NCBI GenBank assembly: GCA_045532035.1
Contig: JAZSFD010000048.1
Coordinates: forward strand, 34,755-98,754
Direction of reading: 5' to 3'
Source: Eubacteriales bacterium
Lineage (GTDB): Bacteria; Bacillota; Clostridia; Oscillospirales; CAG-382
DNA length: 64,000 nucleotides
Part shown: positions 1 through 64,000 of the stretch, piece by piece
How the letters are laid out: every line of letters begins with the position of its first letter
Position numbering within the stretch: position 1 is the stretch's first letter
The notes under the pieces: generated by a model
The model's database searches: none
The model's input: only the letters and a program-made list of their open reading frames with translations
Told to the model about the DNA's origin: nothing
Position numbers and translations under genes: made by a program

Positions 1-1572
1 GTGCGCACGGATGCCGAGCCTTATCTTTCCTATGTGCAAAGATTTTTTGAGCAAATATATGCACAGCTAAAGGACTGCCTCGATGTCGTTTTGGGCATTC
101 AGATTGAAAATGAACTCCTCGGGCAAAAGAATTACTTGATAAAGCTGAAAAAGATGCTCTCAGATATTGGCTTTTTTGCCCCATACTACACGATTACGGG
201 TTGGGGAGGCACAGATTCGCCCGAAAGTTGTCCCGAAGGAGAGGTGCTTTCTCTTTACGGCGGTTATCCCGAATCTCCGTGGGTAGACAATGTTGAAGAA
301 TATCACGACAACCCAAACTTTCTTTTTTCAAAGGAGAGGAACGATGGAAATATCGGCAAGGATCTTTTTGAAAGGGACAGCGCATCTGTTGATGAAGGTG
401 TTGCGGCAGAAAAAACACCCTTTTTGACTTGTGAGCTTGGCGGCGGAAATCAGATAACCTACCACAGGCGCCCTTTGATATGCGCGCAGGATATTTTTTC
501 GATTGCAATATGCAAGCTTGGCTCGGGCGCCAACGGACTTGGATACTATGTTTATCACGGCGGAGTGAACCCTGTGGGAGAAACCACCATGCAGGAATCA
601 CAAAAAACGGGGTATCCCAATGATCTGCCCATAATTTCATACGATTTTCAGGCACCTATCGGGGAAGCAGGACAGATTCGCAAAAGCTATTTTCTGCTTC
701 GCGCCCTGCATAAATTTATTGACTCCGACGGCGAAAGGCTTGCTCCCATGCCTGCCGTATTTCCCGATGAGCTCCCTTCAAATTTCCTTGACACCGAAAA
801 ACTGCGCTGTGCTGTAAGAAGTGATGGGGACAGCGGATATCTGTTTGTTTCAAATCATTATCACGGCGGCAAAATGAAAAACATAAGTGAATCTGTAAAA
901 ATTTCTCTTGCAGACGGCGGAGAAATTGAAATTCCCGTAAAGCTTGATGCTCATGCCGCAGGTATCATCCCGTTCAATTACAGAATAGGCTCTCAAAATG
1001 TCAGCTGGCTGACCGTACTGCCCCAGGGTGAGGATGACAACAATGTATATTTTGCAAAAATGTCGGGAATCGCTCCTGAAATATGCCTTGACGGCAAAAA
1101 CATCCTGCCTTTGACAGACGGAATGACTGTTGGCGGTAAAAAGCTGATCATTGTTGATGATGCAGCTTTTATACCGTCATCCGGCAAAAAAATTGTACTT
1201 TCCGTACCACGCACATCTCGGGACAGTTCGTTTTTCGGGCACATTGTGAATTTTGACAGAACTCTGCCCGAATTTGCGCCCGTGAAGGAATATGATTTCA
1301 AGCTTTTTGCGGGTGTAAACTATCTGAAAATAGAAGCGTATGGCAATATCGGTGCGCTTTATTGCAAAGACAAGCTTATTTCTGATCATTACCTCTGCGG
1401 AGACAAGTGGATCATTGATGTAAGAAATATGCCACCCGAAACCGAGTTTGTTTTAAAAATACTCCCCCTCACCGAAAAAGACAGGGAGAAAATATTCTTT
1501 GAGTGCGATATGCCGATTGGTAATCTACTTCCCACGGTGTATGGACTGACAGATGAAACTGTGTTTGTTTAA
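1..1572 (+). CDS. Glycoside hydrolase, GH35-like beta-galactosidase (N-terminus upstream of window)
   Basis: The frame is open from base 1 and runs 523 aa to a stop at 1572. It has a clan GH-A style acid/base region GIQIENELLG and a later TCELGGG region. The family call is from motif recall only. Confidence 0.55.
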   Translation: MRTDAEPYLSYVQRFFEQIYAQLKDCLDVVLGIQIENELLGQKNYLIKLKKMLSDIGFFAPYYTITGWGGTDSPESCPEGEVLSLYGGYPESPWVDNVEEYHDNPNFLFSKERNDGNIGKDLFERDSASVDEGVAAEKTPFLTCELGGGNQITYHRRPLICAQDIFSIAICKLGSGANGLGYYVYHGGVNPVGETTMQESQKTGYPNDLPIISYDFQAPIGEAGQIRKSYFLLRALHKFIDSDGERLAPMPAVFPDELPSNFLDTEKLRCAVRSDGDSGYLFVSNHYHGGKMKNISESVKISLADGGEIEIPVKLDAHAAGIIPFNYRIGSQNVSWLTVLPQGEDDNNVYFAKMSGIAPEICLDGKNILPLTDGMTVGGKKLIIVDDAAFIPSSGKKIVLSVPRTSRDSSFFGHIVNFDRTLPEFAPVKEYDFKLFAGVNYLKIEAYGNIGALYCKDKLISDHYLCGDKWIIDVRNMPPETEFVLKILPLTEKDREKIFFECDMPIGNLLPTVYGLTDETVFV

Positions 1573-1631
1573 TAATACTAATTAACGAAAAATCCCTGAT
1601 AGAAAAGGCAAAAACATCACACTTTTGTATA

Positions 1632-1669
1632 AAAAGCTCTCCGCCAAAAATTTTAGCGGAGAGCTTTTG
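1632..1669. terminator. Bidirectional rho-independent terminator between convergent genes
   Basis: A 10-bp perfect stem AGCTCTCCGC / GCGGAGAGCT is flanked by an A-run and a T-run. Confidence 0.7.
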
Positions 1670-1680
1670 CCATTATTCAA

Positions 1681-3423
1681 TTATTTATCAAAAATTTCGT
1701 TTGCGGTCTTTTCAAGCTGTGCGACGATCGCATCAGCCTGCTCCAAAGTTTTTGCGCAGGCGGTGAGATACGCCTTGATCTTAGGCTCGGTACCCGAGGG
1801 ACGGATGATAAGACTGCAATCGTTTTCAAGATTCATCACGAAAACATCGGCACAAGGAAGATCGATGTCTGATACATCCCCCGTCTTCTTGTCGGTAAGT
1901 TTTCTTTCGAGGTGGTCGGCAACGCTTATAACATCAAGTCCTGCAACCTTTTCGGGAGTGTTTTCACGCAGTGATTTCATAATGCCCGCCATGATGTTCA
2001 TGCCCTGCTCACCGTCGAAGGAGGCGCTGGCTGTCTTGTGACGGAAAACTCCGAATTCTGAATATATCTCCTGCATAAAATCAAGCAGGGTCTTGCCCGA
2101 AAGCTTGCAGTATGCTGCCATTTCGCTTATCATCATTGCGGCAAAAACAGCATCCTTGTCACGAACATATGAGCCCGAAAGATAACCATAACTTTCTTCA
2201 AAGCCGAGCTGGAATCTTTCCTCGTTGCCATTTTCCTCAAGAAGCTTTATCTGCTCTCCAATATATTTGAAGCCTGTCAGGACATTTACCATGCGGCAGG
2301 AAAATTTTTCGGCAATCTTGCCTGCAAGGTCAGAGGTCACAAGGCTCTTGACAGCCATGCTGTTTTCAGGCAATGTTCCCTTTTCGCTCTTTCTTGAAAG
2401 GATGTAATAAAGCATCATGCATCCGATCTCGTTTCCGGTCAGAAGCTTGTATTGTCCGTTTTGGTCGCGCACCGCAACGCCTGCGCGGTCCGCATCCGGG
2501 TCTGTGGCAAGAATGATATCGGGACAGGTGGTCTTTGCCATCTCAATTCCGATCTCAAACGCCTTGGGAAATTCGGGGTTGGGGTATGGAGTTGTGGGGA
2601 AGTTTCCGTCGGGCTCTTCCTGCTCGCGCACCACATCGCATTTGACATTCATGCGCGAAAGTATCTCTCTGACAGGAATGTTTCCGGTGCCGTTAAGGGG
2701 AGTATAAAGCACCGAAAGTCCGCTCTTTTGGCAAATTTCGGGGTCGATGGCGCGTTCCAGCACTTTTTTGTAATAACTGTCGAGCATAACATCGTCGGTA
2801 TAGCAGATGATGCCTTGCTTTACACTTTCGTCAAAATCCGCAACTTCCACCGCAAAATAGTCCACCTTGTTAACAAACTCTGTGGTTTCGTCGGCATAGA
2901 TATCTGTCATCTGACAGCCGTCGGGGCCATAGCATTTATAGCCGTTATACTGAGCGGGATTGTGGCTTGCGGTAATCATAATTCCCGCATCACATCCATA
3001 ATAGCGTACCATATAGGAAAGCACAGGCGTAGGTTCAAGCACCGGAGTGATATATACTTTGATATCATTTACCGCAAGAACGCGCGCCGCGTGCTTTGCG
3101 AAAAGCTCAGAATTGATTCTCGGGTCATAGGATATGGCAACGCTTCCGCCCGATCTTTTTGAATTGATGCAGTCAGCAAGACCTTTTGTCACTCTGCCGA
3201 CAGTGTAGATATTCATGCGGTTTGTACCTGCGCCGATGACTCCGCGAAGACCGGCTGTGCCGAATTTGAGCTCTGTATAAAAACGGTCAAAAACGCCGTC
3301 CTCGTCAGAGGCGATCTTTTTCAGTTCGTCGGCAAGAACCGCGTCATCCACGGCATTTTCGCACCACAAATTATATTTTTCAAGAATTTCTTTGTTTAAC
3401 ATTTGAATTTCAGTTCCTTTCAC
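1681..3423 (-). CDS. pgcA: Phosphoglucomutase / phosphomannomutase family (alpha-D-phosphohexomutase)
   Basis: 580-aa ORF with the active-site Ser loop TASHNPAQYNGYK, the metal loop DPDADR and the sugar-binding region FEESYGY. Confidence 0.9.
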   Translation of the reverse strand: MKGTEIQMLNKEILEKYNLWCENAVDDAVLADELKKIASDEDGVFDRFYTELKFGTAGLRGVIGAGTNRMNIYTVGRVTKGLADCINSKRSGGSVAISYDPRINSELFAKHAARVLAVNDIKVYITPVLEPTPVLSYMVRYYGCDAGIMITASHNPAQYNGYKCYGPDGCQMTDIYADETTEFVNKVDYFAVEVADFDESVKQGIICYTDDVMLDSYYKKVLERAIDPEICQKSGLSVLYTPLNGTGNIPVREILSRMNVKCDVVREQEEPDGNFPTTPYPNPEFPKAFEIGIEMAKTTCPDIILATDPDADRAGVAVRDQNGQYKLLTGNEIGCMMLYYILSRKSEKGTLPENSMAVKSLVTSDLAGKIAEKFSCRMVNVLTGFKYIGEQIKLLEENGNEERFQLGFEESYGYLSGSYVRDKDAVFAAMMISEMAAYCKLSGKTLLDFMQEIYSEFGVFRHKTASASFDGEQGMNIMAGIMKSLRENTPEKVAGLDVISVADHLERKLTDKKTGDVSDIDLPCADVFVMNLENDCSLIIRPSGTEPKIKAYLTACAKTLEQADAIVAQLEKTANEIFDK

Positions 3424-3503
3424 AAAAGGGTTGTTACAAATATTGTAACAATTTTTTGCACTTTTGTCAATAACCCCCTGAATTAAAATGCAAAAGCCGC
3501 AGC

Positions 3504-4220
3504 TTACACTATCATTTCCTTGCGAAGCTTTTCGATGATCTTCTTTTCTCTGCGTGAAACCTTGACTTGGGAAAGTCCCAGGCGCTTTGCGCTTTCGGTC
3601 TGGGTAAGTCCCCGGAAATAGCGCAGATAGATAAGCATCCGCTCATCGTCGGGAAGCTTTTGCAAAGCCTCCGAGAGAGCAAGCTTGTCTGTCATCTCCT
3701 CACTCGTGTCAACACCTATCAGTTCTTCAAATGACGGCGAATCCTCATCCCCTTGCTTTTCCTGCAGTGATATCGCAGGCATCATCGCCTCAAGCGATGT
3801 CACCACCTCCTCCCGGGTCATTGAGCAAATAGTACACAGCTCGGAGATCTTGGGCTCTCTGCCGTTTTTTGAAGCAAATTCTTCAGAGGCACGATATAGC
3901 ATATAGCCTCGACGCTTGATATCACGGCTGATCTTGATGAGTCCGTCGTCCCGCAGGAATCGCTTCAGCTCTCCCGTAACCATATGGACAGCATATGTCG
4001 AAAAGGCTGCACCAAAGTTTTCGTCAAATCCCCTAACCGCTTTCATCATCCCGATATTTCCGATCTGTATCAGATCCTCGGTGTCCTGCCCTCTGCCCTG
4101 AAAACGCAGGGCAATACTCTTGACAAGCCCCGTGTTTTCATAAATCAGCTGTTCAAGAGCTTGCTCATCCCCCTGCTTTGCACGGCGGACAAGCTCAATA
4201 TTTCTGTTGTTGTCATACAT
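3504..4220 (-). CDS. sigF: Sporulation sigma factor SigF
   Basis: 238-aa sigma-70 family protein with region 2 (DLIQIGNIGMMKAVRGFD) and a region 4 HTH (TQTESAKRLGLSQVKVSRREKK). It is the third gene of the canonical spoIIAA-spoIIAB-sigF order. Confidence 0.9.
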   Translation of the reverse strand: MYDNNRNIELVRRAKQGDEQALEQLIYENTGLVKSIALRFQGRGQDTEDLIQIGNIGMMKAVRGFDENFGAAFSTYAVHMVTGELKRFLRDDGLIKISRDIKRRGYMLYRASEEFASKNGREPKISELCTICSMTREEVVTSLEAMMPAISLQEKQGDEDSPSFEELIGVDTSEEMTDKLALSEALQKLPDDERMLIYLRYFRGLTQTESAKRLGLSQVKVSRREKKIIEKLRKEMIV

Positions 4221-4235
4221 TTTCTTCGACCGCGC

Positions 4236-4700
4236 TTAGGTGTCAGACAGCTGTTTTCTGACATTCAGCCTTTTGACCATGGTGACTCTTGTGCCCTTTC
4301 CTTTTTGTGAGCGCACAGTCAGCTTGTCGGTGAAGCTTTCCATGATCGAAAAACCGAGTCCGCTTCGCTCACCCGCCGCGTCGGTCGTGAAAAGAGGCTC
4401 CATGGCGCGCCTGACATCATCAATGCCACAACCGCAATCCTTCACCGTCACGGTGAAAACTCCGTCGGAGTCGTATTTTCCCTCTATGTATATCTTTTTC
4501 TTTTTCTCGTCCTGTTCGTTTTTGTAGGCGTGAACGATACAGTTAGTCACCGCCTCGGACACAGCGGTCTTCAGGTCCGCAATCTCCTCCACTGTCGGAT
4601 CAAGAAATGAGGCAAAGGCTGAAACTATCACCCTCGAATACCCCTCATTCACCGACGACGCATATAGAGTCGTTTTGAAATAATTAAGGATTTTCTTCAT
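4236..4700 (-). CDS. spoIIAB: Anti-sigma F factor / serine kinase SpoIIAB
   Basis: ORF 4236..4763 trimmed to the ATG at 4700 (MKKILNYF...). GHKL-type motifs are present (NCIVHAY, DCGCGI, GLGF). It lies between spoIIAA and sigF. Confidence 0.9.
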   Translation of the reverse strand: MKKILNYFKTTLYASSVNEGYSRVIVSAFASFLDPTVEEIADLKTAVSEAVTNCIVHAYKNEQDEKKKKIYIEGKYDSDGVFTVTVKDCGCGIDDVRRAMEPLFTTDAAGERSGLGFSIMESFTDKLTVRSQKGKGTRVTMVKRLNVRKQLSDT

Positions 4701-4734
4701 TTTTATAAAGTCCTTTCGTTTTTTCCGGGAAAGC

Positions 4735-5061
4735 TTATTGCGCAATATCCTTTGTGTGAACAATCTTCAAAAGCTTGTCGGCACCCGCCAGCTTCAGCAT
4801 TTCTTCCACGCGACGGGCGGGGTCAACCACCATCAGCTCTCCCTTTATGTCATTCATTTTCCTATATCTTCCCAAAACAAAGCCCAGTCCCGAGGAATCC
4901 ATAAAATCTATCTGCGAAAGATCCATAATGAGAGTTTTGGGTCGGTTTTTAAGAATAAGGCTGTCCACCTCGCAGCGCGTGTCTTTCACTGCGTGATGAT
5001 CGACTTCTCCGCAGATCTTCATGAAAAGCTTGTCCTTTTCGTTCCATACGGTAAGATCCAT
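4735..5061 (-). CDS. spoIIAA: Anti-sigma F factor antagonist SpoIIAA (STAS domain)
   Basis: ORF trimmed to the ATG at 5061, which is preceded by GGAGGTG. STAS fold with the phosphorylatable Ser motif DSSGLG. Confidence 0.9.
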   Translation of the reverse strand: MDLTVWNEKDKLFMKICGEVDHHAVKDTRCEVDSLILKNRPKTLIMDLSQIDFMDSSGLGFVLGRYRKMNDIKGELMVVDPARRVEEMLKLAGADKLLKIVHTKDIAQ

Positions 5062-5152
5062 TTTTTCACCTCCGATACTTTTTCCGATTATAGCGCATAG
5101 AGTGCGAAAAAGCTGTCTTTCCGCGCTGTCGGCAATTCGCTTTTTTTGTTTC

Positions 5153-6196
5153 TTAACGCAGCTTTTTGCAAAACGCGCGCTTTTTTGCAAAAATTCTTGA
5201 AATATATATCACAACTCCGCAAAGATAAAGCCCACAAAAGGCAATGACCGCAAAGATTTTACTGTATGATGCCGGCAAAAACAGATAAAACAAATAAAAA
5301 CCAACGGCAACAATTACAAATCCCATCTGCTCCGAGAGCTTTGAGGAAATCTTTGTCAGAAAAACTCTTGCCGCTGATGCAAAAACCGAGATTTTCAGCA
5401 TATACGCCGTGTAATAGGAAAACAGAAAAAGCTCCTGCACATTCATAAACGGCACCTGCGAAAGCATCACTCTGTCGGGTCTGTCAATGAAACAGAGGTT
5501 TTGGGTGCCAAACCACAGCAGATATTTTGCACCCTCCAGAAGAACCGCAACAGAAAAGATGAGAAACGCAAAGAAAAGCCCTTTTTTTCGGTTTGCAGAT
5601 TCCGGCCTGTCGTTTATGAAAAACAACGCCGAACCTCCCGCGCACAAAAGAAAAGCGTCGAAAAAATATTTCGAGTCAAAGGAGATCTGTGAAATTTTGG
5701 CGTTTTCAAGCTCTGTAACACTTCCGAAATCAAGAAAGTTGAAAAAGGTGAGAATGTTCGGCAAAAGAAAAAGCGGCAAAACAAGAATACACACTCCCGA
5801 ATATGAAAAAAATCCTCTTTTTCCGATATAAAGAGCGAGCAAAAGCGACAGAATGACAAAAAACTGCGAGAATCTGCCGCCTGAAAACTCCTTTGATATT
5901 TCAGGAAGACCATCTGCAAAGTTTTTGGTAAAAAAAGAAAAAAGAACCGCACAAAGGACAGACGATACAAAGCCCAACGCTTTTTCAACACCACATGGAG
6001 TAGCATTTTCGGCACGCTCCTTCAGAAAAGCCAAGGTCTTCAGTGCAAAAAATACTGCGGCAAAAACGATAATATCCGCCACAAGTGCTCCTGCAAAGCT
6101 TTGTGATTTTGTCGGCAAAGAGAAAAAAGCAAGCCCCGATAAAAGATAGGCAAAATACGCAGGAAAATTCTTAAGAAGCTCACTTTTTTTCATCAT
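5153..6196 (-). CDS. Multi-pass membrane protein, probable germinant-receptor B-type subunit
   Basis: 347 aa and strongly hydrophobic throughout. It is the last gene of the A-C-B germination operon and overlaps the upstream C-like gene by 17 nt. The assignment rests mostly on context. Confidence 0.45.
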   Translation of the reverse strand: MMKKSELLKNFPAYFAYLLSGLAFFSLPTKSQSFAGALVADIIVFAAVFFALKTLAFLKERAENATPCGVEKALGFVSSVLCAVLFSFFTKNFADGLPEISKEFSGGRFSQFFVILSLLLALYIGKRGFFSYSGVCILVLPLFLLPNILTFFNFLDFGSVTELENAKISQISFDSKYFFDAFLLCAGGSALFFINDRPESANRKKGLFFAFLIFSVAVLLEGAKYLLWFGTQNLCFIDRPDRVMLSQVPFMNVQELFLFSYYTAYMLKISVFASAARVFLTKISSKLSEQMGFVIVAVGFYLFYLFLPASYSKIFAVIAFCGLYLCGVVIYISRIFAKKRAFCKKLR

Positions 6197-6665
6197 GCAT
6201 TCCTCCCGTCATGTTCCTGAAGAAGCGCGAAAAGCTCACCCCTTCGTTTTCGTCGGCACCACTTTCATTCATTATTGCCTCCTTTGCACTCGGAACACGG
6301 TATATGTCGCATTTGAGCTGAAGCTCTACCCGATTTGCCATCCGCACTGCAAGCTCATGCACTGTTTCCTCATCCATACCTTGCCCGAAAATGATACATT
6401 CCAGAGGCTTGAACAGGATGGTGTCAAATTCCGCCTCAAGCATTTCAACAGCTCTGTCGGTCGAGTCTGCAACTCTTACGATTATCTTATCTTTGCCGTT
6501 TTCGGGAGTGCTTTTCCCCGGGGAGGCGAGCTGCGCCGTCACATATATCTTTTCGTCTTCCATGTCGAAGCCAAGCTTTTTGCAAAAAAATCGGTCGTTT
6601 TCATTCTGAGTCGTACAGGAAGCAAAAACCAAAGAAACCGCAATAAGAACAAAAAGTCTTTTCAT
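6180..6665 (-). CDS. Short Ger(x)C-like germination lipoprotein
   Basis: 161 aa with a lipobox LVFASC. It resembles only the N-terminal half of GerxC proteins. Its start overlaps the gerA-type gene stop by 4 nt (ATGA). Confidence 0.45.
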   Translation of the reverse strand: MKRLFVLIAVSLVFASCTTQNENDRFFCKKLGFDMEDEKIYVTAQLASPGKSTPENGKDKIIVRVADSTDRAVEMLEAEFDTILFKPLECIIFGQGMDEETVHELAVRMANRVELQLKCDIYRVPSAKEAIMNESGADENEGVSFSRFFRNMTGGMHDEKK

Positions 6666-8077
6666 TCTGCCTCCTTTGCCTCATCAGGCGCTCTTTTTAG
6701 CGCAAGATCGGGGACTGTTATTATTCCGTCAAGAAGCCCCCTCGGTGCTATGGGGGCAAAAGGTGTAAGATAATGCTTTCCCGCACTTGTCTTCACACAC
6801 AGCCCCGCCGCAAGAGCGAGCAGAAAAAAGGCAACTCCGAAAAGCCCGAAAATGCGGGCGAAAATAAGATTTATAAGTCTTATCAGCGGAAGTGCATTCA
6901 TTATGGGAGGATCAATAAAGCTGCAGGTGGCGGAAAGTGCCGCCACCATTATGACAGGCGCTCCCGCAATCCCCGCTTTTATTGCCGCATCTCCCAATAT
7001 GATACCTGCTACTATCGACACTGCATCTCCCACAGCTCTTGGCATTCGCACTCCCACCTCGCGGATTATCTCAAAAACTATAAGCAGCACCACAAGCTCG
7101 GTAAATGGAGTGAAGGGTATGTCATTACGAGCCTCGGTTATGGTCATATACAGGGTGTGGGGGATTGCCGACACATCAAACTCGAGCAGACCAATATAGA
7201 TTCCGGGCAAAAACACGGCAACAAGCGTTCCAACAATGCGCAAAATACGCAAAAAAGTGGCATAATAGGGTGATTTGAGATAATCCTCCGCCGACTGCAA
7301 GCTTTCAACAAAAAAGTATGGAAGAGTCAGAACGCAAGGACTTCCGTCGCATATCACCGCAACTCTTCCGCCCACAAGCTTCGCCGCCACCTTGTCGGGC
7401 TTTTCGGAATTCCCCACATCGGGAAAAAGCGGATAGCGGGAATCGCCCAGCGAATGCTCGATATATCCCGAATCGATGACGGTCGGAAGATCTATCTTCG
7501 ATAATCTTTTTTTAACCCGTTCTATCACATTTTTGTCGGCAACTCCGTCGAGATATACAACATATATTTCAGTCGGCGAAAGACTGCCCACCGTAGTCTT
7601 TTCGACACACAGTTTTTCAGTTATAAGTCTTTTTCGGATAAGAGCCACATTCATCACGGCGCTTTCCACAAAACCCTCCCTCGGACCGCGGATGACAACT
7701 TCTCCGTCAGGCTCGTTTATCGCCCGTGAATTTGGAGCTTTCGCATCGGCAGCAAAAGCAAAGAGATCCCCGTCAAGATCGAAAAAAATCACCGCATTTC
7801 CGCCGAGAAGAGAAAGCTTTGCCGTATTCTCATCGTCAATTTTCACAAGCTTTGAGGCAAAGACTGCATCGGGCAGATGTTTTTTGTCGTCAAGCTCAAA
7901 AAGAGGCTCGATGAAAAATTCTGATATATAAGCTTTGTCACAGATGCCGATAAAAGAGGCGGCAAAAACCGTCACACCGCAGGGAAGTCCGATCTTGCGC
8001 AGGGCAAAATCACAGCTTTTTGAAAAAGTGCTTTCAAGATGTGCGGCAAGCTCATTTGCGCAAAGTGTATTTTTCAT
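6662..8077 (-). CDS. Spore germination protein, GerA/GerKA family (A subunit)
   Basis: 471 aa with a soluble N-terminal domain (ALIRKRL region) and a C-terminal block of TM helices, as is typical of GerAA-family proteins. Confidence 0.85.
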   Translation of the reverse strand: MKNTLCANELAAHLESTFSKSCDFALRKIGLPCGVTVFAASFIGICDKAYISEFFIEPLFELDDKKHLPDAVFASKLVKIDDENTAKLSLLGGNAVIFFDLDGDLFAFAADAKAPNSRAINEPDGEVVIRGPREGFVESAVMNVALIRKRLITEKLCVEKTTVGSLSPTEIYVVYLDGVADKNVIERVKKRLSKIDLPTVIDSGYIEHSLGDSRYPLFPDVGNSEKPDKVAAKLVGGRVAVICDGSPCVLTLPYFFVESLQSAEDYLKSPYYATFLRILRIVGTLVAVFLPGIYIGLLEFDVSAIPHTLYMTITEARNDIPFTPFTELVVLLIVFEIIREVGVRMPRAVGDAVSIVAGIILGDAAIKAGIAGAPVIMVAALSATCSFIDPPIMNALPLIRLINLIFARIFGLFGVAFFLLALAAGLCVKTSAGKHYLTPFAPIAPRGLLDGIITVPDLALKRAPDEAKEAE

Positions 8078-8178
8078 TTTTCTTTCCTTTTTATGTTCTT
8101 TTGTTCTATTTTTTCCTCTTTACACGAAAATATCCGAAAAAATGATTGTAAAAAAATTAACATATTTTGCCTCAGGTC

Positions 8179-8207
8179 TTGAAAGATGCGACAAAATATG
8201 TTATACT
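8179..8207 (+). promoter_or_regulatory. Sigma-A type promoter of the ASRT-like/PduL/NifU-like/GGGtGRT operon
   Basis: TTGAAA (8179-8184), a 17-nt spacer, then TATACT (8202-8207). Confidence 0.5.
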
Positions 8208-8279
8208 AACATAGAATGGTATCGTTTTGTGAATACCACAAATTTCACCGTCAAAAAGACGGTATCCGAGGAAAAAATC

Positions 8280-8657
8280 ATGTCAAAAGCATACGGTAAG
8301 AAAACCTGGCTCATCCCCGACTGTTTCCTTAACTCAAAATCAAGAAACGAATCGATCAGCCACGAAGCTATCTGTGTCATCAACACCTCTGATGTGGATG
8401 CCCAGATCAAGCTCACCCTCTATTATGAGGACAGAGATATGGCAACAGGCTTTTCGTCTTTCTGCGGAGCTTGCCGTACCCACCACATCCGCCTCGACAA
8501 GATCCGTTCGGAAAAGGGAGAAATGATCCCGAGAGACATTCCCTACGCCATGCTCGTCGAGAGCAACACCCCCATCGTCGTCCAGTATTCGCGCCTTGAC
8601 ACAAGTGAGGTCGAAATGGCTCTCATGACAACCATCGCTTATTCTGTTGATGAATAA
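8280..8657 (+). CDS. Sensory-rhodopsin-transducer (ASRT) family protein, 125 aa
   Basis: ORF 7935..8657 trimmed to the ATG at 8280. The pattern matches my recollection of Anabaena ASRT / Thermotoga TM1070: ISHEAICVINTSDVDAQIKLTLYYEDRD ... RTHHIRLDKI ... VESNTPIVVQYSRLDT ... ALMTTIAYS. Confidence 0.7.
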   Translation: MSKAYGKKTWLIPDCFLNSKSRNESISHEAICVINTSDVDAQIKLTLYYEDRDMATGFSSFCGACRTHHIRLDKIRSEKGEMIPRDIPYAMLVESNTPIVVQYSRLDTSEVEMALMTTIAYSVDE

Positions 8658-8691
8658 TTTTGTGATTAAATCAAAAAAGGAGATAAAAACA

Positions 8692-9288
8692 ATGGCAAAC
8701 AAAGTTCTTCTCGAAACCTCGGCAAGACATCTTCATCTCACCGCCGAGCACATCGAAATCCTTTTCGGAAAAGGACATCAGCTCACAAAGAAAAAGGATC
8801 TTTCCCAGCCCGGTCAGTTCGCTTGTGAAGAAAGAGTAACTGTTGTCGGCTCAAAGAAGGAACTCGCAGGAGTTTCCGTTCTCGGTCCCGCAAGACCTGC
8901 AACACAGGTTGAACTTTCTCTCACAGACGCACGCAGCATCGGTGTTAACGCTCCCATCAGAGAATCCGGTGACATCGCAGGCTCAGGCGCTTGCAAGCTC
9001 GTTGGTCCCTGCGGCGAAGTTGAGATCTCAGAAGGTGTTATTGCCGCTATGCGTCACATCCACCTCGACACAAAGACAGCAAACGAAATGGGTCTTTCGG
9101 ACAAGCAGGTCGTATGCGTTAAGGTCGATTCTGACGGAAGAAAAGCGATCCTTGGCGATGTTGTTGTCAGAGTAAGCGACAAGTTTGCTCCCGCAATGCA
9201 CATCGACACAGATGAATCCAACGCTGTTGGTGCAACTTGCGGCATGGAGGTTGAAATCCTCGACACCTGCGTTTGCAACTGCAAATAA
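8692..9288 (+). CDS. pduL: Phosphate propanoyltransferase / phosphotransacylase PduL
   Basis: Trimmed to the ATG at 8692, after AAAAAGGAG. It has the duplicated PduL repeat with SARHLHLT... and MRHIHLD... His motifs. Confidence 0.85.
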   Translation: MANKVLLETSARHLHLTAEHIEILFGKGHQLTKKKDLSQPGQFACEERVTVVGSKKELAGVSVLGPARPATQVELSLTDARSIGVNAPIRESGDIAGSGACKLVGPCGEVEISEGVIAAMRHIHLDTKTANEMGLSDKQVVCVKVDSDGRKAILGDVVVRVSDKFAPAMHIDTDESNAVGATCGMEVEILDTCVCNCK

Positions 9289-9355
9289 TTTTAATTGCAA
9301 AAACCCTGCTTATTGCAGGTTTAATAAGAAAATAAAAATAAAGGAGACATAAATC

Positions 9356-10051
9356 ATGGCTATTTATTCACGCGAAGTAGAAGAAATGTGTGTTGTTGCC
9401 AAGGGTCCCAACCACGGTCCCGCTCCTATTCCCGAAGAAGGAAAATGGATCCAGGCAAAAGAAATCAAGGATATCTCGGGCTTTACCCACGGTATCGGCT
9501 GGTGCGCACCTCAGCAGGGCGCCTGCAAGCTCTCCCTCAACATCAAGAACGGTATCATCGAGGAAGCTCTCGTTGAGACCATCGGATGCTCGGGCATGAC
9601 TCACTCTGCAGCTATGGCAGCAGAAATTCTCCAGGGCAAGACAATTCTTGAAGCTCTCAACACAGACCTTGTTTGTGATGCTATCAACACAGCAATGAGA
9701 AAGCTCTTCCTCCAGATCGTATACGGCAGAAGCCAGTCTGCTTTCTCGGAAGACGGTCTTACCATCGGCGCAGGTCTTGAAGACCTCGGCAAGGGAACAC
9801 GTTCGCAGGTCGGCACAATGTACGGTACCCGCGCTAAAGGTGTTCGTTACCTTGAAATGGCTGAGGGCTATGTTACAAGAATGGCTCTTGACAAGGACGA
9901 TCAGGTTATCGGTTATGAATTCGTTTCGCTCGGCAAGATGACAGACTTCATCAAGAAGGGCGACGATCCCAACACCGCATACAAGAAGGCTCAGGGCACT
10001 TACGGCAGATTTGATGAAGCTGTTAAGTACATCGATCCTCGTAAAGAATAA
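9356..10051 (+). CDS. NifU/IscU N-terminal-domain-like protein (231 aa, atypical)
   Basis: The region GACKLSLNIKNGIIEEALVETIGCSGMTHSAAMAAEILQGKTILEALN resembles the IscU scaffold fold. The canonical CGD cysteine is not conserved. Confidence 0.6.
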   Translation: MAIYSREVEEMCVVAKGPNHGPAPIPEEGKWIQAKEIKDISGFTHGIGWCAPQQGACKLSLNIKNGIIEEALVETIGCSGMTHSAAMAAEILQGKTILEALNTDLVCDAINTAMRKLFLQIVYGRSQSAFSEDGLTIGAGLEDLGKGTRSQVGTMYGTRAKGVRYLEMAEGYVTRMALDKDDQVIGYEFVSLGKMTDFIKKGDDPNTAYKKAQGTYGRFDEAVKYIDPRKE

Positions 10052-10069
10052 TTCGGGAGGTATAGTATA

Positions 10070-11068
10070 ATGGCATTGTTTGAAAATTATGAAAGACGCG
10101 TTGACAAAATCAACGCTGTACTTGCCGAATACGGAATCGGCTCTATTGAAGAATGTCGCGAGATCACCCTTGCAAAGGGCATCGACTGCGATAAGATCGT
10201 AAAAGAAACTCAGCCTATCTGCTTCGAAAACGCAGTTTGGGCATACACTGTCGGTGCAGCTATCGCAATCAAGAAGGGCTGCACAAAGGCTGCTGACGCC
10301 GCTGCTGCAATCGGTATCGGACTTCAGGCTTTCTGTATTCCCGGCTCTGTTGCTGAAAACCGTAAGGTTGGTCTCGGCCACGGAAACCTCGGTTCGATGC
10401 TTCTCTCGGAAGAAACAGAATGCTTCTGCTTCCTTGCAGGTCACGAATCCTTTGCTGCTGCTGAAGGTGCTATCAAGATTGCCCTCAACGCAAACAAGGT
10501 AAGAACAAAGCCTCTTCGCGTTATCCTCAACGGTCTCGGCAAGGATGCCGCTTTCATTATCTCGAGAATCAACGGCTTCACATATGTCAAGACAGAATTC
10601 AACGCTAACACCGAAGAGATCAAGGTTGTTTCCGAAACTCCTTACTCCGACGGTCCCAGAGCGAAGGTTAAGTGCTACGGCGCTGACAACGTTCCCGAAG
10701 GCGTTGCTATCATGAGACTTGAAAATGTTGGCGTTTCCATCACCGGTAACTCCACCAACCCCACAAGATTCCAGCATCCCGTTGCAGGTACCTACAAGAA
10801 GTGGTGTACAGAAAACGGCGTGAACTACTTCTCTGTTGCATCGGGCGGCGGTACAGGTCGTACACTTCATCCCGACAACATGGCAGCAGGCCCCGCTTCC
10901 TACGGCATGACAGATACCATGGGACGTATGCACTCTGACGCTCAGTTTGCAGGCTCGTCCTCTGTTCCCGCACACGTTGAAATGATGGGACTTATAGGCA
11001 TGGGTAACAACCCCATGGTTGGTGCTACAGTTGCTGTGGCTGTTGCGGTTGAAGAAGCTTCAAAGTAA
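10070..11068 (+). CDS. GGGtGRT family protein (function unknown)
   Basis: 332 aa containing the eponymous motif SGGGTGRTLHPD. The last 22 codons overlap the attL core of the integrated element. Confidence 0.85.
   Translation: MALFENYERRVDKINAVLAEYGIGSIEECREITLAKGIDCDKIVKETQPICFENAVWAYTVGAAIAIKKGCTKAADAAAAIGIGLQAFCIPGSVAENRKVGLGHGNLGSMLLSEETECFCFLAGHESFAAAEGAIKIALNANKVRTKPLRVILNGLGKDAAFIISRINGFTYVKTEFNANTEEIKVVSETPYSDGPRAKVKCYGADNVPEGVAIMRLENVGVSITGNSTNPTRFQHPVAGTYKKWCTENGVNYFSVASGGGTGRTLHPDNMAAGPASYGMTDTMGRMHSDAQFAGSSSVPAHVEMMGLIGMGNNPMVGATVAVAVAVEEASK
11002..11037. repeat. attL core (36-bp perfect direct repeat)
   Basis: GGGTAACAACCCCATGGTTGGTGCTACAGTTGCTGT, identical to 21794..21829. Confidence 0.85.
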
Positions 11069-11106
11069 GCCTTATACAAGGGTTTTCACAACTTAAATAA
11101 AAAACT

Positions 11107-11142
11107 GGAGTTCTGATTCAGACGAGTCAGAACTCCTTTTTT
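11107..11142 (+). terminator. Rho-independent terminator supplied by the element for the GGGtGRT gene
   Basis: Stem GGAGTTCTGA / TCAGAACTCC followed by TTTTTT. Confidence 0.8.
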
Positions 11143-11160
11143 GGTCACATTTGGTCACAT
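11141..11160. repeat. Tandem TTGGTCACAT x2, putative integrase arm-type site (left)
   Basis: The 18-nt string TGGTCACATTTGGTCACA (11142-11159) is identical to 21673-21690. An inverted half-site TGTGAC follows at 11165-11170. Confidence 0.6.
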
Positions 11161-11186
11161 TGTTTGTGACAGATAGGTATGTTTAG

Positions 11187-12140
11187 TTACTTGTTAGAGG
11201 TTAGATTGGGTATCAAAACAAATTTTGTTTCCGAGTCTGATAGCTCATTATTTCGTTTTTGTATCAGGTCAATAGTCATTTGACGGCTGAACCCAATCTT
11301 GAAAGCATTACTGCAAATAATATCAAACTGCCTTGAACTATCCTCGAATGTATATCCGTTATAGTTGAGAAGCTTTTCGGCATATCCATAATTCAATCCT
11401 AAAAGGAACGCTATATTCACAAAAAGCTTTTTGTCAAATTGTTTTTCACAGGATGAAGCATTTTGAAAGTCGTTATAAACGGTTTTGGATATTCCTGCGA
11501 ATTTCAAAGATTCGTTGTAATTGTTCTTTTTTGGCGTTGTAACATAATCTTCTTTGTAGTGTTTGTCATTCTCACACTCTTTTAGAAACTCTCTGTATGT
11601 CATTGTTTTGAGCATTTCTTTGTCTTTGAATGCTCTTATAGTGATAGTGACATCACAAAAACTCTGCTCAGAAATCACATCGTGAAGTTTTGCACGGTAG
11701 CAGGATTTGTTTTCTGGCTTGAATATTTCAAGAATCTTTTCATAATCACCAGATAGAAAATCATTGCTGATATACTTTGATGTTTTTTCTGGTGCAAAGA
11801 AACTACTCAACTGATTGTCATAAGTGTCCTTAGGATATTCATAAATGCCATTGCCAAAATCAAGCGTTACAGAGAGTCTTTCTTTATACCTTATATAAGC
11901 AAGAGCTTTTTTGAATTTTTCAGAAAGGTAAATGCTGTTTTTGCCGTTCTGTTCTATGTCTTTGTTGTAATGTTCTTCCCATTCAAGACAAAATGCCTCT
12001 AACTTATCAAGGTATTCCTCATCCGTATCGTAGTTTTCTCTTTTTACAACCTCGTGACAAGCAATAAGCCAGTCAGCCAGTTGCATATAGTTTTTGCTTT
12101 TCAAATCTTCTTCAAAAAGCTCACACGACCAATAATTCAT
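11187..12140 (-). CDS. Hypothetical protein with unknown N-terminal domain and C-terminal HTH-associated tail
   Basis: 317 aa with RBS GGTGGTGGA. The C-terminal segment IAFLLGLNYGYAEKLLNYNGYTFEDSSRQFDIICSNAFKIGF matches the (A)GY-x-F/L-S...FD-x-II tail that I recall following XRE-type HTH domains in Firmicutes. Confidence 0.4.
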   Translation of the reverse strand: MNYWSCELFEEDLKSKNYMQLADWLIACHEVVKRENYDTDEEYLDKLEAFCLEWEEHYNKDIEQNGKNSIYLSEKFKKALAYIRYKERLSVTLDFGNGIYEYPKDTYDNQLSSFFAPEKTSKYISNDFLSGDYEKILEIFKPENKSCYRAKLHDVISEQSFCDVTITIRAFKDKEMLKTMTYREFLKECENDKHYKEDYVTTPKKNNYNESLKFAGISKTVYNDFQNASSCEKQFDKKLFVNIAFLLGLNYGYAEKLLNYNGYTFEDSSRQFDIICSNAFKIGFSRQMTIDLIQKRNNELSDSETKFVLIPNLTSNK

Positions 12141-12152
12141 ATTTCCACCACC

Positions 12153-12190
12153 ATAAAAATGCCGCCAGAACGATTAAACATTCTGACGGC
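12153..12190 (-). terminator. Rho-independent terminator about 13 nt upstream of the 317-aa gene start codon
   Basis: On the minus strand: GCCGTCAGAA, a 10-nt loop, TTCTGGCGGC (one G-U pair), then ATTTTTAT. Confidence 0.6.
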
Positions 12191-12343
12191 TTTTCTCCTG
12201 CCCGTAAGGGCAGGGTAGTCCTCTTTTTTTCTCAACCATTAGTACTTCCTGCCTCTGTCTTTACTTGTGAGTACAGATATGAGAGAGGTGAGAGTTTGTC
12301 CCACATTGTATTATATGGTTGAGGTTGTCAGAATATAACTTAT

Positions 12344-13735
12344 TTATTGTTTATCCTTATATGGCGTATCTTTAAAGCCTTTATCTTTCAGCTTCATTAC
12401 TATTCTATCTATTACAGCTTTCCAAGCCTTTTTAAACCACGCTGTCTCTCCAAACCATTTTACAAGCGCTGGACTGATTGCGTAATATGTTTTTATAAAA
12501 GTTCTGCCATACCAAGTCTTTGAAAGCTGACTATCCCTGAATCGACGAAGTCTCCATACTTCTGGGCAGTCGTATGAGCCATATACACAGGTGGCTATAT
12601 AACATCCACCCTCACCACTTTCTCCATTGGTTATAGCACGCATATGTTCTTCAAGGTTTCCTTCTATTTTTAACTTGGTAGGAAAGCTTAAATAGTGTTG
12701 GCTTTCATACATTCCTTCATAACCTATAACAATGGTTTTGCCATTTATACATTCAATAGAATAATACTTTCCGCATTTTTCGTTAATTTCATCACAAATA
12801 TTACTATCACAAAAATAACGAATAATTCTTTTTATATTACGGTTATTTTCTGGTGTGTTTGAAAAAAGTCGATTGCTACCATTATTATATTTTCTAATAA
12901 TTTCCACACTATATTTACACTCATCAATAAATGCAGATAGATAAGGTGCTACATCATCATACACTTTTAAACTTTCGGGGATGACTGCATGTTGATTATT
13001 GTTAGCATAAATCTGACCCCCGTCTGATGAAATGCTTGTTAACTCTCCATTTGAGTAGGAGAATTTTCCATTCTCATCGTTTAACACAAAACCATAGTTG
13101 TAGTATGTATAAGCACATTCTTTGTTATAACACAAATCAATAATGTGCTGTGAAAACTCCAGTGATGCTTTGTTATATGTATCAATAAGGTTATTTACGT
13201 TATTTACCATCAAGTTTATTTCTTCGATTAGGTGTTCAACATCGTAATTAAACCTTTTGGAGATTTGTTGAATGTAATTTAAATGTTTTTTAATATCAGA
13301 AATACACTTTTCATATCTGCGAATGCTACCACTCAACAGAGGATTGCAACGACAGCTTTTTCTAGGGTAGTCGTAAGAAAACAGTTTTTGATAATTGAGA
13401 TACTGCTGTTCTGATGTGTAAACTGTATAACAGTACTTAGCACACGCAAACCAAACTACAGGATTGTTAGAAGAAGTTCGTTCGAGTTTATTAAGAATGT
13501 TTTCAGCTTCTTTGAACTTTCCGATGATAGTCAAGCTCTCAACATTTTTTATATCTTCATCAACATCATTTATTCCTTTTACCGATACAGGATTATCTAC
13601 CTCAACTAATAATTTTTTGGCAGCTTCTGGAGTATACTTTGTTCCACAAAATTGACAAACAAAATAATCTTCTTGTTTAACCAACTCATTACTTCCACAT
13701 AGTTCGCATTTTATTGCTTTTATTGTTTCTGACAT
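12344..13735 (-). CDS. Zinc-ribbon protein with conserved Cys-rich C-terminal module (cargo module A, gene 2)
   Basis: ORF 12344..13753 trimmed to the ATG at 13735, preceded by AAGGAG at 7-nt spacing. The N-terminus carries CELCGS-x16-CQFCGTKY. The C-terminus is GGCYIATCVYGSYDCPEVWRLRRFRD...WYGRTFIKTYYAISPALVKWFG. I recognise no enzymatic motif. Confidence 0.6.
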   Translation of the reverse strand: MSETIKAIKCELCGSNELVKQEDYFVCQFCGTKYTPEAAKKLLVEVDNPVSVKGINDVDEDIKNVESLTIIGKFKEAENILNKLERTSSNNPVVWFACAKYCYTVYTSEQQYLNYQKLFSYDYPRKSCRCNPLLSGSIRRYEKCISDIKKHLNYIQQISKRFNYDVEHLIEEINLMVNNVNNLIDTYNKASLEFSQHIIDLCYNKECAYTYYNYGFVLNDENGKFSYSNGELTSISSDGGQIYANNNQHAVIPESLKVYDDVAPYLSAFIDECKYSVEIIRKYNNGSNRLFSNTPENNRNIKRIIRYFCDSNICDEINEKCGKYYSIECINGKTIVIGYEGMYESQHYLSFPTKLKIEGNLEEHMRAITNGESGEGGCYIATCVYGSYDCPEVWRLRRFRDSQLSKTWYGRTFIKTYYAISPALVKWFGETAWFKKAWKAVIDRIVMKLKDKGFKDTPYKDKQ

Positions 13736-13757
13736 TTTATTCTCCTTTTTCATTTAG

Positions 13758-14375
13758 CTATTTAAGTAGTTTTTTATTTACTGCTTTGTATGCCTTGTTT
13801 GATATTACAACTGTAAGTAATGAAATGCAAGACACAATTAAAACTGTTATAGTACAAGAGCCGAGATTTATTGGTATTTTAACGCTTTTGAAACAATTAT
13901 TAAGCACTTGTAAAAGGCTGATTGAAAATATTATATCGAATATGAACGCAAAAACCCAAAAAGCTTCCAATGTTATATGCAATGGCTTATAATATAATAT
14001 TTGTCTTTTCTCGGATGAACAATATTTGTTCTCTATACTTTTAAGCCTCTTTTCAAGTTTCATAATTAATTCACGCGAAACATATATAGTACGTATACAG
14101 GATATCGTTCCAAACAATCCTATAAACGAACAAATAGAACAAGCTATATAGAGCAGACAAGATGTAGCATTATTATCAGAATAAATCTCAGAAAACAGCG
14201 TTGCGATTATTGCCAAAACTCCAATGGTAACAGCCAAATTAATTGTTATTACTGTTTGTGCTCCGTGCAAAGCATTTACAAATTCATTTGATAAAACACT
14301 ATACTGTGTTATTACAAAATCAGAATCATTGTTACCCATATTCTTTATACAACACTTTCTTTTCAATGATTTCAC
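13758..14375 (-). CDS. Four-TM membrane protein (cargo module A, gene 1)
   Basis: 205-aa ORF. The likely true start is the TTG at 14366, after AAGGGG. Four hydrophobic helices are visible, with an amphipathic loop between TM2 and TM3. Confidence 0.55.
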   Translation of the reverse strand: MKSLKRKCCIKNMGNNDSDFVITQYSVLSNEFVNALHGAQTVITINLAVTIGVLAIIATLFSEIYSDNNATSCLLYIACSICSFIGLFGTISCIRTIYVSRELIMKLEKRLKSIENKYCSSEKRQILYYKPLHITLEAFWVFAFIFDIIFSISLLQVLNNCFKSVKIPINLGSCTITVLIVSCISLLTVVISNKAYKAVNKKLLK

Positions 14376-14401
14376 CCCTTCGTTGTGAATTTTTCAAGAA
14401 T

Positions 14402-14430
14402 ATTATAACACATAATTTTCCAAAAGACAA
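14402..14430 (-). promoter_or_regulatory. Promoter of cargo module A (extended -10)
   Basis: On the minus strand: TTGTCT, a 17-nt spacer, TATAAT, with TGT immediately upstream of the -10. The palindrome at 14441-14454 lies directly upstream. Confidence 0.45.
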
Positions 14431-14440
14431 TACCTTTATG

Positions 14441-14454
14441 TCCGTTTAGACGGA
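14441..14454. repeat. 14-bp palindromic motif TCCGTTTAGACGGA (copy 1 of 3)
   Basis: The same 14-mer occurs at 15390-15403. Its reverse complement occurs at 18160-18173. All three copies are in island intergenic regions. Confidence 0.7.
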
Positions 14455-14484
14455 ATTATCATTTAATTTACAATTTGTTTTGTG

Positions 14485-15267
14485 CTATGGTGGTATATAT
14501 AGTTTAATTAAATAACAGAGTTCCTTTAATATATAGGAAGAATTATTTGTATTAAGACGTTTGTATAATCCATTAAATATATAAACGTTCAATATATATT
14601 TAATAGTTAAAATTAAATTAAGAAGTAGTATATATATTCTTTCTTTATTACATGAGAGTTTTTTGAGAAACAGAAAAGGGTTGCAAATGCCCTTGAATAC
14701 AAGGATTCTGGCGGTTTCATCAGCCGCACTTTTTCTGAACTTTAATCTGTTATCCCCGACAGCTTCTATTGCCTTGTAGAAACTGAGCTTGTCATTGTTA
14801 AGAACCCCTGCTTTGTCACAATCGAGCTTGCGGATGGCAAGGGATTGTTTTGCAAGGTACTCAACGGAAGCCTCTACATACGAATTGGCTTCGTTCTCCC
14901 AAGTTACTTTCCTTTTATATTTAGTGCGGAGGTGCTTCTTTAACATTTCCACAATGGTAGTGGCAGGGTTAGCGTACATCACAATGTGAATATGCGCGGG
15001 GACTTCGGGTTTAAGGCAGTACGGGTTTGTACGGACAAAGATTGTTCGGGGTCTGCCTCGTGTCCCCGTGTGGAGTGCTTGAACCTCTCCTGCACGTGGA
15101 TTATTCTTGCTTATACCGACAATGGCTTTGCAGGAGTAACCGTTCTTCTTGCAATGATAGTCAAGGAACGAAACGATTGCTTCCGCTTCTGCAACAGCTT
15201 CTTCAAAGCTTGTGAATAGTCCTGCCGACACATTCACACTCATAACATGGCTTACTCTATGGCTCAC
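14485..15267 (-). CDS. Hypothetical protein, possible HUH/Y1 (IS200-TnpA-like) nuclease fold
   Basis: GTG start after AAGGGGGTG. The segment PAHIHIVMYANPATTIVEMLKKHLRTKY...TWENEANSY...SVEYLAKQS resembles the D-HVH-LLV...P...LKG...W...Y...YI-x-x-Q layout of Y1 transposases. The last 70 or so codons run through very AT-rich DNA, so the true 3' end is uncertain. Confidence 0.35.
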   Translation of the reverse strand: MSHRVSHVMSVNVSAGLFTSFEEAVAEAEAIVSFLDYHCKKNGYSCKAIVGISKNNPRAGEVQALHTGTRGRPRTIFVRTNPYCLKPEVPAHIHIVMYANPATTIVEMLKKHLRTKYKRKVTWENEANSYVEASVEYLAKQSLAIRKLDCDKAGVLNNDKLSFYKAIEAVGDNRLKFRKSAADETARILVFKGICNPFLFLKKLSCNKERIYILLLNLILTIKYILNVYIFNGLYKRLNTNNSSYILKELCYLIKLYIPP

Positions 15268-15389
15268 GGTTACACCCCCTTTAAAAAATATCGTTTTCTA
15301 TATAAGTGCATATTTTTTCAAAAAAATAAATAGGAAAGGTGTTCGAGCAAACATTTTGTCGGCAATATGTCTTGTTTTTTGCCCAAAAT

Positions 15390-15403
15390 TCCGTTTAGAC
15401 GGA
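15390..15403. repeat. 14-bp palindromic motif TCCGTTTAGACGGA (copy 2 of 3)
   Basis: Identical to copy 1. It lies upstream of the 14485..15267 gene. Confidence 0.7.
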
Positions 15404-15458
15404 CACAAGTGTATTTACCTTTCTGAATTTATGTGCTAAAATAAGAATGTCAGCAAAC

Positions 15459-15485
15459 AAAAAAGCCGTCGGTTAAACCAACAGC
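15459..15485 (-). terminator. Rho-independent terminator ending the wHTH operon
   Basis: On the minus strand: GCTGTTGGTTTAACCGACGGC hairpin followed by TTTTTTG. Confidence 0.5.
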
Positions 15486-15511
15486 TAAAATGGGAAGAAA
15501 GAATAATGGCA

Positions 15512-15634
15512 TTACGGATAATCTTCATTCATATGCTCAATCCATAGTGAAAACTCCTTGTCGAAGTTTTGCATATACCACTCGTGCATATCATCTTCAA
15601 ATTCAAGATACTCTTTGTCGTCCTCTCTGTTCAT
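15512..15634 (-). CDS. Small acidic hypothetical protein (40 aa)
   Basis: Below the ORF-track cutoff. Sequence MNREDDKEYLEFEDDMHEWYMQNFDKEFSLWIEHMNEDYP. RBS GTGAGGT at 7 nt. It sits between the upstream gene and the terminator. Confidence 0.35.
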   Translation of the reverse strand: MNREDDKEYLEFEDDMHEWYMQNFDKEFSLWIEHMNEDYP

Positions 15635-15704
15635 CGTGTTACCTCACTTGTCTAAGATATTACATTTTATATATAAGCAAGGCTGTATATAAGAAAATAG
15701 TGCT

Positions 15705-16625
15705 TTACACCCACTTTCCAATATCAATCCCCGAAAACAATCTGTTCTTGCAGTTGTACCAGTGAAAAAATATATTTTCTCGATAATAATCTTCTTTGAG
15801 TTCGTTCCCTTTGATAGCAAGTAAATTCCTGTGAAGTTTTTTCTCGGTATGTTCGTTTCTTTCGGACAAGGAATAAATATCAAAAATATTTTTAATATTT
15901 ATATCTCCGAAAATGTCCTCAACCGCTTTTTCCGTTTTCGTGATAATCTCCGAGAGTTTGTCGGCATTTTTGTTTGTGCCGAACACAGCGAAGTGCAGAC
16001 ATATCCTGCCGTCATTGAAGCTTGCAGATTCAACATACACATCATTACTACGCAGGGTAAGCAAGTCATCTGACTTTACTCCTTGTCCGTTCAACTTTTC
16101 CTTTCGTCCTTTGATACTGCCCTTGATAAAAGCAATTTTCCTGTCAAGCTCATCAATGCTCCATTGAAGCGTTGAGAGATTGCTTTCTCCGTGTTGATTG
16201 AGGAATGTATATATCCTGTTAAGAATATCCCTGCTGTGATGTGGCTGAAAATACGAAAAGTTGCTCATGGTCAGCCGTGACTGAATTTTGATTAGCTCGT
16301 CTGGATTATAACGCTGTAACATCATTTCACACCACAGGGCGTTATGCAAAAGCATTTTGACTGTGATTCTTGCCTCTTTGTTTTCAAGGCAGAAATAGCT
16401 GAACACACTATGTTTTAATATAATAATGAAGTTTCTTCCTATTTTTTGCTGTTTGATTAACTTATGTTCAATCATTGAGTTAAGTATGTACGAAGCGTTC
16501 TTGCCTATCAGCTTTGCGAAATGTGTTCGGAAGATAACACCGCCACAGCCGAACAAAGCAATATAGAACTGCTTGTGGTACGTCCTTAACAATTCACTTT
16601 GTATTCGTGTCTGAATCTCATTCAT
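15705..16625 (-). CDS. Hypothetical protein, wHTH-like N-terminus (possible replication/relaxation function)
   Basis: 306 aa with RBS AAGGGGGA. It is the second gene of an operon with 16641..17234. I saw no catalytic motif. Confidence 0.3.
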   Translation of the reverse strand: MNEIQTRIQSELLRTYHKQFYIALFGCGGVIFRTHFAKLIGKNASYILNSMIEHKLIKQQKIGRNFIIILKHSVFSYFCLENKEARITVKMLLHNALWCEMMLQRYNPDELIKIQSRLTMSNFSYFQPHHSRDILNRIYTFLNQHGESNLSTLQWSIDELDRKIAFIKGSIKGRKEKLNGQGVKSDDLLTLRSNDVYVESASFNDGRICLHFAVFGTNKNADKLSEIITKTEKAVEDIFGDINIKNIFDIYSLSERNEHTEKKLHRNLLAIKGNELKEDYYRENIFFHWYNCKNRLFSGIDIGKWV

Positions 16626-16640
16626 TAAAATTCCCCCTTT

Positions 16641-17234
16641 CTATATTCGTTCCATTTCTAAGTTCCCGCCAATCGAGGCAACAGCCTCAATCTTCGCCTG
16701 TATTTCCATTTCTCCGTATGAGCTTGTTACCACCTCATAATAGCTGTCAATGCCGTACTGCAAGTCTGGCATTGAAATGCTGTGGTCTTGCAGGGCGTTA
16801 TATAACTGTTCGTACCTTTCGTACTCTCGGCTGTCGAGTAATTCCTGCAATCTGTCACGGAACTGGTCTCTGATTTCCGATTCCGTTCTCATAGTGGAGC
16901 GTTCTTCTGCTGACAACGACAGTATCTTGTTCATAAGCTGAATGTCGTGTTCAACCCCTGTGGAAGAATAGAACTTTCTATCGGCAAGGCTGTCTATATG
17001 TTCCCGAACCCAGAGCTTTCCTTGTTCGGATATACGGTATATCTCTTGACGAACACCGTCTTTTGAAGTGTGGGAACACTTCTCAATCGTTTTGTCAAGC
17101 ACGAAATTCTTGAGGCGATTAGACGAAATGAATTGAAGTGCCTGTTGTTTTGTGCAAATCCCCGAACAGCGTAGGCTGTTAAGAAAGTCAACGTCACGAT
17201 GATTGACGGTTTGCACATAATGTGATTTTCTCAA
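16641..17234 (-). CDS. Hypothetical protein, wHTH-like, replication-relaxation-like
   Basis: ORF trimmed to the in-frame TTG at 17234, 4 nt after AGGAGGTGA. The N-terminal RDVDFLNSLRCSGICTKQQALQF and the later VEHDIQLMN recall the Replic_Relax layout. Support is weak. Confidence 0.3.
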   Translation of the reverse strand: MRKSHYVQTVNHRDVDFLNSLRCSGICTKQQALQFISSNRLKNFVLDKTIEKCSHTSKDGVRQEIYRISEQGKLWVREHIDSLADRKFYSSTGVEHDIQLMNKILSLSAEERSTMRTESEIRDQFRDRLQELLDSREYERYEQLYNALQDHSISMPDLQYGIDSYYEVVTSSYGEMEIQAKIEAVASIGGNLEMERI

Positions 17235-17338
17235 AAAATCACCTCCTTGTACGCTCCTGCGAGACCGAGCGAAATGAAACAATTTAAGTAACATTCACGG
17301 CATCGGGAATGTGGTAGCTCTGCTGACTTAAATTGTGT

Positions 17339-17357
17339 GTGATACTTTTGGTATCAC
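17339..17357. repeat. Perfect inverted repeat GTGATAC-TTTTG-GTATCAC
   Basis: Read directly from the sequence, in the divergent intergenic region between the wHTH operon and ardA. Confidence 0.7.
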
Positions 17358-17364
17358 GAGTGTA

Positions 17365-17376
17365 GCGAGGTCTCGC
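17365..17376. repeat. Palindrome GCGAG-GT-CTCGC with a distal partner TGCGAGACC at 17258-17266
   Basis: GGTCTCGCA (17369-17377) is the reverse complement of TGCGAGACC (17258-17266). Confidence 0.6.
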
Positions 17377-17624
17377 AAGAAAATATTAAATATATTTTTA
17401 TTATTCTACTGTAATGAACATCGTTTTATAACTAAATACCGACAAAAACAGACATTTTATTTGGTTGGAACATATTTTGGGGTATTTAGTATCTGTTGTC
17501 ACAAAAAGAAAATGACCGCCGACAAAATATCGTGCGGTCTATAATTATGCCGTTATATTCGACAATCCTCGACAGTATAATCTAATATCCAATAAAGATA
17601 TAGATATATGAGAGGAGAATGGAT

Positions 17625-18155
17625 ATGAGCATGGAGATTTATCTCACAAATCTTGGAAAGTATGTAGAAGGCTGTCTTGTCGGACAATGGGTTAAACTAC
17701 CTATTGATGAGGACAAGCTTAACGACATACTGGAAAGAATCGGTATTAACGAGGAATATGAGGAATTCTTTATCACGGACTACGAATCGTCCTTTGTGGG
17801 ACTTCGGGACATCTTAGGGGAGCATGAGAACATTGAAGCACTCAACGAGCTTGCGGAGATGTTAGAGTCTCTGTCTGACGATGACGAAGACAAGCTAAAC
17901 GCAATTCTCGAATGTGAAAGTTGCAGGGGAGTTTCCGACATCAAAGAGCTTGTTGAACGGCTTGACGAGTTTGACCTCATCACCGACATAAACGGCGATG
18001 ATGACCTTGGGCGATACTTGATTGATGAATGTTGCTGTCTTTCTGTCCCCGCACATTTGCAGAACTACATAGACTATGAAAGCTATGGCAGAGATGTACG
18101 CTTGGAAGCTAATATCACCTACACTTCTTACGGCTGTTTGTTTGATAATAGATAA
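17625..18155 (+). CDS. ardA: Antirestriction protein ArdA
   Basis: N-terminus IYLTNLGKYVEGCLVGQWVKLP...IGINEEYEEFFITDYE and a highly acidic body, as in Tn916 Orf18 / ArdA. The start is taken at the ATG 7 nt after AGAGGAG; the ORF track begins at 17619. Confidence 0.8.
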   Translation: MSMEIYLTNLGKYVEGCLVGQWVKLPIDEDKLNDILERIGINEEYEEFFITDYESSFVGLRDILGEHENIEALNELAEMLESLSDDDEDKLNAILECESCRGVSDIKELVERLDEFDLITDINGDDDLGRYLIDECCCLSVPAHLQNYIDYESYGRDVRLEANITYTSYGCLFDNR

Positions 18156-18159
18156 AAAA

Positions 18160-18173
18160 TCCGTCTAAACGGA
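18160..18173. repeat. 14-bp palindromic motif, reverse orientation TCCGTCTAAACGGA (copy 3 of 3)
   Basis: Embedded in an 8-bp stem AAATCCGT/ACGGATTT just after the ardA stop and 17 nt upstream of the xis-int promoter -35. Confidence 0.7.
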
Positions 18174-18190
18174 TTTGAAGTATTTACTTT

Positions 18191-18218
18191 TTGAAAAAAA
18201 TATGTTATTGTGTATATA
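18191..18218 (+). promoter_or_regulatory. Putative xis-int promoter
   Basis: TTGAAA, a 16-nt spacer, TATATA. The block TTTTTGAAAAAA(A)TATG...TATATAGAA(A)ACGA is repeated on the minus strand at about 15291-15330. Confidence 0.4.
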
Positions 18219-18273
18219 GAACGACACAGCGGGTGTCTTTCAAATAACTATAATTCTGAAAGGAGTTCTATAT

Positions 18274-18546
18274 ATGATAAATAACACAATTATAATGACA
18301 GACAACAGCGGAGAAGTTTCCGTTACAAAGGATATTAAGCTTTACACAGTACAAGAGGTTGCAGACATTCTTGGGGTGAATAAAACAGCGGTTTATGGTC
18401 TTATTAAAAGAGGAGAGCTTCCAGCGATAAAGCTTGGTACAACCCGAATAAGACATAACGCTCTTGTTTTATTCCTTGACAAGATTGAAAGTAATGGTTA
18501 CCCACAGCCAGAATGCAGAATTTCACAGACACTTAAAGGGGCGTAA
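18274..18546 (+). CDS. xis: Excisionase-family HTH DNA-binding protein
   Basis: 90 aa. YTVQEVADILGVNKTAVYGLIKRGELPAIKLG is the MerR-like excisionase HTH. It lies directly upstream of int. Confidence 0.8.
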   Translation: MINNTIIMTDNSGEVSVTKDIKLYTVQEVADILGVNKTAVYGLIKRGELPAIKLGTTRIRHNALVLFLDKIESNGYPQPECRISQTLKGA

Positions 18547-18549
18547 GCT

Positions 18550-20094
18550 ATGGCAAGAGAAGTTCATGTAGGTAAAGCTGCTATTACTAAGAATGGCGAG
18601 CCTACAAAGAAATTTACTTGGTATTATCGTTTTGAGCGAAAAGATGTTGCCCCCGATGGCAGACGTCAATTTACGAAGAAACGAGGATTCAGAACAAGAG
18701 ATGAGGCTCTTGAAGCAGGTCAGATTGCAATGGCTCTTGATTATGGTATCAGCACTCCTGCGGTAAATACTCCGCAGGAGACAAAGCCAGAGAACAAGTA
18801 TGCAAGTATGACATTTGAAGACTACATAATCAATGTATGGATTCCCAACAATCAAAGGTCTTGGAAATCTACTACGCTTGAGGGGTATAGGAAGAAACTA
18901 AAGAACCAAGCATTCAGCAAGTTCGGTAATACTCCTATATCAGCAATCACAGGGGAAATGCTAAGTAATTATTTTGATACGATTTACATTAACACATCTA
19001 CCGCAATAAGCTCTATTGACAATTTACGTTCTCTTTTATCACAGATATTTAAGTATGCCGTTCTTAACAGGCATATTGAATATAATCCGATGATAAGTGT
19101 TAAAAAGCCGAATTTTCGGGTTGAAACAAGCGTGCCGAAAGAAAAACAGGTACGAGATGCGATAAGCGAAGAAACCTTAACCGCAATATTTGAAAGATTC
19201 CCAGAGGGAAGTCCTGCTCATTTGCCACTGAAATTATGCTGTATAGCAGGGTTAAGAGTAAATGAGGCTTTAGGTCTTGCGTGGTCTGATATTGATTTTG
19301 AAAAGCACAGAATGTTCGTCAGACGACAGATAGTCAAGATTCAAAAAGAGCATGAGCTTACTCCAAGAGAAAAAGAGATGGTTGAGAAGCACCCCGAACT
19401 TGCTTCTTTTAGTATGACTTGTTCAAATCCGAAATATGATTCAAAACGAGTTATCCCTCTTTTTCCAGAGCTTGAAGAACTGTTGCTTCGTGAAAGGAAA
19501 CGTCAGATAGAGCAAAAGGCACTATTCGAGGAAAACGGTGTTGAATACAAGCAGTATTTCTATACAAAGGCAACTGCTCCGAGCTACACTCTTGACTATG
19601 AGGAGTTCATACGTTTAAAAGAACGCATGGATTTTGAAGATGGAATTGTAAATACGAAAGGCATAGGCTATTCTATTGACTTTGTATGCAGACGAGATGA
19701 TGGAGAGCTTGCTACAATACACACAGCAAACCATGTGTCCCGTGTTGTACATGGCAAAGAAAAAGAGCCTGCTATTTCCGAAACATTCAACATTCATTCT
19801 CTTAGACATACTTTTGCATCAAGGCTCAGAGCAAGTGAATTTAACGGAAGCGAACACTTGATACAAGAGTTCATGGGGCATAAGTCCGAAAGAGAAACAA
19901 AAGACTATATGCACATATCGGAAAGTGAGTTTGCTTCTGCTACTGCCAGAATAGGCACAAGTAAATCAAAGGTAGATACCGTACTTGAATTTATCCGACT
20001 TCAAGGATTAAATGCTTCAGATATTTCGGAGTTGAGCTTGCGTTTGAGTACGCTCAATTCCGAGAGTTCTCAACTTAATACCGAGCAAAACTAA
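18550..20094 (+). CDS. int: Tyrosine-type site-specific integrase with N-terminal arm-binding domain
   Basis: 514 aa. Arg-I in AGLRVNEALGL, H-x-x-R in HSLRHTFASRL, and His/Tyr in GHKSERETKDYMH. The N-terminal YYRFERKD...KKRGFRTRDEA resembles AP2-like arm-binding domains. Confidence 0.9.
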   Translation: MAREVHVGKAAITKNGEPTKKFTWYYRFERKDVAPDGRRQFTKKRGFRTRDEALEAGQIAMALDYGISTPAVNTPQETKPENKYASMTFEDYIINVWIPNNQRSWKSTTLEGYRKKLKNQAFSKFGNTPISAITGEMLSNYFDTIYINTSTAISSIDNLRSLLSQIFKYAVLNRHIEYNPMISVKKPNFRVETSVPKEKQVRDAISEETLTAIFERFPEGSPAHLPLKLCCIAGLRVNEALGLAWSDIDFEKHRMFVRRQIVKIQKEHELTPREKEMVEKHPELASFSMTCSNPKYDSKRVIPLFPELEELLLRERKRQIEQKALFEENGVEYKQYFYTKATAPSYTLDYEEFIRLKERMDFEDGIVNTKGIGYSIDFVCRRDDGELATIHTANHVSRVVHGKEKEPAISETFNIHSLRHTFASRLRASEFNGSEHLIQEFMGHKSERETKDYMHISESEFASATARIGTSKSKVDTVLEFIRLQGLNASDISELSLRLSTLNSESSQLNTEQN

Positions 20095-20128
20095 AACCTC
20101 TTTGGAATGTTATCCAGAGAGGTTTTGT
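20095..20128. terminator. Bidirectional terminator between int and cargo module B
   Basis: AACCTCT..TGGA-loop-TCCA..AGAGGTT followed by TTGTT. Confidence 0.5.
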
Positions 20129-20136
20129 TATGTGTA

Positions 20137-20667
20137 TTATTGGAGTTTTGGTTGGTTATTATTTTGAAGCTCTTTTATAGACTCTTCCAAATTTTGTATT
20201 CTCCACTCTAAATTGTTATTTGTGACAGCAAAAGACGATTTCATTTCAGTTTTAATCTGTTCCAGTTGGAGTTCGAGTAATTCTTTATCTACACAATTAC
20301 TGTCAATGCTTTCTATCTGCTTTTCCATATATTCAACACGCTGCTCTAACAGTGCGGAATCTCTCCATAAGAACAGTGTTGCTGTTCCAATCGCTACAAT
20401 TATTGAGCAAATGACAGTAGTTAGAACATTTTGTCTAATCCAATCGATTATTCTAAAACGAAGAGATTTAGGCTTGATTTTGCTTTTATTATCAATACTA
20501 TCATTTTCTTCTTCGATTGAATCAGCAGTACCCTGTAAGTATTTGTTAGGATTGGGATAAGTATCATCTATATGAGGGGTGGGTGATGATAAGAAATTTC
20601 TATACCCAGAATACTGTGCTTGGTTTTTCCTTTTCAGTTTACTTAAGTTAGAATTTCTTTTTGCCAT
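20137..20667 (-). CDS. Single-pass membrane protein with C-terminal coiled coil (cargo module B, gene 2)
   Basis: 176 aa with a polar, basic N-terminus, one TM helix (VLTTVICSIIVAIGTATLFLW) and a heptad-rich tail (LEQRVEYMEKQIESI...LELQLEQIKTEM...IQNLEESIKELQ). It overlaps the upstream gene by 20 nt. Confidence 0.5.
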   Translation of the reverse strand: MAKRNSNLSKLKRKNQAQYSGYRNFLSSPTPHIDDTYPNPNKYLQGTADSIEEENDSIDNKSKIKPKSLRFRIIDWIRQNVLTTVICSIIVAIGTATLFLWRDSALLEQRVEYMEKQIESIDSNCVDKELLELQLEQIKTEMKSSFAVTNNNLEWRIQNLEESIKELQNNNQPKLQ

Positions 20668-21337
20668 TTTGAACCCCGTTAATCACATTTAAAATATCCG
20701 AATTATAATTGTCATTAGCATTAGTAATAAACTTATCTATGCAATCCCTAACATCTGCACGAACGGGAATATAATGGGCTTGATAATCATACAAAATCCC
20801 ACGTGTATTTTCGTCCATATTCCTTACAGTATATATTTTGTTTATAAAATCCGAGTTTTCTGCAAATAAACTACCTTTAACTGTTCCCTCTTTTTTTGCA
20901 AATCGAAAATCCATTATATCTCCAACGGTTGGGTTAAAATATTGAGAAGAAAACTTTTTAATCTCTTGTTCTGTGAGTGTTGTATCATACACAATTCCCA
21001 AACGCCTTACTACTAATTCGTATTTTGAGATAATCTGAGGGATTATTTGTTTTGAAATCCGTTTTATAAACATTTTGTATTCGTCATTGTAGTTTGAATC
21101 AATAGTTTGAGAGAAAATAAGATTGTTAGATGATAATGTTAATGAATGATTGAATTGTGGATTATACAACTTTCTTTCAGTTGTGTAGTTGGGAGAAATA
21201 TTAGTAAAAAACTCTGCACCCAATAGGGTGTCTTTTCCATACAGAATGTCATCAGCTATCTCTCCCCAATAATCAAGGATTTTAAAACTTCTGTTAAACA
21301 ATACGCCAAATGTCAGCTGTTTTATACTATCGCTCAT
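20648..21337 (-). CDS. Hypothetical soluble protein (cargo module B, gene 1)
   Basis: 229 aa with no motif I can name. It is likely translationally coupled to 20137..20667. Confidence 0.45.
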   Translation of the reverse strand: MSDSIKQLTFGVLFNRSFKILDYWGEIADDILYGKDTLLGAEFFTNISPNYTTERKLYNPQFNHSLTLSSNNLIFSQTIDSNYNDEYKMFIKRISKQIIPQIISKYELVVRRLGIVYDTTLTEQEIKKFSSQYFNPTVGDIMDFRFAKKEGTVKGSLFAENSDFINKIYTVRNMDENTRGILYDYQAHYIPVRADVRDCIDKFITNANDNYNSDILNVINGVQNGKKKF

Positions 21338-21429
21338 TTTTACACCGCCAATAATTATTACATTTTCATGCTAATTATATCACTTTTTCATTGTTATTGC
21401 AACAATATACCGCATTATTTTATGTTTTT

Positions 21430-21591
21430 TTACAAAACGTCTGCACGAGACAAGATTTTAAGTATTTCCAACATTTCTAATGTAAGGTTTAATTCACCAT
21501 TCTTGTCAAAAACTATGAGACCTTTGTTTATTAGTCGTTGTACCAAGTGTTTATAGTCTTCTGGGATATCTTCTATGTTTTTGTATTTCAT
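21430..21591 (-). CDS. Small hypothetical protein (53 aa)
   Basis: Trimmed to the ATG at 21591 after GAGGTG. Sequence MKYKNIEDIPEDYKHLVQRLINKGLIVFDKNGELNLTLEMLEILKILSRADVL. Confidence 0.4.
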   Translation of the reverse strand: MKYKNIEDIPEDYKHLVQRLINKGLIVFDKNGELNLTLEMLEILKILSRADVL

Positions 21592-21672
21592 ACCACTCAC
21601 CTCATGATGTTTTCTTATATAACACAATATGTAAGTATTGTTTCCAAAATTCTTTTTTATATAATAAGCAAA

Positions 21673-21690
21673 TGGTCACATTTGGTCACA
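21673..21690. repeat. TGGTCACATTTGGTCACA, putative integrase arm-type site (right)
   Basis: Identical to 11142-11159. It lies 103 bp inside the attR core. Confidence 0.6.
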
Positions 21691-21793
21691 CGAAAAAATT
21701 ACACCTGATACTAACAGGGTAAAATAACATCAAATAATCCCGTTTTCACCGTAAAATCACGCCAAAATACGCATATAATAGCGGTAAATCGAG

Positions 21794-21829
21794 GGGTAAC
21801 AACCCCATGGTTGGTGCTACAGTTGCTGT
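21794..21829. repeat. attR core (36-bp perfect direct repeat)
   Basis: Identical to 11002..11037. Confidence 0.85.
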
Positions 21830-21860
21830 TGCGGTTGCTGTTGAAGAAAGCGCGAAGTAA
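21794..21860 (+). pseudogene. Orphaned original 3' end of the GGGtGRT gene
   Basis: In frame it reads GNNPMVGATVAVAVAVEESAK-stop, against ...EEASK-stop in the intact gene. There is no upstream coding continuation. Confidence 0.8.
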
Positions 21861-21880
21861 TTCATATTTAACAGCAGAAA

Positions 21881-21914
21881 ACTCCGTGTTTCAAGACGAA
21901 ACACGGAGTTTTTG
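21881..21914 (+). terminator. Original terminator of the GGGtGRT gene
   Basis: 12-bp stem ACTCCGTGTTTC / GAAACACGGAGT followed by TTTTTG. Confidence 0.8.
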
Positions 21915-22100
21915 TTTGTAAACAACCGAAAAAGCGCTTGACTCCTGCATATGGATAATGTATAATATGTGCAAGGACACCTCCGAACGGTTGATCAACA
22001 CTCGGATATGTTCGTCGTTTGTCAGAAAAGCCGCATTCATTTCTTTCTGTATGTGGAAATGATTGGATTAGTTAATCAAAAAATATACGGAGGTAAGACT

Positions 22101-22526
22101 ATGAAAAAACTTTTATGGTTATTAACTGCTATTATAATATGTGTTTCGTTGGTGTCTTGCGACGAACAATCACCTGCGGAAGATAATTTAACTAATGAAG
22201 ATAATACAACAGTTGACCAAAACCAACCCGCAGAAGATGCCGCTGAGATCGAAATCAAAATTGATTTTGTTGCAGAACAGCTTGGTTTGACCGACGAATC
22301 GGAAGTTTTGTACGGCTTGATAGGTGCTGTTGCGGGAAAACAGTACAGCAACGGAAACATTGAGCTTTATCAGTTTGATGAAAACAGCCAAGCCTATAAA
22401 GATCTTATCGGCAGAAAAACTTATTTAATTCCCGCTGCATACAAGAACGGAGTTGTTCTCATATTCGCTTTGGGTGTAGAAACAGATACTGATCTTGTTG
22501 ATGCGTTTAATGCGTTGGAATTTTAA
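22101..22526 (+). CDS. Secreted lipoprotein, function unknown
   Basis: Trimmed to the ATG at 22101 after GGAGGT. Signal peptide with lipobox LVSC. Confidence 0.5.
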   Translation: MKKLLWLLTAIIICVSLVSCDEQSPAEDNLTNEDNTTVDQNQPAEDAAEIEIKIDFVAEQLGLTDESEVLYGLIGAVAGKQYSNGNIELYQFDENSQAYKDLIGRKTYLIPAAYKNGVVLIFALGVETDTDLVDAFNALEF

Positions 22527-22563
22527 TCCGAATTTATTGTTGAATTTTAAGCCTTAAACAAAA

Positions 22564-22598
22564 AGATTTCCGATCAAAACCCGTCGGAAATCTTTTTT
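22564..22598 (+). terminator. Rho-independent terminator
   Basis: AGATTTCCGA / TCGGAAATCT followed by a T-run. Confidence 0.7.
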
Positions 22599-22707
22599 CT
22601 TGACTTATTTATTTGCTCAAAGCATACTAATAAAGACCAATAGAGCAGTCGAACTCTTTTTCAAATGCCGAGATAAACCCTTATAAAAAAGCTTTGATCC
22701 GTTGCCA

Positions 22708-24003
22708 TCAGACTTTCTTTTTTGCAATAATGAGAATATCTTCATTGCAGACGGTTTTTGTGATCGTAGTCTCTCCGTTTTCAACGGAAACTTGGGGCGT
22801 GATTATTCTTTTGTTTGCAAGGCAAACAACTTTTATGTCAAAACCCGAAAGATCTTCGCAGAAGGTGAAATCGTCGTTATACGGGAGATATGCCACTCTC
22901 AGACCGTCTTTTTTTGCCCAGCAAAGCTTTTCGGATCTCGCTTTGTAGCCACCTGAGCAGGGGACAATATCGGTCATATCAAAATTCTCAAAAAGCCATT
23001 TTGAATATCCGGCATCCCACGCACCCTCAAAATGCAGCGCATCAAAGCGCGAATAAGGCATGCTGGCAAAAACTGCATTGTTGTATTTTTCACCGTGTCG
23101 GTGCATCTGCCAAACTCCATGCGCACCATAGCTTATACCAAGGGTTGCGCCCGAAAGAATACTTTGCCAGAACGCTTTTCTTACGTGAAAGGCTCCGAAA
23201 CGGCCGTATTCGAAAGCAAACGAAAGACCTTCGTAGCAGGGCTCGGTGTTCATCACAGGCTTTTTGTGGGGATTTTCAAGAAACATTTTCGAAAAACGGA
23301 GCATATTTTCCTGCCCGATCGAGGGATCGGCAAGATTGTTGTTGTGACCCGATTGGTATGCATAAAAATGATACTGCGGATGAGCGCACAATTCTTCGGG
23401 AGGGATAGCATCCGGACCGATATGCAATGTGGTAAGACCTTCCGGATCGAGTTCATAGAGAACATCGAGAACTGTTTTGTAATATTTTACCACAAGATCG
23501 GTTTCAAAATATGTGTCGCCCGAAACAGAATAGATCGGCTCATACTTTTTGAATCTGTTTATCATATATTTTGCAATGGGTTCAACACATTCATAGGGCA
23601 TTACCGTATCGGGGCTTGATTTTTCGCCCCAGGTATCGGGAATATAATTCACCCAGAACAAATGAAGAAACGGAATAAGACCATATTCTTTCATTATAGA
23701 CAGCATTTTTTCGGCTCTGTCAAAATATTCTTCGTTGATATTGTAAAAATCGTATTTGCCGTTCTTCAGGTGAAAAGGGTGCATATCCTTTTCGCCGGGG
23801 CTGTTATCGTGGGTACACGGCAACACAATGAATTGAATGGTGTTGAAACCCTGTTGAGAGCGGCGGATAACAAATTCTTTGAAATCTTCGGGGTCGAGCT
23901 TTTGAAAAGCGGCCCATTCTGTGTCGGATAAAAGGAAAATCGTTTTTGAATCCAATTCAAAATGAGTTTTGTTTTCGGATAATTTAAGTCTGCTCAAATT
24001 CAT
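22708..24003 (-). CDS. Glycoside hydrolase, DUF4038 / GH140-like
   Basis: 431 aa. LLSDTEWAAF...GFNTIQFIVLP...VSGDT...NTEPCYEG...VRKAFWQSILSGA..G.SYGAHGVW matches my recollection of the DUF4038 catalytic-domain pattern. Confidence 0.6.
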   Translation of the reverse strand: MNLSRLKLSENKTHFELDSKTIFLLSDTEWAAFQKLDPEDFKEFVIRRSQQGFNTIQFIVLPCTHDNSPGEKDMHPFHLKNGKYDFYNINEEYFDRAEKMLSIMKEYGLIPFLHLFWVNYIPDTWGEKSSPDTVMPYECVEPIAKYMINRFKKYEPIYSVSGDTYFETDLVVKYYKTVLDVLYELDPEGLTTLHIGPDAIPPEELCAHPQYHFYAYQSGHNNNLADPSIGQENMLRFSKMFLENPHKKPVMNTEPCYEGLSFAFEYGRFGAFHVRKAFWQSILSGATLGISYGAHGVWQMHRHGEKYNNAVFASMPYSRFDALHFEGAWDAGYSKWLFENFDMTDIVPCSGGYKARSEKLCWAKKDGLRVAYLPYNDDFTFCEDLSGFDIKVVCLANKRIITPQVSVENGETTITKTVCNEDILIIAKKKV

Positions 24004-24154
24004 TCAGCTCCTTGCACTTTTTGTTTATTCGATTATAAATCATTTTGCGCGGTTTGTCAATTGTATCAAAAAAGCCCTTTGCCGCGAGCTGCTGTTGACA
24101 ATCCGACCTTTGAAGTTTATAATATAGTCGAAAAAATGATCGGAGGAAAACGCA

Positions 24155-24957
24155 GTGAGATTTGGAATTGCAGGCTTTTTGCCCGGACACGAAAGACGGA
24201 TAGAAATGGCACAAAGTATAGGTTATGAGTTTGTGGAAACCTGCCTTTTTGCCTTGCACGATGATTTTTCGCAGGAAAGCATCGAAAGAATGGCAGAACA
24301 TCTGAAAAAGATCGGTATGCCCTGTGTTGCCGTCAACGGAATGTTCCCGAAACGCATAAACCTTCTCGGAAGTGCTGCCGACAAAAGCGAAATTTCCGAA
24401 TATCTTCATTCGGCCTTCGAAAAAACAAAGTGTCTTGATTATGATATCTGCGTTCTCGGCAGCGGAAATCAAGAAAAGTTCCCGAGGGTTATCCTCTCGA
24501 CAGGGCTTTTGATGAGTTTTCCGCGCTTTTGTCCGATACGATAATACCTGTTGCCGAAAAATACGGCAAGAAAATAGTCATCGAGCCTTTGAGCTATTAT
24601 ATCACCAATGTCATCAACACCTTTGAGGATGCAGTGCGGATCGTGTCGGCAGTCGGACACCCGTCACTTTCGGCACTTATGGACTTTTTTCATCTGAGCT
24701 ATAACAAAGAACGCTTTGAAAGCTATGAAAGCTGCGGCAAATTCCTCAGCCATGTCCACATTTCAAGCTTTTCGAACAGCTTCGCTTTTCCGCGTCCCTT
24801 TGACGGCGACGATTATCGGGCTTTCATCTCATTTCTGCGAAGAGCAGGTTATGAGTCGAAAAATATCTCTGTCGAGGCAAAAGACATTGATTTTGATAAT
24901 GATGCCGAATTCAAAAACACCTTGTCGTCATCGCTTGAATATATGAGAAAAATGTAA
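24155..24957 (+). pseudogene. Sugar phosphate isomerase/epimerase (xylose-isomerase-like TIM barrel), frameshifted
   Basis: ORFs 24155..24544 and 24529..24957 are two halves of one protein. The second frame is open from 24445 and reads ...RKVPEGYPLDRAFDEFSALLSDTIIPVAEKYG. The shift is probably at or near the A-run at 24474-24477. Confidence 0.6.
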
Positions 24958-24987
24958 GCTGAAGGCAGCACTTTCTCAACATTGAAA

Positions 24988-25020
24988 CATCCCCCATTTC
25001 CGAGAAGGAAATGGGGGATG
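24988..25020. terminator. Bidirectional terminator between convergent genes
   Basis: 14-bp perfect stem CATCCCCCATTTCC / GGAAATGGGGGATG. Confidence 0.8.
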
Positions 25021-25040
25021 CAATATTTTGAACCGGTTTT

Positions 25041-25940
25041 TTATTTCACCACATAGTTTTCTCTTCTTGCAAGCTCCTTGCCCTGGTCGGAGATGATCCA
25101 GTTATAAAGAATTCTTTCGGGAGAATCCTGTGCCGCGTCTTTTCTTATAACCACATAAAAATCGTTGACATAAGGATATTCGCCCGACGCTATCGATTCA
25201 TTGGACGGGTCGATGCCGTCAACGGCAAGTATCTTGCTGCGGTTGAGCTTTTCGCCCTCCATGTTGGAAAGATAGTAATAAACCGTGTAACCGAGAGCAT
25301 CTGCCGAATTGTCATAGTCAGCCACAGCCTCCAGAAGTCCGATCATCGAACCGATGCGGGTCTCCTCGGGTGCCTCCATGAGCTTATCTCCGAGAGGAAT
25401 GAGCTTGTCAAAAAGAGTCTGGCTTCCGCTGTCCTTATTGCGCTGATAAGGGATGATGGGATGATCTTCGCCGCCAACCTCTGACCAGCTTTTGAGCTCT
25501 CCCATATATATTTTTTCTATCTGCTCCCTGGTAAGGCTTTCAACGCCGTTTTCAAGACTTGCGATAAATACAAGAGCGTCGGCGCCGATGGCGGTCATCT
25601 CAAGCTCCACTCCCTTTTCCTCGCAGTAAGCAACAGCCTCCTCCGACATTTCATAGGCAAGAAGAATGTCAAAGGTTCCGTCGACAAGCGCCACATAATT
25701 ATCGGTGGTCGAGCCTTCAAATTTTATCATTGAAGAGGCAGTTTCGCGGTCAATTCCGAGAACTGTCGAGGTGATGGCTTCGCCAAGGGGAAGATTTGCA
25801 AGGCTTCCTCCCATTTTCGGATAGTTTTCTGTGGTGAAAACGTAGCTTTCACCCACATCGTTTGCGGTCTTGCCTGTGCAAGCAACAAAAGACATAAGGG
25901 TCATCAGGCAAACAAGTGCGATACAAATTGATCTTTTCAT
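25041..25940 (-). CDS. PstS-like periplasmic-binding-protein family lipoprotein
   Basis: Trimmed to the ATG at 25940 (MKRSICIALVCLMTLMSFVAC lipobox). The body resembles phosphate-type PBP domains (DSGSQTLF). Confidence 0.5.
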   Translation of the reverse strand: MKRSICIALVCLMTLMSFVACTGKTANDVGESYVFTTENYPKMGGSLANLPLGEAITSTVLGIDRETASSMIKFEGSTTDNYVALVDGTFDILLAYEMSEEAVAYCEEKGVELEMTAIGADALVFIASLENGVESLTREQIEKIYMGELKSWSEVGGEDHPIIPYQRNKDSGSQTLFDKLIPLGDKLMEAPEETRIGSMIGLLEAVADYDNSADALGYTVYYYLSNMEGEKLNRSKILAVDGIDPSNESIASGEYPYVNDFYVVIRKDAAQDSPERILYNWIISDQGKELARRENYVVK

Positions 25941-25959
25941 AACATTCTTCCTTTCTTGT

Positions 25960-27522
25960 TTATTCATTGATAAGGCGCAGAACCTTTCTGAACTCCATAT
26001 CATAAAGAGTGCAGAACGAATCGTCTCCCACGGCAAAATATCCGTCCCCGACATCATAATAATCTATCATAAGGCAATCGGAGAAAACAAATTCCCGCGT
26101 TTCGACATCAAAAAGATAGTAGGCCGTCGAACCGCCGAAATCAAAGTCAGCATAGATCGAAAACAGAAGATATCTTCCGTCATCCCCCACGGCGGTCACT
26201 CCGCCCTGTCCGTCAAGCACGACAAGCTCTTTTTTGTTTTCGGCGTCATATATCACCGTTCTCACGGGATCGGTGTAGACAGGTCTGCCATTTTCGAATT
26301 GTTCGAAATCATAGCTGCCTTTTGTATAAACGATAAGCTTTTCGCCATCAAGCACCGATAAAACCGACTCGCAGTTTTCGAGCGTTGCTGCTATCTTTCC
26401 GCTACCATCAAAAACAGTTTGGGAGTTATCGGCTACATCCTTGTAGGAATAATAGCCCTCGGGTTGGGTGTAAGTGTTGGGCGGCTGACCGTTTTCGTTT
26501 ACAAAAGGTGTTCCGTCAAGCCTTTTGTATATCTCCTGCCCGTCGTCGTAATAGCTGTACAGCATATTCTCGCCCTTGCCGTGAATACTCACACTTTTCG
26601 GTTCATATATGCTGGCAAGAATATGTCCGTCCCTCGAGATCACATCGGTGAAACCGTCACCGCGTGCTGTGATGTAATCATCGCTGTAAAAATAGATATT
26701 CTGATAGATGTCGGATGTGCGATAGAAATTCGTGTCGATAAGATAGCCTTTACCGTCATACTCTTTGACATAAGCGATGCCCTCTTCATTGAAATATGAG
26801 CAATATTGATACATTTCCGAAACGATGTTGCCGCTCTTGTCGATATAGCAGGCATTGAGTTCCTCCTGACCGATGCAGATGTTGGCATAGCCATGCGAAA
26901 AGCTGCTTGCCGACCAGACTCCGTCCTTTTCGAAAAGCTTGTTTCCGTCATAATCATAGCAGACAAGTCCGCGGAACTCATATGTTTCGGGATCGCTGAC
27001 AAGCACCGAGATCACTCCGTCGCCTGCACCGCAGAGCCATGAACCCGACGGAAGATCAAGCTTCCAGGAGCCGTCGGCGGGTATCACCACCGAATCGGGC
27101 TGCATCATCATTTCTGCTGCCTCATCGGAATACGGAGTGAGCTGATAATACGGAAATTCTTCGTAATAATCGTTGTAGGTCACATATCCGTCAAAGGGCG
27201 GAACAACTATCCTGCCGTCTGCAGTACAAAGGCCCATGGTCGAATAGGTCATCGAAACATCAGCACCGAAAGAGTCGCCCTCAAACTCTTTTATTCTGCC
27301 GATAAAGGGGACAAGTGTGCCATAGCTTTCATCGGGAATAAAATCCTCCGATGCCTTTTCGTGAAAGCGTAATTCTTCTTTTCCCGAGTATTCGCCGATA
27401 TCGGGAAGCTCCTCGAGCCTGAAAACAGGCGCCTGCGACGGCGTTTCCTCCACCGCCCGGGTACATGAGGACGGGAGCATCAAAAGCGCAGCGGACAACA
27501 GCAACAGAATTCTTTTTTTCAA
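25960..27522 (-). CDS. Secreted lipoprotein with WG/KWG-like repeats, function unknown
   Basis: 520 aa with signal peptide and lipobox LPSSC. Repeated G-Y/F-x-x-I/V...D..G motifs are present. Confidence 0.4.
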   Translation of the reverse strand: MKKRILLLLSAALLMLPSSCTRAVEETPSQAPVFRLEELPDIGEYSGKEELRFHEKASEDFIPDESYGTLVPFIGRIKEFEGDSFGADVSMTYSTMGLCTADGRIVVPPFDGYVTYNDYYEEFPYYQLTPYSDEAAEMMMQPDSVVIPADGSWKLDLPSGSWLCGAGDGVISVLVSDPETYEFRGLVCYDYDGNKLFEKDGVWSASSFSHGYANICIGQEELNACYIDKSGNIVSEMYQYCSYFNEEGIAYVKEYDGKGYLIDTNFYRTSDIYQNIYFYSDDYITARGDGFTDVISRDGHILASIYEPKSVSIHGKGENMLYSYYDDGQEIYKRLDGTPFVNENGQPPNTYTQPEGYYSYKDVADNSQTVFDGSGKIAATLENCESVLSVLDGEKLIVYTKGSYDFEQFENGRPVYTDPVRTVIYDAENKKELVVLDGQGGVTAVGDDGRYLLFSIYADFDFGGSTAYYLFDVETREFVFSDCLMIDYYDVGDGYFAVGDDSFCTLYDMEFRKVLRLINE

Positions 27523-27625
27523 ATCGGATCCCCCCTCAAAAAACAGATAATATACAAGCCGGTGCTTGTATATTATCTGACGGATTTTTTATAAAAAAGT
27601 TTCCTTTTTCCGGAAAATATTTTAT

Positions 27626-28285
27626 TTATATCAGGTTTTGTCCGTTAATGACAAGTTTGAACTTCAGCCCCAGTGATTCGGCGGCACGACGGCACATCGA
27701 CATTCTGCCCAAGAAAATCTCAAAATAATCCATAACCGGGCTTATTGTCGTGTCGATCTCAAGCGAAAGCCTTATTGCCTCGTTGTTATCGCAAAGCTCA
27801 AGCTCGGAGCTTACAACCGAATAGTTTACTCTGTCGTGAATGTCGAATCGGGAAAAATTGGCATTTCTCACGCGTGAGCGGCGGACATCGCTCTTGTCGG
27901 CGAGAATAAGTGCCGCAGCAGCGGGATTTACGGCAACTCCGGTGCCCTCGTCGTGGTTTCCGATGGCTGAGACAATGACTGCGATATCCTTTGCATCAAA
28001 ATCGAGCTTGTCAAGGATTCTGAATGCCATGAGCGCTCCGCTCTGGGAATGGTCTACGCGGTTGACAAGATTACCGATATCGTGGAGATAGCCTGCGATC
28101 TTGGAAAGCTCGACGGTGTGCTCGTCATAGCCCAGTTCTGTCAGAATATATGCCGCGGTGTGAGCCACCTTTGTCACATGGGCAAAATTGTGCTCGGTAA
28201 AGCCCATGGCTTTCAACGATTCATCGGCGGAAAGTATGTATGTTTTTATTTTCTCGTTTTCTCTTAACTGTTCGTAAGTCATCAT
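27626..28285 (-). CDS. HD-domain phosphohydrolase
   Basis: 219 aa with H...HD metal motifs (FAHVTKVAH, GYLHDIGN). Confidence 0.75.
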   Translation of the reverse strand: MMTYEQLRENEKIKTYILSADESLKAMGFTEHNFAHVTKVAHTAAYILTELGYDEHTVELSKIAGYLHDIGNLVNRVDHSQSGALMAFRILDKLDFDAKDIAVIVSAIGNHDEGTGVAVNPAAAALILADKSDVRRSRVRNANFSRFDIHDRVNYSVVSSELELCDNNEAIRLSLEIDTTISPVMDYFEIFLGRMSMCRRAAESLGLKFKLVINGQNLI

Positions 28286-28485
28286 GTTTTTATATCTCCT
28301 TTCATTTCTCTGTCAATTCGATTGTATACCATCCGTCAAAAAAGTGCAATAGTTTTTTGTGTAAAATAGTTGTAAAATTAAGAATTATACAAAGAATATT
28401 TACCAAAATAGCTCTTGACAAACCGAGACATATGGGGTACAATAAATTGTTAAATTGTAAACATTCGGTTTAATATAAACATATC

Positions 28486-28725
28486 ATGGAGGAAAAAACA
28501 ATGCTTGAAACAATCAAAGCTGTCCTTGTAAAACATCTTAAGATCGATCCCAACACCATCACTTTGGAAACAAATCTCCAGGAGGATCTGGGTGCCGATT
28601 CTCTCGATCTCGTTGAGATCATCATGGAATTTGAAACAAAATTCGGAATTGAAATTCCCGATGAAGACATTCTCAAGCTCAAGACCATAGGTGACGCCAT
28701 CGAATATATCGAGGCACACAAATAA
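28486..28725 (+). CDS. acpP: Acyl carrier protein
   Basis: 79 aa with the phosphopantetheine attachment motif LGADSLDLVEIIMEFE. Confidence 0.9.
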   Translation: MEEKTMLETIKAVLVKHLKIDPNTITLETNLQEDLGADSLDLVEIIMEFETKFGIEIPDEDILKLKTIGDAIEYIEAHK

Positions 28726-28755
28726 TTTTTAACACAGGAAGAAGCGCAAAATCAA

Positions 28756-29928
28756 ATGGAAAAAAGATTTGTCTATGCAGACAATGCCGCCACCACAAAA
28801 GTATACCCCGAGGTGGTAGAGGAAATGCTGCCCTATCTCACAGAGATCTACGGAAATCCGTCGAGTCTCCATTCCATGGGTCAGCAGGCAAAAAAAGCTC
28901 TTGACAATGCAAGAGCAAGAATCGCAGAGGTCATCGGAGCCGCGCCCGAGGAGATCTTCTTTACAAGCTGCGGCACAGAAGCTGACAACTGGGCCATCCG
29001 CGGTGCATCCGCTGTTTATGCCCGTGTCAACAAGATCGAAACACCCCACATCATAACCACAAAAATCGAGCATCACGCGGTACTCCACACCTTCAAGGCT
29101 TTGCAGAACGCAGGCTATGAAGTGACTTATGTGGATGTTGATGAAAACGGAAAGGTTTCCCCCGCGGATATCGTTTCCGCCATCCGCGACAACACCTGTC
29201 TTATCACCGTTATGCTTGCCAACAACGAAATGGGCACAATTGAACCTGTCGCCGACATCGTAAAGGCGGTTAAGGCAGTAAGAAACATTCCCTTCCTCAC
29301 AGACGCTGTTCAGGCAGTGGGCAATATTCCGGTCAATGTGAAGGAGCTGGGAGTTGATATGCTCTCCTTCTCGGGCCACAAGATCCACGCCCCTAAGGGA
29401 GTCGGATGTCTTTATATAAAGAAGGGCACAAGACTCAAGAATCTTATTGAGGGCGGCGGTCAGGAAAAGGGAAAGCGCGCGGGAACAGAAGGTCTTGCCA
29501 ACATTATGGGTATGGCAAAGGCACTCGAAATATCGCGTGACAGAATGGGCGAGGCAAAAGACCTTGCCGCAAAGCGCGACAAGCTCATCAAGGGGATCAC
29601 AAGTCTTCCTGACACACTTCTCACAGGCCACCCGACAGACAGACTTCCCGGCAACGCAAGCTTTGTATTCAAGGGTATCGAGGGCGAATCGCTCCTCTTC
29701 CTGCTCAGCGCTGCAGGCATCTGCGGATCTACCGGCTCTGCCTGCTCGTCGGCATCTCTTGAACCCTCTCATGTGCTCACCTCAATGGGCATTCCCGTTG
29801 AAATCTGCCACGGCTCATTGAGACTCACCATCAGCTATGAAACAAGCGATGAGGACATCGATTATATGATCGAAAATGTCAAAAAGGTCGTCGAAAGACT
29901 CCGCATGATGTCCCCCATCTACAACTGA
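28756..29928 (+). CDS. nifS: Cysteine desulfurase NifS
   Basis: 390 aa with the PLP-Lys region SFSGHKIHAPKG and the catalytic Cys loop STGSACSS. Confidence 0.9.
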   Translation: MEKRFVYADNAATTKVYPEVVEEMLPYLTEIYGNPSSLHSMGQQAKKALDNARARIAEVIGAAPEEIFFTSCGTEADNWAIRGASAVYARVNKIETPHIITTKIEHHAVLHTFKALQNAGYEVTYVDVDENGKVSPADIVSAIRDNTCLITVMLANNEMGTIEPVADIVKAVKAVRNIPFLTDAVQAVGNIPVNVKELGVDMLSFSGHKIHAPKGVGCLYIKKGTRLKNLIEGGGQEKGKRAGTEGLANIMGMAKALEISRDRMGEAKDLAAKRDKLIKGITSLPDTLLTGHPTDRLPGNASFVFKGIEGESLLFLLSAAGICGSTGSACSSASLEPSHVLTSMGIPVEICHGSLRLTISYETSDEDIDYMIENVKKVVERLRMMSPIYN

Positions 29929-29945
29929 TTACGAAAGGATCAAAA

Positions 29946-30389
29946 ATGGAATACAGCGAAAAGGTCATGGACCATTTCATGAATCCCCGCAATGTCGGTG
30001 TCATCGAGGACGCAAACGCCGTCGGTGAAGTCGGCAACGCAAAATGCGGCGATATCATGAAGATCTTCATGAAGATCGAAAACGACATTATCACAGACAT
30101 CAAGTTCCAGACATTCGGATGCTGTGCAGCTATTGCCACATCCTCAATGGCAACAGAGCTTATCAAGGGTAAAACTCTTGACGACGCCCTTAATCTTACC
30201 AACAAGGCAGTCATCGAAGCCCTCGACGGACTTCCGCCGGTGAAAGTGCATTGCTCGGTGCTTGCCGAGGAAGCGGTGAAAGCTGCTCTTGCCAACTATT
30301 TCAGAAGCATCGGTAAGATCGAAGAGGCCGAAAAACTTGATTCGGCTTGCGACGGTTGCTGTGAGCATTGCTCGTGTGATAAACACTGA
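29946..30389 (+). CDS. nifU: Fe-S cluster assembly scaffold NifU/IscU
   Basis: Three scaffold cysteines (GNAKCGD, FGCCAAIA, VHCS) and a Cys-rich tail CDGCCEHCSC. Confidence 0.85.
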   Translation: MEYSEKVMDHFMNPRNVGVIEDANAVGEVGNAKCGDIMKIFMKIENDIITDIKFQTFGCCAAIATSSMATELIKGKTLDDALNLTNKAVIEALDGLPPVKVHCSVLAEEAVKAALANYFRSIGKIEEAEKLDSACDGCCEHCSCDKH

Positions 30390-30399
30390 AAATTAAAAA

Positions 30400-30423
30400 A
30401 CGGCGGGGCTCCCGTCGTTTTTT
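30400..30423. terminator. Bidirectional terminator (nifU / RHH gene)
   Basis: ACGGCGGG-GCT-CCCGTCGT flanked by an A-run and a T-run. Confidence 0.6.
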
Positions 30424-30426
30424 ACT

Positions 30427-30600
30427 TCAATCTCTTTTTCCGATGTTGATCTTTCCGTGCTTTTCTTCATAATTTTCGATCAGGTCGCGGATGAGAACAA
30501 GCACCTGACCGTTGGCGCTCCTGCCCTCATAGTCGGCAATCACGTGCAGTTTGTCAAGCATTTCCTCTTCAATTCTTATAGATAAATTTTTTACAGCCAT
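30427..30600 (-). CDS. Ribbon-helix-helix (Arc/CopG-like) protein, 57 aa
   Basis: Not in the ORF track because it is under 60 aa. Sequence MAVKNLSIRIEEEMLDKLHVIADYEGRSANGQVLVLIRDLIENYEEKHGKINIGKRD, a beta-strand followed by two helices as in RHH proteins. Confidence 0.6.
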   Translation of the reverse strand: MAVKNLSIRIEEEMLDKLHVIADYEGRSANGQVLVLIRDLIENYEEKHGKINIGKRD

Positions 30601-30708
30601 ATAAACCTCACATTGAACTTATTTTGTATTTACTTTACATTTATTTTGTGTTAAAATGTGAATTATAAATTCAAAATAATTTTAATATGATTGCATTACG
30701 AGGTCAAC

Positions 30709-31041
30709 ATGAAGCTTGCGATTGTGGGTTCGAGAAATCTTGACAAAATTGAGATAGAAAAATATATCCCGAAAGATATCGACGAAATCGTATCGGGAGG
30801 TGCCAAAGGCACCGATTCTCTTGCAAAAGAGTATGCCATCGAAAAGGGATTAAAATACACCGAATTTTTGCCGAAATATGATTTATACGGAAAAGCCGCA
30901 CCCCTCAAAAGAAACAAAGAAATAGCCGACTATGCCGACAAGGCGATAGCTTTCTGGGACGGAAGATCAAGAGGAACAAAAAATGTAGTCGAGCTTTTCA
31001 AAAAACGCGGCAAAGATGTTGAGATTGTACTCATCAAATAG
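30709..31041 (+). CDS. SLOG / DUF2493-like small Rossmann protein
   Basis: Trimmed to MKLAIVGSRN. It has the GGAKGTD motif and the FWDGRSRGT region. Confidence 0.5.
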   Translation: MKLAIVGSRNLDKIEIEKYIPKDIDEIVSGGAKGTDSLAKEYAIEKGLKYTEFLPKYDLYGKAAPLKRNKEIADYADKAIAFWDGRSRGTKNVVELFKKRGKDVEIVLIK

Positions 31042-31158
31042 TTTTTGCTTTTCCCGTCCTCCAAAAGATAAGCTTTATTCAAAAAAACAAAAAATAAAGG
31101 AACTTTTTCCAAAACCACTCGTCAAATACACACCACAACCGAAAGCGAGGTAATAAAA

Positions 31159-33657
31159 ATGAACAGAAAAATGAGATTCGCGGCATTGGCGCTGACTTTT
31201 CTTCTTACTTCAAATGCCACAACATATGCTCTCTCGGAAACGGTTGCAGTCTCCACGGCTGTGATGCCGATCGAAGATATCGCCGTTGAGAACTTCGGCT
31301 CTTACGGCACTTCCGACAATGAGCAGCCCACCACAGCCGAGCTTGAGGCTGTTATCAAGGCAGTCAAACCGAAATTTGACATTCCTGCGGAATATTCCGA
31401 ATTTGAATGGGATTATTACGGCGGAAGTCAGAGCAGCGACCCTTACTGGACTCTTCGCTGGTCGACACCTTCCGACAGCAAGGTATACGGTCATGCCTCT
31501 GTCATGTGCGACAAAGCGGGAAATATCGAAAATTTCAACATCTATTCCGATGACCAAAGCGAAATAGCTTTTCCTGCATATTCGAAGAAAGAGCTTACCG
31601 ACACCGCAAAAGCTTTCATTAAGAATATTGCCCCTGAAGCAAACCTTGTCTTCACCACGGCAGAGGATGCTTACGGAAGATATTCAAGATTCTATACATA
31701 CAATTTCAAGCGTGTGGAAAACGGTATTGATTATCCTGAAAACACTGCTTCTGTCAGAATTGATTTCGTGACAGGCAAGATCATCTATTGCAATATCAGA
31801 TATGACTACGGTATTCCCGTTCAGAGTGCCGAAACAGTTATCTCTCCCGAAAAGGCTGCGGAGATAATTGGCACAAGACAGAAGATGGTGCTTTCCTACA
31901 CTCTTCTCCGCGAAGCTGACGAAAACGGCAAGATCACAAACAAAGCCGTTCTCATATATTCTCCCTCCGAATCCTATCTTTCGGTGGATGCCGTGACAGG
32001 CGAGCTTTATGATGAGCGCACCACCTGGCAGAAGGCAACCGCAGGAGGACAGCTTAATTCTGCCATGAAAGATATGGTCACCGAGGATGCCGCTGAATCG
32101 GAAAAGAGCGAATACCGACTTACCGAGGAAGAGCTTGCACAGCTTGAGGTGCTCAAAGGTCTTATCACAAAAGAGCAGGCCATTACAAAAATCACCGAAA
32201 ACGACAAGCTTTATCTCGACATGAATCTCACCTCCATAAGTGCAGATCTTTCCAGATCCTATAAGTATTATTCTACAGGCTCGGAAAAGAGCGAAAACTA
32301 TGTTTGGAACATCAATTTTTCCAACCCCAACGGCGGTGAAAAATATGATTATTCCTACGCCAATGCCCAGATCGATGCGAAAACAGGTGAACTGATCAGC
32401 TTCAATTCGTCTTTGCGCGGTTCGTATTATTACGAACAGAACAAACTTCCCGTTCCCGAAAAGAAGCTTTCTCAGGCGGAAAGCGAAAAGCTCTTTGAGG
32501 ATTTTGTCAAGACTCAGATCCCCGAAAAATTCGAAATGACAAGAAAACAGAACGGTTATGAAACCAATGTCATCAAATACCACACTTCTCTTGTCGATGA
32601 CAAAACCGTCAACACCCCCATCTACGGTGCATACGGAATAAATTATGTCCGTGTCAATGAGGGTATTGATTTTACTTACAACAACATCTACGGAACTGTT
32701 GATGCCGTGACAGGCAAGATATCCTCCTTCGGCTATTCCTGGATGGATGATGTTATTTTCGAATCTCCCGCCGATGCCATGAGTGAGCAAGAAGCTTTCA
32801 AGGTATATTGCGAAAAGGCAGATTTCGACAAGTATTACGAAAGATACGACTTGTATACCCTGCGCGAGATGAAAACAGAAACTCCCGAAGAAAAGTTCCG
32901 TGCGTTTATTCTTTCTCTCAAGGAAAACCATTCCGACTATGAAGCTGTCATCAAAAAATACGCTCCCGACATTGATGTCAAAAAAGTCAGAAACGCCATC
33001 CTCTCAGCAGATGAATACGGTCTTGTGGAGCTTGCGGCAGAATATTTCGGCGTGAAGGATTACGACATGGAATATTTCTACAACAGTGCCGCCGAGCTTT
33101 ATGACAGAAGCTCCACCGCACGCCTTGTCTACAAGACAAATATTTCGGGTGTTCGCATCAGTGCACTTCGCGGTGAGCGTGTCAACTATTCGGGCATGCC
33201 TGTTGTCGAAGAATACACCGGCGATTTCGCTGATATTTCGGGTCACTGGGCAGAAGAATATGTTACCATTCTTGCAGATCTCGGAATTGTTGAAAGAGCC
33301 GAAAAATTTTACCCCGAAGCTTTCGTTTCGGCAAAGGATTTCTCTGTGCTTCTTTCGAATGCAGGCTATTACAGCCATACGGCTGATCCCGAGGACGCGG
33401 ATTTCACAAGAATCGACGCTGTCAAGCTCATTATGAGTGCTCTCGGCTATGACAAGATCGCACAGCTCGACATCTACCGCACGGAATTTTCCGACAATCC
33501 CGAGATTGCCCCCTCCGATGTCGGATACCTTGCCATTGCCTATGGCCTTGGCATCATCGACGGCGACGCAGGCACAAAGACTTTCAGGCCGAATGAGAAC
33601 ATCACAAAGGCGGAAGCTGTAAAGCTTGTGGTCGAAACTGTCAAGGCAAGTTATTGA
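31159..33657 (+). CDS. Secreted surface protein with C-terminal SLH domains
   Basis: 832 aa with a signal peptide. C-terminal SLH-type repeats are present (FADISGHWAEEYVTILADLGIV; NITKAEAVKLVVE). Confidence 0.7.
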   Translation: MNRKMRFAALALTFLLTSNATTYALSETVAVSTAVMPIEDIAVENFGSYGTSDNEQPTTAELEAVIKAVKPKFDIPAEYSEFEWDYYGGSQSSDPYWTLRWSTPSDSKVYGHASVMCDKAGNIENFNIYSDDQSEIAFPAYSKKELTDTAKAFIKNIAPEANLVFTTAEDAYGRYSRFYTYNFKRVENGIDYPENTASVRIDFVTGKIIYCNIRYDYGIPVQSAETVISPEKAAEIIGTRQKMVLSYTLLREADENGKITNKAVLIYSPSESYLSVDAVTGELYDERTTWQKATAGGQLNSAMKDMVTEDAAESEKSEYRLTEEELAQLEVLKGLITKEQAITKITENDKLYLDMNLTSISADLSRSYKYYSTGSEKSENYVWNINFSNPNGGEKYDYSYANAQIDAKTGELISFNSSLRGSYYYEQNKLPVPEKKLSQAESEKLFEDFVKTQIPEKFEMTRKQNGYETNVIKYHTSLVDDKTVNTPIYGAYGINYVRVNEGIDFTYNNIYGTVDAVTGKISSFGYSWMDDVIFESPADAMSEQEAFKVYCEKADFDKYYERYDLYTLREMKTETPEEKFRAFILSLKENHSDYEAVIKKYAPDIDVKKVRNAILSADEYGLVELAAEYFGVKDYDMEYFYNSAAELYDRSSTARLVYKTNISGVRISALRGERVNYSGMPVVEEYTGDFADISGHWAEEYVTILADLGIVERAEKFYPEAFVSAKDFSVLLSNAGYYSHTADPEDADFTRIDAVKLIMSALGYDKIAQLDIYRTEFSDNPEIAPSDVGYLAIAYGLGIIDGDAGTKTFRPNENITKAEAVKLVVETVKASY

Positions 33658-33683
33658 TTCTATAAAACACCACCCCTGATAAA

Positions 33684-33717
33684 AACTCCTCCGAAGTGAT
33701 TTTCGGAGGAGTTTTTT
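33684..33717 (+). terminator. Rho-independent terminator
   Basis: 12-bp stem AACTCCTCCGAA / TTCGGAGGAGTT followed by TTTT. Confidence 0.8.
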
Positions 33718-33764
33718 GATCTGTGGCGACCGATCACAAAAAAACAGAATATGTGAAAAATAGT

Positions 33765-33793
33765 TTGCATTTTCTTGCAAAAGGATATATAAT
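33765..33793 (+). promoter_or_regulatory. Sigma-A promoter upstream of ugd
   Basis: TTGCAT, a 17-nt spacer, TATAAT. It is followed by a leader of about 190 nt. Confidence 0.55.
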
Positions 33794-33982
33794 ATAAATA
33801 TCGGCTATACAGTCCGAAAAAGCCGCCATAGGAAACACCACAGGGGCTTTGATACCGGTCTGTGATAACTTGCAATTTTTCGTGAGAACGGAGCATGGCA
33901 GGGAAATTTTACTTTCGTGTAAAAATGTGTTGTTTTTTGCATAGAGGTAAAAATATTTTTGAATCAAAAAAGGAGTATTCTT

Positions 33983-35167
33983 ATGAAAATTGCAATCGCC
34001 GGCACAGGATATGTCGGACTTTCCATGGCTGTGCTTTTGGCACAGAATCACAGTGTGACAGCTGTGGATATCATCGAGAAAAAAGTCGAGATGATAAACA
34101 ACAGACGCTCCCCCATCGTGGACAAAGAAATTGAAGAATATTTTTCGAACGAAAAGCTTGATCTTGTTGCCACCACCGATGCGGAAAAAGCATATGCTGA
34201 CGCTGATTATATCGTCATTGCCGCCCCTACCAACTACGATCCCAACAAAAATTATTTTGACACAACAGTGCTTGAGCTCGTTATCGGTCAGGCGATCGCC
34301 GCAAATCCCGATGCTGTCATAATAATCAAATCCACAGTTCCCGTGGGATATACAAAAAGGATCAGACAGACCTTCTGCTGCGACAATATCCTTTTCAGCC
34401 CCGAATTTTTGCGCGAGGGACACGCGCTTTACGACAATCTTTATCCCAGCCGCATAATCGTTGGAACACCGACAGGGAATTCCCGATTGAGAAAAGCTGC
34501 CGAAAGGTTTGCAGATATGCTCAAGGAGGGCGCGAAAAAGGAAAACATCCCGACCCTTTTCCCCGATCTCACCGAAGCTGAGGCAATAAAGCTTTTTGCA
34601 AACACATATCTCGCCCTGCGTGTGGCATATTTCAACGAGCTTGACACTTATGCCGAAACAAAAGGTCTTGATACAAGGGCAATCATCGAGGGGGTCTGCC
34701 TTGACCCGCGAATCGGCGATCATTACAACAATCCATCCTTCGGCTACGGAGGATATTGTCTGCCCAAAGATACAAAACAGTTAAGAGCAAACTACAACGA
34801 TGTTCCCCAAAATCTTATCAGCGCTATCGTCGATTCGAACACCACCAGAAAAGACTTTATCGCCAATCAGATAATTTCAAGAAATCCGTCGGTTGTAGGA
34901 ATCTACCGCCTCACCATGAAGGCAAATTCAGACAACTTCCGACAAAGTTCTATTCAAGGAGTCATGAAGCGTATAAAGGCAAAAGGTATCGAAGTTGTGA
35001 TATACGAGCCCACAATGCAGGAGGACAAGTTCTTCAACAGCCGTGTTATACGCGATATAAACGAGTTCAAAAGCATTTCGGATGTAATAATTGCCAACAG
35101 ATACAACAACGAAATTGCTGATGTAATAGAAAAGGTTTACACACGAGATTTATATTTCAGAGATTGA
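33983..35167 (+). CDS. ugd: UDP-glucose 6-dehydrogenase
   Basis: Trimmed to [14 protein letters not shown] (Rossmann fold). Catalytic Cys in [10 protein letters not shown]. Confidence 0.9.
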
Positions 35168-35174
35168 TAGGAAA

Positions 35175-35873
35175 ATGAAGAAGATATTCAAAAGACTGTA
35201 TTTTACAATCCTACTTTTGCTTATTGCGGCTTTGATTTTTGTGATTGCCACAAATATCTATGTCTGCGTTTCGGCAAGCGACAGAATGTATGCTCGCTCC
35301 GAGCTTTCAGAGTCGTTGTCCGACAAAAAATATGACTGCATCCTCATTCTCGGCGCAGGTGTGCGCCCCGATGGAACACCGTCAAAAATGCTTGAAGAAC
35401 GCCTTTTGTGCGGTCTTGAGCTTTATCGGGCAGGAGTTGCCGAAAAGATCATCGTCAGCGGCGACAACAGTCAGGCAAATTACGATGAGGTAAACCCCAT
35501 GAAGTCGTGGCTTGTGGCAAACGGCGTCCCCTCCGAAAGCGTTTTTATGGATCATGCCGGTTTTTCGACTTATGACAGTGTTTATCGTGCAAGAACCATA
35601 TTTCTTGCCCACAGGGTTTGTATCGTCAGCCAGAAATATCATCTTTACAGAGCGCTTTATCTTGCCGACGCCCTTTCGCTTGACGCGGTTGGGGTAGATG
35701 CGCAGCAAGTGACTTACAGCGGGCAGGCAATGCGTGAGCTTCGCGAGGTGGCGGCGCGTTCAAAAGACTTTATCAGCGCGTACTTCAAACCCAAGCCGAA
35801 ATATCTGGGCAAGACCATTCCTGTTTTCGGGGACGGAAACGAGACGAACGACAAAGTCGATGAAGAATACTAA
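35175..35873 (+). CDS. SanA/YdcF (DUF218) family protein
   Basis: N-terminal TM helix followed by ILILGAGVRPDGTPS...IIVSGDN...MDHAGFSTYDS. Confidence 0.65.
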   Translation: MKKIFKRLYFTILLLLIAALIFVIATNIYVCVSASDRMYARSELSESLSDKKYDCILILGAGVRPDGTPSKMLEERLLCGLELYRAGVAEKIIVSGDNSQANYDEVNPMKSWLVANGVPSESVFMDHAGFSTYDSVYRARTIFLAHRVCIVSQKYHLYRALYLADALSLDAVGVDAQQVTYSGQAMRELREVAARSKDFISAYFKPKPKYLGKTIPVFGDGNETNDKVDEEY

Positions 35874-36077
35874 TATACCAAAGAAGATCCTGCAATGAAA
35901 CTCACTATTGAAGGCAACACAGTGAGTGCTGAGAATCAGCTTCTTCCGTCAAGACAGGCTATGCTTTTTCCAGCGGAAAAGCCAAAGCTCAAGATCGGCA
36001 TCATCGGCAATTCCGTCCTCTGCCACAAAATACTTGAAAGACTTCTTAAAATAATATAAAATCTGGAGGAAAAACAA

Positions 36078-36377
36078 ATGATAATTCTCATGGAAGTCCT
36101 TGAGGCAATAATGGTTTTGTGCTTCGGCATCTCCTGGCCTCTTTCAATCATGAAATCCTATCGTGCCCGCACAGCAAAAGGCAAAAGTCTTCTTTTCCTG
36201 TGCTTCATTTTCACAGGCTATATCGCAGGTATCGCATGGAAAATGATCCTTTTTGCCGAAACAGGCGAGATCAAATGGCCTACATATCTCTATTTCCTTA
36301 ACCTTGTTATGGTGGGAACAGACATCGTTATGTATTTCAGAAACAAAAGACTTGACGCCAAGAACGAGGAAAAATAA
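36078..36377 (+). CDS. Small 3-TM membrane protein, PQ-loop-like
   Basis: 99 aa. ISWPLSIMKSYRARTAKGKS resembles the PQ-loop signature. Confidence 0.4.
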   Translation: MIILMEVLEAIMVLCFGISWPLSIMKSYRARTAKGKSLLFLCFIFTGYIAGIAWKMILFAETGEIKWPTYLYFLNLVMVGTDIVMYFRNKRLDAKNEEK

Positions 36378-36463
36378 AACCTCAGGAAGCAGGGCGCAAA
36401 AAAAACCTGACCTTCCGAAAAAAGCATTTTTGATGCTTTACATTATACAATCTAAAACCATAC

Positions 36464-36500
36464 AAAAATCGCCCGCAGAGTTTCTGCGGGCGATTTTTTT
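36464..36500. terminator. Bidirectional terminator
   Basis: 11-bp stem ATCGCCCGCAG / CTGCGGGCGAT with a T-run. Confidence 0.8.
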
Positions 36501-36508
36501 GTGATTAT

Positions 36509-39500
36509 TTATGCAAGACCTTCGGGCTTGTTGAGCACAACAGGCTCAATGTTGGGGTCAATCACGACCACAACAGCGTTCTGGTCACCCCAACGGTTCT
36601 TGATGGACTTGAGCGAATCATATCCGCAGGTAGCAGTTACGCCCTTGAGGTTGCCGAGAGGCTTGCCTGCTGTCTGGATATAGATGTTCTTGTCAGGCTT
36701 TTCGGTAGAGTTGGAGGGAAGATTGAGCATATAGCCTGTTGCTCTGTCGAAGATGTTGTACTCTGACTTACAGTTTTCGTTGTCCGAAAGAGTGGATCCG
36801 CAATAGAGCTGGCTGGTTCTGTATCTTACGATAGATCCCCAACCGTAGCCGCCGAGTCTGAGAACATTGAAAGAAGAGTTTACATTTCTTGTGATTCTTG
36901 TCCAGGTGTCCTTGGCGCCGTTAAGCTGTTCTGCCTTGGGAGGCGCGTTGTAGAATTCGATACCCCAGAATACATATTCGATGAGGTTGCCGATGTAATC
37001 GACATTTTCCTGGATACAGTCGCCTGTGCTGTTCGAACGCTGATGAGTTACAGCTGTATCATAGATCTGATACATCCAGTTGTTTTCGACACGATAACCG
37101 CTGCAGCCGCCGTAGATCTCAACCGCGTTGCCGTAGTTTGTTACATGCTTTCCGTCGTTATAGTCGAGAACCGATCCGCCGATCCATGAGAAGATGCTGT
37201 TTGTGACGGTTACATTCGAGCAGGTGCCAAAGCCTACGCCGTGACCGCCGCCAAACTTCATCGAAACATTGTCAAGAGTAAAGCCCTTGGGCGAGCCGCC
37301 GAAGATATTGACTCTTTCGCCGATCTCGATCGACTTGAAGCGCTTGCCGGGATTGCCCTCGGTACTGTATACATAAAGATTTGCCTTTGTGGTAAGAGAA
37401 CCACCGGGAAGCTCGGAATAGAACTGGAGGTCACCGCAGAGAGATTCGGGACCTGTTACCCCGTAGGTGTTGGGGTTCATGATGATGCCGTAAAGCTCGT
37501 TGTATGCATCTTCCGAGAAATCATAGATGTCATGGTCAAAGCCGATGACGCCGACATTTATAAGCTTTTCGGTACAGAGATATACATTTTCCCACTCTGT
37601 TTCGACCCAAAGAGCTTCGTCAGCATAGTTTCTTGCCGACTGCATGAGAACAGGCTTTTCACCTGTGCCGTAGGAACCATAGATAGCGCCGTGATAGGTG
37701 GGAACCTGTCCGCGGTAAACACCGCCGCGTTCAAAGAGGAAGGTGGTTCCTGCCTTGGGGAATCTTACCTTCTTGGAGAGAGCCGCAGGAGTCTTCCATG
37801 CGGTTTCGGGAGTCTTACCGTCGTTTTCGTCGCTACCGGACTTTTCGGAAATGTAATATTTCTGGCCGGTCATCTTGTCGCCGTAGATCTCCTCAGTGTT
37901 GGGGGTGTTAAGAATATCCTTCTTCATCTGCTCAGCGATGACATCAACACCTGCGCGGATCTGTGTACCTGTAAGATTTGCGCTCTGCTCGTAAAGACCC
38001 TTAACATAGTCTTCTGCGGAGGAGCCGGAGAGAGTGTAGCCGTCAGCGGCTGTTGCCTTTGTCCATGCAACACCTTCGGGGTTGCAGGCAGCAAGGATCT
38101 GACCGTTTGCCCAGTGGGAAGCAGTATCAGTGAAAGAAACTGCACCTGCCACACCTGTGGGAGCTCTGCCGAGGAAGCGGTTGACCATTGTTACAACTTC
38201 CGCACGGGTGATGTTGTTTTCGGGGCGGAATGTGTTGTCTTCATAGCCTGTAACGATTCCGTTTCCTGCTGCATAATAGATTGCGGAAATATACTTATAA
38301 TTGCTCTTGACATCAGTAAATTCCTTGAGCTTTACCGAAGAAGAAGTTGTTCCGAGTGCTGCAACCTGATAGATGAGCTCTGCAAATTCGGCTCTTGTGA
38401 TGTTCTGTGTGGGGTTGATGATAGTGCCGCCTCTTTCGGAGATGGTATCAAGAAGACCAACCTTTTCAAAGAAGCCGATGTAGGATTCATACCATGCTCC
38501 TTCGGGAACATCGATGAAATTCGACTTTATGTGTCCCTTGATGTTGCTTTCGTCGGTGATAAGTCTCGAAAGAAGAGTGATAGCTTCTGCTCTTGTCATG
38601 TTGTTCTGGGTAAGGAATGTGCCGTTTTCATAGCCCGCAACATAGTTGGCATTTGCGTTGAGAGCGACATTTACCTTTGTTTCAACAACAACTGTCGATT
38701 CACCATCGGGAAGCTGGAAAATATAGTTGTCGGCATTTACCTGGGCTCCGTTGATAATAGCGGTGGAAACGGGGATGCCATAGCTGTCGGTGAAGCAATA
38801 GCCTGTAACTTTTGCACCGTCAAACTGGGGCTCGCAAAGACCACCTGTAAGCTTGATTACCACATCAGCCGAACCGGGAGCAAGCGTTGCAACAGTTTCA
38901 GATCCTGTTATTACGATCTTCTTGCCTGTAACAGTGCCCTTGCCTGCGTTGATGGTGCCACCGAAGTTGCCGCCATTGAGAGCAACAACAACACTACCAT
39001 TGATGGTAGCGCCCGCTTCAGCACCGATGACAGCTTCTGCGATGTTACCGCCGCCGATATTTACGATTACGTTACCGTTGACTGGCCTGCATAGGAGCCG
39101 GCAACAAGCTTTGTGATCTCACCCTCACCGACGGTGAGAGTTGCAGTGCCGTTCATGGTGCCTGCTGTGGCATTGGCGCCAACGACATTCTTGACCTTGC
39201 CGCCGCCAAGCGAAACATAGGTGTTGCCGTTAACAGCCTTGCCGTTGACAGAACCTGCGGCGAGTGTTTCAAAAGAGCCTTCGTTGAGTTCGATAACAGC
39301 AGAACCCGAGGAGAGCTCACCGATGGCAACAGAAGGAGAATCGCGGTATTCAAAGCGTTCGCTATCGGGAACACCATAATGCTCTACATAGTATGTATCC
39401 GACTCGTTGATGGTTTCGAAGCTGAAGCCGTTGGTATAAATATACGCACCGGGAGCAGTTCTCAGCATAACAAAATCAAGGATAAGGTCACCCTCAAGAA

Positions 39501-39867
39501 CGATTTCCATAAGGGGTGCCTCAGCTGTACCCGAAAGATTGAGGAGGTTACCTGTTACCTTTGTTCCCATACCCTTGAGAGTGATAGGCTTTCTGCCTTC
39601 GATATCCTTGAAGTTGGGAAGACTGATGTTTCCGGTAAATACGATGGCGCCGCCTTCCTTGCCGATGGCATTGAAAGCGTCCCCGAAGCTTCTGAATGTC
39701 GCATATTCCTTGCCTTCGTAGTTCATCTTTCCGAAGGAATTAACAAGGGCGATACGCTAGTCATTGATCACAAGCACCTCAGGGTCTGCGGCGGATGCGG
39801 TGAAGGGAACCGCGCAGATCACAAGAAGAAGAGCAAGGATCAGGGATAAAATTCTTGTCTTTTTCAT
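36509..39867 (-). pseudogene. Large secreted SLH-domain / right-handed beta-helix surface protein, interrupted
   Basis: A signal peptide (MKKTRILSLILALLLVICAVPFTASA) starts at 39867 after AAGGAG. An in-frame TAG lies at 39757-39759. The frame changes somewhere in 39067-39124, between ORF 39067..39726 and ORF 36509..38863. Three SLH repeats are present (NMTRAEAITLLSRL, NITRAEFAELIYQV, NITRAEVVTMVNRF). Confidence 0.6.
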
Positions 39868-40188
39868 TTTGGTCTCCTTTTAAGAAATTTCCGTCTTTGA
39901 CGGACTTACATTATTATATCATATTACAGAGATTTTCACAAGAAAAACCGCTCGGGTATCTTTGACAAAATTGATTTTTGTTTTTTGTGGATTGTGTATA
40001 TCTCCCCTTGCTTTTTTAATTATATTTTAAGGTAAAAAGAATATTATATTCAAATGTTTACAAAGATGTGTATAAATTTTCTGTGCTGTATAATATAATA
40101 TATAATGAATGTTTATGTACATTCGCAATTTACAGGCTGCAAACTCAGACATAGAAATTTTATGAAAGGCAAAAGGCACATAAAAACC

Positions 40189-40791
40189 ATGAAAAAAACA
40201 CCAAATTTCAAAAAGGCCGCGGTTCTCCTTTTGACAACAGGCATTCTTTTCACCGCCTCCTGCACAGGAAAACAGGCAGCAAACGCAGGTGAAATCGTTG
40301 CAGAGCCCGACGGACGCGACTATACCTTCACATACCCGTCTGACTGGAGCATTCTTCGCGAAGACAGTATGTATGCCATCGAATCCCCCTCTGTAACAGT
40401 TGAGAAAAAGGAAAAAAGCTCCAACATTTCGGTTCTTTCGGCAGTTATTTATGACAAGGCTGAGGAATATGCCAACATCGACGAAACCGAGCTCCTCAAC
40501 GCTTATGTCCCCAAATATATGGACACCGTAAAGGCTGAATTCGGCTCGACCGAATATGACGGAAACATGACAGATGTTGAAATATCGGGCAAAACCGGCA
40601 AAAAGGTCACATACAGCTATAAGGATCCTTTCACCGGTGAAGAGTTCTTGTTCGAAACGGTCTTTGCACTTCTCAAGACCAACAATTACTGCTATTGCTA
40701 TTATCTCACCTACACCGCCAACGGAAAAGAAGCTTTTGATGCATTCCACGGAGGCTTTGACAAGGTGATCTCAAGCTTCGACTTTAACTGA
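40189..40791 (+). CDS. Secreted lipoprotein, function unknown
   Basis: Trimmed to MKKTPNFKKAAVLLLTTGILFTASC (lipobox). Confidence 0.5.
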   Translation: MKKTPNFKKAAVLLLTTGILFTASCTGKQAANAGEIVAEPDGRDYTFTYPSDWSILREDSMYAIESPSVTVEKKEKSSNISVLSAVIYDKAEEYANIDETELLNAYVPKYMDTVKAEFGSTEYDGNMTDVEISGKTGKKVTYSYKDPFTGEEFLFETVFALLKTNNYCYCYYLTYTANGKEAFDAFHGGFDKVISSFDFN

Positions 40792-40824
40792 GCATTTTGT
40801 GAAACTTACAGGAGAAATTAACTT

Positions 40825-43629
40825 ATGTCAATCATAACAAAAATATTCGGAACCCACAGCGAGCGCGAGGTAAAGAAGCTCACAAGGCTTCTTGATGCCA
40901 TCGATGCTCTTTCGGACAAATACAAAAATATGTCGGAGGCCCAGCTGCGGGGCAGCACCGAGATTTTCAGAAACCGTCTTGCAGAAGGTGAGACCCTTGA
41001 CGATATTCTTCCGGACGCTTTTGCCGCGGTGCGCGAGGCTTCCTGGAGAGTGCTCGGCAAGCGACACTACCGCGTTCAGCTCATCGGCGGAATCATTCTT
41101 CATCAGGGACGCATTGCCGAGATGAAGACCGGTGAAGGAAAGACTCTCATGGCGACACTTCCCGCATACCTCAACGCCCTTTCGGGAAAAGGTGTTCATG
41201 TCGTCACCGTAAATGACTATCTCGCCCGCCGCGACAGCGAATGGATGGGAAAGGTATATAATTACCTCGGACTTTCGGTCGGACTCATCGTCAACGGACT
41301 CAAAAACTCTGTCCGCCGCGAGGCATATGCCTGCGACATCACCTACGGCACCAACAACGAATTCGGATTCGACTATCTGCGCGACAACATGGTCGCATAC
41401 AAAGAAGACATGGTCCAACGCGGCCATGCCTTTGCCATTGTCGACGAGGTCGACTCAATCCTTATCGACGAGGCAAGAACTCCCCTTATCATTTCGGGTA
41501 CTGCCGAAAAGTCAAACGAGCTTTATGTTTCGGTGGACAAGTTTGTCAGAGGACTTCGCCTGACAAAGGTCAAGGAGCTTGACGACAAACAGCAGAACGA
41601 TCAGATGGACGGCGATTATATCGTCGACGAAAAAGCCCGCACAGTCGTGCTCACCGCCTCGGGTATCAAAAAGGCAGAGCAGCATTTCGGCATCGAAAAC
41701 CTTTCCGATCCCGAAAATATTACTCTTTCTCACCATATCAACCAAGCTATCCGTGCCCACGGCATCATGAGCAACGACATAGATTATGTGGTAAAGGACG
41801 ACGAGGTGCTCATCGTAGACACCTTCACCGGCCGTATCATGCAGGGAAGACGCTATTCCAACGGTCTGCATCAGGCCATCGAAGCAAAAGAAGGCGTAAA
41901 GATCAAGAACGAATCGCGCACCCTTGCCACCATCACCTTCCAGAACTATTTCCGCATGTACACAAAGCTTTCGGGCATGACAGGTACTGCTCTTACCGAG
42001 GAAGAGGAATTCCGCGGCATTTATAACCTTGATGTCGTTGAGATCCCCACAAATAAGCCTATGATAAGACGCGATCTGCCCGACTCGGTCTTTGTTTCCG
42101 AAAAGGGAAAGCTTGCCGCCATCGTACGCCAAATCAAGGAATGTCACGACAAGGGACAGCCCGTTCTTGTGGGTACCGTTTCAATCGAAAAATCGGAACA
42201 GCTGTCGGCCCTTCTCAAAAAGGTGGGTATTCCCCACACTGTACTCAACGCAAAGTATCACGAACGCGAGGCGGAGATCGTCGCACAGGCAGGTAAATTC
42301 GGAGCTGTCACCATCTCAACCAACATGGCAGGACGAGGCACCGACATCATGCTTGGCGGAAATCCCGAATTTATGGCAAAGAACGAGATGAGAAAGCAGG
42401 GACGCACCGACGAAGAAATCAGTGCCGCCACAAGCTATTTTGCCACCGCCGACGAGGAGATCATCGCTCTTCGCGAGGAATACTCAGCATATCTCAAAAA
42501 ATATGAAGAAGAAATCGCTCCCGAGGCAAAGAAGGTCGTCGAGGCAGGAGGTCTTTTCATTCTCGGCACCGAGCGCCACGAAAGCCGCCGAATCGACAAT
42601 CAGTTAAGAGGCCGTTCGGGACGCCAGGGCGACCCCGGAGCCTCCCTTTTCTGCCTGTCGCTTGAAGATGACCTCATGCGTCTTTTCGGCGGAGAAAATA
42701 TCATAAACATGGTCAGACGCCTCGGCATCGGAGAGGACGAGCCTATCAGCGCATCTATCCTTTCCAACTCCATCGAATCGGCACAGAAGCGTCTTGAGGG
42801 TCAAAACTATGACCGCAGAAAGACTGTCCTCATGTATGATGACATCATGAATCAGCAGCGCGAAAAGATCTATGGTCAGCGCCGCGATGTTCTTGAGGGG
42901 GCAGATATCAAGGGAACCATCCTTACCATGATTGAAGATTATGTCCGCGACACCGTGTTCCAATATCTCAAAGGTGATGTTCCCGATGAATGGAATTTTG
43001 AATCATTAAGATCCGCTTTCCTCGGCTATATTACCACAGAGGAAGATTTCAGATATACAAGAGAAGATTTTGACCGCATCACCCGTGAGGAAATCGAAGA
43101 TCTCCTTGTGGAGCGCGCCATAAAGCTCTACGAGTCCAAAGAGGAGCTCTTCCCTGACGGCAAGCTTCGCGATGTGGAACGCTCTGTACTTTTGCGTTCG
43201 GTTGATGAGTCCTGGGTCGAACACATCTCTGCGATGGACGATCTGCGCGGAAGCATCGGTCTGCGCGCCTACGGTCAGGTCAAACCGATTGACGCATATC
43301 ACCGCGAGGGCTCGCAGATGTTTGAGGAAATGGTTGCTAACATCCGCGAACAAACAGCAAAGAGAATGCTTTCTGTTGTGCCTGTATCACAGGTCGAAAG
43401 ACTTGACATTTCAAAAACAATCGTCGGTGCAAAGCAGGCGGAAGCGGGAAATGTCACTGCAGTTCAGCAAAACAGAGTGCCGCAGTCAAGCGTTTACGGC
43501 TCGGCGGCAAAGCCTCAGGCAACAAAAGAGCCTGTGCGCGTAACCAAGGTCGGCAGAAACGATCCCTGCCCCTGCGGAAGTGGAAAGAAATATAAGAAGT
43601 GCTGCGGGCTCAACGAGTCTGACGAATAA
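40825..43629 (+). CDS. secA: Preprotein translocase ATPase SecA
   Basis: 934 aa with Walker [13 protein letters not shown]-like DEVDS, and the C-terminal zinc motif [14 protein letters not shown]. Confidence 0.97.
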
Positions 43630-43720
43630 TTACGCGCGGAGCATCGCTCAAAAGAGGCACTGCTTCAAATCATATAATTAAGCTCGGTTTTTCCGGGCTT
43701 TGAAAACGGAGTTCAGAAAA

Positions 43721-44407
43721 ATGGGATTTGGATTGCTTTTGGTCGGCTACATCACCTTACTGGCGATGAAGATCGTCCCTATCGAAATAGTAGGTTTTTT
43801 TGTGATGTATCTTGCTCTCGACAAGTTAGAGGTGCAGGAAAAGTCGTTCAGATATGCAAAATACGCCGCGATATATATGTTTCTCGAACAAATCCTCGGT
43901 TCAATGTCCTGGTTGCAGGAAGTCACGGGGCATGAGATGGGGTTTGTTTCCCATCCGACATTTGCCACGGTTGAAAACCTTCTTTATCACATCGGACTTT
44001 TGATCTTCCACCTTTTGCTGCATCTCGGCATCCGAAACATATCGAGAAATGTCGGATACACAAAAGCTGTCGGAAGGGTTCGCGTTGCGGCTGTGGCAAC
44101 AGCGGTATTTTATGTGGCACATTTTTGTGCAGCTGTCGTCCCCGGCGCGCAGATAATGGCTCTCCCGCTGGGTATCTATCAGATTTTGCTCCTTTTCTTC
44201 AACATTTTTATTCTGCTCGGATGCTACATGATGATCGTCACCGACGAAATGCTTGAAAAAGAAGAGAAGAAATACAACGAATTTCTTGAGAAAAACAAGA
44301 AATTCAAAAAGGGCAAAAAAGACCTTGCAAAACAGGCAATAAAAAACAATACAAAAAAATCAAACGGAAATAAACAGATCTTCAAGGCAACCAAAGCAAA
44401 GAAATAA
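43721..44407 (+). CDS. Multi-pass membrane protein with Lys-rich tail, function unknown
   Basis: Start taken at the ATG at 43721 (MGFGLLLVGY). Its N-terminus is similar to that of the next gene. Confidence 0.4.
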   Translation: MGFGLLLVGYITLLAMKIVPIEIVGFFVMYLALDKLEVQEKSFRYAKYAAIYMFLEQILGSMSWLQEVTGHEMGFVSHPTFATVENLLYHIGLLIFHLLLHLGIRNISRNVGYTKAVGRVRVAAVATAVFYVAHFCAAVVPGAQIMALPLGIYQILLLFFNIFILLGCYMMIVTDEMLEKEEKKYNEFLEKNKKFKKGKKDLAKQAIKNNTKKSNGNKQIFKATKAKK

Positions 44408-44460
44408 TACACGGATTCCAACCACAGAACAAAATATCATACAATAAAGGTAGGTTTCAA

Positions 44461-45822
44461 ATGGGCTTCAGGCTGATATTTGCGGGGCTTGTGTTTTTCT
44501 TCAATCCCTGCATCAACCTCTTTGACATTTTCCCCGACTTTATCGGTTGCATTCTGATAAGCGCCGGACTTCATAAGCTCGCTGATGTTGAAGGCAGATT
44601 CTTCTCGGCGCGACAGATCTCAAATCGTCTTATCGCCATCTATCTTTCCAAAATGTTTTTCTGGGTCTACGCCTTCGGTTCCTGGAAGGACGGATTTTTG
44701 CCCCTGACCTTCATCTATGCTGTCATCGAAATAATCATGATGATAGGTCTTTGCTCGTCGCTTTACAGCGGCATCGAATATACCGCCAATCTCCACGGAG
44801 GCGACCGTCATCTCTCGGGCATAAGCACTGTCAGCAAATATACCGTCATATTTATGGTGGTCAAGAATGCACTCGCGTTTATTCCCGAAGCTTTTGAACT
44901 GGCAAGACCATCGCAAAGCGATCTGTCATATCACATTGATCCTGTTGTGACCATTGCTGATTATAAGCAATACGCTGTGATTTTCTTCACTGTTCTTGTG
45001 TTGATTCTCGGCGTTTATTATATAATTGTAAATCACAGGTTTTTTTCAAACCTCGCGCGCGACAAGGCTTTTTGTGCAAATTTAAAAAATATCTATGACA
45101 CAAATGTAACATCCAACGAAAAGCTTGTTCTCAGCCGCAGGTTCAGAAGATTCTTTGCCATCATAACTGTCGCGGCATTTCTGACAATAGATTTCACTCC
45201 CGATTCAATAAATGTTATTCCGGACACCATCTGTTATGCACTCATTTTCTCGGCATTTCTCTGTCTTGGCGGAAAAAAGAAAGCTCCTGTTCTTATCAGC
45301 ATTCCGTTGATGCTCGTGTCGGTTGCTACTCTCATCTTCAGAAGCTGGAGTGATGCGGGAGTAAACCGCATTATGGGATACGAAACATACAATGTTGGCA
45401 GGATTAGACTGGTGGAGAACGGCGAAGCCATCCTCACCGGAGCACTACTGATCACTGTCGAAATGCTGCTTTTTGTTGTACTTGTGGGAGCTGCCATGAA
45501 GCGTGCGCAAAAGCTTTATGCAGATGCTACGGGCGACACCATTTCGGTTGCGTTTCCTACCGTCTGCGCGGTGCTTGTGGGGGGTGTCTCGGCAGTGTCC
45601 TATGTCTGCCCATATACCAAAGCGTTTTATCATTACGGATATATAAACAACACTTTGACCGGAGGTCATCTTGAAATACTGTCACAGCGTTTTGAGTTTG
45701 TACAGGGAATATCCAATATATCAACCTTCTTTGCAGTTCTGCTTTTTGCATACAGCATATATTATAATTCAAGAAAGGTGGATCTGCGCTTCAATCTGCA
45801 CTTCCATACCAATCCCATATGA
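44461..45822 (+). CDS. Multi-pass membrane protein, function unknown
   Basis: 453 aa with about 10 hydrophobic segments. Its stop overlaps the alaX start (ATGA). Confidence 0.45.
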   Translation: MGFRLIFAGLVFFFNPCINLFDIFPDFIGCILISAGLHKLADVEGRFFSARQISNRLIAIYLSKMFFWVYAFGSWKDGFLPLTFIYAVIEIIMMIGLCSSLYSGIEYTANLHGGDRHLSGISTVSKYTVIFMVVKNALAFIPEAFELARPSQSDLSYHIDPVVTIADYKQYAVIFFTVLVLILGVYYIIVNHRFFSNLARDKAFCANLKNIYDTNVTSNEKLVLSRRFRRFFAIITVAAFLTIDFTPDSINVIPDTICYALIFSAFLCLGGKKKAPVLISIPLMLVSVATLIFRSWSDAGVNRIMGYETYNVGRIRLVENGEAILTGALLITVEMLLFVVLVGAAMKRAQKLYADATGDTISVAFPTVCAVLVGGVSAVSYVCPYTKAFYHYGYINNTLTGGHLEILSQRFEFVQGISNISTFFAVLLFAYSIYYNSRKVDLRFNLHFHTNPI

Positions 45823-46991
45823 TTACAAGAACAATAAAGCTTTATGACACCGATGCATACGCAACAGAGTTCGATGCATCGGTTTTGTCCTGTGAAAAAG
45901 TTGACGCGAGATACGCCGTCATTCTTGACAAAACCCTGTTTTTCCCCGAGGAAGGCGGGCAATCCTGTGATACAGGAACGCTCTCGGGCATTCCTGTTTC
46001 ATCAGTGGAGATTTCTGATGGTATTATTATCCATTATCTGAGTTCTCCATTGGTCGTGGGCGAAAAAGTTTCCGGCAGAATTGATTTTTCCCGACGCTAC
46101 CGCAATATGCAGCACCATTCGGGCGAGCACATAGTATCAGGCCTTGTCAACAAAACCTTCGGATATAACAATGTTGGCTTTCATCTTGGCAAAACCGATA
46201 TGACGATGGACTACGACGGCGAATTATGCGCCACAGACATTCAAGTTGTTGAAGATGCCGCAAATGCTGCAATTTATAAAAACATCGAAATCATAGCGCA
46301 TTACCCTGATTCGAGCGTTCTACAAAGCCTTGAATACAGAAGCAAGCTTGATCTCTCCGAAAATGTGCGAATCGTTACCATTGGAGACTGTGATGTCTGC
46401 GCCTGTTGTGCGCCTCATGTTGCACGAACCGGTGAGATAGGAATAATTAAGATCGTCGATTTTTACCGCTACAAGGGCGGCACTCGCCTCCATGCGCTTT
46501 GTGGAGCCGATGCCCTTTCGGATTACCGCGAAAGACTGTCGGTAACAGCCTCTCTCACAGCACTTCTCTCGACCAAAACTGCGGCTATCGTTGATTCGGT
46601 CAGAAATCTTCAGTCCGAAAACAGTCGTCTTTCGAGCCAGCTTACCGCTATGACCAAGAAATATTGCCTTGCGATTGCCGAAGCAGTGAGTGAAGAGGCC
46701 AGCCCCTATCTGCTCTTCGATGAGCAGATAGGGGCTGGCGGTATGAGGATCATCGCCAATGCTGTTGCAAAAAAACGCCGTTGGTGTGCAGTTTTTGACA
46801 AGACAGCGAAGAACAAATACAATTTTATTATTGCCTCCGAGCATAATTGCGCAAAAGAAATACTTTCGGAACTTACCGAAAAAATCTCAGCCCGAGGCGG
46901 CGGCTCCGGCAGTATGGTGCAGGGGTCTGTTGAAGCTTCCGAAAAGGATATAGAGGCGGCTCTCAAAACACACATTTTCAATAGGAATTAA
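45819..46991 (+). CDS. alaX: Alanyl-tRNA editing protein, AlaX-L type
   Basis: Zinc/editing motifs HSGEHIVS and CCAPHV, with a C-terminal DHHA1-like region. Confidence 0.8.
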   Translation: MITRTIKLYDTDAYATEFDASVLSCEKVDARYAVILDKTLFFPEEGGQSCDTGTLSGIPVSSVEISDGIIIHYLSSPLVVGEKVSGRIDFSRRYRNMQHHSGEHIVSGLVNKTFGYNNVGFHLGKTDMTMDYDGELCATDIQVVEDAANAAIYKNIEIIAHYPDSSVLQSLEYRSKLDLSENVRIVTIGDCDVCACCAPHVARTGEIGIIKIVDFYRYKGGTRLHALCGADALSDYRERLSVTASLTALLSTKTAAIVDSVRNLQSENSRLSSQLTAMTKKYCLAIAEAVSEEASPYLLFDEQIGAGGMRIIANAVAKKRRWCAVFDKTAKNKYNFIIASEHNCAKEILSELTEKISARGGGSGSMVQGSVEASEKDIEAALKTHIFNRN

Positions 46992-47014
46992 ATTTTACAT
47001 CAGGGGAATTATAT

Positions 47015-48121
47015 ATGCGAAAAATTATCGTTGATTTTGCAAAGAAGAATACCGTATTCTTGATCGCGCTTGTGGCGGCGGCGATCACCTGCTTCATAAT
47101 TCCGCCTGACAGCGCATACCTTTCATATTTTGATTTCAAAACACTGACCTGCCTTTTTTGCGTACTCGCAGTGGTATGCGCTTTGAAAAACATTAATTTT
47201 TTCTATATTCTCGCACAGGAAATCGTCAAAAAGTTCAAAAACGCCAGGCGTGCCGTAATCGCACTTGTATACATAACTTTTATCGGCTCAATGTTTATCG
47301 CAAATGATATGGCTCTGCTTACCTTTTTGCCGCTGGGATACATGATACTTACAACCACCGGCAAAGAAAAATACATGGCCATAACATTCATCCTCCTAAA
47401 TATCGCCGCAAATCTCGGCGGAATGCTGACACCTTTCGGGAATCCGCAAAACTTGTTTCTTTATACCAAATTTGATATTCCGACGGGTGAGTTTATGCTC
47501 ATTATGCTCCCTCCTTTCGCGATTTCAATAGCGCTGATAACACTCTGCTGTTTTTTGATTAAAGCCGAGCCTTTGGAGTTTTCGGGAATATCATATAGAA
47601 TAGATAGGAAAAAGACTTCGTTTTATTTGATTCTTTTTGCCATATCAATAATAATCGTTTTCAGATTCATTCCGTACCGGGTGGGGCTTGTGATAATTCC
47701 CCTCTGCTTACTCTTCACCGACCGCAAGGCGCTGCTTCAGGTCGATTACGGACTGCTCGGAACCTTCGCAGCATTCTTCGTTTTTGCAGGCAACATGGCG
47801 CGGATTCCGGCGGTACAGCAATTTTTTTCAAAACTTCTCGAAAAGAGTACGCTTCTTGTGTCGATACTTTCATGCCAGGTCATCAGTAATGTTCCGTCGG
47901 CAGTCCTTTTATCGCAATTTACCGAAAATTACCACGAGCTTTTGCTCGGAGTTAATATCGGAGGCGCCGGAACACTTATCGCGTCTCTTGCAAGCCTCAT
48001 AACATTTCGTGAATACATTAAAAGCAATCCCACCGAAGGCTTATATTATATCGGTCTCTTTTCGGTTTTCAACTTCGGATTCGTAATAATACTCGGCGGT
48101 ATAATGCTTTTGATCGGATAA
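47015..48121 (+). CDS. Anion permease, ArsB/NhaD (CitMHS-like) superfamily
   Basis: 368 aa and polytopic, with the PFGNPQNLFLY motif. Confidence 0.6.
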   Translation: MRKIIVDFAKKNTVFLIALVAAAITCFIIPPDSAYLSYFDFKTLTCLFCVLAVVCALKNINFFYILAQEIVKKFKNARRAVIALVYITFIGSMFIANDMALLTFLPLGYMILTTTGKEKYMAITFILLNIAANLGGMLTPFGNPQNLFLYTKFDIPTGEFMLIMLPPFAISIALITLCCFLIKAEPLEFSGISYRIDRKKTSFYLILFAISIIIVFRFIPYRVGLVIIPLCLLFTDRKALLQVDYGLLGTFAAFFVFAGNMARIPAVQQFFSKLLEKSTLLVSILSCQVISNVPSAVLLSQFTENYHELLLGVNIGGAGTLIASLASLITFREYIKSNPTEGLYYIGLFSVFNFGFVIILGGIMLLIG

Positions 48122-48146
48122 CATATTATAAAAGTAGGAATAGACA

Positions 48147-48623
48147 ATGAAAAGCAAAACAAACGCGATGCGCTTGCTTGAAAGCGCTAACATAGAATTT
48201 ACTCCGCTGGAATATGCGGTTGATGAAAACGATCTCTCGGGTATGCATATTGCAAAAGAGCTTGCGATGGACCCGGACATGATGTTCAAAACGATAGTCG
48301 CCAAAGGGGACAAGCTTGGATACCTCGTCTTTTGCATCCCCGCATCCTGCGAGATCGACCTCAAAAAAGCAGCACAGGCTGCGGGTGACAAGAGAGTCGA
48401 GCTGATTGCCGCAAAAGACCTGCTCGGGCTTACAGGCTACATCCGTGGCGGATGCTCCCCCGTGGGAATGAAGAAAAAATTCCCGACCTTTATCGATGAG
48501 ACCTGTACGATCTTCGAAAAGATCACTGTAAGCGCAGGAGTCAGAGGCTGCGTACTTTTGCTTGAGGCGGAAAAGCTTGTGGCTTATCTTGACGCCACTG
48601 TGTGCGATTTGATTGCACAATAA
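48147..48623 (+). CDS. ybaK: Cys-tRNA(Pro)/Cys-tRNA(Cys) deacylase YbaK
   Basis: 158 aa. The YbaK/EbsC pattern is present (KTIVAKGDK...GYIRGGCSPVGMKK). Confidence 0.8.
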   Translation: MKSKTNAMRLLESANIEFTPLEYAVDENDLSGMHIAKELAMDPDMMFKTIVAKGDKLGYLVFCIPASCEIDLKKAAQAAGDKRVELIAAKDLLGLTGYIRGGCSPVGMKKKFPTFIDETCTIFEKITVSAGVRGCVLLLEAEKLVAYLDATVCDLIAQ

Positions 48624-48650
48624 TAAAACTATTTTTATCATACCAAAAAG

Positions 48651-49517
48651 GTGGTGTTATTTGTGAAAACAGTTTTTGATGAGCCTGATGTCCGATTGTT
48701 TCGAGCCGATATGCACACTCATACCAATTCTTCGCCTGACTCCGAGTGTGACATTGAGGATCTGTGCAGAGCGCAGATAGAAAAGGGAATAAGCGCTTTT
48801 GCCATTACCGATCATTTTAATATAGAATCAAAAGATTCAGGCATCGACATCGAAGCTCCCATCATTTCTTCATACGAAAAAGCGTCACGCATGGCAAAAA
48901 AATATGAGAGCCAAATCGAGATTTTGCGTGGTATTGAAGTAGGTGCTGCGATGTGGGACAAAGAAATTGCAGATCAGATGCTGAAAAGACTTGATTTTGA
49001 TGTGGTCATCGGATCTGTGCATACCGTCATCACCGATGAAGTAAAAACACCTTACTCTCGGGTGGATTTTTCGTCTTTGACATCTGTTGCCATTGATAAA
49101 TTTATGACAGAATATTTCGACGAGCTTCTAAACACAGCGATTTACTGTGATTTCGATATTCTTGCACATCTCACCTGCCCGCTTAGATATATCAACTGCA
49201 AACATCACCTTGGACTTGATGTTATGAAATACGAGGCGATCATAAGAGAAATACTTGCAACGATTATAAAGCGAGGCAAGGCGCTTGAGGTCAACACATC
49301 CAACTGCGCTTTCAGCGAAGCATTTTTCATGCCTGACACAAAAATCCTATCAATTTACCGTGAAATAGGCGGAAAGCTTCTGACAATGGGTTCAGACGCA
49401 CATATGGCGCAATATTCGTGTGTCGCATTTTCCGAGGCGGAAGCCATGCTGAAAGAGCTCGGATTTTCTGAGCTTTGTTTTTACAGAAAACGCCAGGCTC
49501 ATTTCTATGCCATATGA
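48651..49517 (+). CDS. PHP-family histidinol-phosphatase-like hydrolase
   Basis: MHTHTNSSPDS metal motif, later GSVH and GSDAH motifs. Confidence 0.7.
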   Translation: MVLFVKTVFDEPDVRLFRADMHTHTNSSPDSECDIEDLCRAQIEKGISAFAITDHFNIESKDSGIDIEAPIISSYEKASRMAKKYESQIEILRGIEVGAAMWDKEIADQMLKRLDFDVVIGSVHTVITDEVKTPYSRVDFSSLTSVAIDKFMTEYFDELLNTAIYCDFDILAHLTCPLRYINCKHHLGLDVMKYEAIIREILATIIKRGKALEVNTSNCAFSEAFFMPDTKILSIYREIGGKLLTMGSDAHMAQYSCVAFSEAEAMLKELGFSELCFYRKRQAHFYAI

Positions 49518-49616
49518 ATAGCTTGTTTTTATTCATACAAAAACAATATGAAATATTTTTTCAAAACCGCCCCTCAAGTATTGCTGACGGCGGTTTTGTT
49601 TTTTGCGCTCAAACGC

Positions 49617-49645
49617 TTGCAATTTCAAAGATAATATGTTATAAT
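49617..49645 (+). promoter_or_regulatory. Sigma-A promoter of nadABC
   Basis: TTGCAA, a 17-nt spacer, TATAAT. A direct repeat TGTCAAAA-N4-TGTCAAAA at 49692-49710 abuts the nadA start. Confidence 0.6.
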
Positions 49646-49709
49646 ACAAATTAGTATATAATGCATATTTTTATACTTTTTATCTAGCGAATGTCAAAAA
49701 ATTGTCAAA

Positions 49710-50669
49710 ATGTACCCAAAAGAGGAAGTTGCCGTAACTATGAAAAACCTTTCTATCAGCGAAATGACAGAAAAAATAATACAGCTTAAAAAGGACAAGG
49801 ACGCTCTTGTGCTTGCGCATTATTATCAGAACCTTGATATACAGCATGTTGCCGATCATTGCGGCGACAGCTTTGAGCTTGCCAAGATTGCCCGTTCCTC
49901 CGACAAGAAGATCATAGTTTTTTGCGGGGTCAGCTTTATGGCCGAAAGCGCAAAGATCATGAATCCCGAAAAGCGTGTTTTCATCCCCCGCGGCGATGCA
50001 GGTTGCCTTATGGCTGATATGGTTACGCCCGAGATAGTTTTACAGATGAGAAAAGCGCATCCCGATGCCGCTGTCGTTTGTTACATCAACTCGACCGCCG
50101 CCACAAAAGCTGTCAGCGATATTTGTGTAACCTCCTCCAACGCGCTCAAGGTTGTGTCTACTCTTAAAGAAAAAGAGATCATCTTTATTCCCGACAAAAA
50201 CCTCGGAAGCTTTGTGGAAAAACAGTTTCCCGATAAAAAGTTTTATTTCATGGAGGGCTGGTGTCCTGTGCATCACGATGTCACCCTTGAAGCTCTTCTC
50301 GAAGCAAAGGCGGCTCATCCCAACGCCCCCATCGTCATCCATCCCGAATGCCGCGAAGAGATTATTCGCGAATGCGATTACATCGGAAGCACCTCAGGCA
50401 TTCTCGACTATTGCCGTGAAAGCGACCGCGATGAGTTCATTGTTTGCACCGAACGCGCCATAGTTGAGCGCCTTCGCGAGGAATTTCCCGAAAAGAAATT
50501 CTATTTGCTTTTCTCCTGTCTTGTTTGTGCCAACATGAAAAAGACGAGGTTGTGTGACCTTCTTGAAACCCTCGAAAATCTTGACGACGAAGTATATATG
50601 ACAGACGAAGAAATGAGCGCCGCGCGTCTTCCTCTCGAAAGAATGCTTGAGGCGGCGGCAAAACAGTGA
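49710..50669 (+). CDS. nadA: Quinolinate synthase NadA
   Basis: LAHYYQ, SFMAES and three Fe-S Cys regions. The alternative start at 49740 cannot be excluded. Confidence 0.9.
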   Translation: MYPKEEVAVTMKNLSISEMTEKIIQLKKDKDALVLAHYYQNLDIQHVADHCGDSFELAKIARSSDKKIIVFCGVSFMAESAKIMNPEKRVFIPRGDAGCLMADMVTPEIVLQMRKAHPDAAVVCYINSTAATKAVSDICVTSSNALKVVSTLKEKEIIFIPDKNLGSFVEKQFPDKKFYFMEGWCPVHHDVTLEALLEAKAAHPNAPIVIHPECREEIIRECDYIGSTSGILDYCRESDRDEFIVCTERAIVERLREEFPEKKFYLLFSCLVCANMKKTRLCDLLETLENLDDEVYMTDEEMSAARLPLERMLEAAAKQ

Positions 50670-50673
50670 GCAG

Positions 50674-52236
50674 ATGAAAAAAAGACGATATATTTTCAAC
50701 AATTCCCTATATGAAAAAAATCTTTCCGAATTAACCCGAAACTTTGATATTACCGTCATCGGTGGCGGTATGGCAGGACTTTTTGCAGCCCTTGAGCTTG
50801 ATACAAAATACCGCGTGGCGCTCGTTGTCAAAGGCGGTCTTGAGGATGGCTCTTCCTTTCTTGCCCAGGGAGGAATGTGCTGTGTACTGGGCGAGGACGA
50901 CAGCTATGATGAGCACATTGCCGACACTCTTGCGGCAGGAGCAGGTCATTGCGACGAAAATGCAGTCTCGGTCATGGTAAAGGGAGGTCCCGAAAGCGTA
51001 AGAAAGCTTATCGATTACGGAGTTCCTTTTGATAGACGGGAGGACGGAAAGCTTAAGCTCACTCGCGAGGGAGGACATGGTAAACGCCGCATTTTGCATT
51101 GCGGAGGCGATGCCACCGGCCGCGAGATCACAAAAGCCTTGGGCACAGAGGTGTCAAAACGCAAAAACATTACTGTTTTCTGGAAACATTCGTGTGTTGA
51201 CATTCTGACAGACGAAAAAGGTGTCTGCGGAATTGTCGTGAACAACGGAAAAGACGATTTTATTATAAAAAGCGGAAATGTTGTCATCGCCACCGGCGGC
51301 GCCGGACAGCTTTACCGCTATTCGACTACTCCCGAGGGCAACACCGGCGAGGGAATCTCTGCCTGCAAGCGCGCCGGATGCGCTGTTGCTGACATGGAAT
51401 TTGTCCAGTTTCACCCCACTGCCTTTGCCTTACACGAGGAGGGTCAGAGAGTTTTTCTCATTTCCGAGGCTGTGCGCGGAGAGGGTGCGATTCTCAGAAA
51501 CAAAAACGGCGAGGCTTTTATGAGCTTTGCCCATCAGCATCCCCAAAAAGATCTCGCACCGCGCGATGTTGTGACCCGAGCCATCCTGGAAGAGATGCGC
51601 AGAGTGGGAGATGACAAGGTATACCTTGACACCACGGCGATGACGCAGGAGTTTTTTGAAAAAAGATTTCCCACCATTACGGCAAAATGCCACGAGCACG
51701 GAATTTTCCCGCCCAAGGATCTTATCCCCGTCCACCCCACCCAACATTATCTCATGGGCGGCGTTGTGACAGACCTTGATGCAAAGACAAGTGTTGACGG
51801 ACTTTTCGTCTGCGGCGAGGCAGCGTGTACGGGAGTTCACGGCGCCAACAGACTTGCATCAAATTCCACCCTTGAATGTGTCGTTTTTGCAAAGCGTGCT
51901 GCGGATTTTATCAACCGCAACTTCAGAAGTATTCCCGAAAATATTACACTCGGCACAAATCCGCATCTTACCAAAACCGTGGATAAACCCGAAATCTTTG
52001 CAGATATGTTGAAAATCAAGACTCTGATGACCGAAAAGGCAGGTGTCGAAAGAAGCTTTTCGGCGCTCTTTGAGACAAAAGATGAGCTTAACAGGCTTTA
52101 CGAAAAGTATGTTGACATAAATTTCGAAAATGTTGCGGGATATGCCCTTTTCAGCGCCATAAACACGGCTCTTGACATTGTGACTTCCGCTTATGAAAGA
52201 AAGCAAAGCCTCGGCTCGCACTATATTACAGAATAG
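50674..52236 (+). CDS. nadB: L-aspartate oxidase NadB
   Basis: FAD motif VIGGGMAGL, plus HPTA and RLASNSTLE regions. The start is trimmed to the ATG at 50674. Confidence 0.9.
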   Translation: MKKRRYIFNNSLYEKNLSELTRNFDITVIGGGMAGLFAALELDTKYRVALVVKGGLEDGSSFLAQGGMCCVLGEDDSYDEHIADTLAAGAGHCDENAVSVMVKGGPESVRKLIDYGVPFDRREDGKLKLTREGGHGKRRILHCGGDATGREITKALGTEVSKRKNITVFWKHSCVDILTDEKGVCGIVVNNGKDDFIIKSGNVVIATGGAGQLYRYSTTPEGNTGEGISACKRAGCAVADMEFVQFHPTAFALHEEGQRVFLISEAVRGEGAILRNKNGEAFMSFAHQHPQKDLAPRDVVTRAILEEMRRVGDDKVYLDTTAMTQEFFEKRFPTITAKCHEHGIFPPKDLIPVHPTQHYLMGGVVTDLDAKTSVDGLFVCGEAACTGVHGANRLASNSTLECVVFAKRAADFINRNFRSIPENITLGTNPHLTKTVDKPEIFADMLKIKTLMTEKAGVERSFSALFETKDELNRLYEKYVDINFENVAGYALFSAINTALDIVTSAYERKQSLGSHYITE

Positions 52237-52251
52237 ATCAGGAGAAACAGT

Positions 52252-53097
52252 ATGCAGCTTTACAACACTCAGATCGACAAAATAATCGAGCTTGCCCTGG
52301 AGGAGGACATCGGCTCGGGAGATATCACAACCCTTTCGACGATTCCCGAAGATACCACCGCCCACGGCAGATTTATTGCAAAGCAGGACACGGTCATCTG
52401 CGGCATTGATGTGGCAAAGAAAGTTTTCCACAAGATAGATCCGACTGTCGTTTTCAACGCTTATTTCAAGGATGGCGACACTGTGAAGGTCGGCGATGTT
52501 ATTGCGGAGGTTGACGGAAACGCCCGCAGTATGCTCACTGCCGAAAGATGCGCTCTCAACATTATGCAACGCCTTTCGGGTGTGGCGCAAAGAACTGCCG
52601 AATGTGTCGAAATGGTCAAGGGCACAAAGGCGAAGATTGCCGACACAAGAAAGACGACTCCCGGAATGCGCGCGCTTGAAAAATATGCCGTACGCATCGG
52701 CGGCGGCACAAATCACAGATACAATCTTGCCGACGGCGTTCTTATCAAGGACAACCACATTGCCGCCGCAGGCAGCATCACCGCCGCTGTGACAAACGCC
52801 CGCAAGCTCATCCCCCACACCCTCAAAATCGAGGTAGAGGTCGAGACCTTTGACCAGCTGAGAGAGGCGCTTGACGCAGGTGCCGACATCATCATGCTTG
52901 ACAATATGTCAAATGAAGACATGGCAGAAAGCGTAAAGATCTGCGCGGGACGCGCTCTTCTTGAAGCGTCGGGCAACATGGACAGAAGAAACCTTTATGA
53001 TGTGGCAAAGACAGGGGTTGACATCATCTCCATCGGTGCTCTCACCCACACCATCAAGGCGGCAGATATCAGCCTCAAGTTCACGCTCAACCAGTAA
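52252..53097 (+). CDS. nadC: Nicotinate-nucleotide pyrophosphorylase (carboxylating) NadC
   Basis: 281 aa. The TRKTTPG, HRYNLAD and IMLDNM motifs are present. Confidence 0.9.
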   Translation: MQLYNTQIDKIIELALEEDIGSGDITTLSTIPEDTTAHGRFIAKQDTVICGIDVAKKVFHKIDPTVVFNAYFKDGDTVKVGDVIAEVDGNARSMLTAERCALNIMQRLSGVAQRTAECVEMVKGTKAKIADTRKTTPGMRALEKYAVRIGGGTNHRYNLADGVLIKDNHIAAAGSITAAVTNARKLIPHTLKIEVEVETFDQLREALDAGADIIMLDNMSNEDMAESVKICAGRALLEASGNMDRRNLYDVAKTGVDIISIGALTHTIKAADISLKFTLNQ

Positions 53098-53123
53098 CAG
53101 AATACAAAATCTAAAGAACAGTA

Positions 53124-53154
53124 AAAGGTCGTAGCAAAATCGCTACGACCTTTT
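53124..53154. terminator. Terminator after nadC
   Basis: 9-bp stem GGTCGTAGC / GCTACGACC followed by TTTT. Confidence 0.7.
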
Positions 53155-53215
53155 GTTATTGCTGCCCTTGCGAGTACGCCGCGTATGACAGCCGTTTTGT
53201 TATGTTTTATGTCGT

Positions 53216-55666
53216 TCAGTCGGCAACGATGCCTTCGACCTTTTTGATACCGAGGCGCTCGACAGCGTCCTCGCGCATCTTATATTTGAGAATCTTTCCT
53301 GCCGCGTTCATCGGGAAAGCATCCACAAAGTCGATATACTTGGGCACCTTGTGCTTTGCCATGTGATCACGGATATACTGCTTCATTTCGTCAACCGACA
53401 TCTCTTCGCCCTTTTTGAGGATAATGCAAGCCATGATCTCTTCGCCGTACTGTTCATCGGGAACACCAATGACCTGAACATCCTTTACCTTGGGATGGGT
53501 GTAGATGAATTCTTCGATCTCCTTGGGATAGATGTTTTCACCGCCGCGGATGATCATGTCCTTAAGTCTGCCGGTGATGCGGTAATTTCCTTCGGGAGTG
53601 CGCAGCGCCAGATCGCCTGTGTGAAGCCAACCGTCTTTGTCAATGGTATCTCGGGTGGCTTTGGGCATTTTGTAATAGCCCTTCATGATGTTGTAGCCGC
53701 GCGCAACAAATTCACCTGTCACATTGTCGGGAAGGTCTTTTCCTGTTTCGGGGTCGACGATCTTGCATTCGATCTCGGGAAGTGCGCGTCCGACGGTGCT
53801 GACGCGGACCTCCATTGAATCGTCGGTCGAACTCATGGTGCATCCGGGGGAAGCCTCGGTCTGCCCGTAAACGATGGTGATCTCGGTCATGTGCATCTTG
53901 TCAAGCACCTGCTGCATGATAGCTTCGGGACAGGGCGAGCCTGCCATGATGCCCGTTCTCATATATGAAAAATCGGTCTTTTCAAAATCCTTGTGTTCAA
54001 GCATGGCAATGAACATGGTGGGAACGCCGTGGAACGCCGTAATCTTTTCCTGATTGACACAGGCAAGAGCAGGCTTTGGCGAGAAATAGGGCAGAGGAAG
54101 GAGTGTTCCGCCGTGGGTCATGGTCGCAGTCATGGCAAGCACCATGCCGAAGCAATGGAACATGGGCACCTGAACCATCATTCTGTCGGCGGTCGAAAGC
54201 TCCATGCGGTCACCGATACATTTTCCGTTGTTTACAACATTGTAGTGAGTGAGCATAACGCCCTTGGGGAAGCCTGTTGTACCCGAGGTGTACTGCATAT
54301 TGCAGACATCGTGGATATCAACTGCCGCCGCCATTCTTCTGACCTCTTCGATGGGCACCTTTTTACCCATATCAAGAGCATCCTCCCATGTCAGACAGCC
54401 TTTCTGCGAATAGCCGACAGTGACAATGTTTCGCAGGAAGGGAAGGCGCTTGGAATGAAGCCTTTGGCCGGGAGTGAGGGTTTCAAGCTCGGGGCAAAGC
54501 TCTGCCACGATCTCATCATAGTGGGAATCGCGGTAGCCCTGAACTGTGATGAGAGTATGGGTGTCCGACTGACGGAGCAAATATTCCGCCTCATGGATCT
54601 TGTAAGCAGTGTTTACGGTTACAAGCACCGCACCGATCTTTGTGGTTGCCCAGAAAGCGATGTACCATTGGGGCACATTTGTTGCCCAAAGAGCAACATG
54701 AGAGCCTGCCTTTACGCCCATGGCGATAAGGCTACGGGCAAATTCGTCCACATCATCCCTGAACTGACGATAGGAACGGGTATAATCAAGAGTTGTGTAT
54801 TTGAAAGCGAGCTGATCGGGGAAATTCTCGACCATGGTATCAAGCACCTGAGAGAAAGTCTTTTCAACAAGCGAGTCGCGCTTCCATACATATTTTCCGT
54901 CGCCGCGGCTGGTCTCATAAAGAACATTCTTGTTCTTAGAGGGGTCGTCGTAGCGGGACATATAGCTTTCAAAATGAGGGAGAATGACTTCGATGTCCGA
55001 AATATCCGAAGCCCAGGAGGGATCCCATTCGGCACAGATAAAGCCGTCATAGTTGATCGAGCGCAGAGAGTCGATTACCTCCGAAAGGGGAAGAACTCCT
55101 TCGCCGACCAGTTCGCAGTTGCCTTCCTTGTCGGCATCCTTGAGATGGACATGCTTGATATATGCGCCGAGATTCTTGAGGCTGTCCTCGGGAGTTTCGC
55201 CTGCAAGACAGGTATAATATGGATCCCAAAGAGCGCAGAGAGTGTCGCTCGAAAAGCTGTTGAGAAGCTCGAGAAGAGCCTTGGTGTCAGAAAAATCTCC
55301 TGCTGTTTCGACAAGAAGCACAACATTTGCGCTTTCGGCGATCGGAATAAGTTCTTTTATGACCGCAATGCACTTTTCGCCGATATCCGCCTTGATACGG
55401 ACATAAGGACAATGGATGGCGCTTGCGGCATCGATGCATTTTTTCGCCTCGGCACCGTCATCTTCTCCCACCGAATGGGTGGCGTCGATACAGGGAACAA
55501 CAAGCTTTCTCTCGATAAGAGAACGGTAAAGGCGACGGGCATCTTCGTTTTCGATGGCAGATATGTTGTGTATCTCAATGCCCGAAAAACGGTACTTCAC
55601 GGCGTAATCCATGAAGTCGCGGAAGGAGATGTTCTCCCATCTGTTTGTGGAAAATGACAGATTCAT
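53216..55666 (-). CDS. Fusion protein: xylose-isomerase-like TIM barrel (N-terminal) with AMP-forming acyl-CoA synthetase/ligase (C-terminal)
   Basis: 816 aa. The N-terminal 270 or so aa have the AP-endonuclease-2/sugar-isomerase barrel pattern (YVRIK, VLLVETAG, HVHLKD, AEWD). The C-terminal part has adenylation motifs YTSGTTGFPKGVMLTH, GYGQTE-like VYGQTE, and TGDLA...GRLKDMIIRGGENIYP. Confidence 0.75.
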   Translation of the reverse strand: MNLSFSTNRWENISFRDFMDYAVKYRFSGIEIHNISAIENEDARRLYRSLIERKLVVPCIDATHSVGEDDGAEAKKCIDAASAIHCPYVRIKADIGEKCIAVIKELIPIAESANVVLLVETAGDFSDTKALLELLNSFSSDTLCALWDPYYTCLAGETPEDSLKNLGAYIKHVHLKDADKEGNCELVGEGVLPLSEVIDSLRSINYDGFICAEWDPSWASDISDIEVILPHFESYMSRYDDPSKNKNVLYETSRGDGKYVWKRDSLVEKTFSQVLDTMVENFPDQLAFKYTTLDYTRSYRQFRDDVDEFARSLIAMGVKAGSHVALWATNVPQWYIAFWATTKIGAVLVTVNTAYKIHEAEYLLRQSDTHTLITVQGYRDSHYDEIVAELCPELETLTPGQRLHSKRLPFLRNIVTVGYSQKGCLTWEDALDMGKKVPIEEVRRMAAAVDIHDVCNMQYTSGTTGFPKGVMLTHYNVVNNGKCIGDRMELSTADRMMVQVPMFHCFGMVLAMTATMTHGGTLLPLPYFSPKPALACVNQEKITAFHGVPTMFIAMLEHKDFEKTDFSYMRTGIMAGSPCPEAIMQQVLDKMHMTEITIVYGQTEASPGCTMSSTDDSMEVRVSTVGRALPEIECKIVDPETGKDLPDNVTGEFVARGYNIMKGYYKMPKATRDTIDKDGWLHTGDLALRTPEGNYRITGRLKDMIIRGGENIYPKEIEEFIYTHPKVKDVQVIGVPDEQYGEEIMACIILKKGEEMSVDEMKQYIRDHMAKHKVPKYIDFVDAFPMNAAGKILKYKMREDAVERLGIKKVEGIVAD

Positions 55667-55704
55667 TATATCTTCAATCCTTTCGTTGCAAGAAAATCGA
55701 AGGC

Positions 55705-57111
55705 TCAGGCTTCTTCAAAGCAGATCTTGTTGAGAGCGTTGAGATATGCCTTGACGGCACCGCCGATGATATCGGTGGAAACGCCCTGCCCCGAATAAAG
55801 CTTGCCGGATGCGGCGCGAAGCTTGACGATAGTAGTACCAACAGCTTCTTTTCCCTCTGTGAGAGCGCGGATGCTGAAGTCGTCGAGGTCATAGTGATGA
55901 CCGATGATCTGTTCGATGGCACGGAAAGCGGCATCAATAGGACCGTCGCCGATGGAAAAGCCCGAAAGAACTTCTCCGCCCTTTGTCAGCTCAATGTGAG
56001 CGGTTGCGGTAATAACATTACCGTTGTTGATGACAAAACTCTTAAGACGGTAGGTGGAGGGCACCTGGAGAGCAACTGCCGCGATGATGGCATCAAGCTC
56101 ATGCATACTGACCTTCTTCTTCGCGGCAACCTTTTTGAATTCGTCATAAACATGTGCACTGTCCTCGTCGGAAAGCTCATATCCCAGCTTGACTGTGGCG
56201 GCATTTATATCGGCAATGGTGTCATTTTCCGAAAGAAGTATGTCATCGGAAGCCTTTTCTTTTACCGCGTCCGTTTTTGCACAAGCTGTTGTTTTCATAC
56301 CGAGTATTCCCGCAATTTTGCTTTCGGTGTCCGAAAGGGCTGTCATGTCAACGCCGGCAGAAATTCCGAGCCTGTCGCCCGCACTCTTGACAAGGTTTGC
56401 AAAATCGGAAATCGCTGTCGCGTCGTTTTTGCCGAAGGCTGCCTTGACTCCGCAGGCACCCGCTTTGATGGCGGCGGCGGCAAGAGAAATGCCAAGACCC
56501 AGCTTGTCGGAGCATTCAACATAAAACCTTACACTGTCATCAATGCCCGTTTCGCGAATAACTCCCGATACAAAATCAGCCATGTCGTCGGGAAGCATAT
56601 CGCCCGCGTTGTCACAAAGGGTGATGTTTTTGATGCCGTTTGCAACGGCAGTCTTTATTGCTGTATAAAGGAAATCCTTTTCGGCACGGGTAGCATCAAT
56701 AAAGCTTACTTCGGAATCTGCGCAGAGCGAGATGCACTTCTTTGTCATGATATCAAGAGTTTCAAGCACCGCCGCACTCTTCTTGCCGCAAATATATTCC
56801 ATCTGAACGGTGGAGGCGGGAATGGCAAGATTGAGACGGAATTTTGCACATCCGGATACAGCCTCGTATGCTTTGTCGGCATCAGCCTCTGTAAGTCCCG
56901 AGTTGCACGAAATGGTGCTGTTTTTAATGATGGGACCTATGGTATGGAGAAAAAGCGTGTCGGCTCTGTCGGAAATTCCGCCGACCTCAATAACATCAAC
57001 GCCAAGCCTGTCAAGCAGCTTTGCGACTTCCGTTTTTTCCTTGAAGCTCAGTTTTTCGCCGTTCTCGGCGCCTGTTCTGAGGGTCACATCGGTGATGATT
57101 GCTTTTTTCAT
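55705..57111 (-). CDS. LeuA/homocitrate-synthase-like protein lacking canonical metal ligands, with LeuA-dimer regulatory domain
   Basis: 468 aa with an HMGL-like barrel and a C-terminal LeuA_dimer-type domain. It has DVTLRTGAE where DTTLRDGEQ is expected, and YVECSDKLGLG where HxHNDxGLA is expected. Confidence 0.7.
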   Translation of the reverse strand: MKKAIITDVTLRTGAENGEKLSFKEKTEVAKLLDRLGVDVIEVGGISDRADTLFLHTIGPIIKNSTISCNSGLTEADADKAYEAVSGCAKFRLNLAIPASTVQMEYICGKKSAAVLETLDIMTKKCISLCADSEVSFIDATRAEKDFLYTAIKTAVANGIKNITLCDNAGDMLPDDMADFVSGVIRETGIDDSVRFYVECSDKLGLGISLAAAAIKAGACGVKAAFGKNDATAISDFANLVKSAGDRLGISAGVDMTALSDTESKIAGILGMKTTACAKTDAVKEKASDDILLSENDTIADINAATVKLGYELSDEDSAHVYDEFKKVAAKKKVSMHELDAIIAAVALQVPSTYRLKSFVINNGNVITATAHIELTKGGEVLSGFSIGDGPIDAAFRAIEQIIGHHYDLDDFSIRALTEGKEAVGTTIVKLRAASGKLYSGQGVSTDIIGGAVKAYLNALNKICFEEA

Positions 57112-57149
57112 AGCGATACTCCTTTATATATGTGTTAATGATTTTACAA

Positions 57150-57185
57150 ACAAAAAGGACTTACGCGCAAATGTCGTAAGTCCCG
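57150..57185 (-). terminator. Leader terminator upstream of the LeuA-like gene
   Basis: On the minus strand: GGGACTTACG, a 9-nt loop, CGTAAGTCC, then TTTTTGTTTG. It ends about 40 nt before the start codon. Confidence 0.6.
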
Positions 57186-57244
57186 TTTTATACGAAAACA
57201 ACAGCCCGAAGATCCACCAAATGCAGTTATGGCGAAAATAAAAT

Positions 57245-57343
57245 TCAGGCACGACAAATAGCGCTGACCGATTCAGACTTCGTAAGAAGTAGACCGCCAA
57301 CGCTTAGGAGGAGGATATTAGCAGAAAAAACGAGGTTTTTCAT
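57245..57343 (-). CDS. Leu-rich 32-codon leader ORF
   Basis: GAAGGAG, 7 nt, ATG. Sequence MKNLVFSANILLLSVGGLLLTKSESVSAICRA, with 7 Leu including two runs of three. It lies between the promoter and the terminator. Confidence 0.35.
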   Translation of the reverse strand: MKNLVFSANILLLSVGGLLLTKSESVSAICRA

Positions 57344-57398
57344 AAAATTGCTCCTTCATCCTGTGCTAAAATAAGAAAAACTTGTTTGTTATTTGCCA

Positions 57399-57427
57399 AT
57401 TATAGCACGCCGCATCGGCTTTGTCAA
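57399..57427 (-). promoter_or_regulatory. Consensus sigma-A promoter of the leader / LeuA-like operon
   Basis: On the minus strand: TTGACA, a 17-nt spacer, TATAAT. Both hexamers are perfect. Confidence 0.65.
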
Positions 57428-57544
57428 TATGTTTTTTGGCTTTTTTGAATTTTTTTCAGCAAAACTCCTTTTTGAGAATAAGCCGATTCAAAACGGAAAG
57501 AATACACTGTAATGAGAAATATTTTCCAAAAAGGAGAAATTTTT

Positions 57545-57817
57545 ATGATAAAGGGCTGTTCACGAAGAATGATCGTTTTGAAGGACACCGGAAGCGAGCT
57601 TTTTGACGAGGCATATTTCATGCTGAAATCGGGAAAGCTTCCAAAAAGTGTCAAGGGCGAAAAGGATTTTATCGCCGAGGCAAACAAAATAGTCCTCGAC
57701 GCCTCGGGCGAAAAAGCTTCCTTGCCGAAAAACTCGCGGAAAAACTCTTTCTTTCTCGGATTTTTGACGGGAATCTCTCTTTGTGCAGTGGTCTTTCTCG
57801 CCTCGGGAATCATGTAA
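57545..57817 (+). CDS. Small conserved hypothetical protein with C-terminal TM helix
   Basis: Trimmed to the ATG after AAAAGGAG. Sequence MIKGCSRRMIVLKDTGSELFDEAYFML... with the tail FFLGFLTGISLCAVVFLASGIM. Confidence 0.45.
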   Translation: MIKGCSRRMIVLKDTGSELFDEAYFMLKSGKLPKSVKGEKDFIAEANKIVLDASGEKASLPKNSRKNSFFLGFLTGISLCAVVFLASGIM

Positions 57818-58460
57818 GAAGATAGCGCGAAAGCTCCTTCGGAGTTTTGACTGTGTGCATGGTGCCGCATTGCAAAAATTCCTCCTCCGAGCCATAACCC
57901 CAAAGAACACCAATGCATCCGATGCCGTGGGCGCGCGCTCCCAAAGCATCATGCTCTCGGTCGCCAACCATGACCGAGTTTTCGGGGGTAATCTCCGGAT
58001 GAGCGTTACGCAGAAGGGTAATGACATCTTTTTTGGACGAAATGCTCATGTCGGGCTTTGCGCCGAAGATGCCGTCAAAGTATTTTTTAATATCAAAATA
58101 TTCAACCACCTTTTCTGCCATGAAATCGGGCTTTGAGGTGGCGATATAAAGCGAAAGACCGCTGTTTTTCAGAGCGGAAAGACATTCCGGAATCCCGTCA
58201 TAAACCGAGTTTTCGAAAATTCCCGTGTCGCGGTAGTATTCGCGGAAATATTCTTCGCCATTTTTGGCTTTTTCGGGTTCAATACCATAAAAACGCACAA
58301 AGCTGTCATAAAGGGGCGGGCCGATGAATCGGTCGAGCTTTTCCTTTTCGTTTTCTTCAATTCCGAAGCGGCGCAGGGCGTGTCGGACGGCATTTCGGAT
58401 GCCGGGTCCCGAATCTGTCAGTGTTCCGTCGAGGTCAAATAGTATGTTTTTGTACTGCAT
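57810..58460 (-). CDS. HAD-superfamily phosphatase (phosphoglycolate-phosphatase-like)
   Basis: Motif I FDLDGTLTDS and motif IV-like VGDREHD. Confidence 0.8.
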   Translation of the reverse strand: MQYKNILFDLDGTLTDSGPGIRNAVRHALRRFGIEENEKEKLDRFIGPPLYDSFVRFYGIEPEKAKNGEEYFREYYRDTGIFENSVYDGIPECLSALKNSGLSLYIATSKPDFMAEKVVEYFDIKKYFDGIFGAKPDMSISSKKDVITLLRNAHPEITPENSVMVGDREHDALGARAHGIGCIGVLWGYGSEEEFLQCGTMHTVKTPKELSRYLLT

Positions 58461-58569
58461 AGCCTGCCTCCTTTTAGATCATTCTATCACTTTTTTGCGT
58501 CTTTTTCAATATATGGGAAAAATATTTGAAAAAAAGCTCCAAAAAGAGTGCCATTTTACAAAAATATGC

Positions 58570-58598
58570 TTGCAAAATAACCGTCCGAATGGTATTAT
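58570..58598 (+). promoter_or_regulatory. Sigma-A promoter upstream of wecB
   Basis: TTGCAA, a 17-nt spacer, TATTAT. Confidence 0.5.
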
Positions 58599-58640
58599 AT
58601 ATAATTAAGGAAAAATGTATTTTGCAAGTTGAGGAATAAA

Positions 58641-59747
58641 ATGAAAAAAGTAATGCTGGTCTTCGGCACGCGTCCCGAAGCCATAAAAATGTGTCCCCTT
58701 GTCAACGAACTGAAAAAGAGAGAAGGTATAAAAACCGTCGTCTGTGTCACAGGACAGCACAGGCAGATGCTCGACCAGGTGCTTGACGCGTTTTCGGTCA
58801 CTCCCGACTATGACCTTTCGATCATGAAGGATAAACAGACCCTTTTTGATGTGACAGTCAACATCCTCGAAAAAATCAAGCCTGTGCTTGAAGAGGAAAA
58901 GCCCGATGTCGTTCTTGTCCACGGAGACACCTCGACCACCTTTGTCACAGCTCTTGCCTGCTTCTATCTTTCGATTCCCGTGGGTCATGTTGAGGCAGGA
59001 CTCCGCACATACAACATCCGGTCGCCCTATCCTGAAGAATTCAACCGTCAGGCAGTCGGAATCGTTGCAGAGTATAACTTCTCGCCCACCGAAATGTCAA
59101 GAGACAATCTTCTTCGCGAGGGCAAGGACGAAAAGAGCATCTACATCACCGGCAACACCGCCATCGATGCTCTCAAGACCACCGTACGCGCCGACTACAC
59201 CCACCCCGACCTTGAATGGGCAAAGGGCAGCCGACTTATCATGATAACCGCTCACCGCAGAGAAAATCTCGGCGAACCGATGCACAGAATGTTCCGTGCC
59301 ATCCGCCGCATCATCGACGAAAACCCCGACGTCAAGGCGATATACCCCATTCATATGAATCCCGTTGTTCGCCAGGCAGCAAAGGAGGAGCTTTCGGGCT
59401 GCGACAGAATACGCATCATCGAACCTTTGGAGGTGCTTGACTTCCACAACTTCCTTGCCCATTGCTATATGATAATCACCGATTCGGGCGGGATTCAGGA
59501 GGAGGCTCCGTCGCTCGGAAAGCCTGTGCTTGTCATGCGCGACACAACAGAGCGTCCCGAGGGCATTGCCGCGGGAACCCTGAAGCTTGTGGGCACCGAC
59601 GAACAGTTTATTTATGAAAACTTCCGCGAGCTTTTACAGGACCGCAAAGCTTATGAAAAAATGAGCCATGCCTCCAACCCGTACGGCGACGGCCATGCCT
59701 GCGAAAGAATTGCAGACATCCTCGAATTCGGAAAGACCGATATTTGA
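58641..59747 (+). CDS. wecB: UDP-N-acetylglucosamine 2-epimerase (non-hydrolysing)
   Basis: MLVFGTRPEAIKM, HGDTSTT, HVEAGLRT and TDSGGIQEEAPSLGKPVLVMRDTTERPE are present. Confidence 0.9.
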   Translation: MKKVMLVFGTRPEAIKMCPLVNELKKREGIKTVVCVTGQHRQMLDQVLDAFSVTPDYDLSIMKDKQTLFDVTVNILEKIKPVLEEEKPDVVLVHGDTSTTFVTALACFYLSIPVGHVEAGLRTYNIRSPYPEEFNRQAVGIVAEYNFSPTEMSRDNLLREGKDEKSIYITGNTAIDALKTTVRADYTHPDLEWAKGSRLIMITAHRRENLGEPMHRMFRAIRRIIDENPDVKAIYPIHMNPVVRQAAKEELSGCDRIRIIEPLEVLDFHNFLAHCYMIITDSGGIQEEAPSLGKPVLVMRDTTERPEGIAAGTLKLVGTDEQFIYENFRELLQDRKAYEKMSHASNPYGDGHACERIADILEFGKTDI

Positions 59748-59775
59748 AAGAAACCATCAGAAAGGATTACATAAA

Positions 59776-61032
59776 ATGATTCAGAAACCCAAAGGCACCC
59801 TTGATATCCTGCCCGAAGAAACACCCCTGTGGCAGATGATCGAGGAAAATGTCCGCGATATAACATCAAACTACGGCTTTGCCGAGATCAAATTTCCAAC
59901 CTTTGAAGATTCGGCTCTCTTCAAGAGAGGTGTCGGCGGCACCACAGACATCGTTCAGAAAGAAATGTTCACCCTGGGCGACCGCGACGGAAACGAGCTT
60001 TGCCTCCGTCCCGAGGGAACCGCCTGCGTTGTAAGAAGCGTTATCGAAAACGGACTTTTCAACGAGCCGATGCCCCTGAAACTTTATTATTTCACAAACT
60101 TTTTCCGCTATGAAAAGCCTCAGGCAGGCAGAAGCCGTGAGTTTTATCAGTTCGGCGTTGAAATGTTCGGCACCGCCAAGGCGTCTGCCGATGCCACGGT
60201 GATCTCGATTGCCGACACCCTTTTCAAAAGACTCGGCGTGAACGCCCGACTCAACATCAATTCCATCGGCTGTCCCAATTGCCGTCCCAATTACCACAAG
60301 GCACTGGTCGAGTATTTCTCGGCACACGAGAAAGAGCTTTGCGACACCTGCCGCGAAAGACTCAAGACAAACCCTCTGCGCATCCTCGACTGCAAGAGTC
60401 CCATCTGCGGAGCACTTTGTGACAACGCCCCCAAGACTGTTGAACACCTTTGCCCCGAATGTGAGGAGCATTTTGACGAACTCAAAGCTTCTCTTTCGGC
60501 AATGGACATAGAATACTCCATCAACCCGCGCATCGTTCGCGGACTTGACTATTACACAAGAACCGTTTTTGAGTTCATCTCGGATGACATCGGCGCACAA
60601 AGCACTGTCTGCGGCGGCGGAAGATATGACGGACTCGTGAAAGAGCTTGACGGTCCCGACCTTTGCGGCATCGGTTTTGGACTTGGCATCACCCGCCTTG
60701 TGCTGGCGCTTAAAAAGAACGCCGAAATAAAGGGCACATCTCTTCCCGTAAACAAAAAACCCCTCATATATATCGCTCCCATGGGCAAAGAGGCGGCAAC
60801 AAAAGCTGTCGGCATCGTCCACAAACTCAGAATTGCGGGAGTTGCGGCAGAATGTGACATCACGGGCCGTTCGCTCAAGGCTCAGATGAAATATGCCGAC
60901 AAGATCGGCGCAAAATATGCCGCCGTCATCGGCGACAACGAGCTTTCCGAGGGCGTGTGCGAGCTTAGGAATCTCCGCGACGGCGAAAAAAGAAGCATCG
61001 CCATCGACGAGCTTTCCGAAATAAAAGACTGA
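59776..61032 (+). CDS. hisS: Histidine--tRNA ligase
   Basis: Trimmed to MIQKPKGTLDILPEE. Class II motifs are present (FRYEKPQAGRSREFYQFG, GGGRYDGL). Confidence 0.95.
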   Translation: MIQKPKGTLDILPEETPLWQMIEENVRDITSNYGFAEIKFPTFEDSALFKRGVGGTTDIVQKEMFTLGDRDGNELCLRPEGTACVVRSVIENGLFNEPMPLKLYYFTNFFRYEKPQAGRSREFYQFGVEMFGTAKASADATVISIADTLFKRLGVNARLNINSIGCPNCRPNYHKALVEYFSAHEKELCDTCRERLKTNPLRILDCKSPICGALCDNAPKTVEHLCPECEEHFDELKASLSAMDIEYSINPRIVRGLDYYTRTVFEFISDDIGAQSTVCGGGRYDGLVKELDGPDLCGIGFGLGITRLVLALKKNAEIKGTSLPVNKKPLIYIAPMGKEAATKAVGIVHKLRIAGVAAECDITGRSLKAQMKYADKIGAKYAAVIGDNELSEGVCELRNLRDGEKRSIAIDELSEIKD

Positions 61033-61053
61033 AAAAAGAGAGGTATACATAAA

Positions 61054-62826
61054 ATGGCAGAATTTTTGGGTAATATGAAACGTACCGACTACTGCGGTAC
61101 TCTCACTGAAAAAGACATCGGAAGAGAAGTCTGCGTCATGGGCTGGGTCCAGAAGCAGAGAGACCTCGGAAGCCTTATCTTCATCGACCTGCGCGACAGA
61201 ACAGGCATCGTTCAGCTCGCCTTTGATGACACCACCGAAAAGGATATCCATGAAAAGGCTTTTTCGGCAAGAAGCGAATTTGTTCTCGGTGCCGTGGGCA
61301 CCGTCCGCGAGCGCTCAAGCAAGAACGCAAACATTCCCACAGGAGCCGTTGAAATTTTTGTCACCGAGCTCAAGGTGCTTGCCGAGTCTCAGACTCCTCC
61401 CTTTGAGATCGTTGAAAACTCCAACTGTAACGAGGAGCTTCGCTTAAAGCACCGCTATCTCGATCTTCGCCGTCCTGATCTTGCGAAAAACATCCTCATC
61501 CGTCACAAGGTAACAAAAGTCACCCGTGACTATTTCGACGAAAACGGCTTTGTCGAGATCGAAACCCCCATGCTCATCAGATCCACCCCCGAGGGTGCGC
61601 GCGACTATCTTGTTCCAAGCCGTGTTCATCCCGGCTCGTTCTATGCACTTCCCCAGTCACCTCAGCTTTACAAGCAGCTTTCGATGGTTGCCGGCTTTGA
61701 CCGCTATATGCAGATTGCCCGTTGCTTCCGCGACGAAGATCTTCGTGCTGACCGTCAGCCTGAATTTACCCAGATCGACCTTGAAATGTCTTTTGTCGAG
61801 ATGGAAGATGTTCTTGCCATCGGAGAGGGCTATATGAAGCGCATCTTCAAAGAGATCCTTGATGCGGATATTGCTCTTCCTCTTCCCAGACTCACATACA
61901 AAGAAGCCATGGAGCGCTTCGGATCCGACAAGCCCGACATCCGTTACGGCATGGAGATCATCGACCTTTCGGATATTGTAAAGGATTGCGGCTTCGGAGT
62001 ATTCTCGGGTGCCGTTTCGGGCGGAGGCTCTGTCCGCGCCATCAAGGCTGAAAATGCCGTCAGCGTTCTCACAAGAAAAGAAGTGGACAAGCTCACCGAA
62101 TATGCCAAGGGCATCGGTGCCAAGGGTCTTGCCTGGGCACGCCTTACTCCCGATGGTGTCGCCTCCTCCTTTGCCAAGTTCATGACAGAGGACGAGATGA
62201 GTGCCATCATCGAAAGATGTGGTGCCGTGACAGGTGATGTCATCCTTGTCATTGCCGACACCAACACAAACAAGGTTCTTTCCCAGCTCGGCTCTTTGAG
62301 AACCGAGGTGTCAAACAAGCTCGGCGTCGAAAAGAAGGGCATCGGTCTTCTCTGGATCACAGAATTTCCTTTCTTCGAATACAACGACGAAACAGGCGCA
62401 TGGGATGCGATGCATCATCCCTTCACTTCGCCTCTTGACGAATGTCTTCCTTATCTTGAAACAGACAAAGCATCTGTCAGAGCAAAGGCATATGACCTTG
62501 TTCTCAACGGCATCGAGCTTTCGAGCGGCTCGATCCGTATCACAAATCCCGAGCTTCAGAACAGAATGTTCAATCTTCTCGGCTTCTCTAACGAAGAAGC
62601 TTATGAAAAGTTCGGCTTCCTGCTTGACGCCTTCAAATACGGTGCTCCTCCCCACGGCGGTATGGGCATCGGTCTTGACAGACTTTGTATGCAGATGCTC
62701 GGCTGCGAGAGCCTGAGAGATGTTATCGCCTTCCCGAAGGTTCAGAACGCCTCCGAGCTTATGACCATGTGTCCGTCGCCCGTCGACCAGAAAGCCATCG
62801 ACGACCTCGGAATCAAGCTTAAATAA
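61054..62826 (+). CDS. aspS: Aspartate--tRNA ligase
   Basis: 590 aa with an OB-fold N-terminus, FRDEDLRADRQPEFTQID, and GGMGIGLDRL. Confidence 0.95.
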   Translation: MAEFLGNMKRTDYCGTLTEKDIGREVCVMGWVQKQRDLGSLIFIDLRDRTGIVQLAFDDTTEKDIHEKAFSARSEFVLGAVGTVRERSSKNANIPTGAVEIFVTELKVLAESQTPPFEIVENSNCNEELRLKHRYLDLRRPDLAKNILIRHKVTKVTRDYFDENGFVEIETPMLIRSTPEGARDYLVPSRVHPGSFYALPQSPQLYKQLSMVAGFDRYMQIARCFRDEDLRADRQPEFTQIDLEMSFVEMEDVLAIGEGYMKRIFKEILDADIALPLPRLTYKEAMERFGSDKPDIRYGMEIIDLSDIVKDCGFGVFSGAVSGGGSVRAIKAENAVSVLTRKEVDKLTEYAKGIGAKGLAWARLTPDGVASSFAKFMTEDEMSAIIERCGAVTGDVILVIADTNTNKVLSQLGSLRTEVSNKLGVEKKGIGLLWITEFPFFEYNDETGAWDAMHHPFTSPLDECLPYLETDKASVRAKAYDLVLNGIELSSGSIRITNPELQNRMFNLLGFSNEEAYEKFGFLLDAFKYGAPPHGGMGIGLDRLCMQMLGCESLRDVIAFPKVQNASELMTMCPSPVDQKAIDDLGIKLK

Positions 62827-62831
62827 CAAAA

Positions 62832-62870
62832 AGGGCAGGGGCGAAAAAGATTTCGCTTCTGCCCCCTTTT
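62832..62870 (+). terminator. Terminator after aspS
   Basis: GGGCAGGGGCGAAA...TTTCGCTTCTGCCC followed by CCTTTT. Confidence 0.65.
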
Positions 62871-62895
62871 GCAAATTTACAAAAAAGGAAAAAAT

Positions 62896-64000
62896 ATGTC
62901 CGAAAGAAAAAAGCTTCTTATTATCGACGGCAACAGTATCCTTAACCGCGCCTTTTACGGCGTGCGTCCCATGACCACCCGCGACGGCAGACCTACCAAT
63001 GCCATTTTTGGCTTTATCAACATGATACTGAAGCCCCTCGAAAACCTTTGCCCCGACGCCGCAGGCATTGCCTTTGACCTGCGCGCCCCCACCTTCCGCC
63101 ACAAAAAATGCGATTTTTACAAAGCAAACCGAAAGGGTATGCCGGAAGAGCTTGCGGCTCAGCTTGACGGTGCCAAAAAAGCGGCGGAATATCTCGGGCT
63201 TCATGTTCTTTCGCTTGAAGGGTTTGAGGCAGATGACATTCTCGGCACTGCGGCAAAGCACGCCAATCTGGATACCGAAAACGACTATGATTGCTATATT
63301 CTCACGGGAGATCGCGATTCGTTCCAGCTTGTGGACGAAAAGTCTTTCGTTTTGCTCTGCACCAACAATGATACTGTGTTTTATGATAAGGCAAAGATCG
63401 CCGAGGCCTATTCGGGACTTGTTCCGTCCCAGCTTATCGATCTGAAAGCTCTCATGGGCGACAGCTCGGATAATATTCCGGGTGTCTCAGGCATCGGCGA
63501 AAAGACGGCGGTCAAGCTGATAAGCGAGTTTTCCTCCCTTGACGGTCTTTATGAAAACTACGAAAACTCTTCCCTTTCAAAGGGCATCAAGGAAAAGCTT
63601 GCTCGCGACCGTGAAATGGCATACACCAGCCGTTTTCTTGCCGAAATCTGCCGGGAAGTTCCCTTGCCTTTGACCTTTTCCGATCTGAAATATGAGGGGA
63701 TCGACAGAGCAGCTCTTCTTGAGCTTTTGTCATCGTATGAGCTGAAAAGCATCATAAAAAGGCTTGATCTTGAAAATTTGGCTCTTCAAAATAGCGAGTC
63801 GGCGTCTCCTTCGTTTTTTGACGATGATGACGGGCCGGAGACTGTCAGCTTCGAGGATTATGCCGAGTGCGAAACGCTTCCCGAGTTTTCCGGCGAGGTC
63901 TGCGTGCTTCCCGATATTGACAAAAAAAGGCTGTTTCTTGACATCAGCGGCGAAAAAATGTACATTCTGCCGTTGAACTTCGAAAATCTTGCGGATCTTT
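62896..64000 (+). CDS. polA: DNA polymerase I, N-terminal 5'-3' exonuclease part (3' end beyond window)
   Basis: Not in the ORF track because no stop is reached. ATG at 62896 after AAAGGAA. My own translation reads MSERKKLLIIDGNSILNRAFYG...YKANRKGMPEEL...EADDILGT...TGDRDSFQLV...LMGDSSDNIPGVSGIGEKTA. Confidence 0.9.
   Translation, partial: MSERKKLLIIDGNSILNRAFYGVRPMTTRDGRPTNAIFGFINMILKPLENLCPDAAGIAFDLRAPTFRHKKCDFYKANRKGMPEELAAQLDGAKKAAEYLGLHVLSLEGFEADDILGTAAKHANLDTENDYDCYILTGDRDSFQLVDEKSFVLLCTNNDTVFYDKAKIAEAYSGLVPSQLIDLKALMGDSSDNIPGVSGIGEKTAVKLISEFSSLDGLYENYENSSLSKGIKEKLARDREMAYTSRFLAEICREVPLPLTFSDLKYEGIDRAALLELLSSYELKSIIKRLDLENLALQNSESASPSFFDDDDGPETVSFEDYAECETLPEFSGEVCVLPDIDKKRLFLDISGEKMYILPLNFENLADL

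Follow-up and report, generated by a model that had tools for sequence, protein, structure and literature searches.

Mosaic genes whose conserved ends act as recombination handles include the hsdS specificity genes of type I restriction-modification (R-M) systems and genes for phage receptor-binding proteins. A different design, a membrane protein with four transmembrane (TM) segments combined with a cytosolic sensor, underlies abortive infection of the RexAB type. In Bacillus subtilis, the SPFH protein YdjI is brought to the membrane by YdjG, a zinc-ribbon protein, together with YdjH, a membrane protein (PMC8581546; PMC11237479); YdjG combines an NTF2-like domain with a pair of zinc ribbons and a TM segment, and YdjH has a TPM domain (PMC11237479). 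Anti-restriction genes are carried by the leading regions of plasmids (PMC11541004).

The locus considered here consists of two adjacent genes, gene 1 (four-TM protein) and gene 2 (zinc-ribbon protein), in a stretch of 64,000 nucleotides that was analysed as a whole and is referred to as the window. An earlier description made from the letters alone (the sequence-only reading) had seen in them a defence-like pair; what it observed was confirmed with small corrections. Gene 2 proved to be a mosaic member of a very large family, composed of a zinc-ribbon handle, a TPR-like variable middle and a C-terminal CFI-box domain. The locus resembles RexAB-type systems in pairing, within one transcript of a mobile element, a four-TM protein with a soluble one, and differs from them in showing no PADLOC sequence or profile similarity and in that the partnership of genes 1 and 2 is not conserved. 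With PspA-YdjGHI (SamGHI) of B. subtilis it shares an N-terminal zinc-ribbon protein encoded together with a multi-pass membrane protein; however, the window has no SPFH or PspA gene, and gene 2, with its swappable middle, is carried by a mobile element. The comparison with YdjG and YdjH is by published description only, and genes 1 and 2, as well as a 5-TM protein recurrent near members of the gene-2 family, gave no TPM or NTF2-like domain matches.

The operon and the element that carries it

Between ~11 and 22 kb of the window the GC content is 31–40%, as against 45–50% in the flanks. This block corresponds to an element of ~10.8 kb inserted in the 3′ end of a GGGtGRT gene (10070–11068, PF14057), which the element has duplicated, the gene's own 3′ end being the left repeat. 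A site-specific recombinase, flanking direct repeats 10.8 kb apart and atypical composition identify the element as integrative. Its relevant features are:

11002–11075, left 74-nt direct repeat, att-like; 85% identical to 21794–21867, the first 36 nt being identical
11142–11159, tandem TGGTCACA-TT-TGGTCACA just inside the left end; candidate arm-type recombinase site
11187–12140, minus strand, gene for a 317-aa protein, downstream of the operon and bordering the variable slot on one side
12161–12190, minus strand, intrinsic-terminator-like hairpin (12 pairs, then a T run) closing the gene 1–gene 2 operon
12344–13735, minus strand, gene 2 (463 aa); ATG at 13735 preceded by an AAAGGAG ribosome-binding site
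12347–12610, minus strand, gene 2 residues 376–463, CFI-box C-terminal domain (NF041770)
12611–13600, minus strand, gene 2 residues 46–375, variable middle cassette (orphan)
13601–13735, minus strand, gene 2 residues 1–45, zinc-ribbon handle, including the conserved PEAAKKL linker
13758–14366, minus strand, gene 1 (202-aa four-TM protein), TTG start; alternative GTG at 14375
14402–14430, minus strand, sigma-70/sigma-A-like promoter, TTGTCT-17-TATAAT with TG extended −10
14441–14454, 14-mer near-palindrome TCCGTTTAGACGGA, 11 nt upstream of the −35 hexamer; candidate operator or hairpin
15390–15403, second copy of the 14-mer, upstream of a 260-aa gene (14485–15267)
17619–18155, plus strand, ArdA antirestriction gene (PF07275, E 1.1e-40)
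18160–18173, third copy of the 14-mer, inverted, starting 5 nt past the ardA stop codon
18550–20094, plus strand, tyrosine integrase (PF00589, PF22022, PF14659, PF14657)
21794–21867, right 74-nt direct repeat, att-like, marking the right end of the element

An exact second 18-nt copy of the TGGTCACA-TT-TGGTCACA tandem is found at 21673–21690, just inside the right end. A related element, L005, has a common backbone (ArdA 80%, p217 76%, p306 54%) and a different slot content, which, together with the low GC content, the tyrosine integrase and the 74-nt repeats, bears out the earlier placement of the pair in the cargo slot of an ArdA-bearing integrative element. The 317-aa gene is 94% identical in the near-identical element L006 and 36% in L005, and its product has no match in Pfam, PHROGs, NCBIfam or PADLOC; for the element backbone apart from the integrase and ArdA, no annotation was obtained with Pfam, NCBIfam or PHROGs. 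Gene 2 is flanked by conserved backbone genes of an element with ArdA, and the slot content changes from one related element to another, as in the accessory hotspots of integrative elements and in the leading regions of plasmids (PMC11541004); the difference is the backbone, here annotated only for the integrase and ArdA. A phage origin was considered and rejected (one weak match in 50,697 phage records).

Genes 1 and 2 form a single operon in the variable slot of this 10.8-kb integrase/ArdA element. Both open reading frames are on the minus strand, co-directional as first described, and both are genuine genes rather than chance frames, since both have homologues. The reported 22-nt intergenic gap is likewise correct, because the gene 2 ATG sits behind its ribosome-binding site. 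Gene 1 had been drawn from 13758 to 14375 with four TM helices; four hydrophobic segments are indeed present (residues 42–60, 73–99, 140–158 and 173–191), but TTG 14366 is a likelier start than GTG 14375, being positioned 8 nt after AAGGGG and shared with the homologue P0121. The extended −10 promoter was found as described and is the sole TG-extended 10-of-12 match on the minus strand, although sites of promoter type are in general no more frequent in this AT-rich DNA than chance predicts (17 found, 18.6 expected). The 14-bp palindrome proposed upstream of it is real and clearly non-random, if imperfect (6/7 pairs match): TCCGTTTAGACGGA occurs in three exact copies in the window (at 14441, 15390 and 18160, versus 0.01 expected), all of them within the element, and is kept upstream of gene 1 in L006, L009 and L010.

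Conserved ends and an exchanged middle in gene 2

The zinc ribbon of gene 2 (residues 8–32) is of the TFIIB/A2L type and matches PF08792 marginally (E 2.5e-5; 24.2 bits versus a gathering score of 22.9). Its cysteines C10, C13, C27 and C30 are invariant among aligned relatives, whose source annotations read 'TFIIB-type zinc finger domain-containing protein'. The ribbon had been recognised from the sequence with the spacing CxxC-x16-CxxC, which is to be corrected to CxxC-x13-CxxC. The handle that contains it is nearly invariant across 120 family members. The middle is as rich in Asn and Tyr as had been noted (11.2% and 8.5%, respectively, over residues 46–375). Residues ~58–120 are TPR-like helices, and the remainder of the middle, helical plus beta, is almost without relatives; the middle alone gave seven matches among 1.84 billion representative proteins. 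Other family members have TPR, LRR_5 or ankyrin repeats at this position. Sequence and profile searches of the PDB with gene 2 returned TPR proteins only, and a Foldseek comparison of the full-length model with the PDB gave weak TPR matches, none at E ≤ 0.001.

The C-terminal module had been remembered only as recurring on otherwise unrelated bacterial proteins, and it does so under the name CFI-box-CTERM (NCBIfam NF041770), following varied N-terminal modules. The match covers residues 378–446 and model positions 1–69 of 69 (76.1 bits versus a cut-off of 40, E 1.4e-21), so that gene 2 is like other NF041770 proteins in having the whole model at its extreme C-terminus; the domain is C-terminal in the 463-aa gene 2 product as well as in sets of 14 and 120 aligned relatives. 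Annotated plasmid proteins of this kind likewise carry N-terminal modules of unrelated kinds ahead of the CFI-box, either TPR or a cold-shock domain with a zinc ribbon. Gene 2 differs from NF041770 proteins at large in its orphan middle and in belonging to a gut-Firmicute sub-type, which is marked by the motif GCY[IV]AT..YGSYDCP.VW.LRR.RD and by a zinc-ribbon handle that is fixed. The 88-aa CFI-box of gene 2 holds 18 K/R, 8 D/E and 17 W/Y/F residues (net charge +10, 19% aromatic) and is predicted to fold as a compact four-helix globular domain (AF2 pLDDT 86); Cys378 and Cys390 are invariant in the 14-sequence alignment A1. This high-confidence model found no Foldseek match in the PDB or BFVD. 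Gene 2 has no TM segment, and its scans against Pfam, NCBIfam, PADLOC and PHROGs gave nothing beyond the zinc ribbon and the CFI-box. In the pair as a whole, neither a signalling domain such as an NTPase or a nuclease nor a recognisable enzymatic or pore-forming effector was found.

The ends of gene 2 are kept near-identical between elements, synonymous sites included, while the orphan middle is replaced wholesale. Relative to its closest relatives, gene 2 is 87–89% identical in amino acids at the N-terminus, 21–28% in the middle and 89–91% at the C-terminus, and blastn aligns only the ends, the middle being not alignable. At third codon positions the handle is 74–86% and the middle 40–42% identical, versus 40–52% in backbone genes of the same element pair; the CFI-box segment is 89–91% identical in amino acids and 87–90% at third codon positions in comparisons with L005, L008 and L009. 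The conservation extends ~215 nt into the non-coding DNA past the gene 2 stop, which is ~88% identical to L005. Ends that are near-identical even at synonymous sites, flanking a middle of 21–28% identity, indicate cassette exchange by recombination. The likeness to mosaics of the hsdS and receptor-binding-protein type includes ends conserved at synonymous sites around a saturated centre, tandem copies with different centres (L005 has two tandem genes of the gene-2 type with different middles) and whole-body replacement (L006). In contrast to hsdS-type mosaics, no invertase, diversity-generating retroelement or silent-cassette array was found here, and the exchange is apparently between elements rather than inside one genome. 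A search of the window for a second or silent copy of gene 2 found none. A diversity-generating retroelement was rejected as a candidate, the sole nearby reverse transcriptase (in L001) having group II intron domains.

Gene 1 and the neighbourhoods of the gene-2 family

Gene 1 belongs to a tiny family (16 clusters) with no Pfam, NCBIfam, PADLOC, PHROGs or PDB match; by the positive-inside rule its N- and C-termini and a 35-aa basic loop are probably cytoplasmic. Where gene 1 is at least 82% identical, namely in four independent contexts (the window, L006, L008 and L009/L010), a zinc-ribbon gene invariably lies 3′ of it within 1–22 nt; the gap is 1–4 nt in L008 and L009, and the gene 1 region aligns with L009 at 93.8% identity in blastn. 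The co-occurrence is absent at gene-1 identities of 57%, 52% and 33–42%. Relatives of gene 1 below ~60% identity have other neighbours, for example giant Big_2/cohesin surface proteins or an FHA/FtsK-SpoIIIE cluster; a polymorphic-toxin/immunity reading of these distant relatives was rejected, as the giant proteins upstream have conserved, non-toxin C-termini.

Conversely, no gene-1 homologue was found near gene-2 family members in 80 genome loci or in the close contexts L001/L002, L003 and L005, and more than 99% of gene-2 relatives are without gene 1. Gene 1 is thus a rare 4-TM protein joined to this slot in one narrow lineage only, and it is dispensable for the gene-2 family. The proposal of a conserved two-gene system does not survive these counts, synteny being limited to the lineage with gene 1 at 82% identity or more; the sequence-only reading had itself named beforehand a lack of synteny among homologues as evidence against the pair, and the neighbourhoods surveyed are largely non-syntenic. 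In L006 the gene 3′ of gene 1 retains of gene 2 no more than the first 33 residues and has no CFI-box; gene 1 stays in place there, and any contact between the two proteins would therefore be made through these residues. The remark of the sequence-only reading that the pair fits no named defence family agrees with PADLOC-DB v2, in which neither gene matched any family at E ≤ 1; at E ≤ 0.01 there was also none for four genes of the window element or for six proteins adjoining family members in other loci (SPFH, 5-TM, TIR, Sel1-like and 1-TM proteins among them).

The gene-2 family itself is very large in gut bacteria: at least 4177 matches (sequence clusters), nearly all to the ends only, in at least 583 species genomes of Clostridia, Bacteroidales, Treponema and Bacilli. 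The CFI-box domain has a curated name, but neither a function nor a structure nor a paper was found for it, and literature searches with its name, its sequence motifs or the combination of TFIIB ribbon and SPFH gave no paper either. The present locus shows how this family evolves, with ends homogenised even at synonymous sites and a middle replaced wholesale in a mobile-element hotspot, and the survey of the family supplies a lead, namely that some members share operons with genes for YdjI-type SPFH proteins and for multi-pass membrane partners. In 22–25 of 80 genome loci (~30%), the family gene follows an SPFH gene (PF13421, Band_7_1, with a C-terminal double zinc ribbon, i.e. YdjI-type) and a gene for a 5-TM protein without a Pfam match. 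Gene 1 is not homologous to this recurrent 5-TM protein (hhalign probability 5%). In at least 15–25 other loci a membrane-protein gene stands immediately 5′ of the family gene, and some of the SPFH operons also encode zinc-ribbon-TPR-TIR-TM-RCC1 proteins. Plasmid-borne examples include a TPR plus CFI-box protein on a 5.2-kb mobilisable Acinetobacter plasmid, a CFI-box protein adjoining a Lar restriction-alleviation gene on a conjugative Burkholderia plasmid and another on a Cupriavidus plasmid, also conjugative; in one of the plasmid versions there is a fusion with a cold-shock domain. Many other members occupy apparently chromosomal settings (dnaE-pfk-spoIVB, XRE regulator), so that a conflict role is not implied for the whole family.

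Possible roles of the locus

It is rather unlikely that the adjacency of the two genes is meaningless, gene 1 being an unrelated membrane protein inserted upstream and merely co-transcribed, and gene 2 acting alone or with host factors. In L008 a 176-aa 1-TM gene is followed by gene 1 and a family gene, and in L001/L002 a homologous 179-aa 1-TM gene is followed directly by a family gene, as if gene 1 had been inserted; moreover, relatives of gene 1 elsewhere accompany quite different genes, and the zinc-ribbon handle is the same with or without gene 1. Yet the zinc-ribbon gene keeps its close spacing in all four contexts even when its body has been replaced, and the membrane proteins found directly 5′ of family members in so many other loci suggest a recurrent requirement for a membrane partner. 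A dedicated abortive-infection or exclusion system, in which the middle of gene 2 would sense an invader and activate the 4-TM protein so that the membrane is depolarised or blocked in a RexAB-like manner, appears improbable. Its attractions are a 4-TM protein co-transcribed with a soluble repeat protein in a hypervariable mobile-element slot beside ArdA, cassette replacement of the middle as an arms race predicts, and the TIR-containing proteins of some SPFH operons. Nevertheless, the defence idea has no direct support; neither the pair nor any neighbour tested matches PADLOC; the pair is limited to a narrow lineage, with distant gene-1 relatives having unrelated partners; the supposed sensor of L006 is replaced after residue 33 while gene 1 is still 98% identical; and a signalling domain is missing.

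There is little likelihood, too, that gene 2 is an anti-defence or establishment factor travelling with ArdA, whose middle would bind and neutralise variable host defence proteins, with gene 1 incidental. The shared element, the CFI-box protein beside the Lar gene and those on small mobilisable and conjugative plasmids, the cassette diversification and the TPR, LRR and ankyrin middles (typical protein binders) are all compatible with such a function, but ~30% of the family belongs to SPFH/membrane operons, conserved chromosomal sites hold others, gene 2 is divergent from ardA and several genes away, only one of the 50,697 phage records holds a relative, and searches for homology to described anti-defence proteins and for literature found neither. 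A role as an envelope-stress or membrane-organisation accessory of the YdjGHI/SamGHI kind, that is, a fitness factor plugging into host SPFH/PspA machinery, is very unlikely for this locus, despite the operon order SPFH, membrane protein, zinc-ribbon protein in 22–25 of 80 loci and its parallel in B. subtilis pspA-ydjGHI (PMC8581546; bioRxiv 10.64898/2026.02.06.704340; PMC11237479). The domain set of YdjG (two ribbons with an NTF2-like domain and a TM segment) and the TPM domain of YdjH were not found in gene 2 and gene 1, respectively, neither the element nor the 64-kb window supplies an SPFH or PspA gene, and a housekeeping role leaves the wholesale cassette replacement and the mobile-element location unexplained.

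The reading we prefer, tentatively and with a real chance of being wrong, is that gene 2 encodes an adaptor working close to the membrane, with a middle that binds ligands and can be swapped, and with a membrane partner specific to this lineage. The protein would be cytoplasmic, docked by its zinc ribbon and its basic, aromatic CFI-box to the membrane partner or the inner leaflet. This link to the membrane is suggested by the loci in which family members follow SPFH and 5-TM genes, by the parallel of YdjI recruitment and by the composition of the CFI-box. The TPR/variable middle may bind a protein ligand that varies by cassette, a possibility raised by its TPR signal and by the TPR, LRR_5 and ankyrin repeats at the same position in relatives, and homologous recombination across the conserved ends could swap specificities between elements. 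Gene 1 would be the membrane partner in this lineage, in the same positional role as the unrelated 5-TM protein of the SPFH (YdjI-like) operons. Because the gene lies in a hypervariable mobile-element slot beside anti-restriction genes, the ligand would most likely be a participant in conflicts between host and element or between elements, or else a state of the envelope that matters for transfer.

An extension of the adaptor reading to the whole family is speculative and probably goes too far: an unrecognised modular platform, in which a fixed handle and CFI-box would hold an exchangeable ligand cassette at the membrane, sometimes on an SPFH scaffold, and elements would recombine cassettes, retargeting them in conflicts. 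If this were true, the family would form a new class of sensors acting in defence, exclusion or anti-defence, with several alternative effectors or partners in the membrane, the 4-TM protein among them. Should the middle cassettes determine specificity, the family would offer a tractable model of modular retargeting and might be a new player in element-host conflict or in envelope sensing in the gut microbiome. Otherwise, the analysis still corrects the idea of a conserved defence-like gene pair.

Some further observations concern the adaptor reading. The SPFH analogy is weakened by the lack of homology between gene 1 and the 5-TM partner and by the missing SPFH gene in the window. Membrane docking is not what the lack of a TM segment in gene 2 would suggest, and the CFI-box is modelled as a folded globular domain rather than an in-plane helix. 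The charge of the CFI-box would equally suit nucleic-acid binding, and one plasmid version carries a cold-shock domain.

Organization of the operon and its integrative element

Genes 1 and 2, encoding a 4-TM protein and a protein composed of a zinc ribbon, a variable middle and a CFI-box C-terminus, form a bicistronic operon in a mobile-element hotspot. Both ORFs occupy the minus strand at the places assigned to them by the sequence-only reading, within the following set of signals and element landmarks:

12344-13735, minus strand: gene 2, ORF of 463 aa
14366, minus strand: most plausible (TTG) start of gene 1, with AAGGGG 8 nt upstream, giving 202 aa as in the homologue P0121
14430-14402, minus strand: match to a promoter motif, TTGTCT-17-TATAAT with a TG extension
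12190-12161, minus strand: terminator of 12 pairs
14441-14454: 14-mer TCCGTTTAGACGGA, upstream of the gene 1 promoter
11002-11075 and 21794-21867: 74-nt direct repeat, first 36 nt identical
11142-11159 and 21673-21690: tandem TGGTCACA-TT-TGGTCACA, exact copies just inside both element ends

The proposed 22-nt spacing between the two genes is right, since a ribosome-binding site (AAAGGAG) precedes the gene 2 ATG at 13735 and none precedes the upstream ATG at 13753. Four hydrophobic segments were computed for gene 1, in agreement with the four TM helices ascribed to it. The promoter and the terminator bracket both genes; the claimed extended -10 motif is indeed present, although such promoter-like matches as a class are no commoner than chance in the AT-rich DNA here. 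The claimed 14-bp palindrome also exists, albeit with imperfect symmetry. It occurs in three exact copies in the window (versus 0.01 expected), all within the element, and related contigs retain it ahead of gene 1. The motif resembles an operator or hairpin shared by element genes and coordinating them. The copies (14441-14454, 15390-15403 and 18160-18173, one of them inverted) are located before the gene 1 promoter, before a 260-aa gene and 5 nt past the ardA stop codon.

A block at ~11-22 kb encoding ArdA and a tyrosine integrase has a GC content of 31-40%, compared with 45-50% in its surroundings. A GGGtGRT gene has its 3' end duplicated in the form of the 74-nt direct repeat, which delimits a 10.8-kb integrative element; the TGGTCACA-TT-TGGTCACA motifs may serve the integrase or an excisionase as arm-type sites. 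The element has integrated into the final gene of a conserved ASRT / PTAC / NifU-like / GGGtGRT cluster (window 7935-11068), supplying the GGGtGRT gene with a replacement 3' end and terminator (11107-11136). GerA, PTAC and related genes mark the host as a spore-forming, Clostridia-like organism.

Searches of Pfam, NCBIfam and PHROGs yielded no annotation for element genes other than ArdA and the integrase. A related element in another contig (L005) shares the same backbone (identity to the window of 80% for ArdA, 76% for p217, 54% for p306, and 36% for both p260 and p317). Between the same backbone genes it carries different content, namely a 95-aa gene, a 201-aa Sel1/TPR-like gene and two tandem copies of the gene 2 family. 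The cargo slot of an ArdA-bearing integrative element, as originally suggested, is therefore real.

Architecture of the gene 2 family

The gene 2 protein consists of three parts, which differ sharply in their similarity to the closest relatives (P0002-P0005, aa identity by segment):

residues 1-45: zinc-ribbon handle, 78-89% identity
residues 46-375: middle, 21-28% identity
residues 376-463: CFI-box domain, 80-91% identity

By their defining models, gene 2 is assigned to both the TFIIB-ribbon and the CFI-box-CTERM families. Residues 8-32 match an A2L/TFIIB-type zinc ribbon (Pfam, 24.2 bits vs 22.9), with cysteines C10, C13, C27 and C30; an N-terminal ribbon had thus been correctly recognized, its spacing being CxxC-x13-CxxC rather than x16. 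The half-remembered C-terminal module turned out to be a curated domain, NCBIfam NF041770 CFI-box-CTERM (residues 378-446, 76.1 bits vs a cut-off of 40). The middle is Asn/Tyr-rich, as described (11% Asn, 8.5% Tyr).

The full-length AF2 model (pLDDT 72) comprises the ribbon, a confident TPR-like part with long helices (residues 58-204), two beta units and a helical C-terminus. A Foldseek comparison of this model with the PDB returned only weak TPR matches, and a profile search of PDB sequences confirmed TPR at positions ~57-135. The CFI-box domain, modeled from 120 sequences, is predicted to form a compact four-helix unit (pLDDT 86) with no Foldseek match in PDB or BFVD. Its 88 residues include 18 K/R versus 8 D/E and 17 aromatic residues; neither Cys378 nor Cys390 varies among 14 aligned family sequences, and across 120 aligned sequences the former stays invariant and the latter almost so.

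The same plan extends over a very large family. A search with the gene 2 protein gave 4177 matches, almost all covering only ~19-25% of the query at 60-75% identity. The part matched is the C-terminal domain, conservation of the handle being shown separately: an alignment of 120 members has almost no variation in its first ~45 and its last ~88 residues. Family middles include TPR, LRR_5 and ankyrin repeats. The middle of gene 2 alone matched only 7 proteins among 1.84 billion. Relatives are present in at least 583 genomes (in a scan with one genome per species) from Clostridia, Bacteroidales, Treponema and Bacilli. Members are annotated at source as "TFIIB-type zinc finger domain-containing protein" or "tetratricopeptide repeat protein". 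Literature searches on the CFI-box domain and its motifs found no mention in any paper.

At the nucleotide level, blastn of gene 2 against its relatives in L008 and L009 aligned only the two ends, ~200 nt on the 5' side and ~275 nt on the 3' side (90-93% identity), and nothing between them. Third-codon-position identity is 87-90% for the CFI-box segment, 74-86% for the handle and 40-42% for the middle, as compared with 40-52% in ArdA, p217 and p306 of the same element pair. Moreover, the 215 nt of non-coding DNA following the gene 2 stop are ~88% identical to L005. The ends have therefore been homogenized through recent recombination, beyond mere selective constraint, and the middle has been replaced.

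The tandem family copies in L005 have different middles, and the second is frameshifted past the ribbon (L005 7280-8385, a 36-aa ORF severed from a 342-aa ORF); this second copy either is in decay or provides a reservoir cassette for recombination. In L006, whose element is nearly identical and occupies the same GGGtGRT site in the chromosome, gene 1 is followed by a gene (1342-2703) that has only its first 33 residues in common with gene 2. The rest is an unrelated TPR-containing body, closing with a second Cys cluster (CCQYCGG...CKKC) and devoid of a CFI-box.

Genomic partners of the two genes

The sequence-only reading regarded genes 1 and 2 as a candidate accessory or defense-like pair; as a two-gene system they fail the co-occurrence test outside one clade. 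Homologous clusters of gene 1 numbered 9 in a single-sequence search and 16 in a profile search. Where gene 1 is at least 82% identical (the window, L006, L008 and L009/L010), a zinc-ribbon gene follows 1-22 nt downstream. Relatives at 57% (L007) and 52% (L103/L104) identity have other genes downstream, and those at 33-42% either immediately follow giant surface proteins of the Big_2/cohesin/dockerin kind (in one case as a tandem pair) or belong to an FHA/FtsK-SpoIIIE/ADP-ribosylglycohydrolase cluster. No gene 1 homologue was detected in any of the 80 genome loci surveyed for the family, nor in L001, L003 or L005. This distribution indicates that the pair is lineage-specific. Judging by gene order, gene 1 in L008 (a 1-TM 176-aa gene, gene 1, family gene) looks as if it had been inserted, a homologous 179-aa gene immediately preceding the family gene in L001. 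The interest centers on the family architecture, its mode of evolution and its link to SPFH proteins, all currently unstudied, and not on the pair.

Among the distant gene 1 relatives, those in L094, L096 and L101 (6001-6612) lie 5 nt after genes for secreted Big_2, cohesin and dockerin proteins of 1336-1459 aa; L096 has two tandem copies of the 4-TM gene (the second at 6620-7204), followed by Peptidase_M78, DUF4411 and TIR_2 genes. The relative in L098-L100 (2900-11103) is accompanied by an FHA/YscD-like protein, a 481-aa lipoprotein-like protein, a double FtsK/SpoIIIE ATPase and an ADP-ribosylglycohydrolase, a cluster resembling a secretion or conflict locus.

Clustering of neighbor genes in the 80 family loci revealed an operon link to multi-pass membrane proteins and SPFH scaffolds that is recurrent, not universal. 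Two partners occur in 25 loci each and together in 22, usually in the order SPFH gene, 5-TM gene, family gene (L013, L022, L031, L047, L053, L064, L070 and ~18 more, at about position 8000). The SPFH partner is of the YdjI type, with PF13421 Band_7_1 and, at the C-terminus, a double zinc ribbon. The 5-TM partner (222-250 aa) has no Pfam match; a relationship of gene 1 to it was rejected (hhalign probability 5%). Additional zinc-ribbon-headed proteins, or a further 2-4-TM gene, often come next in these operons. In L047, L070 and L056, ORFs of 857-895 aa and 582-606 aa beside the SPFH operon encode zinc ribbon, TPR, TIR_2, TM and RCC1 repeats, the TIR domain being a hint that some of these clusters act in signaling or immunity. 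Membrane recruitment of PspA and of the SPFH protein YdjI in B. subtilis depends on YdjG, a zinc-ribbon protein, and YdjH, a membrane protein (PMC8581546; PMC11237479; bioRxiv 10.64898/2026.02.06.704340). Gene 2 lacks the defining features of the YdjGHI module.

The family is not confined to mobile DNA, as some members adjoin a divergent XRE regulator near dnaE-pfk-spoIVB. CFI-box proteins also reside on plasmids: a TPR and CFI-box protein is one of five genes of a 5.2-kb mobilizable Acinetobacter plasmid, a 137-aa CFI-box protein is encoded by a conjugative Cupriavidus plasmid, and a conjugative Burkholderia plasmid encodes a protein with a cold-shock domain, zinc ribbon and CFI-box, its neighbor being a Lar restriction-alleviation gene. 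None of these proteobacterial plasmid proteins has a TM segment. In the Burkholderia anthina plasmid (L092 2902-4240) the cold-shock gene directly follows the Lar-family gene, next to an integrase. Among phages, a relative was detected in only one record, a Clostridioides entry named phage pCD1602_4.

Possible roles of the pair

Our tentative reading, at somewhat less than even odds, is that gene 2 acts as a membrane-proximal adaptor and gene 1 as its membrane partner. Docking would use the ribbon and the basic, aromatic CFI-box, the TPR/variable middle would bind a protein ligand specific to each cassette, and gene 1 would serve this lineage as the membrane partner; the likely arena would be host-element conflict or the envelope state during transfer. 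One weak point of the adaptor reading is that the CFI-box could instead bind nucleic acids, another that gene 1 is kept in L006 despite the loss of the CFI-box. There is a modest chance that the adjacency of genes 1 and 2 is incidental.

A Rex-like abortive-infection pair appears unlikely; gene 2 matches no PADLOC system, in line with the initial placement of the pair outside any named defense family. We consider it equally unlikely that gene 2 is an anti-defense factor traveling with ArdA, and a SamGHI-like stress accessory is more doubtful still.

Several minor features of the element region deserve mention. In the 260-aa protein (14485-15267, minus strand), a PAHIHIVMY stretch resembles an HUH motif as in rolling-circle Rep proteins or relaxases, although the databases gave no support for it, and the protein seems to end in ~60 residues of low-complexity read-through. 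The interval from the integrase to the right repeat contains two unannotated genes on the minus strand (window 20137-21337), one with weak holin-like PHROG matches. Just outside the element, a low-GC gene (window 21969-22526) shows weak likeness to PG1828-family lipoproteins.

Follow-up and report, generated by a model that had tools for sequence, protein, structure and literature searches.

What is the function of two overlapping genes, without relatives in any named protein family, at the edge of an integrative element? The question is raised by a stretch of DNA of 64,000 nucleotides (the window in what follows), in which gene A (20648–21337, minus strand) encodes a soluble product of 229 amino acids and gene B (20137–20667, minus strand) a single-pass membrane protein of 176 amino acids. 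Both ORFs, together with the 20 nt that they have in common (20648–20667), were reproduced at exactly the coordinates given by an earlier, sequence-only reading, which had taken the pair for a possible exclusion, abortive-infection or toxin-like effector. Our own analysis leads to a related answer, to which we give a probability of about 0.4: together with a small upstream gene, C, the pair would form a self-contained mobile accessory cassette, and a membrane-tethered A–B complex would act in conflicts between mobile elements.

The cassette belongs to an element of 10.8 kb and low GC content, bracketed by a 74-nt direct repeat whose first 36 nt are identical in the two copies. The attL copy (11002–11075, plus strand) overlaps the 3′ end of a GGGtGRT-family gene (10070–11068), which is the integration target, and the attR copy (21794–21867, plus strand) forms the right end of the element. 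In independent contigs from other samples that carry this element, the match to the window breaks off at about 21820–21861, in agreement with this boundary, and A–B sits about 0.5 kb within it. On the other side of the pair is the tyrosine integrase gene of the same element, int (18550–20094, plus strand), which is convergent with B and is preceded by xis (18274–18546, plus strand; match to the HTH_17 family). Between the stops of int (20094) and B (20137) there is a hairpin of 15 pairs at 20092–20127, belonging to neither strand in particular and with T-runs on both, which makes it a candidate bidirectional intrinsic terminator on sequence grounds. Thus, both the placement of the genes beside attR and their separation from int by a candidate terminator, as earlier proposed, are supported.

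The description as a two-gene unit, on the other hand, needs correction, as the cassette usually comprises three genes. A conserved, though optional, third gene is present directly upstream of A in 23 out of 31 distinct lineages, encoding 50–55 amino acids; in the window this gene, C, is found at 21430–21591 on the minus strand and its product has 53 amino acids (MKYKNIEDIPEDYKHLVQRLINKGLIVFDKNGELNLTLEMLEILKILSRADVL). Its secondary-structure pattern, formed by a helix, a β-hairpin and a second helix, is reminiscent of a recognition helix plus a wing. No match to C was obtained in Pfam, its alignment used as a profile against PDB sequences gave chance matches only, and the only match in PADLOC was to PDC-S56 (E 0.0048, 13.6 bits). 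In loci devoid of C, its slot is taken by a WYL regulator (L024, 68 nt upstream) or by a winged-helix (wHTH) ORF (L006), and because of these substitutions we infer that the small protein C regulates or modulates the A–B pair.

The sequence-only reading had overlooked gene C, and also the conserved promoter between C and A. In the window, the 92-nt spacer separating these genes contains a predicted σ70-type promoter of A–B (21374–21402, minus strand) with an extended −10 element, TTGCAA-17-TGaTATAAT, which agrees with the consensus at 10 of 12 positions and has the TG. An equivalent predicted promoter is located 12–40 nt before A in other lineages, scoring at least 10 of 12 in 17 of the 31, and the mean score over all 31 is 9.6, compared to 7.9 in shuffled sequences. 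To judge from its sequence, the promoter looks constitutive. A palindrome, ATTGTT-N5-AACAAT, overlaps the −35 element in the window; comparison of the C–A spacers showed that it is not conserved across lineages.

The association between A and B is strict. Distinct A lineages with enough downstream DNA number 32 and include relatives only 20–25% identical; in 31 of them B was detected directly downstream of A by HMM, and inspection of the remaining distant ones showed it in the same place. The junction between the two genes ranges from −20 to +15 nt in all loci, and their pairwise identities co-vary with r = 0.90. The pairing is not due to chance. The values of dN/dS, 0.10–0.12 for A, 0.28–0.30 for B and 0.05–0.11 for C, reveal purifying selection on all three genes. 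Mean identity is 50% for A and 34% for B; the faster evolution of B is as expected of a surface exposed to an arms race. The earlier reading had suggested that the genes are coupled. Coupling is borne out by the short junctions and the strict co-inheritance, every lineage examined has both genes, and dN/dS is well below 1 for the two of them; in addition, no documented function was found for any homologue.

Gene A founds an unnamed protein family, with 72 close homologues and about 340 clusters at 50% identity, whose members always stand alone and have a length of about 215–260 amino acids; residues D29, R112, D163, N166, D184 and Q186 of A belong to its conserved surface. Some copies of A are truncated or frameshifted (L016, L077–L080) and still have a B gene downstream. 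As predicted earlier, the protein has no transmembrane segment (the maximum 19-residue Kyte–Doolittle score is 0.98), but the statement that it shows nothing that can be named does not hold, as it confidently models as a tandem fold of the TBP-like (helix-grip) type. The AlphaFold2 model (pLDDT 91.2, pTM 0.89) consists of two β-α-β3-α repeats, the first one formed by strand 5–14, helix 19–33, strands 54–59, 64–69 and 72–78, and helix 83–104, and the second one by strand 110–121, helix 123–130, strands 144–151, 164–173 and 179–193, and helix 200–220. These are tandem β-α-β(n)-α repeats of the kind found in the TBP-domain superfamily (Pfam clan CL0407). When the model was compared with the PDB by Foldseek, all 33 matches with E<1e-3 were TBP (E from 7.5e-5, probability 0.90–0.99).

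The likeness to TBP must be read with care. The order of secondary-structure elements in the two tandem repeats is the same as in the TATA-binding protein of archaea and eukaryotes, but each repeat of A has four strands instead of five, the sequence identity is 7–10%, and the global superposition given by Foldseek is poor (TM 0.21–0.27, rmsd 9.5–14 Å), so the two halves of A are probably arranged otherwise than in TBP. The best structural match in a viral library reached TM 0.54–0.60 with a protein that has no name. No internal sequence repeat was detected when the N-terminal half was aligned with the C-terminal half (hhalign probability 3%), which means that the pseudo-symmetry of A is structural only. 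A and 63 diverse relatives gave no match in Pfam to TBP or to the N-terminal domains of DNA glycosylase or RNase HIII, and a profile search of PDB sequences with the A alignment gave chance matches only. From the model, A would probably be a nucleic-acid-binding module, but the assignment is weakened by the fact that the likeness is local (low TM, high rmsd) and that no sequence repeat accompanies it. In the anti-phage toxin RnlA, the nucleic-acid substrate is bound by tandem TBP-like domains (PMC8266594), and bacterial Schlafen defense nucleases carry fused TBP-like domains (PMC13056530). Bipartite TBP is regarded as absent from bacteria (PMC3597702).

In agreement with the earlier reading, which could not name the family, searches against collections of known families were negative. 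Nothing significant was obtained for A, B, C or the 63 diverse A-family members in Pfam, NCBIfam, PADLOC or PHROGs. With PADLOC-DB v2 (5027 models) A and B had no match, distant members of both families had none either, and the 63 A relatives gave one chance-level match, to AbiEi (E 0.009). Moreover, none of the 50,697 deposited phage genomes and 72,556 plasmids that were compared with A by tblastn gave a match, and therefore there is no annotated or cultured example of A within those sets.

The sequence of B offers other clues. Its start codon is backed by alignment, with the N-terminus (MAKRNSN...) matching those of its homologues. A single-sequence search with B retrieved B alone, and the family was recovered only with a profile built from four B proteins of A-linked loci. 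The predicted layout comprises a basic N-tail, a conserved motif, an acidic linker, a basic juxtamembrane helix, the membrane helix, which is the sole hydrophobic one (81–101, Kyte–Doolittle score 2.27), and an external helical or coiled-coil domain (102–170). The net charge is +7 for residues 1–30, −7 for 31–60 and +6 for 61–80, and because of this pattern flanking the single membrane helix the N-terminus is predicted to be inside and the C-terminus outside. The C-terminal part is heptad-periodic, with 62–86% hydrophobic residues at the a/d positions and 17–21% elsewhere. Thus, the basic N-terminus, the single transmembrane helix and the heptad tail that had been recognized earlier are all present; the N-terminus, which had been described as disordered, contains the most conserved motif (Y22..F25, T36.P..N41..L.GS47), in which the best-conserved positions of the homologues are found. 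The AlphaFold2 model of B shows helices at low confidence (pLDDT 62.7). Its Foldseek matches, generic helical bundles with E>0.1, were discarded.

The genomic contexts, drawn from a modest sample of neighborhoods, indicate that location at the edge of a mobile element is general and not a peculiarity of the window. The cassette was found between a holin gene and xis/int where a prophage ends (L001), behind int in a Tn916-like element (L004), at the end of an ICE adjoining T4CP, ArdA and ParB genes (L072), and on a plasmid-like contig with Rep3 and ParA (L029). In three phages it is placed between an ArpU-like regulator and terminase genes (L017, L026, L027). IME ends are also used, and so are islands of the defense type, in which RM, DarT and Fic genes occur: one of them contains a resolvase and DarT together with a Fic-like gene (L006), and another one, adjoining int, contains GmrSD-HNH, an EcoRI-type methylase and the WYL regulator (L024). 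The hosts are mostly monoderm Clostridia, and the carriers come from gut and rumen bacteria. With a predicted promoter and terminator of its own and a location that varies among elements, the cassette has what would be expected of a moron, an accessory transcription unit that is autonomous within its mobile element.

We think that these features can be brought together as follows. C-A-B would be a moron-type cassette that moves between phages, conjugative and integrative elements, and plasmids. A and B would be transcribed from their own conserved promoter and then translationally coupled, after which B would insert into the membrane with its N-terminus in the cytoplasm. We infer that A and B interact physically: the short conserved motif in the cytoplasmic part of B probably mediates the contact, docking soluble A to give a membrane-tethered two-protein complex. 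This complex might block or intercept incoming foreign DNA at the membrane, as in superinfection or entry exclusion, or else might link detection of the invader to an effect on the membrane or on nucleic acids, as in abortive infection. The signal could run in either direction, with A sensing and B executing, as in RexA/RexB, or with B sensing at the envelope and releasing A, as in anti-sigma/sigma pairs. Against a pore-forming effector, the single membrane helix of B would be a weak basis for such an activity. A role in conflicts is also disfavored by the lack of homology to known defense, exclusion or toxin families, even among the 63 diverse A relatives, and by copies in ordinary chromosomal neighborhoods, namely a polysaccharide locus (L025) and a site beside ribosomal protein genes (L030). 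Taken in this way, the cassette is a good candidate for a new defense or exclusion system.

Several known systems are helpful for judging this proposal. RexA/RexB of λ and gp30/gp31 of mycobacteriophage Sbash are two-component abortive-infection systems of prophages, self-sufficient and expressed independently of the lytic program. Like A–B, they consist of adjacent genes on a temperate element, one for a cytoplasmic and one for a membrane protein. However, the cassette resembles them neither in sequence nor in fold, and RexA is missing from the 50 best Foldseek matches of the A model. The polytopic RexB crosses the membrane with four helices, while B combines one helix with an external helical domain, and Rex has no counterpart of the optional gene C. 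The toxins RnlA/LsoA (TBP1-TBP2-HEPN) and the TBP fusions of Schlafen share with A the presence of TBP-like domains, two of them consecutive, in a setting of phage defense, where they bind nucleic-acid substrates or act as sensors (PMC8266594, PMC13056530), but A lacks a HEPN or any other nuclease domain; RnlA has no sequence match to A and is also absent from the top 50 structural matches. In Kiwa (KwaA/KwaB) and SNIPE, a membrane component is joined by another one, soluble or directed at nucleic acids, which acts where the DNA enters, and Kiwa responds to both phage infection and conjugation (PMC11785009, PMC13190303). They have no homology to the cassette, as judged from the negative PADLOC searches, and differ from it in domain content and transmembrane architecture.

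In operon organization there is a parallel with ECF sigma/anti-sigma operons. A soluble gene that overlaps the gene of a downstream N-in single-pass partner is a known layout of sigma/anti-sigma pairs, and A–B has the same one. Moreover, ECF anti-sigma factors resemble B in having a conserved cytoplasmic N-terminal region and an external domain that diverges faster. The difference lies in the domains, as A has no sigma-70 regions (no Sigma70 match in Pfam) and B has no anti-sigma domain of the zf-HC2 or RsdA type. In a more specific version of our proposal, C-A-B would be an undescribed anti-invader system that is widespread in uncultivated Firmicutes of gut and rumen and extends beyond them. 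A tandem TBP-like A would be held at the membrane by an anti-sigma-like B, would be released or activated once a phage or a conjugative element has broken through the envelope, and would then have nucleic acid as its target. We regard this version as tentative and would rather bet against it as it stands.

The potential interest of the cassette is considerable. Should it be a defense or exclusion system, defense catalogues, from which it is at present completely absent, would gain a new family with about 340 clusters at 50% identity, and a function would be obtained for a stand-alone bacterial protein with tandem TBP-like repeats, a fold arrangement usually seen as archaeal or eukaryotic. If A were indeed held at the membrane and released upon breach, bacterial immunity would gain a new sensing and effector logic, and the TBP fold a new function in bacteria. 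The carriers of the cassette in gut and rumen anaerobes, bacteria from which very few systems have been tested, include phages, ICEs, IMEs and plasmid-like elements. The cassette is also compact and experimentally accessible, with two or three genes, a defined predicted promoter and a short conserved peptide motif.

Other explanations have to be weighed against a role in conflicts between elements. The one that survives best, which we nevertheless consider unlikely, is an addiction module stabilizing its carrier, in which B would be a membrane-damaging toxin, A its upstream protein antitoxin, coupled to it in translation, and C a small transcriptional regulator. Adjacent coupled genes on a mobile element, with an overlap of 20 nt in the window, are reminiscent of type II and tripartite toxin–antitoxin systems, and the order of a small gene followed by A and the overlapping B recalls ω-ε-ζ, in which a very small first gene precedes two coupled ones, also on mobile elements. 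The strict co-inheritance and co-variation of A and B suit this explanation; integrative elements, plasmid-like contigs and phages would gain from stabilization, and B has weak compositional matches to holin and spanin PHROGs (E 0.0077–0.044). However, no family is shared with ω-ε-ζ, in which neither the largest and best conserved gene being the second one nor a membrane protein as the third has a parallel, and no match of A or B to a known toxin or antitoxin family was found in Pfam, NCBIfam or PADLOC. For a labile antitoxin A would be unusual, since it exceeds B in both size and conservation and its fold is modelled with confidence, and the long conserved cytoplasmic region and the external domain of B are unlike those of small membrane toxins. 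In addition, if the B genes that follow the broken copies of A are intact, an unneutralized toxin should kill the cell. The two explanations overlap to some extent, as many abortive-infection systems are similar to toxin–antitoxin modules. Even if the cassette turned out to serve addiction or regulation, a new portable two-protein membrane switch would still be defined by the strict coupling of A and B in elements of such diversity.

Less probable is a role in the life cycle of the element itself, either with an anti-sigma-like B holding a DNA-binding A that controls element genes, or as a spanin- or holin-like accessory for lysis or DNA transfer. The operon logic and the architecture of B copy those of ECF sigma/anti-sigma pairs, and A shares its fold class with a DNA-binding transcription factor, although it lacks sigma-70 domains. 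In three phage lineages the cassette separates the ArpU-like late regulator from the terminase genes, and in three prophage lineages it comes after a holin gene; among 33 lineage clusters, a holin gene is upstream in only two (L001, and L040, the cluster of which includes L013). The cassette has no fixed place within its carriers, and it is found alike in phages, ICEs, IMEs, plasmid-like contigs and chromosomal islands, which argues against a part in any one life-cycle machinery. The constitutive-looking predicted promoter also speaks against this explanation. With regard to lysis, no significant match of B to a spanin or holin family was found, its partner is always A, a soluble protein that is not a lipoprotein, no o-spanin or endolysin partner is linked to the cassette, and spanins are not needed in monoderm hosts. 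The spanin/holin assignment of B was rejected on account of its variable position, the monoderm hosts and the constant partnership with A.

Very improbable is an anti-defense or establishment function exerted upon arrival in a new host, by analogy with the neighboring ArdA. In the window ArdA is 2.5 kb from the cassette, and in the lineage most common in the human gut it directly adjoins the cassette together with genes for DUF7768 and ParB. Anti-defense genes are enriched in the leading regions of conjugative elements, where they are reported exclusively on the transferred strand (PMC11541004); we give this explanation less weight because the cassette is on the strand opposite to ArdA and ParB both in the window and in L072. 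Moreover, anti-defense proteins do not typically have a membrane anchor and an external domain, and the cassette also occurs far from any transfer genes.

The pair formed by gene A, which encodes a soluble protein of 229 aa (21337→20648), and gene B, which encodes a membrane protein of 176 aa (20667→20137), is found on the minus strand of the window as two ORFs with 20 nt in common, exactly where the sequence-only reading had placed them. The start codon of B is supported by the N-terminus of its product (MAKRNSN…), which lines up with those of the homologues. Between the stops of B and the convergent integrase gene (18550-20094) there is a 15-pair hairpin (20092-20127) with T-rich tails on both strands, in agreement with the bidirectional terminator expected there. 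On the other side, the spacer upstream of A contains a predicted σ70-type promoter on the minus strand (21402-21374, TTGCAA-17-TGaTATAAT). Its equivalent, in which the spacer is 17 nt and the -10 element often extended, is present 12-40 nt 5' of A with a score of at least 10/12 in 17 of 31 lineages (mean score 9.6 vs 7.9 in shuffled sequence). With this promoter before A and the terminator after B, the pair would be transcribed autonomously, as a unit of the 'moron' type. A palindrome, ATTGTT-N5-AACAAT (21389-21405, minus strand), overlaps the -35 hexamer in the window and is not conserved in other lineages.

Directly upstream of A, a small third gene, C (21591→21430, minus strand, 53 aa), completes the cassette. 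It is optional: of the 31 lineages with room for it, 23 have it 5' of A in the same orientation. It is conserved in pattern (P10 … L20 … G24 … L47. R49) and under purifying selection (dN/dS 0.05-0.11). It belongs to no known family, its only match being a weak one to the PADLOC candidate PDC-S56 (E 0.0048), and its predicted helix - hairpin - helix pattern might recall a recognition helix plus wing. Where C is missing, its position can be filled by a WYL-WCX regulator gene (L024, 68 nt upstream) or by a winged-helix ORF (L006), which fits a regulatory role of C.

The two genes are inherited together. A has 72 close homologues of 215-233 aa with 39-59% identity, all of them unnamed, and a profile search over 1.84 billion representatives retrieved 340 clusters at 50% identity (E≤1e-3), nearly all of them stand-alone proteins of about 215-260 aa. 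A single-sequence search with B matched only B itself. Each of the first three independent A loci has directly 3' an ORF of 168-190 aa with the architecture of B and 20-31% identity to it. HMMs for A, B and C were then run on the window and 88 fetched homologous loci, in which 76 full-length A loci collapsed at about 90% identity into 33 lineages, 32 of them with at least 450 nt of DNA downstream of A. B follows A directly in 31 of these 32. The HMM exceptions are the distant relatives L028 and L029 (roughly 21-27% identity), whose downstream ORFs are visibly B-like: after a basic N-tail with the Y..F motif come an acidic linker and a membrane helix. L029 and another distant relative, L030, have the coiled-coil tail as well; the ORF of L028 is truncated by the end of the contig. 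The pairwise identities of A and B are correlated (r = 0.90), with B diverging faster (mean identity 34% vs 50% for A), and dN/dS in pairs with unsaturated dS comes to 0.10-0.12 (A) and 0.28-0.30 (B). Adjacency, co-variation and dN/dS thus leave standing the proposal of a functional pair: the families do co-occur, both are under purifying selection, and no homologue has a documented unrelated function. Two pairs of loci (L049 vs L065, L011 vs L031) show uneven divergence between the cassette genes, A being 86%, B 55% and C 63% identical in one, and B (75%) exceeding A (71%) in the other, which points to internal recombination of the cassette or to episodes of diversification in B.

As had been noted, A has no hydrophobic segment. 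Its AlphaFold2 model, obtained from a 35-sequence alignment (pLDDT 91.2, pTM 0.89), consists of two consecutive β-α-β3-α units, between which no sequence repeat was found. All 33 Foldseek matches in the PDB at E<1e-3 are TATA-binding proteins (TBPs; best E 7.5e-5, probability 0.99), followed by a Rep_trans rolling-circle initiator, AdoMet decarboxylase and helix-grip (SRPBCC) proteins. The TM-scores to TBPs are only 0.21-0.27, so that the topology is TBP-like but the two halves are probably arranged differently; the best match in a viral library, an unnamed protein, reaches 0.54-0.60. The positions that are invariant or nearly so in 63 diverse members are G11, F18, G25, D29, R112, G114, D163, N166, D184, Q186 and P191, and most of the polar ones map to predicted strands of the C-terminal half, a placement that would be compatible with a binding or active site. 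There is precedent for such a fold: the anti-phage RNase RnlA binds its substrate through tandem TBP-like domains (PMC8266594), and bacterial Schlafen defence nucleases have TBP-like domains fused to them (PMC13056530).

B has the single membrane helix anticipated (residues 81-101, KD 2.27) and heptad periodicity over its C-terminal 70 residues. The flanking charges, +6 on the N-terminal and -6 on the C-terminal side, predict an N-in, C-out orientation. Its model is weak (pLDDT 62.7) and without significant Foldseek matches. In it, the Y22..F25 motif lies in a short helix, which is followed by a disordered acidic linker, and a juxtamembrane and the membrane helix lead on to more helices outside. 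The best-conserved positions (Y22, T36, N41, L44, G46) fall within the cytoplasmic part that had been described as disordered, and we infer that they form a docking motif for A.

The position of the cassette beside attR was also borne out. A low-GC stretch (0.31-0.41 vs 0.45-0.50 in the flanks) is bracketed by a 74-nt direct repeat (11002-11075 and 21794-21867, the first 36 nt identical), whose left copy overlaps the 3' end of a GGGtGRT-family gene (10070-11068; PF14057, E 5e-195). The element is integrated in the 3' end of this gene, the repeat restoring the end of the reading frame. The element recurs on contigs of four other samples (93-96% identity), whose match to the window ends at 21820-21861, so that the cassette is the last coding unit before the right end of an integrative element of 10.8 kb.

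Elsewhere, the cassette occupies the edges of many kinds of mobile elements, and also defence-type islands. In the commonest human-gut lineage (16 loci; L072:411-5550) it closes a conjugative element, preceded by T4CP (TraG/VirD4), ArdA, DUF7768 and ParB-like genes and directly followed by housekeeping ones (GDSL lipase, LplA, GHMP kinase). At an Acutalibacter prophage end it lies between a holin gene and xis/int (L001), and in a Tn916-like element it comes after the integrase (L004). An Anaerolineaceae island combines it with a resolvase, a Fic-like gene and a DarT fragment (L006), and in L024 its neighbours are an integrase, a WYL regulator, GmrSD-HNH and an EcoRI-type methylase. Other sites are a polysaccharide locus beside an IS21 element (L025), a contig with Rep3 and ParA (L029) and the vicinity of ribosomal protein genes (L030). 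In phages of three lineages it has an ArpU/DUF1492-like late regulator on one side and the terminase genes on the other (L017, L026, L027). Species-representative carriers are mostly MAGs of Clostridia or Bacillota from gut and rumen; tblastn of A found no cassette in 50,697 deposited phage genomes and 72,556 plasmids.

PADLOC, Pfam, NCBIfam and PHROG gave no match, and the cassette falls outside every family tested. Kiwa and SNIPE are known examples of defence located at the membrane with a soluble partner (PMC11785009, PMC13190303), and the cassette has at most this 'soluble plus membrane' pairing in common with Rex and Kiwa; it has no Rex-type four-helix partner, and most lineages show no linkage to lysis cassettes. 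Sigma/anti-sigma pairs are alike in operon layout and in the topology of B, which would make B at most a tether of anti-sigma type, and sigma domains are missing. Given these limited likenesses, we would class it among the accessory cassettes that mobile elements carry for conflict or addiction. What is new are its protein families, the soluble component with tandem TBP-like topology and the third, optional gene. As a candidate, we think, the cassette is clean and tractable, entirely without annotation and unusual in fold.

A portable, self-transcribed and strictly co-inherited soluble-plus-membrane pair, with a faster-evolving membrane partner and located at mobile-element edges and in defence-type islands, fits best an inter-element conflict module, acting in superinfection or entry exclusion or in abortive infection. 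We hold this tentatively, with a probability of about 40%. By analogy with sigma/anti-sigma pairs, B may be a sensor at the envelope that releases A, rather than the effector. An addiction (toxin-antitoxin) module is unlikely, if the best placed of the alternatives, and overlaps the abortive-infection reading. Bearing on it are incomplete copies of A still followed by a B gene (L016:1708-1902, L077-L080), which retain only residues 75-221 in L077 and L078 and are split in two frames in L079 and L080; such loci may be decaying cassettes. Slightly less likely is a life-cycle or regulatory role. A little less again is left for something beyond all these readings, and an anti-defence or establishment role is improbable, the cassette being on the opposite strand to ArdA and ParB while anti-defence genes of leading regions are reported to lie only on the strand that is transferred (PMC11541004).

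The rest of the element includes ArdA, an HTH_17 excisionase and the 514-aa tyrosine integrase, and no relaxase, replication or transfer gene was recognised in it. Six consecutive minus-strand ORFs (11187-17294; 317, 469, 205, 260, 306 and 217 aa) gave no informative family in Pfam or PADLOC, except that the 469-aa protein has an N-terminal A2L-type zinc ribbon. An 18-nt tandem motif, TGGTCACATTTGGTCACA, is present in identical copies just within each end (11142-11159 and 21673-21690), the right one overlapping a promoter-like site 5' of C (21689-21661); they may be arm-type sites of the integrase or operators. Three intergenic copies of the 14-nt palindrome TCCGTTTAGACGGA, or a close variant (14441-14454, 15390-15403, 18160-18173), are part of longer inverted repeats (I1, I15) and may act as shared terminators or as sites for a regulator. 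In two other samples (L087:1-1328, L088:1-1205) the element abuts a second tyrosine integrase gene, 48-49% identical to that of the window, instead of the chromosomal flank; together with the copy of the same att sequence at the junction, this points to two elements having accreted in tandem at a single att site.
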